Source: Delftia acidovorans NBRC 14950 | GTDB taxonomy: Bacteria > Pseudomonadota > Gammaproteobacteria > Burkholderiales > Burkholderiaceae_C | Direction: 5' to 3' | Length of the DNA: 32,000 nt | NCBI RefSeq assembly: GCF_001598795.1 | Contig: NZ_BCZP01000002.1 | Location: forward strand, 210,001 to 242,000 | The notes under the pieces: model-generated | Seen by the model: only the letters and a program-made list of their open reading frames with translations | The model's database searches: none | Told to the model about the DNA's origin: nothing | Position numbers and translations under genes: made by a program | In this document: in pieces, positions 1 through 32,000 of the stretch | Layout of the letters: each line of letters starts with the position of its first letter | Numbering within the stretch: the first letter of the stretch is position 1

Positions 1-536
1 GCCCGCAGCTCGAAGTCTTCCGCAAGAAGGGCATCGAAGTGCTGCTGATGGCCGACCGCGTGGACGAATGGGCCATGGGCTACCTGACCGAATTCGACGG
101 CACGCCGCTGCAGTCCGTGGCCAAGGGCGCCGTGGACCTGGGCAAGCTGCAGGACGAAGAGGAAAAGAAGGCCGCCGAGGAAGCGGCCGAGACTTTCAAG
201 CCCCTGCTGGCCAAGCTCAAGGAAGCGCTCAAGGACAAGGCCGAGGACGTGCGCGTGACCACGCGCCTGGTGGACTCGCCCGCCTGCCTGGTGGTGCAGG
301 ACGGCGGCATGAGCCTGCAACTGGCGCGCCTGCTCAAGCAGGCCGGCCAGCAGGCGCCGGACGCCCGCCCCGTGCTGGAGGTCAATCCCGAGCATCCGCT
401 GGTCAAGAAGCTGGACGGTTCGGTGCATTTCCATGACCTGGCCAACATCCTGTTCGACCAGGCCGTGTTGGCCGAAGGCGGCATGCCCGAAGACCCGGCC
501 GCCTACGTCAGGCGCGTGAACGCGCTGCTGGCGTGA
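1..536 (+). CDS. htpG: Molecular chaperone HtpG (Hsp90 family), C-terminal part; the 5' end lies outside the window
   Basis: The frame is open from base 3 ([42 protein letters not shown]...), which is typical HtpG C-terminal domain sequence. TGA stop at 534-536, followed by hairpins. Confidence 0.9.
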
Positions 537-588
537 GTTCCTCACAAGGATTGCCTCGCCGCATTCCCTAGGCCTTAGTGCCTGCTCA

Positions 589-609
589 CTGCCGCGCCAG
601 CGCGCGGCA
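589..609. other. Perfect 9-bp stem hairpin (ctgccgcgc-cag-gcgcggcag) downstream of htpG
   Basis: Inverted repeat read directly from the sequence. It has no T-tract of its own. Confidence 0.5.
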
Positions 610-620
610 GATCAGCATTG

Positions 621-655
621 CAAGCCGGTGCCAGCCAAGCTGCCACCGGCTTTTT
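621..655 (+). terminator. Rho-independent terminator of htpG
   Basis: Stem aagccggtg / caccggctt with a 13-nt loop, running into TTTTT (650-654). Confidence 0.6.
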
Positions 656-679
656 CACGTCTGCGTTCCGTGAGGAAAA

Positions 680-790
680 CCGACCGAAAAAGCTCGACTC
701 ACAAAAAACTCACAAATACTTCTAAATACTCACTTTTGTTAAAAATTCCAGATCATATTTACTTTTGGTAATAAAGAACCATCATGCCTC
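680..790 (+). promoter_or_regulatory. AT-rich control region upstream of the DUF11/IPTL-CTERM gene, with a candidate extended -10 (TGgTAATAA, 766-774)
   Basis: Sharp drop in GC relative to the flanks. ACTCAC hexamers at 697, 708 and 728. ACTTTTG at 732 and 761. TG-n-TAATAA at 766-774, about 130 nt before the ATG at 902. Confidence 0.35.
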
Positions 791-901
791 CTTTTGGTGC
801 GTCCGGTTGTCGGCTTTTTGACAGAGCTGTTCCAGCCGGGCACCTCGTGCGTCCGTGCCTGCGGCATTCGGCGCTGTCAACGAAGCAAAAGAGAGGTTTG
901 T

Positions 902-3900
902 ATGGCTTTCACGAGAAAGGGCTGGCTGGCGCGTGCGCTGCTGTCCGGCGGCTTGCTGGCAACAGCGGCTGCCGTGGCGGCGCCGGCCGACACCGACATC
1001 CTGGTCAACCAGGACGGTCTCTATGACGGACAGGACGCATCGGCAGGCCCTGCCGGCGGCACCTTCACCTATGTGGCCAAGGTCAGGCACAACAACATCG
1101 GTCCCGACGCCGTAGGCGTCACCCTGACCGAGGTGCTGCCCGTGGGCGCCGTGTTCCAGGGCTACAGCAGCAGCCCGGGCGGCATCACCTGCACGGCACC
1201 CGCGGCCGGTACGGTGCTCACCGCAGGCAACAACACGCTGGTCTGCAACATCGGCAACCTGGCGCCCGCCGATGGCTTCAAGTCCGTGGGCTTCGAGGTC
1301 ATCCTGCCGACCGTCGGCACCAACTGGCGCGCCGTGGCCAGTGCGCGCATGGCCTCGCCCGACTACGACAACGACCAGAACAACACGCAGCTGGACCGCA
1401 ACTTCACCACCACCGAGGCCGCCGATCTGGCCATCGCGATGGCCGCTCCCGCCAGCGTCGCCAACGGCGGCGCCTTCCAGTACACCATCGACGTGCAGAA
1501 CAAGGGCCCGTCCGAGGTGCCCGCCGGTGGCCGTACCGTGGTGCGTTTCCCCGTGCCCAACGGCGCCGTGATCACGGGCGCGCCTGCAGGCAGCGGCTGG
1601 AGCTGTACGCCCGCCTCGGGCTATCCGCTGATCTCGGGCGAACTCAGCTGCACGCGCGGCGGACCCGTGGCGCCGGGCGCCGTGCTGCCTTCCATCTCCG
1701 TGCCGGCCATCGCCAACATGAGCGGCACCATTGCTGGCGCTGCCAGCGTCAAGGGCTACAAGGACGCCAGCACGGAGATGCCGGACGGCCAGTCCGGCAA
1801 CAACACCGCCAGCGCCGCCGTGGTCTCCAGCGGCAGCGAGTTCGTGGATGTCTCGCTGCGCAAGCAGGTGGCGCCCACGGTGCTGGATGCGCTGCAGGCG
1901 ACCGAGGTCACCTACACGCTGCAGCCGCGCCGCGAGGGCGGCTCCCTCGTGCCGCGCGATCTCACCGTCACCGACACCCTGCCGGCCGGCGTGACCTTCA
2001 CGGGCTTCGACGGCAGCACGGCGCCCTGGAACTGCGGCCACAACAGCGGCACCATTACCTGCACCCACGCGGGCGAGTACCCGGTGGCCGGCTACGCCAA
2101 CATGCAGGCCATCCGCTTCAAGGCCAGCGTGGCTGCGGGTGGAACGCCGGGTGCGCAACTGGTCAATCAGGGCGTGATCGGGGTTCCACCCGAACTCAAC
2201 GAGCCCAACAAGACCAACAACACCGATAGCGCGGCGGTGAGCTTCAGCAACGATGCGCGGCTGCGCCTCGTCAAGGCCGGCCCCAGCCGCCCGGTGCTGG
2301 CGGGTGAGGAGTTCCAGTACACGATCACGGTGACCAACAACGGTCCCATGCCTGTGCTGCCGAATCAGCTGATCACCGTATCCGACACCCCTGCGGACAA
2401 CCGAATGACCGTCATCGGCATGTCCGGTGCGGGCACCGGCGCGGGTGACTGGACCTGCGCCGCCCAGAGCTGCACCTCGACCGCGGGCCTGGCCGTGGGC
2501 GCCAGCCGCCAGATCACGGTCAGGGCCAAGGTCACGCTGGCGTCGGGCCATCTGGACTTCACCAACAACGCCTCCGCTGGCGTGGTCGGCCGGGACAATG
2601 CATCGGCCAGCACTTCGGCCACGGTCACCGTGTCTGCCGACAAGGTGGATGTGGGCATCGTCAAGAGCGTGGTCAGCCCTGTGCCGCCGGCCTCCATCAA
2701 GAGCGGTGAAGAGGTCACCTACCAGCTGGTGGTGAAGAACCACTCGGCCAGCACGACGGTGACGAATGTCCGCGTGCGCGACGCGCTGCAGTCCCTGGTC
2801 AAGCAGACCGACGGCGTGCGCATCGTGGGCGGCAACCCGGTGGACGAGGCCGGCAATCCCGTGCCGTACACCTACCCGGGCGGCGGCTTTGTCTCCAGCC
2901 GCATCGTCTCCGGCGCAAACGCCAGTTGCGGCACGCCCACGGGCGGCGTCAACAGCGAGGCGCGCGAGTTGACCTGCACCATTGCCTCGATGGCTCCCGA
3001 CGCCGAAGTGGTGATCGAGGTCAAGATCCGCCCCAAGCGCGCCACCACCGGCACCTATGCCAACGCGGCCTCGGCCCAGTCCCTGGACATCCATGACGCC
3101 GATCCCGGCAACGATTCCTCGACGGCCAGCATCACCGTGCAGGCCATCGCGGAAATCGCCGCGCAAAAGCAGGTCTCGCCCAAGGTGGCGGCTGCGGGCG
3201 AGCCGCTGACCTATACGGTCACGGTGCCCAACTACGGCCCCTCGTCGGCCGCCAATGTCACGCTCAAGGACGTGCTGCCTGCAGACGCCATCTTCATCGG
3301 CACGCCCACGGTCTCCGGCGGCGGCACCTGTACTCCGGCTGCCACCGATGGCGTGCAGGGCGGAACGCTGGAGTGCGCCTGGACCAATCCGCTGCCCACA
3401 GGCGCGCAGTACACCGTGAGCTACAAGATGCGCTCGCGCGGCGATCTGGCGGCCGACACGGAGATCCTCAACACGGTCGCCGTGGACACCGCCACCGAGG
3501 AACTGACCAAGGCCAACAACCAGGCCGAGGCCAAGGCCCGGCTCAAGCGTGCCGAGCTGGATGTGAACATCAGCATGCGCCACACGGCGGACGGCCTGGT
3601 GCTGGGTGAGGACACCGAATACACCATCACGGTGACCAACTCCGGCCCCTCCTACGCCACCCAGGTGGTCGTGACCGACAAGTTCCCCGCATCGGGCTCC
3701 ACGGCCACCTTCAGCTACCAGAACGGCCTGGCGCTGGCCGGCATTCCCGGCGCCTCCGCATCCTGGTGCGGCGTGCAGCCGGCGCTGAACGCGACCAGCG
3801 GGCCGCTGCAGTGCACCATCCCTGCGCTGGCGCCGGGCCAGAGCATGACCATCAAGTTCAAGATGCGCGCACAGACCCTGCCCGACAAGGCATCGGGCGG

Positions 3901-4510
3901 CACCATCTACCACGAGGCCTCGGTCAAGCCCTTCGAGACGGAATGGCTGAGCAATGGCGGCGATGTGATCGTCAACAACACCACCACCGACCGGACCTCC
4001 ACCAGCCGCCAGGGCAATGCCGTGGACCTGGGGATCGGCAAGCAGGGCCCCGCCGGCCCGCTGGACGATGGCGACACGGCCAGCTACACGCTGACCGTCA
4101 CCAACTACGGCCGCGATCCGCAGTCGCCCGCGGGCGGCTCGGTGACCGACGTGCTGCCCGCCGGGCTGGAGTTCGTCTCGGCCTCGGCAGGCTGCAGCTA
4201 CGCCAGCGGCACGCGCACCGTGACCTGCAGCGTGCCGCAGCTGGCCCAGGGCGGCACGGCGGTCTTCACGCTGGAGACAAAGCTGGACAAGCCCTACAAG
4301 GGCGCCCGCCCGCTGGTCAACTCGGCCACGGTCTCGGTGCCCGGTGACGGCAATCCCGACAACGACAAGAGCACGACCACCACGCCGCTCAAGCCGGGCC
4401 CGGACACCACGGCCAGCATTCCCACGCTGTCGCAGTGGGGCCTGATGCTGATGTCGTCCCTGCTGGCGCTGATGGCGCTGGGGACCATGCGCAGGCGCGA
4501 GCGTCGGTGA
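902..4510 (+). CDS. Large secreted DUF11 (conserved repeat domain) protein with an IPTL-CTERM sorting signal; 1202 aa
   Basis: ATG at 902 preceded by aaagagagg. Signal peptide MAFTRKGWLARALLSGGLLATAAAVAAP. About 8 repeats of the pattern G-x-x-x-x-Y-T-[IL]-x-V-x-N-x-G-P ... V-x-D-x-L-P-x-G, each followed by a Cys pair. The C-terminus is IPTLSQWGLMLMSSLLALMALGTMRRRERR. Confidence 0.85.
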   Translation: MAFTRKGWLARALLSGGLLATAAAVAAPADTDILVNQDGLYDGQDASAGPAGGTFTYVAKVRHNNIGPDAVGVTLTEVLPVGAVFQGYSSSPGGITCTAPAAGTVLTAGNNTLVCNIGNLAPADGFKSVGFEVILPTVGTNWRAVASARMASPDYDNDQNNTQLDRNFTTTEAADLAIAMAAPASVANGGAFQYTIDVQNKGPSEVPAGGRTVVRFPVPNGAVITGAPAGSGWSCTPASGYPLISGELSCTRGGPVAPGAVLPSISVPAIANMSGTIAGAASVKGYKDASTEMPDGQSGNNTASAAVVSSGSEFVDVSLRKQVAPTVLDALQATEVTYTLQPRREGGSLVPRDLTVTDTLPAGVTFTGFDGSTAPWNCGHNSGTITCTHAGEYPVAGYANMQAIRFKASVAAGGTPGAQLVNQGVIGVPPELNEPNKTNNTDSAAVSFSNDARLRLVKAGPSRPVLAGEEFQYTITVTNNGPMPVLPNQLITVSDTPADNRMTVIGMSGAGTGAGDWTCAAQSCTSTAGLAVGASRQITVRAKVTLASGHLDFTNNASAGVVGRDNASASTSATVTVSADKVDVGIVKSVVSPVPPASIKSGEEVTYQLVVKNHSASTTVTNVRVRDALQSLVKQTDGVRIVGGNPVDEAGNPVPYTYPGGGFVSSRIVSGANASCGTPTGGVNSEARELTCTIASMAPDAEVVIEVKIRPKRATTGTYANAASAQSLDIHDADPGNDSSTASITVQAIAEIAAQKQVSPKVAAAGEPLTYTVTVPNYGPSSAANVTLKDVLPADAIFIGTPTVSGGGTCTPAATDGVQGGTLECAWTNPLPTGAQYTVSYKMRSRGDLAADTEILNTVAVDTATEELTKANNQAEAKARLKRAELDVNISMRHTADGLVLGEDTEYTITVTNSGPSYATQVVVTDKFPASGSTATFSYQNGLALAGIPGASASWCGVQPALNATSGPLQCTIPALAPGQSMTIKFKMRAQTLPDKASGGTIYHEASVKPFETEWLSNGGDVIVNNTTTDRTSTSRQGNAVDLGIGKQGPAGPLDDGDTASYTLTVTNYGRDPQSPAGGSVTDVLPAGLEFVSASAGCSYASGTRTVTCSVPQLAQGGTAVFTLETKLDKPYKGARPLVNSATVSVPGDGNPDNDKSTTTTPLKPGPDTTASIPTLSQWGLMLMSSLLALMALGTMRRRERR
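4418..4507 (+). other. IPTLxxWG C-terminal sorting signal (motif + TM helix + Arg cluster) of the DUF11 protein
   Basis: IPTLSQWG, then the hydrophobic stretch LMLMSSLLALMALGT, then MRRRERR and stop. This is the tripartite architecture of exosortase substrates. Confidence 0.85.
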
Positions 4511-4528
4511 TGCGCCCGTGACGGCAAG

Positions 4529-4568
4529 GGCCGGTGGCGTGATTCACGCACCGGCCTTTGTCGTCTTT
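4529..4568 (+). terminator. Rho-independent terminator after the DUF11 gene
   Basis: ggccggtg(g)gcgt-gat-tcacg... pairs back to caccggcc (8 bp + 4 bp stem with one bulge), followed by tttgtcgtcttt. Confidence 0.6.
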
Positions 4569-4586
4569 GAGCGGTCCGAAGATAAT
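4558..4586 (+). promoter_or_regulatory. Candidate sigma-70 promoter for the exosortase gene (TTGTCG-17 nt-GATAAT)
   Basis: -35 TTGTCG at 4558-4563, a 17-nt spacer, and -10 GATAAT at 4581-4586. It lies about 75 nt upstream of the ATG at 4660. Confidence 0.35.
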
Positions 4587-4659
4587 GCGAGCCTATAGAG
4601 GGACACTGTTTCGCAACTGCCAGGTCGCAAGCCCGGCAACCAACACTCCAAGACCTGCC

Positions 4660-5211
4660 ATGCTGCGCTTCTTTCTGATCTTTCTGGCCATCCAGCTGAC
4701 GATGTTCGGGCTGAACCTGCTCAGTTGGGTGCAGCAGCACATCGTGCTGCCCTGGACGGCCTTCCTGGCGCACATCTGTGCCTCGCTGGTGACCTGGTTC
4801 GACAGCACGGCCTCGGCCACGGGCAAGGTGCTGTGGAACACGGCCACGGGCTTCGGCGTCTCCATCGAGGCCGGCTGCAATGGCCTGGAGGCCTACATCG
4901 TGCTGTTTGCCGCCGTGATGGCCTTCCCCTCGTCATGGCGCCAGAAGCTGGTGGGCCTGCTGGCCGGCTTCGTGGCCGTACAGGCCATCAATGTGCTGCG
5001 CGTCATCAGCCTGTTCTACCTGGGCCAGTGGAGCACCACGGCCTTCAACTTCGCGCATGAGTACCTCTGGCAGGCGCTGATCATGCTGGACGTGCTGGTG
5101 TTCTGGCTGCTGTGGGTGCGCTGGAGCGGCCGCAAGGCGCCGTCGCAGGATGATGGCGGCCAGCCGCCGCTGCCGCCCGCCGCTGCAGCTTCCGCCGCCG
5201 TGGCCGCCTGA
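4660..5211 (+). CDS. xrtH: Exosortase family protein, XrtH-like (IPTLxxWG-CTERM-specific class); 183 aa polytopic membrane protein
   Basis: MLRFFLIFLAIQLTMFGLNLL... Conserved exosortase residues are visible: Cys in EAGCNGLE, Arg in INVLRVISL, His in FNFAHEYLW. It sits immediately downstream of an IPTL-CTERM substrate. Confidence 0.8.
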   Translation: MLRFFLIFLAIQLTMFGLNLLSWVQQHIVLPWTAFLAHICASLVTWFDSTASATGKVLWNTATGFGVSIEAGCNGLEAYIVLFAAVMAFPSSWRQKLVGLLAGFVAVQAINVLRVISLFYLGQWSTTAFNFAHEYLWQALIMLDVLVFWLLWVRWSGRKAPSQDDGGQPPLPPAAAASAAVAA

Positions 5212-5221
5212 GGAGCAGGCC

Positions 5222-5974
5222 ATGATCGGACGCAATCCCATCTCGCGCTTCGCGGCCCTGGCCATGGGCGGCATCGTGGTGCTGACCCTGGCCTGGACGC
5301 TGGCGGCTGGCTGGCTGGCCGTGCCGGTGTCCGGCATGAGCAAGTGGATGCTGGAGAACGCCGCCAACGGCTGGGTGCAGCGCGTGGACATGGAGACGCC
5401 CCGCAGCCTGGTCGTCAATTCCTCGGTCCAGGTCTCCAACGAGCAGACCGGCTGGCGCCGCGCTGAGGCCATCGTCGAGGTCGATCCCGCCCGCTACGGC
5501 TACGGCCTGCCGGTGCTGGTGGCCATGCTGCTGGCGGCCTGGGGTCCGGGCCGGTGGTGGCGCATCCTGGTTGGGTATGTGGCGCTGCTGCCGCTGCAGA
5601 CCTTCAGTGTGGTCACGCAGGTGTTGATGCAGTTGTGCCTGGCGGCCAAGCTGGACCTCAATGTGTTGGGTCTCCAGGGATGGCAGCTCAATGCCATTGT
5701 CTACGGCTACCAGATGGGGGGCCTGATGGTGCCCACGCTGGCGCCTGTACTGCTGTGGCTGGTGCTGGACATGGGCTTTGTGCGCCGCGTGCTGCTGCCG
5801 GCCTGGAACCGCAGCCGTGCTGCCGCCGCACCGCAGCCCGTGGTGGCGCCCAAGCCTTCGGCATGGCGCCAGACGGATGGCGCGGCCACCTCCACCGGCA
5901 ACCCGCTGGTGTCCTCCAGCAGCGCAGCTACCCTGCCACGGGCCAAGGCCAAGACCACGGGGCCGGCGCAGTAG
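5222..5974 (+). CDS. Exosortase H-associated membrane protein (hypothetical polytopic membrane protein); 250 aa
   Basis: ATG at 5222 preceded by gaggag, 10 nt after the xrtH stop. It has several hydrophobic helices and an Ala/Pro/Ser-rich tail. The functional label rests on position only. Confidence 0.6.
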   Translation: MIGRNPISRFAALAMGGIVVLTLAWTLAAGWLAVPVSGMSKWMLENAANGWVQRVDMETPRSLVVNSSVQVSNEQTGWRRAEAIVEVDPARYGYGLPVLVAMLLAAWGPGRWWRILVGYVALLPLQTFSVVTQVLMQLCLAAKLDLNVLGLQGWQLNAIVYGYQMGGLMVPTLAPVLLWLVLDMGFVRRVLLPAWNRSRAAAAPQPVVAPKPSAWRQTDGAATSTGNPLVSSSSAATLPRAKAKTTGPAQ

Positions 5975-6010
5975 GCCTGCACTTCCCGGCTGGCGGGCAG
6001 GCCCTGTTTT
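5974..6010 (+). terminator. Hairpin plus TTTT between the convergent exosortase-associated gene and ureG
   Basis: ggcctgc ... gcaggcc outer stem with inner cccg/cggg pairing, then ctgtttt. ureG stops at 6012 on the other strand. Confidence 0.4.
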
Positions 6011-6011
6011 C

Positions 6012-6653
<642 letters not shown>

Positions 6654-6673
6654 GGTGGACTTGGGGTGAGTGA

Positions 6674-7390
6674 TCAGGACCGGAAGAGCCGGGAGTACTG
6701 GTGTTCGTGCCGTGCCTGCAGCACGCTCCATTGGGGCAGCATGGTGTCCAGCCGGGGCGGCGCCTCGCTGGCGCGGCGGCGTGCCTCGCCCACGGCCTGC
6801 TCCAGCAGCGGATGCAGGGCCAGCAGCAGGCTCTGGCCCGCCACCTGGCCCAGCGGCACGGCCTTGATGGCGGCGGCCACCTGGTTCTCCAGCCAGGCAA
6901 AGCCATAGGCCAGCAGGGCATGGTCCTCGTCGGCATCCACGGCGGCGCAGGCACAGGCAAAGGCCGTGGGATAGGCCAGGCCCGGTCCCTCCACAAGGGC
7001 GCCCAGTTGTGCGATGCGGGGTGCAAAGGCCTCGCCGCCCCAGGGCACGGAGCGCAGCAGGCTGTGCAGCGACCAGCCCATCTGCAGCGTCTCGGCACGG
7101 GCCTCGCGGCTGTCGCGGCTGGCAATGAACCACTGGTTCCATTCGTGCACCGCCCCCTCGTCGCCTGCGCTCCAGGCCCGGCGCAGCAGCAGCCACAGCG
7201 GCGCCTCGCAGCGTGCAAAGCCGTGGGCCAGCGCATCGGCAATCCAGGTGCGCGCCGTGCCGGCATCCGTGACCAGGCCGTGCTCGATGGCGGCCTCCAG
7301 CCCCTGCGAATAGCTGAAGCCGCCCACGGGCAGCTGGGGCGATGCCAGGTGCAGCAGGGCGCACAGCCCCTGTATCGACAGGTCAGCCAT
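6674..7390 (-). CDS. ureF: Urease accessory protein UreF
   Basis: [36 protein letters not shown]...; 238 aa. Its start overlaps the ureE stop by 8 nt. Confidence 0.9.
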
Positions 7391-8027
7391 GCGGATGGTC
7401 GTGGCCGTGCCCGTGTCCGCAGCAGCCTTTGTGATCATGGTCATGGCTGTGATCGTGGCCATGTTCATGCCCGTGGGAATGATCGTGTGAATGGCCGTGT
7501 GCGTGCCCATGGTCATGCAGCGCATACACGCTCTGCGCCAGTGCCTGGTCCTCGGCAAAGCTGGCGTCATGGCCGTGGCGGTGGCCGCCGCCATAGGCAC
7601 CGGCCTCGGGCTCGAAGGGCGCATCCACCAGGGCCACCTGCGCGCCCAGGCGCAGCAGCATGTCGTGCAGCACGGGGTCGTTTTCCAGGTGCAGGTGCGT
7701 GGGCGTGACCTCCACCGGGATATGCCGGTTGCCCAGGTGGTAGGCCGCACGCAGCAGGCCCAGCGGCGTGGCCGCCGTCACGCGCAACACCGCCTGGGGC
7801 GCCGCGCGCACGGCGACCAGGCTGCCATCCTCGGCCACCAGCACATCGCCGCCGCGCAGCACGCTGCCGCGCGCCAGCACCACGGCCAGCTCGCGCCCCG
7901 TGGAGTCCGTTGCCGCAAAGCGGCTCTTCTGGCGCATGTCCCAGTCCAGCTCCAGCGTGGCGGCGCGCCTGACCAGCACGGCGGCAAGGCCGCCGCCCTG
8001 GGGCATGTGTTTGTTGACGGTGAGCAT
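7383..8027 (-). CDS. ureE: Urease accessory metallochaperone UreE with a His-rich C-terminal tail
   Basis: MLTVNKH...[17 protein letters not shown]...[18 protein letters not shown]..., then the tail [44 protein letters not shown]. Confidence 0.9.
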
Positions 8028-8093
8028 GGATTTGCTTTTTACTAAGAGTGGGTACCGCGTGACGCAACCGAAGACAGCAAAGGAGGGGTCATC

Positions 8094-8300
8094 ATGTTCG
8101 CCGTCAAACTGATCGAGGTAGGAGATGCCTTGGGATTGATCTTTCCCGAGGAGTTGCTGAGGCGTTTGAAGCTCGGCGAAGTTGACCGTTTGTACATGAG
8201 GGAGTCTGCGAACGGCAGTGTCACCTTATTTGCCTATGACCCGGATGATCATCTTCCGGGTGGTACGGGTACATCTTCTTCAGGCGATGCAAACGCGTGA
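8094..8300 (+). CDS. AbrB/MazE/SpoVT-type (antitoxin-like) small DNA-binding protein; 68 aa, orphan, on the strand opposite to the urease operon
   Basis: Strong SD aaggagg at 8078-8084 followed by ATG at 8094. [51 protein letters not shown] matches the swapped-hairpin antitoxin pattern (K-[VL]-G-x-x-x-G-[VL]-I-[LF]-P-K/E-E ... GD-x-LY ... L-x-P-YDP). The C-terminus ([16 protein letters not shown]) is atypical. Local GC is lower than the flanks. Confidence 0.55.
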
Positions 8301-8329
8301 ATCTGCTCTGCATAGGGATGACCAGATAG

Positions 8330-10033
<1,704 letters not shown>

Positions 10034-10045
10034 GAATGTTCCCTT

Positions 10046-10363
10046 TCAGAGAGGCCCCATCACCTTGGCGTTGAAGCCATAGATGATGCGGTCGCCGGAG
10101 ATTTCCACCAGTTCCACGGTGCGCTCCTGCCCGGGCTCGAAGCGCACGGCCGTGCCGGCCGCGATGTTCAGCCGCCAGCCGCGTGCGGCGGCGCGGTCGA
10201 AGTGCAGGGCCTCGTTGACTTCGAAGAAATGAAAGTGCGAGCCCACCTGCACCGGCCGGTCGCCGGTGTTGGTGACCGTGAGGGTCTGCACCGGCCGGCC
10301 CGCGTTCAGCAGGATCTCGCCGGGCTCGGCGAGCAGCTCGCCGGGGATGATGCGCTCAGTCAT
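10046..10363 (-). CDS. ureB: Urease beta subunit
   Basis: 105 aa, [24 protein letters not shown]...[11 protein letters not shown]... Confidence 0.95.
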
Positions 10364-10378
10364 GTGCGGCTCCCGCGC

Positions 10379-10990
10379 TCAGCCTGCCAGCGCCACGGCA
10401 CCGTAGCCCATGGCGGCCACTCCGGCCAGGCGTGCGGCCCAGGCCGATGCCGTGCCGCCGCGCATGGCCCGGCCAAAGGCCACGCCCAGCGCATGCAGCA
10501 CCAGCGTGGTGGCGACCATGCCCGCCATGTAGGCCCAGAACACGGCTGCGGGCAGCGCGTGGGGGAAGACCTCGCCATGCGCGTATCCGTGGAACAGCGC
10601 GAAGGCGCCGGCCAGCACCATGGCCAGGGCCACGGGCAGGCGGCGCTGGGCCACCAGCAGCAGGCCGAAGGCCAGCAGCGAGGCGGCCACCATGGGCTCC
10701 ACGGCCGGCAGCTCCAGCGGGGTCTGCGTCAGCGCCAGGCCCAGCGCCATGCAGGCGGCAAAGGCCACGGGCGGCAGCCACTGGCGCTGCAGCATCAGCC
10801 CGCACCACAGGCCCAGGGCCAGCATGGCCAGCAGATGGTCCAGGCCCGCGATGGGGTGGGACAGCCCGGCCATCAGGGCCTGCATGGCGCCGTCACCGGC
10901 ATGCAGGTGGGCGCCGGCCCCCGTATGGGCGCTGGCGGCCGTGGCGGCGGCCAGCAGGGCCGGGGCGAGCAGAAGGCGGGGATGGAACAT
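10379..10990 (-). CDS. ureJ: HupE/UreJ family nickel transporter
   Basis: 203 aa. Signal peptide MFHPRLLLAPALLAAATAASAHTG, then HPxxGxDH (SHPIAGLDHLL) and FHGxAHG (FHGYAHGE) motifs. SD ggag lies upstream of the ATG at 10990. Confidence 0.85.
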   Translation of the reverse strand: MFHPRLLLAPALLAAATAASAHTGAGAHLHAGDGAMQALMAGLSHPIAGLDHLLAMLALGLWCGLMLQRQWLPPVAFAACMALGLALTQTPLELPAVEPMVAASLLAFGLLLVAQRRLPVALAMVLAGAFALFHGYAHGEVFPHALPAAVFWAYMAGMVATTLVLHALGVAFGRAMRGGTASAWAARLAGVAAMGYGAVALAG

Positions 10991-11001
10991 GGCGGATCTC
11001 C

Positions 11002-11304
11002 TCAAACGATCGGGTGATGAACGGTGACCAGCTTGGTGCCGTCCGGGAAAGTGGCTTCGACCTGGATGTCCGGGATCATTTCTGGAATGCCCTCCATCAC
11101 ATCGGCGCGCGTCAGCACCGTGGTGCCCAGGTGCATGAGCTCGGCCACGGTCCTGCCGTCGCGCGCCCACTCCAGCACGGCGGCGCTGATCAGCGCCACG
11201 GCCTCGGGGTAGTTGAGCTTCAGGCCGCGCGCCTTGCGCCGCTCGGCCACCAGGGCTGCGGTGAACAGCAGCAGCTTGTCTTTTTCACGCGGGGTGAGTT
11301 CCAT
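11002..11304 (-). CDS. ureA: Urease gamma subunit
   Basis: 100 aa, [40 protein letters not shown]... Confidence 0.95.
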
Positions 11305-11321
11305 GGATGAGTCTCCGTTGA

Positions 11322-12239
11322 TCAGGTCGCCCACAGGCGCGGGGGGCGGGCCGGTTGGTCCAGCAGTGCCGGGCGCAGCAGGCGCCAGCCTTCATGCAGC
11401 ACGGCCCGTGCTGCCTCCATGCGCCGGGCCAGCACGCGCAGCAGCAGCACCGAGGGCGCGCCGCCCTGGCCGGCCAGCAGGCTGGCGCCGGCGCGCACTT
11501 CATCGCTCCAGGGCAGGCTGGCGGCCAGTTGCTCGCTCAATGGCTCCATGGCCGCCAGGGGTTCCGGGGCCACGGCCCAGAGGCTGGCCTGTATGGGCAA
11601 GCCTGCCCAGGCAACGGGGCTGGACAGCAGTGCATGGCCGGCGTGCAGTTCGCCTTGCTCCAGCCACAGCGGCCGTCCGCCGCATGCGAGCCGGTTGTGA
11701 AGCTGCAGGCGCGCGGCAGCGGTGGGCGCGGCGCCGGTGTGGTTCCAGTGCTCGCCCGCGCCATAGCGGCCCAGCACCACGGCATCCCAGCCGATGGCGC
11801 GCGCGCCCGGCGCCAGATCCAGGTCCAGCGCCATGGTGGCGTCGGCACCGGCGAACAGCATGTTTTCCTGTGGCAGCCATTCCAGGATGGCGCCTTCTTC
11901 CACGCGCAGCCGCACGCGCTGCGCGGCCGGGCGGCCCTGGGACTTGTACCAGCGCGTGGCGCCCGGTGTGGTCAGCAGGGCGTGGGCGCCGGGCTCCACG
12001 GTCACATCGATCTGCAACTGGTCGCCGCCGGCCACGCCGCCGGGCGGGTGCAGCAGCACGGCATGGCAGATGCCGGGGCCTTCGGGGTGCAGCGGTTTTT
12101 GCACGCGCAGCGGGCCGCTGTGGCGTGCGTGGGAAAGCACGCTGCCCTGGCCGGCGCGGTGCCCGAAGCGCAGGTCCAGCATGGCCTGCCAGCCCGAGGC
12201 GCAAGCGGGCACGGCGGTGATCGGTAGCGCTGCGGACAT
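11322..12239 (-). CDS. ureD: Urease accessory protein UreD
   Basis: 305 aa, ...[12 protein letters not shown]...[15 protein letters not shown]...[12 protein letters not shown]... Confidence 0.9.
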
Positions 12240-12287
12240 GGGCGTGAGGGGCGGTACAGGGCGTGGTGGTTGTAACGGCCTTTGTCA

Positions 12288-12303
12288 TGCATTTAGCGTG
12301 CCA
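12288..12303 (-). promoter_or_regulatory. Candidate sigma-54 (-24/-12) promoter of the urease operon
   Basis: The minus strand reads TGGCAC-GCTAA-ATGCA. The consensus is TGGCAC-N5-TTGCA, so there is one mismatch. The GC element lies about 50 nt upstream of the ureD ATG. Confidence 0.5.
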
Positions 12304-12321
12304 ATCCGGTGCAGTGGCGGT

Positions 12322-12338
12322 TGCGCCATGCTGGTGCG
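12322..12338. promoter_or_regulatory. Possible NtrC-type enhancer half-palindrome (TGCGCC-ATGCT-GGTGCG)
   Basis: Resembles TGCACC-N5-GGTGCA with two symmetric mismatches. It is unusually close to the -24 element, so the call is tentative. Confidence 0.25.
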
Positions 12339-12438
12339 CTGGCGCATCGGATTGGTGCGTTTCCTGCATGGCAAGGCGCGCAAGACGGCACGTTTGCAGT
12401 GCATTCTTGCGCAGCGTGCCGCAGGCTGGTGCTCTTTC

Positions 12439-13686
12439 TTACGCGCGGCCCTGTGGCTGGCCTGCCTGGCGCGCGAGGGACCTGTCCCAGGCCACGACGG
12501 CCAGCGTGGCCAGGCTCAGAATCAGGCCCGCCACGCTGGCGCCTGTCCATCCCCAGTGCAGCCAGACCGCCGAGCCCACGGCCGAGCCTGCCGAGGCGCC
12601 GATGAAATAGCCCGTCATATAGACCGCATTGATGCGCGAGCGCGCCAAGGGTGCCAGCGCATAGATCACATTCTGGTTGCTGATGTGCAGGGCCTGCAGC
12701 GCGGCATCGACGATGAGCAGTCCCGCCAGGAACCACCACAGGCTGGTGCCGCCCAGCCACAGCGCCCCCCAGCCCGCCAGCATCAGCAGGCCGCCTGCCA
12801 GCGTGGTGCGCTGCTCCAGCCCCCGGTCGGCCAGCCGGCCGGCCATGTTGGCCATGAGGGCGCCGGCCACGCCGACCAGGCCGATGAGGCCGATCTGCGC
12901 ATCGCCAAACCCGTAGCCCGGCCCGGCCAGCAGCAGTGCCATGGTCGAGAACAGCACGCTCACCGTGGCAAAGCCCATGCCGCCGATCAGAGCCCGGCTG
13001 CGCAGGCGCGGCTGCTCGCGCGCCAGCGTGAGCAGGGAGCGCATCACCGCGCCATAGCCTATGGGCTGGGCCGGCTGCGCCAGGGGCAACGCGCGCCGCA
13101 GCAGCAGGGCAACGCCGGCCGTGGCCAGGGCGCCCACCCAGTAGACGGCATTCCAGCCACCCAGCTCCGACAGCAGGCCCGCCACGCTGCGCGCCGCCAG
13201 GATGCCGATCAGCAGCCCGCTCATGACCAGCCCCACGGCGCGCCCGCTGGCGCCGGGCGCCGCAAAGCTGGCCGCCATGGGCACCAGCACCTGGGCCGCG
13301 ACCGAGAACAGCCCCGTCATCAGCGTGCCCGCCGCCAGCAGCGCAAAGCTGTGCGCCATGCCGCTGGCCAGCATGCCCAGCGCGGCCAGCAGCATCAGGC
13401 CCAGCACCAGGCGGCGGCGCTCCAGCATGTCGCCCAGCGGCACGAGCAGCAGCAGCCCCAGCGCATAGGAGACCTGGGCCATGGTCACCGTCAGCGAGGC
13501 ACGCGCCTCGCTGATGCCCAGGTCGATGGCGATGGAGTGCAGCAGCGGCTGGTTGAAGTAATTGGCGCCCGCGCACAGGCCGCAGGCCGTGGCCATGAGC
13601 AGCAGGGTGCTCTGGGGCAGCACGGGCGTGGCGGTGGCCTGCATGGGCGGCGAGGGCAGGGCGGGGGCCGGGGAGGATCTGTTCAT
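12439..13686 (-). CDS. MFS transporter (12-TM type)
   Basis: 415 aa, hydrophobic throughout. MFS signature-like GDMLERRRLVL after TM2. It lies downstream of the RidA-like gene in the SoxR-box-controlled unit. Confidence 0.8.
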   Translation of the reverse strand: MNRSSPAPALPSPPMQATATPVLPQSTLLLMATACGLCAGANYFNQPLLHSIAIDLGISEARASLTVTMAQVSYALGLLLLVPLGDMLERRRLVLGLMLLAALGMLASGMAHSFALLAAGTLMTGLFSVAAQVLVPMAASFAAPGASGRAVGLVMSGLLIGILAARSVAGLLSELGGWNAVYWVGALATAGVALLLRRALPLAQPAQPIGYGAVMRSLLTLAREQPRLRSRALIGGMGFATVSVLFSTMALLLAGPGYGFGDAQIGLIGLVGVAGALMANMAGRLADRGLEQRTTLAGGLLMLAGWGALWLGGTSLWWFLAGLLIVDAALQALHISNQNVIYALAPLARSRINAVYMTGYFIGASAGSAVGSAVWLHWGWTGASVAGLILSLATLAVVAWDRSLARQAGQPQGRA

Positions 13687-13732
13687 CTGACGAATGCCTG
13701 TGTTATCTGCTTATGGGTGGCAAACGGATGGC

Positions 13733-14260
13733 TCAGACCCACAGCGGCGGCCGTGCGGGCTGGGCGTGGGCGGGCAGTGCGGCCACGGCATCAACCTCGA
13801 TCAGCATGCCGGGCAGGGCCAGCCGGGGCACGGGGATCAGGGTGCAGGCCGGAAAGCGCGGCAGGGTATTGCTGGGGGCGCCATCGCCGGGGGCGCCGTC
13901 GCTCCAATGCAGGCGCACGGCGGCCTGCCAGTCGTTGAAGCGGGCCTCCGAGTGGTCGACGATGAGCAGGGTCAGCTTGACCACCTGGCCCATGTCCGCG
14001 CCCGCCGCCTGCAGCGCCAGCTTGAGGTTGGACAGCGCCTGCTGCGCCTGGGCCGCGAAGCTGTCGGGCAGGTCGCCCGCCTGGTTTTCGCCCCCCTGGC
14101 CCGAGACGAAGGCCCATTGCGCCGGCCCGTGCACGGTGACCACATGGGTGTAGCCGTTGGGCGTGGCGTCGTAGAGGCCGGCGGGCTGCAGATGGTGCAG
14201 TTGCGGGGCCGTGGAAGCTGCGGGCTGTGCCGAGGAGGTGGCAAGTGCGTCGTGTGGCAT
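13733..14260 (-). CDS. RidA/YjgF/UK114 (endoribonuclease L-PSP) family protein with terminal extensions
   Basis: Core sequence YTHVVTV...AFVSGQGG...AQAQQALSNLKLALQAAGADMGQVVKLTLLIVD...IEVDAVA. At 175 aa it is longer than typical family members. Confidence 0.75.
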   Translation of the reverse strand: MPHDALATSSAQPAASTAPQLHHLQPAGLYDATPNGYTHVVTVHGPAQWAFVSGQGGENQAGDLPDSFAAQAQQALSNLKLALQAAGADMGQVVKLTLLIVDHSEARFNDWQAAVRLHWSDGAPGDGAPSNTLPRFPACTLIPVPRLALPGMLIEVDAVAALPAHAQPARPPLWV

Positions 14261-14309
14261 GTATGGCTTGGAGTCTGAGAGTGGGCCGGACCGGGCGGCG
14301 AGGCTTGCC

Positions 14310-14340
14310 AGTGTGAAACCTCAACCAAAGTTGAGGTCAA
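14310..14340 (-). promoter_or_regulatory. SoxR-dependent (MerR-type, 19-bp spacer) promoter with a SoxR box, facing the RidA-like/MFS operon
   Basis: The minus strand reads TTGACC-TCAACTTTGGTTGAGGTTT-CACACT. Perfect 8+8 inverted repeat ACCTCAAC-caaa-GTTGAGGT at 14318-14337 lies between the -35 and -10. The E. coli soxS box core is CCTCAAG...CTTGAGG. Confidence 0.75.
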
Positions 14341-14389
14341 ATGCAGGCCTGCTTGGACCTATTTTTCCTGCGCCTATTTTCCTGCTGCC

Positions 14390-14860
14390 ATGAATCTGTC
14401 TTCTGCCGGTGTCACCGCGTCCGACCATGACGGGCCGGCCATCCTCTCCGTGGGCGAAGTCGCCCGGCGCAGCGGCATCACCGTCTCGGCCCTGCATTTC
14501 TACGAGCGCCAGGGGCTGATCGAGAGCCTGCGCACGCCCGGCAACCAGCGCCGCTATGCGCGTGCCGTGCTACGGCGCGTGGCGGTCATCAGGGTGGCCC
14601 AGCGCATGGGCGTGCCGCTGGCCGAGATTGCCGAGGCGCTGCAGGACCTGCCCAGCGGCCGCACGCCCACGCAGGCCGACTGGAGCGCGCTGTCCGCGCG
14701 CTGGCGCCATGCGCTGGATGCGCGCATCCAGGGCCTGACCCAGCTGCGCGACCAGATCGACGGCTGCATAGGCTGCGGCTGCCTGTCCCTCAAGGCCTGC
14801 CCGCTGCGCAATGACGGCGACTGCCTGGCCGAAGACGGGCCGGGGCCGCACTTTCGCTGA
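14390..14860 (+). CDS. soxR: Redox-sensitive transcriptional activator SoxR ([2Fe-2S] MerR family)
   Basis: [26 protein letters not shown]...GNQRRY, plus the C-terminal cluster motif [16 protein letters not shown]. Confidence 0.92.
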
Positions 14861-14883
14861 ACGGGCATGCGCCCTGGGCGGAA

Positions 14884-16095
14884 CTAGTGCTTGGGCATGG
14901 GCAGCGTGGGCGTGCGCGTGCACATCCAGCACAGCCAGCCGGCCAGCGCACCCATGACGATGCAGTAGGCGACCAGGGCCTCGGTGATGCCGATATGGTC
15001 CGAGAGCCAGCCCAGGCCCAGGATGGGCACGATGGTGCCCAGGTAGCCGACCACCAGGTACGTGGACAGCAGGCCCGTGCGCGTGGCCGGCGTGGAGACC
15101 TTGTTGACGATGGACATGCCCGCCAGGTTGCACAGGCCGTGGCCCGCCGCCGTGGTGATCACGCTGAGCGCGAACAGCAAGGCCGAGCCCGCGAAGCTGT
15201 TGACCAGCAGCAGGAGGTTGCAGGCCACCAGGCAGGCAAAGCCCACAATGGCCGAGCCCTTGGTCGGGCGCGGGCGCGCCAGGTACTGGAAGCCCGCCGA
15301 GAGGAACAGGATCACGCCGATGGACAGGCCGGAGACAGCCGGCCCGTGCCAGGGCACCATGCGCTGCATGAAGCTGGGCGCCAGCGATGCGAACAGGCTG
15401 AACATGCCGAAGGCGCAGAACGCGCACATGCCGCCCAGTGCGTAGTGGCGCGCAAAGCGGCGCTCCGGCAGCGTGATGGTGGGCATGAAATCACGCCAGT
15501 GCAGCGCGCGTGCCTGGGTGGAGGCCAGCTCGGCCGGCTCGGCGATGCGCACCTGGTACAGCGCATAGACGGCCAGCAGCCCCAGCCCCAGCGAGGGGAT
15601 GTAGGCCGTGACCAGCGGCCAGGGCAGCCACTGCGCGATCAGCCCGCCCACCACCGGCCCCAGCCCGAAGCCGAAGGCAATGGTCAGGCTGGTCGTGGCC
15701 GCGGCGCGCTGCAGGTCGCCCCGGTTGTTGAGCCGGGTCATGCCCACCGAGGCCGAGGTGGTGATCAGCCCCGAAGCCACACCGATCACCACGCGCCCCA
15801 GCGCAAAGCTGGGCACGTTCCAGGCCACGGCGGAGGCCAGCACGCCCAGCGTCATCAGGATCAGCCCGGCGCGCAGCACGGTGACAAAGCCGAATCGGTC
15901 GGTCAGCCGGCCCAGGAACAGCAGGCTGGCCAGCGCGCCGAACATATAGGCCACGAAGATCTGCGTGATGTGGCTGGGCTGCAGCCCCCAGGCCTGCTGG
16001 TACAGCGGGTACAGCGGGCTGGCCAGGGCTGTGCCCATGACACCCACGCACATGGAAAAACACACCCACGCATAGGGTGGCCAACGGGTTTGCAT
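14884..16095 (-). CDS. MFS transporter
   Basis: 403 aa from MQTRWPPYAWVCFSMCVGVMG... MFS motif GRLTDRFGF. The 500-aa ORF in the track has a non-hydrophobic, improbable 5' extension. No obvious SD is present. Confidence 0.75.
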   Translation of the reverse strand: MQTRWPPYAWVCFSMCVGVMGTALASPLYPLYQQAWGLQPSHITQIFVAYMFGALASLLFLGRLTDRFGFVTVLRAGLILMTLGVLASAVAWNVPSFALGRVVIGVASGLITTSASVGMTRLNNRGDLQRAAATTSLTIAFGFGLGPVVGGLIAQWLPWPLVTAYIPSLGLGLLAVYALYQVRIAEPAELASTQARALHWRDFMPTITLPERRFARHYALGGMCAFCAFGMFSLFASLAPSFMQRMVPWHGPAVSGLSIGVILFLSAGFQYLARPRPTKGSAIVGFACLVACNLLLLVNSFAGSALLFALSVITTAAGHGLCNLAGMSIVNKVSTPATRTGLLSTYLVVGYLGTIVPILGLGWLSDHIGITEALVAYCIVMGALAGWLCWMCTRTPTLPMPKH

Positions 16096-16096
16096 A

Positions 16097-16118
16097 GAAA
16101 AGGGAGCGAAAAGGGAGC
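16097..16118. repeat. Tandem 11-nt direct repeat (GAAAAGGGAGC x2) abutting the MFS start codon
   Basis: Read directly from the sequence. It is part of a purine-rich tract (16096-16145), which is pyrimidine-rich in the mRNA sense. Confidence 0.6.
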
Positions 16119-16373
16119 GCGAAGAAAGCGAAGGGGAAAGCGGCGCCGCGCAGGCCTGGCGCCACCGGGGCGCCACGGCACTGTCCGGGAGCGCATGGAA
16201 TCTGGAATGACCCGCAGGCCAATGGGTGAATTCTAAGAAACCCGCGTGTCCTGAGTGTTTCGCTGCCTCCGAGCCCCTGGCATGGACCCGGGCATACCGC
16301 TGGCAACGTGCGCCGGGCGGGCGGGTGTACCCTGTGGCCGTCCCTGTGTTTTCCCTTGTCCAGAGAGTCCGGC

Positions 16374-16841
16374 ATGCCAGTTCCATCCTCCGCTTTCATG
16401 ACCTCCCAGCCATCCCGCAAGGCAGCGTGGACCGCGCTTGGCGCCTGCGCGCTGCTGCTGGCCGGCTGCGGCTCGGTGGGTGGCGGCGTGGGCATCGGAA
16501 TTCCGGTCGGCCCCGTGTCGGTGGGCGTGGGACTGGGCAGCGGCGGGCTGAGTGCCGGAGTCGGCACGGGCGTGGGCCCGGTCGGCGTCGGTGTCGGCGT
16601 CAACCAGAGCGGCCAGGTGCTGGGCAGCGCAGGCGTGGGCGCCTCCACGGGTGTGGGCGGCGCGCGGGTCGGCGTGGGCGTGGGCTCATCCACCGTGCTG
16701 CACGATCCGCAGCGCTCCAACGTTCAACCGGCCCCGGAGCCAGCGCCTGCTGCCCCGCCTCATACCCCGGCCGGCCAGGTGCAATGGCGTGATGCCAGCG
16801 GTCAGGTCGTGCCGACCTGCCGCGTCGATGGACGTTGCTGA
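16374..16841 (+). CDS. Hypothetical lipoprotein with a Gly/Val-rich low-complexity core
   Basis: Lipobox ALLLAG-C after a basic n-region (..SQPSRKAAWTALGACALLLAGCGS). High GC3 in this frame. An alternative start is the ATG at 16398. The core consists of (G-V-G-x)n repeats, and the C-terminus carries two Cys (PTCRVDGRC). Confidence 0.55.
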   Translation: MPVPSSAFMTSQPSRKAAWTALGACALLLAGCGSVGGGVGIGIPVGPVSVGVGLGSGGLSAGVGTGVGPVGVGVGVNQSGQVLGSAGVGASTGVGGARVGVGVGSSTVLHDPQRSNVQPAPEPAPAAPPHTPAGQVQWRDASGQVVPTCRVDGRC

Positions 16842-16861
16842 GCCGGTGCGAGAGAGGGGAA

Positions 16862-16876
16862 AGGCGCGTAGCGCCT
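16862..16876. terminator. Short GC hairpin (aggcgc-gta-gcgcct) between the convergent lipoprotein and REC-GGDEF genes
   Basis: 6-bp perfect stem. A weak U-rich run follows on the minus strand only. Confidence 0.3.
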
Positions 16877-16892
16877 CAGGGGGTGCTTCTGA

Positions 16893-17843
16893 TCACCCCG
16901 CCCAGACGATGCGGTCGCGACCAGCGTTTTTTGCGAGATAAAGGCGCCGATCGGCATCGGCCAGCAGTTGCTGGGCACTGTTGGTGGGCGAAGGCGCAAT
17001 GCAGGCCACGCCCAGGCTCACGGTCAGCGCCTGGCCCAGGGGCGAGGCGGCATGGGGCAGGTCCAGCAGCCTGAGCGCATCGACGATGCCCTGCGCCACC
17101 AGCACCGCGCCATCCAGCGCCGTATGGGGCAGCAGGCAGACGAATTCCTCGCCCCCATAGCGCGCCAGCAGGTCGCCCGGCCGGTGCAGTGCGCCCTGAA
17201 TGGCCTGGGAGATCTGGCTCAGGCATTCATCGCCGACCAGATGGCCGTAGTGGTCGTTGTAGGCCTTGAAGTGGTCCACGTCCATCATCACCAGCGACAG
17301 CGGCTCGCCCAGGCGCTGCAGGCGCATGAACTCGCGCTCCAGCTGGGCACTGAAGAAGCGCCGGTTGGCCACGCCCGTCAGCCCGTCGCTGTGCGACAGC
17401 AGTTGCAGCATCTGGTGCTGCTGCGCAATCTCCAGATGCGTGCGCACGCGTGCCTTGAGCACGGCCGGGCGAAAGGGCTTGGTCACGAAATCCACGGCGC
17501 CCAGGTTCAGGCCCAGTTCCTCGCAATGGGGCTCGGTCAGCGCGGTGAGGAAGATGATGGGGATATGCGCGGTCTGCAGGTCGGCCTTGAGGCGTCGGCA
17601 GACCTCGAAGCCATCCATCCCGGGCATGCGGATGTCCAGCAGGATGAGGTCGGGCAGGTACTGGCGGGCCAGGGTCAGCGCGTCCTCGCCGGTGTAGGCC
17701 ACAAGCGGGCCGCACAGATCCTTGATCACCTGGCAGATGATGGTGGCGTTGTCCGGAACGTCGTCCACCACCAGCACCTTTTGCGCGGCAGGCAAGGGCT
17801 GTAGCGGGTTGGGCAGCGATGGTGGGAAGGCGGAGTAGGGCAT
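16893..17843 (-). CDS. Response regulator diguanylate cyclase (REC-GGDEF)
   Basis: 316 aa. REC domain: KVLVVDDVPDN...LILLDIRMPGMDGFEV...TKP. GGDEF domain with GGEEF and an RxxD I-site (RPGD, five residues upstream). Confidence 0.9.
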   Translation of the reverse strand: MPYSAFPPSLPNPLQPLPAAQKVLVVDDVPDNATIICQVIKDLCGPLVAYTGEDALTLARQYLPDLILLDIRMPGMDGFEVCRRLKADLQTAHIPIIFLTALTEPHCEELGLNLGAVDFVTKPFRPAVLKARVRTHLEIAQQHQMLQLLSHSDGLTGVANRRFFSAQLEREFMRLQRLGEPLSLVMMDVDHFKAYNDHYGHLVGDECLSQISQAIQGALHRPGDLLARYGGEEFVCLLPHTALDGAVLVAQGIVDALRLLDLPHAASPLGQALTVSLGVACIAPSPTNSAQQLLADADRRLYLAKNAGRDRIVWAG

Positions 17844-17959
17844 GGCCGATGGGATTTCGGGCCGAGAATACCCCGGAACCCGCAGCCCTGGATAGGGCGC
17901 CGCGGGCCTGGACAATTTGTAAAGATATCTGTCTTCGGGAGGCAGGCAGCCCGGTGGCC

Positions 17960-19024
17960 TCAGGCGTATAGAGGCTCTTCCTGCATGGCCTCGATCTGCT
18001 CGTTGAGCATGTCCACCTGCCCGCGCCAGTAGTCGGGCGTGCCGAACCAGGGGAAGTTGATGGCAAAGATCGGGTCGTCCTGGCGCCGCGCCAGCCAGGC
18101 GCTGTAGTGGATCAGGCGCAGCGTGCGCAGCGGCTCGATCAGGGCCAGCTCGCGGCGGTCGAAGGGCCGGAACTGTTCGTACCCATCCAGCAGGGCGCCC
18201 AGCTGGCGCGTGCGCTGGCCCCGGTCGCCCGACAGCAGCATCCACAGGTCCTGCACGGCCGGGCCCGTGCGCGCATCGTCCAGGTCCACGAAATGCGGGC
18301 CGCCGCGGCCTTCGTCGTCCAGCGGCGTCCACAGCACGTTGCCGGGATGGCAGTCGCCATGCAGGCGCAGCGTGCGCGCGCTGTGCAGGCCGAAGTGGCC
18401 GGCTGCGCTCAGGCCGTCGGCAGCGGGTGCCATCAGGTCCAGGGCGCGCTGGCAGGCGGCCTTCCAGGTGGATTCCACTTCCAGCGGAATCATTTGCCGG
18501 TCCAGCAGCCACTGCATGGAGTCGTGGCCGAAGGTGGCCAGGTCCAGCGCCGGCCGGTGCGCAAAGGGCCGGGCCGCTCCCACGGTATGGATGCGTGCCA
18601 GGAAGCGCCCGGTCCACTCCAGCACCTCGAAGTCGTCCAGCTCGGGCGGACGGCCTCCGCGCCAGGGGCTGACCGAGAAATCAAAGCCCGCGTGGCTGTG
18701 CAGCGTGGCGCCTTCCAGCACCAGCGGGGGCACGGCGGGCACTTCGGCGGCCGTCAGCTCGGCGCTGAAGGCGTGCTCTTCCAGGATTTGCGCGCGGCTC
18801 CAGCGGCCCGGGCGGTAGAACTTGAGCACGACGCGATCGCCGTCTTCCAGTACGGCCTGGTAGACGCGGTTCTCGTAGGAGGCCAGGGCCGTGAGCCGGC
18901 CGTCGCCCCACAGGCCGACCGAGGCCAGGGCGTCGAGCACCACGTCGGGCGTGAGGCGGGCATAGGCGTGCGAGTCGTCGTCGGGGACGACATTCAGATC
19001 AGGATCGTGCGGTGTGGCGGACAT
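17960..19024 (-). CDS. srkA: Stress-response Ser/Thr kinase SrkA/RdoA (YihE family)
   Basis: 354 aa from MSATPHDP... Contains LASYENRVYQ, LKFYRPGRWS, LHGDCHPGNVLW and FVDLDDA motifs typical of the YihE family. Confidence 0.85.
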   Translation of the reverse strand: MSATPHDPDLNVVPDDDSHAYARLTPDVVLDALASVGLWGDGRLTALASYENRVYQAVLEDGDRVVLKFYRPGRWSRAQILEEHAFSAELTAAEVPAVPPLVLEGATLHSHAGFDFSVSPWRGGRPPELDDFEVLEWTGRFLARIHTVGAARPFAHRPALDLATFGHDSMQWLLDRQMIPLEVESTWKAACQRALDLMAPAADGLSAAGHFGLHSARTLRLHGDCHPGNVLWTPLDDEGRGGPHFVDLDDARTGPAVQDLWMLLSGDRGQRTRQLGALLDGYEQFRPFDRRELALIEPLRTLRLIHYSAWLARRQDDPIFAINFPWFGTPDYWRGQVDMLNEQIEAMQEEPLYA

Positions 19025-19832
19025 GGGGCGATTGTCGCCGGGCTGGCTTAAGCTGTGCGGCTGCCTAGCCTTCGCCGATTCGCCCGCCGTGCCGCTGCTG
19101 CCCCATTTCCTGCAATCCCATGCCATAGCAAGCGCCAGCGCCAGCGCCAGCTCCAGTGCAGCAGGCGCATCCGACGACTGGAGCGGCTGGCACCTGGGCC
19201 GGCGCCGCTATGCGGTCTGGGTGCTGGAGCTCCATGCGATGGGCCCTGCCGAGGGCGAAGCCGTGCGCCGCGCCTGTGCGCAGGCGCGCCAGGCCCTGGC
19301 CGCTGCGCTGGTTCCGCGATACGAGCGGCAGCTGCATGTGACCCTGGCCACGGCCGGCTTTCTGGATGGCGATGCGGCCCTGCCGGATGCCTACGGCGCG
19401 GCGGAACTATCGCGCGACTTGCACGCGCTGCAGGACCTGCCGGCCGCACCGCTGCAACTGGAATTCGGCGGCTGGAGCAGTTTCGAGATGGCGCCGTATC
19501 TGCAGGTGCGCGACCGCAGCCAGGGCGGGCCCACGCTGGGCATGCTGCATGGTGCACTCAGGTCGGCAAGACCCGGGCTGGCGCTGACCGAAGCACTGCG
19601 CCCCTACGTGCCCCATGTGACGCTGGGCGCCTGGAACGCCGCCTGGCCACGCGCCCAGGTGCTGCAATGGATAAGCGGCCTGCCGGTGCTGGAGCACTGG
19701 CAGGCCGCCGTGGGCGAGATCGCGCTGGTCAGCTATGCAGCCGACGCCTTGCACGGCCCGCTGACCTGCCATGCACGCTACGACCTCCGGGGTCGCAGGC
19801 TGCAATGGCGGGAGCGGCCGGGCTGGGCCTGA
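19023..19832 (+). CDS. 2H phosphoesterase superfamily (LigT-like) protein; the start codon is uncertain
   Basis: Two H-x-T-x motifs (QLHVTLATAGF and PHVTLGAWN) at the spacing expected for 2H enzymes. The catalytic core begins near 19200. Candidate starts are GTG 19014, ATG 19023 and TTG 19032. Confidence 0.5.
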   Translation: MGRLSPGWLKLCGCLAFADSPAVPLLPHFLQSHAIASASASASSSAAGASDDWSGWHLGRRRYAVWVLELHAMGPAEGEAVRRACAQARQALAAALVPRYERQLHVTLATAGFLDGDAALPDAYGAAELSRDLHALQDLPAAPLQLEFGGWSSFEMAPYLQVRDRSQGGPTLGMLHGALRSARPGLALTEALRPYVPHVTLGAWNAAWPRAQVLQWISGLPVLEHWQAAVGEIALVSYAADALHGPLTCHARYDLRGRRLQWRERPGWA

Positions 19833-20249
19833 TCAGACCAGGGTGATCTGCACGTCGATGTTGCCGCGCGTGGCGTTGGAGTAGGGGCAGACCTGGTGGG
19901 CTGCGTCCACCAGGGCCTGGGCGGCGGCCTTGTCCATGCCGGGCAGGCTGACCTTCAGGCGGGCAGCGATGCCGTAGGCGTTGGGGATGGTGCCCAGGTC
20001 CACTTCTGCGTCGATGGACAGGTCCTGCGGCAGGCTGATCTTCTGCTTGCCGGCCACGGCCTTGATGGCGCCGATGAAGCAGGCCGAGTAGCCTGCGGCG
20101 AACAGTTGCTCGGGATTGGTGCCCGTGCCGCTGGTGCCTGGCGAGGAAAGGGTCACGTCCAGGCGTCCGTCATCGGTGCGCGAGGCGCCGTCGCGGCCGC
20201 CGGTGGTGTGGGCACGTGCGGTGTACAGGACTTTTTCGAGCTGGGCCAT
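19833..20249 (-). CDS. ohr: Organic hydroperoxide resistance protein Ohr
   Basis: 138 aa, MAQLEKVLYTARAHTTGGRDG...NPEQLFAAGYSACF...HQVCPYSNATRGNI. SD aaggaag lies upstream. Confidence 0.93.
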   Translation of the reverse strand: MAQLEKVLYTARAHTTGGRDGASRTDDGRLDVTLSSPGTSGTGTNPEQLFAAGYSACFIGAIKAVAGKQKISLPQDLSIDAEVDLGTIPNAYGIAARLKVSLPGMDKAAAQALVDAAHQVCPYSNATRGNIDVQITLV

Positions 20250-20313
20250 GGTGTCTTCCTTTTGCAAAGTTGTCCGGCTGTGCGGACGGGTGGAGGAAAT
20301 CGGCAATCCGTTG

Positions 20314-20781
20314 TCAGTCGCTGCGGCGCGGCGCCAGCCGCTCGCGCAGTGCGCCGAGTTGCTGCGTCAGCGCCTGCAACTCGGGCAGCGTGCACTGCGT
20401 GCTTTGCAGCACGCAGGCGGGAATCTTTTCAGCCGCATCGCGCAGTGCCCGGCCTTGCGGGGTGAGCGTGATGCGCACGCGGCGCTCGTCCTGCGCATCG
20501 CGCACCCGCTCCAGCAGGTTCGCGCCTTCGAGCCGCTTGAGCAGCGGCGTCAGCGTGCCCGAATCCAGGGTCAGCTGCTCGCCGATCTCCGACACGGTCA
20601 GGCCGTCGCGCTCCCACAGCACCAGCATCACCAGGTACTGCGGATAGGTCAGGCCGATGCCGTCGAGCAGGGGCTTGTAGAGCTTGGTCATGGCCAGCGA
20701 CGCCGAGTACAGCGCAAAGCAGACCTGGTTGTCCAGGCGCAGAAGCTCGGGGGTGTTGGTGGGCAGGGCGTTGCGTGGCAT
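20314..20781 (-). CDS. ohrR: MarR-family organic peroxide sensor/repressor OhrR
   Basis: 155 aa from [27 protein letters not shown] (sensing Cys), then ...[14 protein letters not shown]...[12 protein letters not shown]. It lies directly upstream of ohr. Confidence 0.88.
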
Positions 20782-20799
20782 GGGTTGAATTATTGCTGT

Positions 20800-20825
20800 C
20801 AATTAAATTGTGCACAACTTAATTG
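20800..20825. promoter_or_regulatory. OhrR-type operator: 26-bp near-perfect AT-rich palindrome overlapping a candidate ohrR promoter
   Basis: CAATTAAATTGTGCACAACTTAATTG (24 of 26 positions self-complementary). As I recall, it resembles the B. subtilis ohrA operator unit TACAATTAAATTGTA. On the minus strand TTGTGC-17 nt-AATAAT places the -10 at 20789-20794, only 7 nt before the ATG. Confidence 0.6.
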
Positions 20826-20832
20826 ATGAAAT

Positions 20833-20849
20833 CCCTCCAGATCGGAGGG
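20833..20849 (-). terminator. Possible weak terminator after the crotonase gene
   Basis: The minus strand reads ccctcc-gatct-ggaggg, followed by atttcat. Confidence 0.3.
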
Positions 20850-20874
20850 GGAAGATCGGGAGGGCGAGAAAGGC

Positions 20875-21690
20875 CTATCGGCCCGTGAAGCGCGCGGGGC
20901 GTTTCTCGATGAAGGAGCGCACGCCTTCGGCGGCATCCTCGCTGCTGGCCAGGCGCTGCTGCACGGGAATGAAGTCGGCCACGGCGGCGGCCTGGCCCAG
21001 CTCGATGGCCTTGAGCACATTGAGCCGCGTGGCCACCACGGCCTGCGGGGCCTGGGCGGCAATGCGCTCGGCAATGCGCAGGGCCTCGGCCAGTTCCTGA
21101 CCGGCCGGCACCACCTTCTGCACGAAGTTCAGGCGATAGGCCTCGGCGCTGTCGAACTCATCGGCCGTGAGCAGGTGCAGCATGGCATTGCCCACGCCCG
21201 CACGCTCGGCCATGCGCAGCGTGGCGCCGCCCGTGGGCATGATGCAGCGCTGCACTTCCAGCTGGGAAAAGCGGCAGTCATCGGCCGCGACCACGATGTC
21301 GGCGCCCAGCATCAGCTCGATGCCCACCGTGAAGCAAATGCCCTTGACCGCCACCACCATGGGCTTGGCGCGGCGCCGGTAGCCGACCAGGCCGTAGTCG
21401 TGCGGCTCCACCAGGCCTTGCGGGATGGCCTTCCTGCCCGAGCGCAAGTACTCCGCCATCACCGGCAGGTCCAGCCCCGCCGTGAAATGGCTGCCAAACG
21501 CATGCAGCACGCCCACGCGCAACTCCGGATCGTCGTCCAGGCGCGTATAGGCCTCGGCCAGCTGCTGGAACATGGGCGGCGTCCAGCCGTTGCGCTTGGC
21601 GGGGCGGTTGATCCCGATCAGCAGCACATGGCCGCGCACTTCGCAGCTGATGCAGCCTTCGGGCGGCGGGGTGGGGGTGTTGATGTCCAT
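20875..21690 (-). CDS. Enoyl-CoA hydratase/isomerase (crotonase) family protein
   Basis: 271 aa, LLIGINRPAKRNG...FTAGLDL...VAVKGICFTVGIELMLGADIVVAADD.RF. SD ggaga lies upstream. Confidence 0.85.
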   Translation of the reverse strand: MDINTPTPPPEGCISCEVRGHVLLIGINRPAKRNGWTPPMFQQLAEAYTRLDDDPELRVGVLHAFGSHFTAGLDLPVMAEYLRSGRKAIPQGLVEPHDYGLVGYRRRAKPMVVAVKGICFTVGIELMLGADIVVAADDCRFSQLEVQRCIMPTGGATLRMAERAGVGNAMLHLLTADEFDSAEAYRLNFVQKVVPAGQELAEALRIAERIAAQAPQAVVATRLNVLKAIELGQAAAVADFIPVQQRLASSEDAAEGVRSFIEKRPARFTGR

Positions 21691-21788
21691 GGTTGTCTCC
21701 TGCGCATGGACCTTAGAGCAGGCCGCTGGAGGGCGCAGTCGCGCAGAAGACGGCAGGCCCGTGCGGGCCGGCAGGCAAAGGCCGTGTA

Positions 21789-22637
21789 TCAGTAGCTGTA
21801 CACGCCGCGGCCCGTCTTGCGGCCCAGGCGGCCGGCGGCGACCATTTCCTTGAGCAGGGGGCAGGCGCGGTACTTGCTGTCGCCGAATTCCTTGAGGTAG
21901 ACCTCCATCACGGCCAGGCACACGTCCAGGCCGATCATGTCGGCCAGGGCCAGCGGGCCGATGGGCTGGTTGCAGCCCAGCTTCATGCCGGCGTCGATGT
22001 CCTCGGCCGATGCCAGGCCTTCGGCCAGCACGAAGAAGGCCTCGTTGATCATGGGCACCAGGATGCGGTTGACCACGAAGCCGGGGGCGTTCTTGACGGT
22101 GATGGGGCTCTTGCCCAGGCGCTCGGACAGTTCCTTGACCGTGGCGTGCGTCTCGTCGCTGGTCTGCAGGCCGACGATGATCTCCACCAGCGCCATCATG
22201 GGCACGGGGTTGAAGAAGTGCATGCCGATGAACTTGTCGGCACGGCCCGTCACGGCGGCCAGCTGGGTGATGGAGATGGACGAGGTGTTGGTGGCGACGA
22301 TGACGTCGGCATCCAGCAGGGCGTCCAGCTGCTTGAGGATCTTGACCTTGAGCTCGTAGTTCTCGGTGGCGGCCTCGATGACCAGTTGCGCGCCCTTCAG
22401 TGCCGCGTAGTCGGTCGATGTCTTGATGCGGGCCAGGGCGGCGGTCTTCTCTGCCTCGGTCAGCTTTTCCTTCTTGATCAGGCGGTCCAGGCTGCCCGAG
22501 ACGGTGGCCACGCCCTTCTGGACGGCGGCCTCAGAGATGTCCACCATGACCACGTCGATGCCCGATACCGCGCAGGCCTGCGCGATGCCGTTGCCCATGG
22601 TGCCTGCGCCGATGATGCCTACGGTTTGAATTGCCAT
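21789..22637 (-). CDS. hbd: 3-hydroxybutyryl-CoA dehydrogenase (3-hydroxyacyl-CoA dehydrogenase family)
   Basis: 282 aa, MAIQTVGIIGAGTMGNGIAQ...ATNTSSISIT...GMHFFNPVPMM.LVE...PGFVVNRIL. Confidence 0.92.
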   Translation of the reverse strand: MAIQTVGIIGAGTMGNGIAQACAVSGIDVVMVDISEAAVQKGVATVSGSLDRLIKKEKLTEAEKTAALARIKTSTDYAALKGAQLVIEAATENYELKVKILKQLDALLDADVIVATNTSSISITQLAAVTGRADKFIGMHFFNPVPMMALVEIIVGLQTSDETHATVKELSERLGKSPITVKNAPGFVVNRILVPMINEAFFVLAEGLASAEDIDAGMKLGCNQPIGPLALADMIGLDVCLAVMEVYLKEFGDSKYRACPLLKEMVAAGRLGRKTGRGVYSY

Positions 22638-22793
22638 GACTGTCAGTCTCCTCAAACGAACAAAGTGAATGCGAACGTGAATGTGATCCGGCGATCGTAG
22701 CGGGATTCGGAGCATCCACCGGGTTTGCCCCGGCTTGCGGCGCCGCACAGGCGACTGCAACAGTGGATGGCTACACCGCAGGGGAGGGGAGAC

Positions 22794-24386
22794 ATGCTGG
22801 ATTTCATCGTGATCGGAGGGGGATCGGCGGGCTCGGTGCTGGCCGGGCGGCTCAGCGAGGATGCCGAGACGCAGGTGGCGCTGCTGGAGGCCGGGCCGGC
22901 CGACTCCAGCGTGCTCATCCACTGTCCGGCGGGCATGGCCGCCATGGCCAAGGGCGGGCGCCACAGCTGGGGCCTGTCCACCGTGCCCCAGTCGGGCCTG
23001 GACGGGCGGCGTGGCCACCAGCCGCGCGGCAAGGTGCTGGGCGGCTCCAGCGCGGTCAACGCCATGGTCTATGTGCGCGGCCAGCCGGCCGACTATGACC
23101 ACTGGGCGGCCCAGGGCAACCCGGGCTGGAGCTGGAGCGAGGTGTTGCCCTATTTCCTGCGCGCCGAACACAACGAACGCGGCGCCGATGCCTGGCATGG
23201 CGCGGGCGGGCCGCTGAACGTGGCCGACCTGCGCGATCCCAACCCGTTGTCCCGGGCCTTCGTGCAGGCGGGCGTGCAGGCCGGCCATGCGCACAACGCG
23301 GATTTCAACGGCCAGGCGCAGGAGGGCGTGGGCCTGTACCAGGTCACCCAGCGCAACGGCGAGCGCCACCACGTCGCCAAGGCCTATCTGGCGCCGCACC
23401 GTGCCAGGCCCAATCTGCGCGTGGAAACGGGTGCGCAGGTGCTGCGCATTCTGTTCGAGCGCCGGCGCGCCGTGGGCGTGGAGTACCTGCAGGGCGGTAC
23501 GGTGCAGCAACTGCACTGCCGGCGCGAGGTGCTGCTTTGCGGCGGCGCACTGCTGTCGCCGCAGCTGCTGATGCTGTCTGGCGTGGGGCCGGGCGATCAC
23601 CTGCGTTCGCTGGGCATCGATGTGGTCCACCATCTGCCCGGCGTGGGCGCCCATCTGCATGACCACCCGGATGTGGTGCTGGTGGTCGATGGCGCGCAGC
23701 TGACCGACAGCTTCGGCCTGTCACTGGGCGGTGCGCGCAGATTGCTGGCTGCCGTGGGCCAATGGCGCAGCCAGCGGCGCGGCATGCTGACCACCAACTT
23801 CGCCGAGGCGGGCGGCTTCATCCGCAGCAGCCCTGGCGAGCCTGCGCCCGATCTGCAACTGCACTTCGTCGTCGCCAAGCTGGTGGACCATGGGCGCAAG
23901 ACGGTCTGGGGCCATGGCTATTCGCTGCATGTCTGCGTGCTGCAGCCGGCCAGCCGCGGCAGCCTGCGCCTGGCCAGTGCCGACCCGCTGGCCCTGCCGC
24001 TGGTGGACCCGGCCTTCTTCTCCGACGCGCAGGACCTGCGGCGCATGGTGAACGGCGTGCGCCGCGCCCACGAGATCCTGGCCCAGCCGGCGCTGGCGGC
24101 CCTGGGCGGGCGCGAGATGCCGGCCTCGGCCAGCGCGCAGGACGATGCGGGCATCGAGGCCTTCATTCGCAGCCATGCCGACACCATCTACCATCCCGTG
24201 GGCAGCTGCCGCATGGGGCCGGGGCCCATGGACGTGGTCGATGCGCAGCTGCGTGTCTACGGCATCAAGGGCCTGCGCGTGGTCGATGCCTCGGTCATGC
24301 CGCGCATCGTCAGCGGCAACACCAATGCGCCCACGGTGATGATCGCGGAGAAGGCCGTGGACATGATCCGCGGGGGAGCCCTCTAG
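22794..24386 (+). CDS. GMC-family FAD oxidoreductase (choline/alcohol dehydrogenase-like)
   Basis: 530 aa, MLDFIVIGGGSAGSVLAGRLSED...GKVLGGSSAVNAMVYVRG...HPVGSCRMG...VVDASVMP. SD gggagggg lies upstream. Confidence 0.9.
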   Translation: MLDFIVIGGGSAGSVLAGRLSEDAETQVALLEAGPADSSVLIHCPAGMAAMAKGGRHSWGLSTVPQSGLDGRRGHQPRGKVLGGSSAVNAMVYVRGQPADYDHWAAQGNPGWSWSEVLPYFLRAEHNERGADAWHGAGGPLNVADLRDPNPLSRAFVQAGVQAGHAHNADFNGQAQEGVGLYQVTQRNGERHHVAKAYLAPHRARPNLRVETGAQVLRILFERRRAVGVEYLQGGTVQQLHCRREVLLCGGALLSPQLLMLSGVGPGDHLRSLGIDVVHHLPGVGAHLHDHPDVVLVVDGAQLTDSFGLSLGGARRLLAAVGQWRSQRRGMLTTNFAEAGGFIRSSPGEPAPDLQLHFVVAKLVDHGRKTVWGHGYSLHVCVLQPASRGSLRLASADPLALPLVDPAFFSDAQDLRRMVNGVRRAHEILAQPALAALGGREMPASASAQDDAGIEAFIRSHADTIYHPVGSCRMGPGPMDVVDAQLRVYGIKGLRVVDASVMPRIVSGNTNAPTVMIAEKAVDMIRGGAL

Positions 24387-25651
24387 GTGCCTGGCGTGCG
24401 CCCGTGCGCCATGGCCTGCTCCGGGATGGAGGCCGACGGCTGCGGCCCCTGCTCCTCGGACGCGGCCACCGGACTCAGCCGCACCTGCGTCCAGCAGTCG
24501 CGCCCGCGGCGCTTGGCGGCGTAGAGGGCGGCGTCTGCGGGGGCCAGCATCAGCTCCAGGCACAGGCCGTTCCAGGCCTGGGGTGCGTGGGCGCAGCCGG
24601 CGCTGAAGCGCACTTCGAAGCCCAGCACCTTGCGCGAGGCCTGCAGCAGCGCGGACTGCAGGCGGGTGCACAGGGTGTCCACGCCATCGTCCGTGGTGTA
24701 GAGCAGCAGACAGAACTCTTCGCCGCCCCAGCGCGCGGCGATTTCGTCGCTGCGCAGCTGCTGCTGCAGCAGGCGGGCGAACAGGCACAGCGTCTGGTCG
24801 CCCACGGCGTGGCCGTGCTCGTCGTTGACATGCTTGAAGTGGTCCAGGTCCAGCATCACCAGGGCCAGGGCCTGGCGGTGGCGCTGGGCATGGGCCAGCA
24901 TGGCGGGTGCGCGCTCCAGCAGGGCGCGGCGGTTGGGCAGCCCGGTGAGCATGTCCTGCAAGGCCAGGTCGCGCAGTTGCTGGCTGGTCTCGTCGCGCCA
25001 GGCCACGAGCACGGCCACCATGAGCAGCGTGCTGCTCAGCGTGGTCAGCAGGGCGAAGATCTGGTTGGCGCCGCTGTCCGCGGTGAAGCTGGGCAGGAAG
25101 GGTGTGGCCAGGGCCAGGTAGCTGCGCACGAACAGCATCAGCCCCATGAAGGCGGCCACGCCGCACATCAGGTAGCGCCAGCTGCGCGCCACGGGCCGCT
25201 GTGGGTCCAGGCACAGGCCGGCCAGCGCCATCAGGCACAGGCCATGGACGGCGCTGAACCAGCCGGTGCGCAGGGCCGCCTGGGGCAGCAGCAGCGCAAA
25301 GCCCAGCGGCCCCAGCACGCACAGCGCGATCAGGCCGCGTTCCAGCAGCATCGGGCGCGGCCCCAGCCATTCACGCAGGGCGCGCGCCATCTGCCACTGG
25401 GCGGTGGCGGCCAACGCCGCCGCGCCCAGCGACAGCAGGTCACGTCCCATCAGGCCGTGGGGCAGGCGGCTGGCGATCAGGATGAGGGTCCAGGCCAGGG
25501 CCTGCATCAGGAAGAAGTGCTGCGCATGGCGCGCCGCACCGCTGACGCGCCGCCCCATGGCCAGCGGCAGGGCGGCCGACATGGCCATCATGTTGATGGC
25601 CACGACGGCGGTCATGGAGAAAAAGTCCAGGGTGGGCAGCGTGGATGGCAT
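24383..25651 (-). CDS. Integral-membrane diguanylate cyclase (multi-TM N-terminal domain + GGDEF)
   Basis: 422 aa. About 6-7 hydrophobic helices, then LTGLPNRRAL...DLDHFKHVNDEHGHAVGD...GGEEF. The I-site position reads RSDE, so it is degenerate. Confidence 0.85.
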   Translation of the reverse strand: MPSTLPTLDFFSMTAVVAINMMAMSAALPLAMGRRVSGAARHAQHFFLMQALAWTLILIASRLPHGLMGRDLLSLGAAALAATAQWQMARALREWLGPRPMLLERGLIALCVLGPLGFALLLPQAALRTGWFSAVHGLCLMALAGLCLDPQRPVARSWRYLMCGVAAFMGLMLFVRSYLALATPFLPSFTADSGANQIFALLTTLSSTLLMVAVLVAWRDETSQQLRDLALQDMLTGLPNRRALLERAPAMLAHAQRHRQALALVMLDLDHFKHVNDEHGHAVGDQTLCLFARLLQQQLRSDEIAARWGGEEFCLLLYTTDDGVDTLCTRLQSALLQASRKVLGFEVRFSAGCAHAPQAWNGLCLELMLAPADAALYAAKRRGRDCWTQVRLSPVAASEEQGPQPSASIPEQAMAHGRTPGT

Positions 25652-25713
25652 GTGCGTCCCTGGATGGCGGTGCGAAGCGTGGCCCGAGGCAGGAGGTGGC
25701 CGGTGGCGGGGCG

Positions 25714-27210
25714 CTACTGGAACGCCACCTCCGCGAAGCTGCGCAGCTTGCGGCTGTGCAGGCGCTGGGTGCCGCCTTCGCGCAGGATGTCGATGGCGCG
25801 CATGCCGATGCGCAGATGCTGGTCCACGCGCTCGCGGTAGAAGTGGTTGGCCATGCCGGGCAGCTTGATCTCGCCGTGCAGCGGCTTGTCGGACACGCAC
25901 AGCAGCGTTCCATAGGGCACGCGGAAGCGGAAGCCGTTGGCCGCGATGGTGGCGCTTTCCATGTCCAGCGCCACGGCGCGGCTCTGGCTGAAGCGCAGCT
26001 GGGGCAGGTTGTTGGGCAGCAGTTCCCAGTTGCGGTTGTCGGTGCTGGCCACGGTGCCGGTGCGCATGATGCGCTTGAGGTCGGGGCCGTCCATCTGCGT
26101 GACGTCGGCCACGGCCTGCTGCAGTGCCAGCTGGATTTCGGCCAGCGCGGGAATGGGCACCCACAGCGGCAGTTCCTCGTCCAGCACATGGTCCTCGCGC
26201 ACATAGGCGTGGGCCAGCACGTAGTCGCCCAGTTGCTGGCTGTTGCGCAGGCCCGCGCAGTGGCCCAGCATCATCCAGGCGTGCGGGCGCAGCACGGCTA
26301 TGTGGTCGGTGATGGTCTTGGCATTGGCCGGACCCACGCCGATGTTGACCATGGTGATGCCGCTGTGGTCGGCGCGCACCAGGTGGTAGGCCGGCATCTG
26401 CGGCAGGCGCGGCGGCGGCGTGCCCAGCTCGTCATTGGGCTGGGCCGGCAGTCCGGTGCGGCGCGTGACCACGTTGCCGGGCTCGATGAAGGCCACGTAT
26501 TCGCTGTCTTCCCTGGCCATTTCTGCGTGGCCCAGGCGGATGAATTCGTCGATGTAGAACTGGTAGTTGGTGAACAGCACGAAGTTCTGGAACCACTCGG
26601 GCTGGGTGCCCGTGTAGTGGCGCAGGCGGTGCAGCGAGTAGTCCACGCGCGGGGCGGTGAACAGGGACAGCGGCAGGGCCTCGCCGGGATGCGGGCGCCA
26701 GGTGCCGTTGGCAATGCCGTCGTCCATGGCTTCGAGGTCGGGCAGGTCGAACACATCGCGCATCAGCTGGCGCCGCTCGCGCGTGAGCGTTCCCTCGATG
26801 TGGTCGTTCTCGGCGAACGAGAAGTGGATGGGAATGGGCTTGTCGCTCAGGCCCACCTCCAGCGGCACGCCGTGGCTCTTGATCAGCAGGCGGAACTGCT
26901 CGGCGTAGTAGCGCGAGAACAGGTCGGGCCGCGTGAGCGTGGCCTCATGCGTGCCCGGGCCCTCGACGAAGCCGTAGGCCAGCTGCGTGTCGGCGCGCGA
27001 CACGGTGCTCGTGTGCATGCGAACGAAGGGGTAGTAGGCGTGGACGGGAGCGGCCGGGGTTTCGCCGGAGACGAAGCGCTGCATGTTCGAGCGAAGGTGC
27101 TCTATCTGCTCCCGGTAGATCTGCTGTACGTGCTCCAGGGCCCGCTGGGGGTCGGTGTGCAAGGTGGCTGCGGCCCTGGAGGCCTGCGAGGGGTTGTGAA
27201 GCAAAACCAT
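25714..27210 (-). CDS. amn: AMP nucleosidase
   Basis: 498 aa. Full-length architecture with the N-terminal regulatory domain plus a PNP/UDP-phosphorylase-like catalytic domain (MVNIGVGPANAKTITDH...ALDMESATIAA). Confidence 0.9.
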   Translation of the reverse strand: MVLLHNPSQASRAAATLHTDPQRALEHVQQIYREQIEHLRSNMQRFVSGETPAAPVHAYYPFVRMHTSTVSRADTQLAYGFVEGPGTHEATLTRPDLFSRYYAEQFRLLIKSHGVPLEVGLSDKPIPIHFSFAENDHIEGTLTRERRQLMRDVFDLPDLEAMDDGIANGTWRPHPGEALPLSLFTAPRVDYSLHRLRHYTGTQPEWFQNFVLFTNYQFYIDEFIRLGHAEMAREDSEYVAFIEPGNVVTRRTGLPAQPNDELGTPPPRLPQMPAYHLVRADHSGITMVNIGVGPANAKTITDHIAVLRPHAWMMLGHCAGLRNSQQLGDYVLAHAYVREDHVLDEELPLWVPIPALAEIQLALQQAVADVTQMDGPDLKRIMRTGTVASTDNRNWELLPNNLPQLRFSQSRAVALDMESATIAANGFRFRVPYGTLLCVSDKPLHGEIKLPGMANHFYRERVDQHLRIGMRAIDILREGGTQRLHSRKLRSFAEVAFQ

Positions 27211-27213
27211 GGG

Positions 27214-29292
27214 CTATTGTCGTTGGACTGGATGACTGTTGTGCAATTGCCAGGCGCGCGCCCTCTCGGCCGGCAGGGGCGGCGCCACAAGGTATCCCTG
27301 CATCATGCCGCAGCCCAGCTCGCGCAAAAGCGCCAATTGGGCAGGTGTTTCCACGCCTTCCGCCACGATGTCCAGGTGCAGGCTGTGGCCCATCTGCACG
27401 ATGGCGGTGACGATGGCCGTGTCGTCCTCGCTATCGGGGACGTCGGCGATGAAGGAGCGGTCTATCTTGAGCTGGTTGATCGGGTGGCGGCGCAGGTAGG
27501 CCAGCGAGGAGTAGCCGGTGCCGAAGTCGTCGATGGCCAGGCCCACGCCCAGGGCCTGCAGCGCCTGCAAGGTGTCCTGCACCTGCCCGCTGGTGTGCAT
27601 CAGCGTGGACTCGGTCAGCTCGATGTGCAGCCAGCGCGCCTCCAGCCCCGTTTCCTCCAGCACCTGTGCCACCTCGCGCGCCATGTCGCGCTGGCGGAAT
27701 TCCAACGCCGAGAGGTTCACGGACAGCGGCACCGGCGCCAGGCCCTCGTCCTGCCACTGGCGCGCCTGGCGGCAGGCCTCGCGCAGCACCCAGTGGTCTA
27801 TGGCCGAGATCAGGCCGCGCGCCTCGGCAAAGCCGATGAACTCGCCGGGCAGCACCAGGCCGCGCTGCGGGTGGCGCCAGCGCACCAGGGCCTCGAAGCC
27901 CGCTAGCCGGCCATCGGCCGTGAAGGTCTGGGGCTGGTAGTACAGCTCGAACTCGCCGCGCTCCAGCGCGCCGCGCAGCTGCTGCTCCTGCATCAGCATC
28001 TGGGCCTGGGTGGCCTGGCCGTCCTGTGCGGGTGCATAGAACTGCAGGTTGCGGCGGCCGCTGTCCTTGGCCATGTGCATGGCGCTTTCGGCGCGGTTGA
28101 GCAGCTCTTCGGCGTTTTTCCCGTCGCCGGGGTACATGGCGATGCCCATGCACGGCGAGATCACCAGCGGCGTGCCATCGATGGCGCAGGGCGCCTCGAT
28201 GATGCGCTGCAGGTGGCTGGCCTGTGTCTCGGTTTCCTGCGGATCGGGGTCGTCGGTGAGCACGACCACGAATTCGTCGCCGCCCACGCGCGCCACCAGA
28301 TCATGGGCGCGCACGCTGCCGCGCAGGCGCTGGGCGACCTCGCACAGCAGCAGGTCGCCGGCCTGGTGGCCCAGCGAGTCGTTGATGGTTTTGAAATGGT
28401 CCAGGTCGATGAGGAGCACGGCCAGCGTGCGCTGCTTGACCGAAGCCAGCGACAGCGCCTGGCGCAGCATCTGGATCAGGCGCACGCGGTTGGGCAGCTG
28501 GGTGAGCTGGTCGTGCTGGGCCAGGAAGTCCATGCGCTCCTGCGCCAGCTGGCGCAGCGTGATGTCGCGCACCAGCACGATGCGGTAGGGCCCGCCCTCT
28601 GCCGGCATGGTCTTGGCCTCGATCTCCACGGGGATGCGGTGGCCGTCCTTGTGCTGGATGGCGCCGTCGAAGCGGTCCTCGCGGCCGCTGCGCATGTACT
28701 GCAGTGCGTAGAGGCGGAATTCGGGGCAGATGTAGTCGAGGATGGGGCGGCCGGTCAGCTCGTCCAGCGTGTAGCCGGCCAGGCGGGACAGGGCCTCGTT
28801 GCCGTCGATGATCAGGCCATCGCGGTGCATGACGATGGCCTCGGTCGTGACCTCGGTGAACTTGCGCATGCGCTCTTCGCTGTCGCGCACCTTCTGCGCC
28901 ACATGGTGGTGGTGGCTCACGTCGGTGATCTGCACCACGGCGCCCTGCAGCTGCCCGTGCTCGAAGTGCGGCATCAGCAGCGATTCGATATGGCGAGGCG
29001 GTCCATCCGGCTGTGGCACCTCGCGCTCGTAGCGCACATGTTCGCCGCGCAGGCCGCGCTCCACATGCTCGGCGATGAGCTGCCACACGGCTTCGCCCAC
29101 GATCTCGCGCACGGTCTTGCCGACCGCCTCGGCGGGCGTCAATCCGAAATTGCGTGCGTAGTTGATGTTGGCGAAGCGGCAGCGCAGCGTGCGCGCATCG
29201 AAGTAGGCCAGCATGGCCGGAGCCGTATCTGCTATCAGCCGCAACAGCGCATCGTCGGGCCCCGTGTCTTGCGCATCGATGTTCTCTGGCAT
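27214..29292 (-). CDS. PAS-PAS-GGDEF-EAL signalling protein (c-di-GMP turnover)
   Basis: 692 aa from MPENIDAQ... (SD gaggggg). Two PAS-like segments. GGDEF with an RAHD I-site. EAL domain with FEALVRW, DDFGTGYSSL and QGYL motifs. Confidence 0.9.
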   Translation of the reverse strand: MPENIDAQDTGPDDALLRLIADTAPAMLAYFDARTLRCRFANINYARNFGLTPAEAVGKTVREIVGEAVWQLIAEHVERGLRGEHVRYEREVPQPDGPPRHIESLLMPHFEHGQLQGAVVQITDVSHHHHVAQKVRDSEERMRKFTEVTTEAIVMHRDGLIIDGNEALSRLAGYTLDELTGRPILDYICPEFRLYALQYMRSGREDRFDGAIQHKDGHRIPVEIEAKTMPAEGGPYRIVLVRDITLRQLAQERMDFLAQHDQLTQLPNRVRLIQMLRQALSLASVKQRTLAVLLIDLDHFKTINDSLGHQAGDLLLCEVAQRLRGSVRAHDLVARVGGDEFVVVLTDDPDPQETETQASHLQRIIEAPCAIDGTPLVISPCMGIAMYPGDGKNAEELLNRAESAMHMAKDSGRRNLQFYAPAQDGQATQAQMLMQEQQLRGALERGEFELYYQPQTFTADGRLAGFEALVRWRHPQRGLVLPGEFIGFAEARGLISAIDHWVLREACRQARQWQDEGLAPVPLSVNLSALEFRQRDMAREVAQVLEETGLEARWLHIELTESTLMHTSGQVQDTLQALQALGVGLAIDDFGTGYSSLAYLRRHPINQLKIDRSFIADVPDSEDDTAIVTAIVQMGHSLHLDIVAEGVETPAQLALLRELGCGMMQGYLVAPPLPAERARAWQLHNSHPVQRQ

Positions 29293-29405
29293 GCGTCCCC
29301 CTCGCTGGGGATTTATAGCGGAATCGCCGAGATTTTGATAGCGCTCTTGTGCGAGGGTGAGCGGCCGCTGACGCGTGGGAGCGCGTGCGGCTGTCGGGCA
29401 TCGGG

Positions 29406-29433
29406 GGCCGCCATGGCGGCCTGTCTTTTTTTT
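29406..29433 (+). terminator. Canonical intrinsic terminator oriented on the + strand, with no annotated + strand gene upstream
   Basis: Perfect 16-nt palindrome ggccgccatggcggcc, then tgtc and T8 (29426-29433). A second hairpin, gcgccgca-tcacg-tgcggcgc, lies at 29437-29457. Confidence 0.5.
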
Positions 29434-29464
29434 GCAGCGCCGCATCACGTGCGGCGCGGCTTCT

Positions 29465-29968
29465 TTACTTGAGCAGGTCCTGCACCTGGCCCAGTGCAGT
29501 CTGGGCGCACTTGTCGTCCAGGTGGCCGCCGGGCGCGCCGCCGATGCCCACGGCGCCGATCACCTCGTTGCCCACCTTCACCGGCAGGCCGCCGCCCAGC
29601 AGCAGGTAGCCGGGAATGTTCACCAGGTTGGCGGCGCCGGGGTTCTTCTGCGCGCCTTCCATGATGGCCAGCGTGCTGTTCTTGGCCGATGCGGCCGTGT
29701 AGGCCTTCAGGCGGCTGGCCTCCAGCGTGTGGGGGCCCGCGTTGTCGGCGCGCTGCACGGCGCGCACGGTGCCGGCACGGTCCACCACGGTGGCGGTGAC
29801 GGCATAGCCGTCGGCGGCGCAGGCGGCCACGCTGCGTGCGGCGATCTGGTTGGCCAGCTCCAGCGACATGTTCTTTTCCGTGCGCACGGCCTCGGCCTGG
29901 GCGGCGGTGGCGATCAGGCCCAGGGTCAGGGCAGCGAGGGTGGCAAGCTTGGTGGCGTGGCGTTGCAT
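29465..29968 (-). CDS. Secreted GlcG/HbpS-like (DUF336) heme-binding-family protein
   Basis: 167 aa. Signal peptide MQRHATKLATLAALTLGLIATAAQAEA. Core sequence ...ATVVDRAGTVRA...GGLPVKVGNEVIGAVGIGGAPGGHLDDKCAQTAL. SD aaggaga lies upstream. Confidence 0.85.
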   Translation of the reverse strand: MQRHATKLATLAALTLGLIATAAQAEAVRTEKNMSLELANQIAARSVAACAADGYAVTATVVDRAGTVRAVQRADNAGPHTLEASRLKAYTAASAKNSTLAIMEGAQKNPGAANLVNIPGYLLLGGGLPVKVGNEVIGAVGIGGAPGGHLDDKCAQTALGQVQDLLK

Positions 29969-30028
29969 GGTCTTCTCCTTGGGGGTCAGTACGGCCCGGG
30001 CCACAAGCCCGGACGGCATGCACGCACT

Positions 30029-30086
30029 GTAGAAAATGCCGCCGCCGCGCACCATTCGGACGGTTACGCGCGGCGCTGCGTAGAAA
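30029..30086 (-). promoter_or_regulatory. Pair of direct repeats (CGC-n3-GTAGAAA, 51 bp apart) in the promoter region of the GlcG/HbpS-like gene
   Basis: cgcactGTAGAAAat (GTAGAAA at 30029-30035) and cgctgcGTAGAAAta (30080-30086). These are candidate sites for the adjacent LuxR-type response regulator. Confidence 0.3.
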
Positions 30087-30128
30087 TACGGAGAAGCCAG
30101 GCGCGCTGCTGGGCGAGGAGGTGGCGCT

Positions 30129-30770
30129 TCAGGCGCCTGCCGCCGTGTCCGCCAGGCTGGCGTAGCGGCGTATGAGCTGGGCCAGGCTGGGCGCCTCCAG
30201 CTTGGCGAAGAGGTTGGCACGGTGCGTTTCCACCGTGCGTGGCGACAGCTCCAGGCTGCGGCCTATCTCCTTGTTGGTCAGGCCCTGCACGATCAGCGCC
30301 AGCACCTCGCGCTCGCGTGCCGAGAGCTGGGCGAAGCGCTGCTGCGCATCGCGGTCGGCCTGCTGGCGTTCGCGCGACTGCACATGCTGGCGCACGGCGC
30401 CTTGCAGCGCGTCGATCAGCACTTCGTCGTCCACGGGCTTTTCCAGGAACTCGGCCGCGCCGGCCTTGAAGGCGCGCCGGCACATGTCCACCGTGCCATG
30501 GCCGGTGAGCATGATCACGGGCTGGTCCACGCCCTGCTCCACCAGCCGGCCCAGCAGGGCCAGTCCGCCGATGCCGGGCATGCGCACGTCCATCACGATG
30601 GCGCCTATGCCCTGGCGGTCCAGCCCTTCGAGAAAGGCCAGCGGATCGGCCCAGCACTGCACACGCAGGCCCACGGTGCCGATCAGCAGGGCCAGGCTGT
30701 CGCGCACGGCCTCGTCGTCATCGACCAGATGGATCAGCGGGGACAGGTCTTGGGCAGGCGCGGCGGTCAT
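30129..30770 (-). CDS. FixJ/NarL(LuxR)-family response regulator (REC + HTH)
   Basis: 213 aa, LIHLVDDDEAVRDSL...IVMDVRMPGIGG...EKP... then LSAREREVLALIVQGLTNKEIGRSLELSPRTVETHR. Its ATG overlaps the kinase stop (ATGA). Confidence 0.9.
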   Translation of the reverse strand: MTAAPAQDLSPLIHLVDDDEAVRDSLALLIGTVGLRVQCWADPLAFLEGLDRQGIGAIVMDVRMPGIGGLALLGRLVEQGVDQPVIMLTGHGTVDMCRRAFKAGAAEFLEKPVDDEVLIDALQGAVRQHVQSRERQQADRDAQQRFAQLSAREREVLALIVQGLTNKEIGRSLELSPRTVETHRANLFAKLEAPSLAQLIRRYASLADTAAGA

Positions 30771-32000
30771 GGGTTCGGTGGTGGTGGTGGTGTGGATGCG
30801 GTGGGGGCGGCGCGTGCCGTGGATGCATTGGCGCATGCACTGGCGCACGCCGCAGGCAGCAGCAGCTCGAAGCGGGCTCCGCTGCCCGGTCCCGAGGCGG
30901 CCAGCTCCAGGCTGCCGCTCATGGATTCGGCCAGGCTCTGGCTCAACGTCAGGCCCAGGCCCAGCCCCTGGGCGCGGCCCGTGGCAAATGGGGTGAACAG
31001 GCGCTGGCGCATCTCGGGCGCCACGCCGGGTCCGCTGTCCTGCACCGCCACCAGCAGGCGGTTGTCGCGTCGTTCCAGTTCCACCCGCAGATGGCGTGTT
31101 GCGGGCGGCTGCTCGTCCATGGTCTGCAGCGCATTGACCAGCAGGTTGTGCAGTATCTGCTGCACGGCCACGGGGTCGGCCTGGGCGGCGGGCAGATCGG
31201 CGGCCTGCACTTTCATCTGCACCTTGACCTGGACCTGGCGGCGCCGCAGCTCGGGCTCCAGCAGATAAAGCGCTTCGGCAACGGCCTGGTTCAGATCCAG
31301 CGGCTCGGCCTGGGGCGCAAGCCCCGGTTGCTCCACCAGGCGGCGCAGCCGTCCTACCACGGCGGACGCGCGCTTGGCCTGCTCGGCCGCCTGCGTCATG
31401 GCCTGGCGGGCGGCGTCCATCTCGGGCGGGTCCTCGGCCAGCAGGCGGCGCGCGGCCTGGCTGTTGGACAGCACGGCCGTCAGCGGCTGGTTCAGCTCAT
31501 GCGCCATGCCGGCGGCCAGTTCGCCCAGCGTATTGAGCCGAGCCACCTGGCCCAGCTGCAGCAACTGCTCGGCGCGGCGGCGGGCCACGCGCTGGCGCAG
31601 CAGGGCGCGCAGCGCTGCCACGGCCAGCGCGCAGCCCAGGGCCCAGCCCAGCATGGCCGTCCAGGGCAGCACCGAGGCGTCCAGCGGCTGGCGCAGGTAC
31701 AGCACCAGCGGCTGGCTGGGCGAGGCCAGGGTCTTGCTCACCTCCCAGGACCATGTGTTCCAGCCTGGCGAGCCGGTGCTGCCTGGCTGGATCAGGAATT
31801 CCTGCCCGCCCAGGGCCAGCCAGGCGCGCACCGGGCTGGTGGCCGGTGGCATGGGCCATTCGTCGGCGGGAATGATGGAGCGCAGATCCAGCAGCAATGC
31901 ATAGCTGGCCGGCAGCCCGGCCTGCACCAGGTACAGGCGGCCCCGGGCGAGATCGGCCAGGGCCAGTTCGGCATGGCCGCTGGCCTGGGAGCGGCGCTCG
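30767..32000 (-). CDS. Sensor histidine kinase (periplasmic sensor domain + TM + HisKA + HATPase); the 5' end lies outside the window
   Basis: The frame stays open to base 32000 upstream of the GTG listed in the track. TM helix WTAMLGWALGCALAVAALRALL. H-box LGELAAGMAHELNQPLTAV. N/G boxes LHNLLVNAL and DSGPGV...GLGLGL. Confidence 0.85.
   Translation of the reverse strand, partial: ERRSQASGHAELALADLARGRLYLVQAGLPASYALLLDLRSIIPADEWPMPPATSPVRAWLALGGQEFLIQPGSTGSPGWNTWSWEVSKTLASPSQPLVLYLRQPLDASVLPWTAMLGWALGCALAVAALRALLRQRVARRRAEQLLQLGQVARLNTLGELAAGMAHELNQPLTAVLSNSQAARRLLAEDPPEMDAARQAMTQAAEQAKRASAVVGRLRRLVEQPGLAPQAEPLDLNQAVAEALYLLEPELRRRQVQVKVQMKVQAADLPAAQADPVAVQQILHNLLVNALQTMDEQPPATRHLRVELERRDNRLLVAVQDSGPGVAPEMRQRLFTPFATGRAQGLGLGLTLSQSLAESMSGSLELAASGPGSGARFELLLPAACASACANASTARAAPTASTPPPPPNP

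Follow-up and report, generated by a model that had tools for sequence, protein, structure and literature searches.

Three adjacent genes on the forward strand of the window (the whole stretch of Delftia acidovorans DNA analyzed here, 32,000 nucleotides) raise the question of which system they form and how its parts may cooperate. The locus is a three-gene surface-protein sorting module, consisting of an adhesin-like cargo (902-4510), exosortase H (xrtH, 4660-5211) and a partner membrane protein (5222-5974). The first-pass annotation, made from the sequence alone, had proposed a complete exosortase H / IPTL-CTERM module at 902-5974, and all the features it described are present in the sequence; searches with the XrtH-specific, XrtH-associated and IPTL-CTERM models each scored far above the curated cut-off. 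Its reading of the individual proteins was likewise borne out. The tail of the proposed 1202-aa signal-peptide protein, ending in IPTLSQWG, a hydrophobic helix and RRRERR, matches both IPTL-CTERM models; the Cys, Arg and His residues held to be conserved in the exosortase (Cys73, Arg114 and His133) are unchanged on alignment in 52 of 52 homologues; and the 250-aa membrane protein, placed 10 nt downstream with its own Shine-Dalgarno sequence, matches the equivalog "exosortase H-associated membrane protein".

RefSeq holds identical proteins of Delftia acidovorans under IPTL-CTERM, exosortase H and XrtH-associated names. The system is known by annotation under these exact names, and hence the locus represents neither a discovery nor a new kind of system. 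It is a member of the Exosortase H / IPTL-CTERM system (TIGR04177, TIGR04174, NF041730; PF18203, PF28117) with no defining difference: all three proteins exceed the curated cut-offs of their families, and relatives in the Comamonadaceae typically show this gene order and motif. Its particulars within that system are that a motif-bearing tail is carried by the partner and not by XrtH, and that the variable slot between htpG and xrtH is occupied by the cargo gene. To our knowledge, neither the cleavage site nor the acceptor nor the structure of any bacterial exosortase is established. The class had been described as lacking experimental study, in agreement with a literature search that found no experimental paper on XrtH and a single paper mentioning IPTL-CTERM, on a Methylomirabilis S-layer protein (PMC8671808). 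Consisting of a 183-aa enzyme, a single partner and a single large cargo next to them, the locus is close to the smallest form of such a system, and with its culturable host it offers biochemistry a practical way in. Its value is that of a clean test case, together with the evidence presented here on partner pairing and on the tail motif.

The cargo gene (902-4510, + strand), delimited by its open reading frame and by its DUF11 and IPTL-CTERM matches, encodes 1202 aa when counted from an ATG inside a longer ORF (794-4510), and the product is an exact match to WP_034390115.1, [quoted passage not shown]. It begins with a putative Sec-type signal peptide of approximately aa 1-27 (MAFTRKGWLARALLSGGLLATAAAVAA; 902-982), recognizable on reading the sequence by a basic n-region, a hydrophobic core and an A-x-A site. 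The bulk of the protein is a predicted rod of eight to nine tandem CLIPPER/DUF11 Ig-like repeats forming a stalk (aa 43-1158; 1028-4375), with DUF11 (PF01345) scoring 298 bits over 9 stretches in Pfam and a self-profile search placing repeat bounds at 43-164, 178-304, 321-440, 456-573, 591-741, 755-828, 890-1012 and 1045-1158. CLIPPER/DUF11 has been crystallized as an isopeptide-bonded stalk domain of fibrillar adhesins (PMC12617251); the cargo would belong to a class of covalently stabilized stalk proteins linked to adhesion and biofilms. A candidate Lys-Asp-Asn isopeptide triad can be made out clearly in the last repeat only (Lys1047, Asp1083, Asn1140), being partial or unaligned in the others, and its spacing resembles that of the Lys715/Asp748/Asn806 triad of structure 9IFR (PMC12617251). 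A sequence search of the cargo against the PDB returned no match.

A short Thr/Pro linker separates the repeats from the tripartite IPTL-CTERM sorting signal (4418-4507), which comprises the IPTLSQWG motif, the hydrophobic helix LMLMSSLLALMALGTM and the basic RRRERR stretch, the protein ending in ...TTASIPTLSQWGLMLMSSLLALMALGTMRRRERR*. The signal is recognized by both HMM libraries (NCBIfam TIGR04174, 35.9 bits, cut-off 20.5; Pfam PF18203, 40.3 bits, cut-off 20.8), and the match lies at the extreme C-terminus (residues 1171-1199 of 1202). Membership in the midcut-by-XrtH family (NF033207) was rejected, given a score of 32.4 bits, below the cut-off of 45, from a match covering only the sorting-signal part (residues 1159-1201); no mid-protein, midcut-type signals were found at the loci examined. 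In all six frames of the window this is the only IPTL-type or tripartite C-terminal signal, leaving no second cargo there, and outer-membrane transit is not accounted for by anything in the window.

The 183-aa product of xrtH (4660-5211, + strand) starts with MLRFF, as do all its homologues, and scores 236.8 bits against the NCBIfam model TIGR04177 (cut-off 86), the runner-up exosortase model, XrtX, reaching 70.7 bits, below its own cut-off of 170. An identical protein is named "exosortase H [Delftia]" in RefSeq. The exo_archaeo signature TIGR04178 is matched with 59 bits over residues 67-155, and three motifs, EAGCNGLE, LRVISL and FAHEYLW, contain Cys73 (4876-4878), Arg114 (4999-5001) and His133 (5056-5058), respectively. 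Together with Arg154 (5119-5121), these residues are invariant in the 52 homologues. In archaeosortase A (ArtA), Cys173, Arg214 and Arg253 are required for activity (PMC9263693). The Cys73-Arg114 spacing of 41 residues equals that of Cys173-Arg214, and Arg154 lies 40 residues beyond Arg114, against 39 for Arg253; judged by spacing only, the XrtH residues would be equivalent to the ArtA triad. XrtH aligns to positions 104-253 only of the 254-position Pfam exosortase model (PF09721), and does not have the N-terminal third of classical exosortases. Without that third, it might be non-autonomous or act differently from them. Its AlphaFold2 (AF2) model has a pLDDT of 80, and no solved structural relative was found by comparing the model with the PDB or by searching PDB sequences; apparent sequence hits to HIV protease in that search were spurious, with no significant stretch.

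The partner gene (5222-5974, + strand) begins 10 nt beyond the stop codon of xrtH, with a GGAG Shine-Dalgarno sequence (5212-5215) located 6 nt before its ATG. The 250-aa product matches NF041730 with 176.4 bits (cut-off 35) over model positions 1-183 of 184. Its AF2 model (pLDDT 83, pTM 0.72) has four predicted transmembrane helices, with a three-stranded sheet modeled between TM1 and TM2, and here too neither comparison of the model with the PDB nor a PDB sequence search found a solved structural relative. Among 83 divergent members of the family, no catalytic-type residue is conserved, and Trp179 is the sole invariant position; Trp25, Leu102, Ala105, Gln164, Leu168 and Pro175 are at least 90% conserved. 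Because only Trp179 is invariant, the partner is taken not to be an enzyme, and by analogy it is most likely a non-catalytic scaffold or substrate-docking subunit.

Comparison across genomes ties this protein closely to the exosortase. The two genes are adjacent and in the same orientation in 77 of 78 informative species loci, and in the reverse test, where metagenome loci were found through the partner (with partner alignment A2 as query, the very diverse alignment A5 being too divergent), xrtH adjoins in 72 of 73. The two therefore constitute a near-obligate gene pair. The association is mirrored in a Ser-rich motif, VSSSSAATLP, located in the predicted cytoplasmic C-tail of the Delftia partner (5909-5938, + strand). 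Across 77 loci, this motif is on the partner in 32 and on XrtH in 26, on neither in 19 and on both in none, a mutual exclusion with a one-sided Fisher p = 1e-8 that is uncorrected for phylogeny and inflated by shared ancestry. In two relatives it is found at the N-terminus of the partner, and a search of 1.9 M residues from other ORF segments gave no match. Since the motif occurs on either protein and never on both, we infer that XrtH and its partner act as one complex; gene order and motif distribution jointly suggest a physical interaction. A further reading, offered tentatively and with less than even confidence, is that the two proteins form an obligate two-subunit sortase with exactly one portable cytoplasmic docking peptide (candidate pattern: a Pro-rich linker, then [VI]S[ST]S..L[SP]P), which would couple the periplasmic processing of an isopeptide-reinforced adhesin rod to a cytoplasmic factor for localization, regulation or turnover. 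We know of no exosortase or archaeosortase described with such a layout.

The cargo gene ends 149 nt upstream of xrtH in Delftia; it is an optional element of the locus. Of 80 species, 30 have a gene for a protein with a tripartite C-terminal signal immediately 5' of xrtH, and in about half of the species no cargo gene lies within 10 kb of xrtH. XrtH therefore serves unlinked substrates too, and in Delftia it may have other targets, or more important ones, than the adjacent cargo. In at least 15 species without linked cargo, htpG directly abuts xrtH; of 80 Comamonadaceae loci, 57 have htpG on the upstream side of xrtH. A functional link to htpG was considered and rejected, since distant metagenome loci do not have htpG in that position, which indicates lineage synteny.

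The module probably works as a protein-sorting device along the following lines, drawn by analogy from archaeosortase A and other sorting enzymes. Sec would export the cargo, whose C-terminal helix would then hold it in the inner membrane, the basic tail remaining in the cytoplasm and the IPTLxxWG motif lying at the periplasmic face. Cys73 of XrtH, in one complex with the partner, would attack a peptide bond at the motif or close to it, removing the helix, and the acyl intermediate could then be resolved by water, giving release, or by a lipid or glycan amine, giving re-anchoring. The rod-shaped cargo would end up on display as a fibrillar adhesin or as part of a surface layer. With a terminator behind the cargo gene and a weak promoter overlapping the terminator's tail, the structural protein would be produced in greater amounts than the enzyme pair.

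Several known systems are close counterparts. Archaeosortase A of Haloferax volcanii, which acts on PGF-CTERM proteins, belongs to the same enzyme superfamily as XrtH (TIGR04178, 59 bits) and shares a tripartite substrate signal as well as a conserved Cys and two Arg with matching spacing. ArtA, however, is archaeal, works in a single-membrane cell and recognizes PGF, and PssA and PssD assist in the lipid anchoring of its products, whereas XrtH is much shorter, resides in a diderm host, would recognize IPTLxxWG and has an obligate partner gene, its chemistry being presumed by analogy. Exosortase A (EpsH/XrtA), of the PEP-CTERM system, is of the same family (PF09721 matches XrtH) and also acts on a C-terminal motif-helix-basic signal, but XrtH aligns to part of that model only and lies outside any exopolysaccharide locus. 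PEP-CTERM proteins are numerous in a typical XrtA genome, and the family to which the partner belongs is peculiar to XrtH. The likeness to Gram-positive sortases, with their LPXTG pilins and adhesins bearing isopeptide domains, is one of outline only: a stabilized Ig-like stalk, a motif-helix-basic signal and a membrane Cys enzyme encoded next door would be common to both, but the sortase fold is unrelated, a soluble beta-barrel on one anchor helix, and the acceptor is lipid II or peptidoglycan. The S-layer protein mela_00855 of Methylomirabilis lanthanidiphila has a predicted IPTL-CTERM domain, as does the Delftia cargo, and immunolocalization placed it in a diderm's outermost layer (PMC8671808). 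Unlike the Delftia cargo, this 312-aa protein is an S-layer subunit and not a DUF11 rod, and exosortases go unmentioned in that paper (PMC8671808).

For the fate of the acyl intermediate there is a rival account. XrtH could be a release protease only, cutting off the IPTL-CTERM helix and freeing the DUF11 rod into the periplasm for secretion with nothing attached to the new C-terminus, while the partner merely stabilizes the enzyme. The module contains no gene for a lipid- or glycan-transfer enzyme, and for such sorting enzymes it is mostly endopeptidase activity alone that is experimentally supported, one-step transpeptidation being unproven (bioRxiv 10.1101/2023.06.07.544157). However, substrates of ArtA and of rhombosortase gain a new C-terminal lipid-type moiety (PMC9263693; bioRxiv 10.1101/2023.06.07.544157), and the acceptor could be bulk membrane lipid, for which no dedicated gene would be needed. 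Release alone is regarded as possible rather than probable. That the whole gene order is coincidental, with the C-terminal helix anchoring the cargo permanently in the inner membrane and XrtH and its partner acting on proteins encoded elsewhere in the genome, is highly improbable. The many species that carry the pair without a cargo gene within 10 kb, including those in which htpG takes its place beside xrtH, would fit such a view, as would the existence of a separate NCBIfam substrate family, midcut-by-XrtH; but the cargo tail matches sorting-signal models defined by co-occurrence with XrtH, and the frequency of such genes directly upstream (30 of 80 species) is far above chance for one gene in a 6-Mb genome.

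In another reading, the partner is a pseudo-exosortase, a structural paralogue of XrtH without catalytic activity; it would form a heterodimer with the enzyme and stand in for the membrane helices missing from the minimal XrtH. The missing N-terminal third of XrtH would agree with this, and both AF2 models share one order of elements (two helices, then a small sheet of three strands, then three long helices). A global profile alignment is also collinear, scoring 10.2 against 0-5 for 30 column shuffles, but the reversed-sequence control scores higher still (14.7), such that the signal may reflect membrane-protein composition only, and the profile-profile probability is at most 1%. Homology of the partner to XrtH was rejected on these grounds, and the paralogue reading is kept only as an unlikely, low-confidence rival to a non-catalytic scaffold or docking subunit.

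Turning to expression, the first-pass annotation had assigned the cargo gene its own terminator, with a candidate promoter overlapping it, and conservation across relatives favors both elements. The putative intrinsic terminator between cargo and xrtH (4520-4571, + strand) is a hairpin (4520-4565; -43.7 kcal/mol, z = -5.06 versus shuffles) followed by a T-rich stretch, the T-tail being interrupted. Stem changes are compensatory in the relatives L008 and L009, and in most of 21 IPTL-type loci from other species the gap between cargo and xrtH likewise contains a GC hairpin, unrelated to this one, with a T-rich tail. The candidate sigma-70-like promoter for xrtH and the partner, TTGTCG-17-GATAAT (4558-4586, + strand), is a weak match (9 of 12 positions) and the sole one between 400 and 6400, where 0.4 would be expected by chance. 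Its GATAAT box, 3' of the hairpin, is conserved in Delftia, and in Delftia and L009 alike GAAGATAATGC is invariant between variable flanks. Upstream of the cargo, a possible sigma-54 promoter was discarded when its TGGTGCG...TTGT match proved, in an alignment judged by eye, not to be kept in L009. An AT-rich block at 724-806 (+ strand) contains no sigma-70 consensus match; it is kept in the divergent relative L009 while its flanks diverge, and this conservation marks it as a candidate promoter or regulator-binding region.

The first-pass annotation had proposed an exosortase H / IPTL-CTERM module at 902-5974, and the three co-oriented ORFs that it described were found in the window exactly as placed: a cargo gene at 902-4510 (forward strand; 1202 aa from an ATG preceded by AAAGAGAGG, with C-terminus ...TTASIPTLSQWGLMLMSSLLALMALGTMRRRERR), xrtH at 4660-5211 (forward strand; 183 aa, including EAGCNGLE, LRVISL and FAHEYLW) and a partner membrane protein gene at 5222-5974 (forward strand; 250 aa), which starts 10 nt after the xrtH stop codon and has a GGAG 6 nt ahead of its ATG. 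All three products pass curated NCBIfam cut-offs: XrtH (4660-5211) with the XrtH-specific model TIGR04177 (236.8 bits, cut-off 86), each remaining exosortase subfamily model scoring under its own cut-off; the cargo with IPTL_CTERM TIGR04174 (35.9 bits, cut-off 20.5); and the partner with XrtH_assoc NF041730 (176.4 bits, cut-off 35). In Pfam, the cargo matches DUF11 (298 bits, nine stretches) and IPTL-CTERM (40.3 bits, cut-off 20.8), the alignment of Exosortase_EpsH to XrtH is restricted to model positions 104-253 of 254, and the partner matched no further family. Public databases hold the exact proteins, from Delftia acidovorans and related Delftia, under the concordant names 'IPTL-CTERM sorting domain-containing protein', 'exosortase H' and 'exosortase H-associated membrane protein', and many Delftia genomes (6.4-6.8 Mb) encode an identical XrtH, flanked as here by htpG upstream and, on the opposite strand, by ureGFE downstream. 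On the basis of these scores, names and neighbours, the original interpretation is correct and the module is a system already known by annotation. No second IPTL-type or tripartite C-terminal signal was detected in any of the six frames of the 32 kb window.

The class had also been described as experimentally unstudied, and the literature searched indeed yielded no paper on XrtH and a single one mentioning IPTL-CTERM, which reports an S-layer protein of Methylomirabilis lanthanidiphila that has this domain and that immunolabelling placed in the outermost layer (PMC8671808). The Cys/Arg/His residues noted as conserved in XrtH withstood alignment, with Cys73, Arg114 and His133, as well as Arg154, invariant in 52 homologues (66-89% identity). 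ArtA of Haloferax, whose products are lipid-anchored, requires Cys173, Arg214 and Arg253 (PMC9263693). The Cys-to-Arg distance of 41 residues is the same in XrtH, and the second arginine lies 39 residues beyond the first in ArtA and 40 in XrtH; from this spacing, rather than from an alignment to ArtA, we infer that the Cys and Arg residues of the two enzymes are equivalent. The AF2 model of XrtH (pLDDT 80, pTM 0.67) contains helices 2-19 and 22-47 and three short strands (51-68) just ahead of Cys73, followed by helices 76-88, 93-124 and 126-158, and searches of solved structures returned nothing similar.

The new element here is the evidence on the pairing of xrtH with its partner and on a tail motif. 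Scanning species-representative genomes with the XrtH alignment identified 80 loci, nearly all in Comamonadaceae and headed by Delftia tsuruhatensis (99%). In 77 of these the partner gene lies 3' of xrtH in the same orientation, and in two more the contig ends at xrtH, leaving Xylophilus sp. ASV27 as the only species locus with xrtH and no partner; there, a ~1069-aa ORF on the opposite strand comes after xrtH. Conversely, when metagenomes were scanned starting from the partner, 73 loci had room for an upstream xrtH ORF and 72 of them had one immediately 5' of the partner gene. A partner homologue without xrtH upstream (L118) and the Xylophilus locus are the sole exceptions to the pairing.

Past the last helix of XrtH or the partner, the low-complexity tail carries a short Ser-rich motif (LVS[ST]SLDLSPP on XrtH; [VI]SSS[AS][AS]A[GTV]LPP on the partner), with a Pro/Ala-rich linker ahead of it and basic residues behind; at this locus it lies on the partner (5909-5938). 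When 77 species loci were scored for both proteins with one regular expression, [VI]S[ST]S..L[SP]P, the motif was found on XrtH only in 26, on the partner only in 32, on both in none and on neither in 19 (one-sided Fisher 1e-8, a value inflated by shared ancestry), and the metagenome loci display the same exclusivity. All the remaining six-frame ORF segments of these loci, 1.9 million residues in total, gave no match to the expression. Two representative partner proteins (P0147 and P0159) bear the motif ahead of the first helix, at the N-terminus, and each of these locations is predicted to face the cytoplasm. Read most simply, these sequence patterns would mean that XrtH and its partner form one unit needing a single copy of the tail peptide. 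XrtH tails lacking the motif (L007-L086) are short and nearly always end in small non-polar residues (-AALA, -AVAA, -LAAA, -PVAA), which recall C-terminal degradation tags but may reflect low-complexity bias alone.

At 50% identity the partner family has 669 representatives, almost all of them ~200 aa long, and no XrtH-partner fusion was present among the long outliers inspected. Across 83 divergent members, Trp179 is the sole invariant residue, and Trp25, Leu102, Ala105, Gln164, Leu168 and Pro175 show conservation of 90% or more. The conserved residues include no typical nucleophile or acid-base residue, which makes an enzymatic role unlikely. The AF2 model (pLDDT 83, pTM 0.72) has four long helices; residues 52-87 form a three-stranded sheet that separates the first helix pair from the rest, and Foldseek found nothing comparable in the PDB. 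The positive-inside rule would place both termini in the cytoplasm and the sheet in the periplasm. The secondary-structure elements of the partner follow an order similar to that in XrtH, as expected of a dead XrtH paralogue, but no homology was significant in profile-profile tests and the reversed control scored higher, so that such an origin appears improbable.

We consider it probable that the cargo, once exported via Sec and tethered by its C-terminus, is cut at its IPTLxxWG motif by a complex of XrtH and the partner, with Cys73 as the attacking residue, and is subsequently released or re-anchored for surface display; the steps beyond export are drawn by analogy. For most sorting enzymes the endopeptidase step alone has experimental support (bioRxiv 10.1101/2023.06.07.544157), and a variant ending in proteolytic release only is possible, if rather doubtful. 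A merely coincidental order of the cargo and enzyme genes is considered very unlikely. The locus is useful as a compact experimental model.

A self-profile search resolved eight to nine cargo repeats (residues 43-1158), which span the entire mature protein as far as the Thr/Pro linker. DUF11, lately renamed CLIPPER, is a stalk domain of fibrillar adhesins that has been crystallised in isopeptide-bonded form (PMC12617251). In the last repeat, Lys1047, Asp1083 and Asn1140 have a spacing similar to that of the 9IFR triad; for the remaining repeats the alignment is only partial. Since the cargo has no distinct N-terminal adhesive domain, it may just as well form a fibril as belong to a surface layer.

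A gene with a tripartite signal lies immediately 5' of xrtH in 30 of the 80 species; a few carry cargo elsewhere within 10 kb, two loci have two cargos, and about half have none nearby. These upstream signals are mostly IPTLS[EQ]WG, with a Comamonas variant, VPVPTLAPGALLL...RLGRR, lacking Trp-Gly. Eight Comamonas loci (L033, L034, L042, L049, L051, L053, L054, L060) encode a ~1440-aa cargo directly upstream of xrtH with such a degenerate signal (VPVPTLAPGALLL...RLGRR or VPSLGAYS...), and the core that all the signals share is thus closer to [IV]P[TAS][LM]. In 57 of the 80 loci htpG lies 5' of xrtH, at 44-450 nt without intervening cargo and 4-8 kb with it, so that the stretch between htpG and xrtH acts as a slot with variable cargo. 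The htpG linkage itself is lineage synteny, because it is absent from distant metagenome loci.

Between cargo and xrtH, a 46-nt hairpin (4520-4565; -43.7 kcal/mol, z = -5.06 by RNA folding) is followed by a T-rich stretch and overlaps a sigma-70-like site, TTGTCG-17-GATAAT (4558-4586), the only one in 400-6400, where 0.4 are expected by chance. In 21 IPTL-type loci with upstream cargo, the gap measures 69-207 nt, and most contain a strong GC hairpin, unrelated in sequence, and then a T-rich run. Among Delftia and a divergent relative (L009), the stem exhibits compensatory substitutions (GGCCGGTG/CACCGGCC, GGCCGGGGG/CCCCGGCC, GGCCGGTGG/CCACCGGCC), whereas GAAGATAATGC does not vary and the -35-like TTGTCG hardly does. 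Hairpin recurrence, stem compensation and the invariant GAAGATAATGC together support the first-pass proposal of a terminator behind the cargo gene and an overlapping, separate and weak candidate promoter for xrtH and its partner. The hairpin at 623-656 (AGCCGGTGCCAGCCAAGCTGCCACCGGCTTTTT), just 3' of htpG, is conserved and has a T5 run; it is probably the htpG terminator and would isolate the cargo gene from htpG transcription. An AT-rich block 5' of the cargo gene (724-806) is conserved even in L009, and ACTCAC occurs three times in Delftia within and just 5' of it (about 699-734); lacking any match to the sigma-70 consensus, the block is a candidate site for regulator binding. Downstream, a variable islet separates ureE and ureC (8033-8333): here and in D. 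acidovorans MMO-42 it spans ~300 nt with a 68-aa AbrB/MazE-like ORF (8094-8300), and among other Delftia it holds a MazE antitoxin and a Fic gene in four loci (L001-L003, L005) and neither in two (L004, L006).
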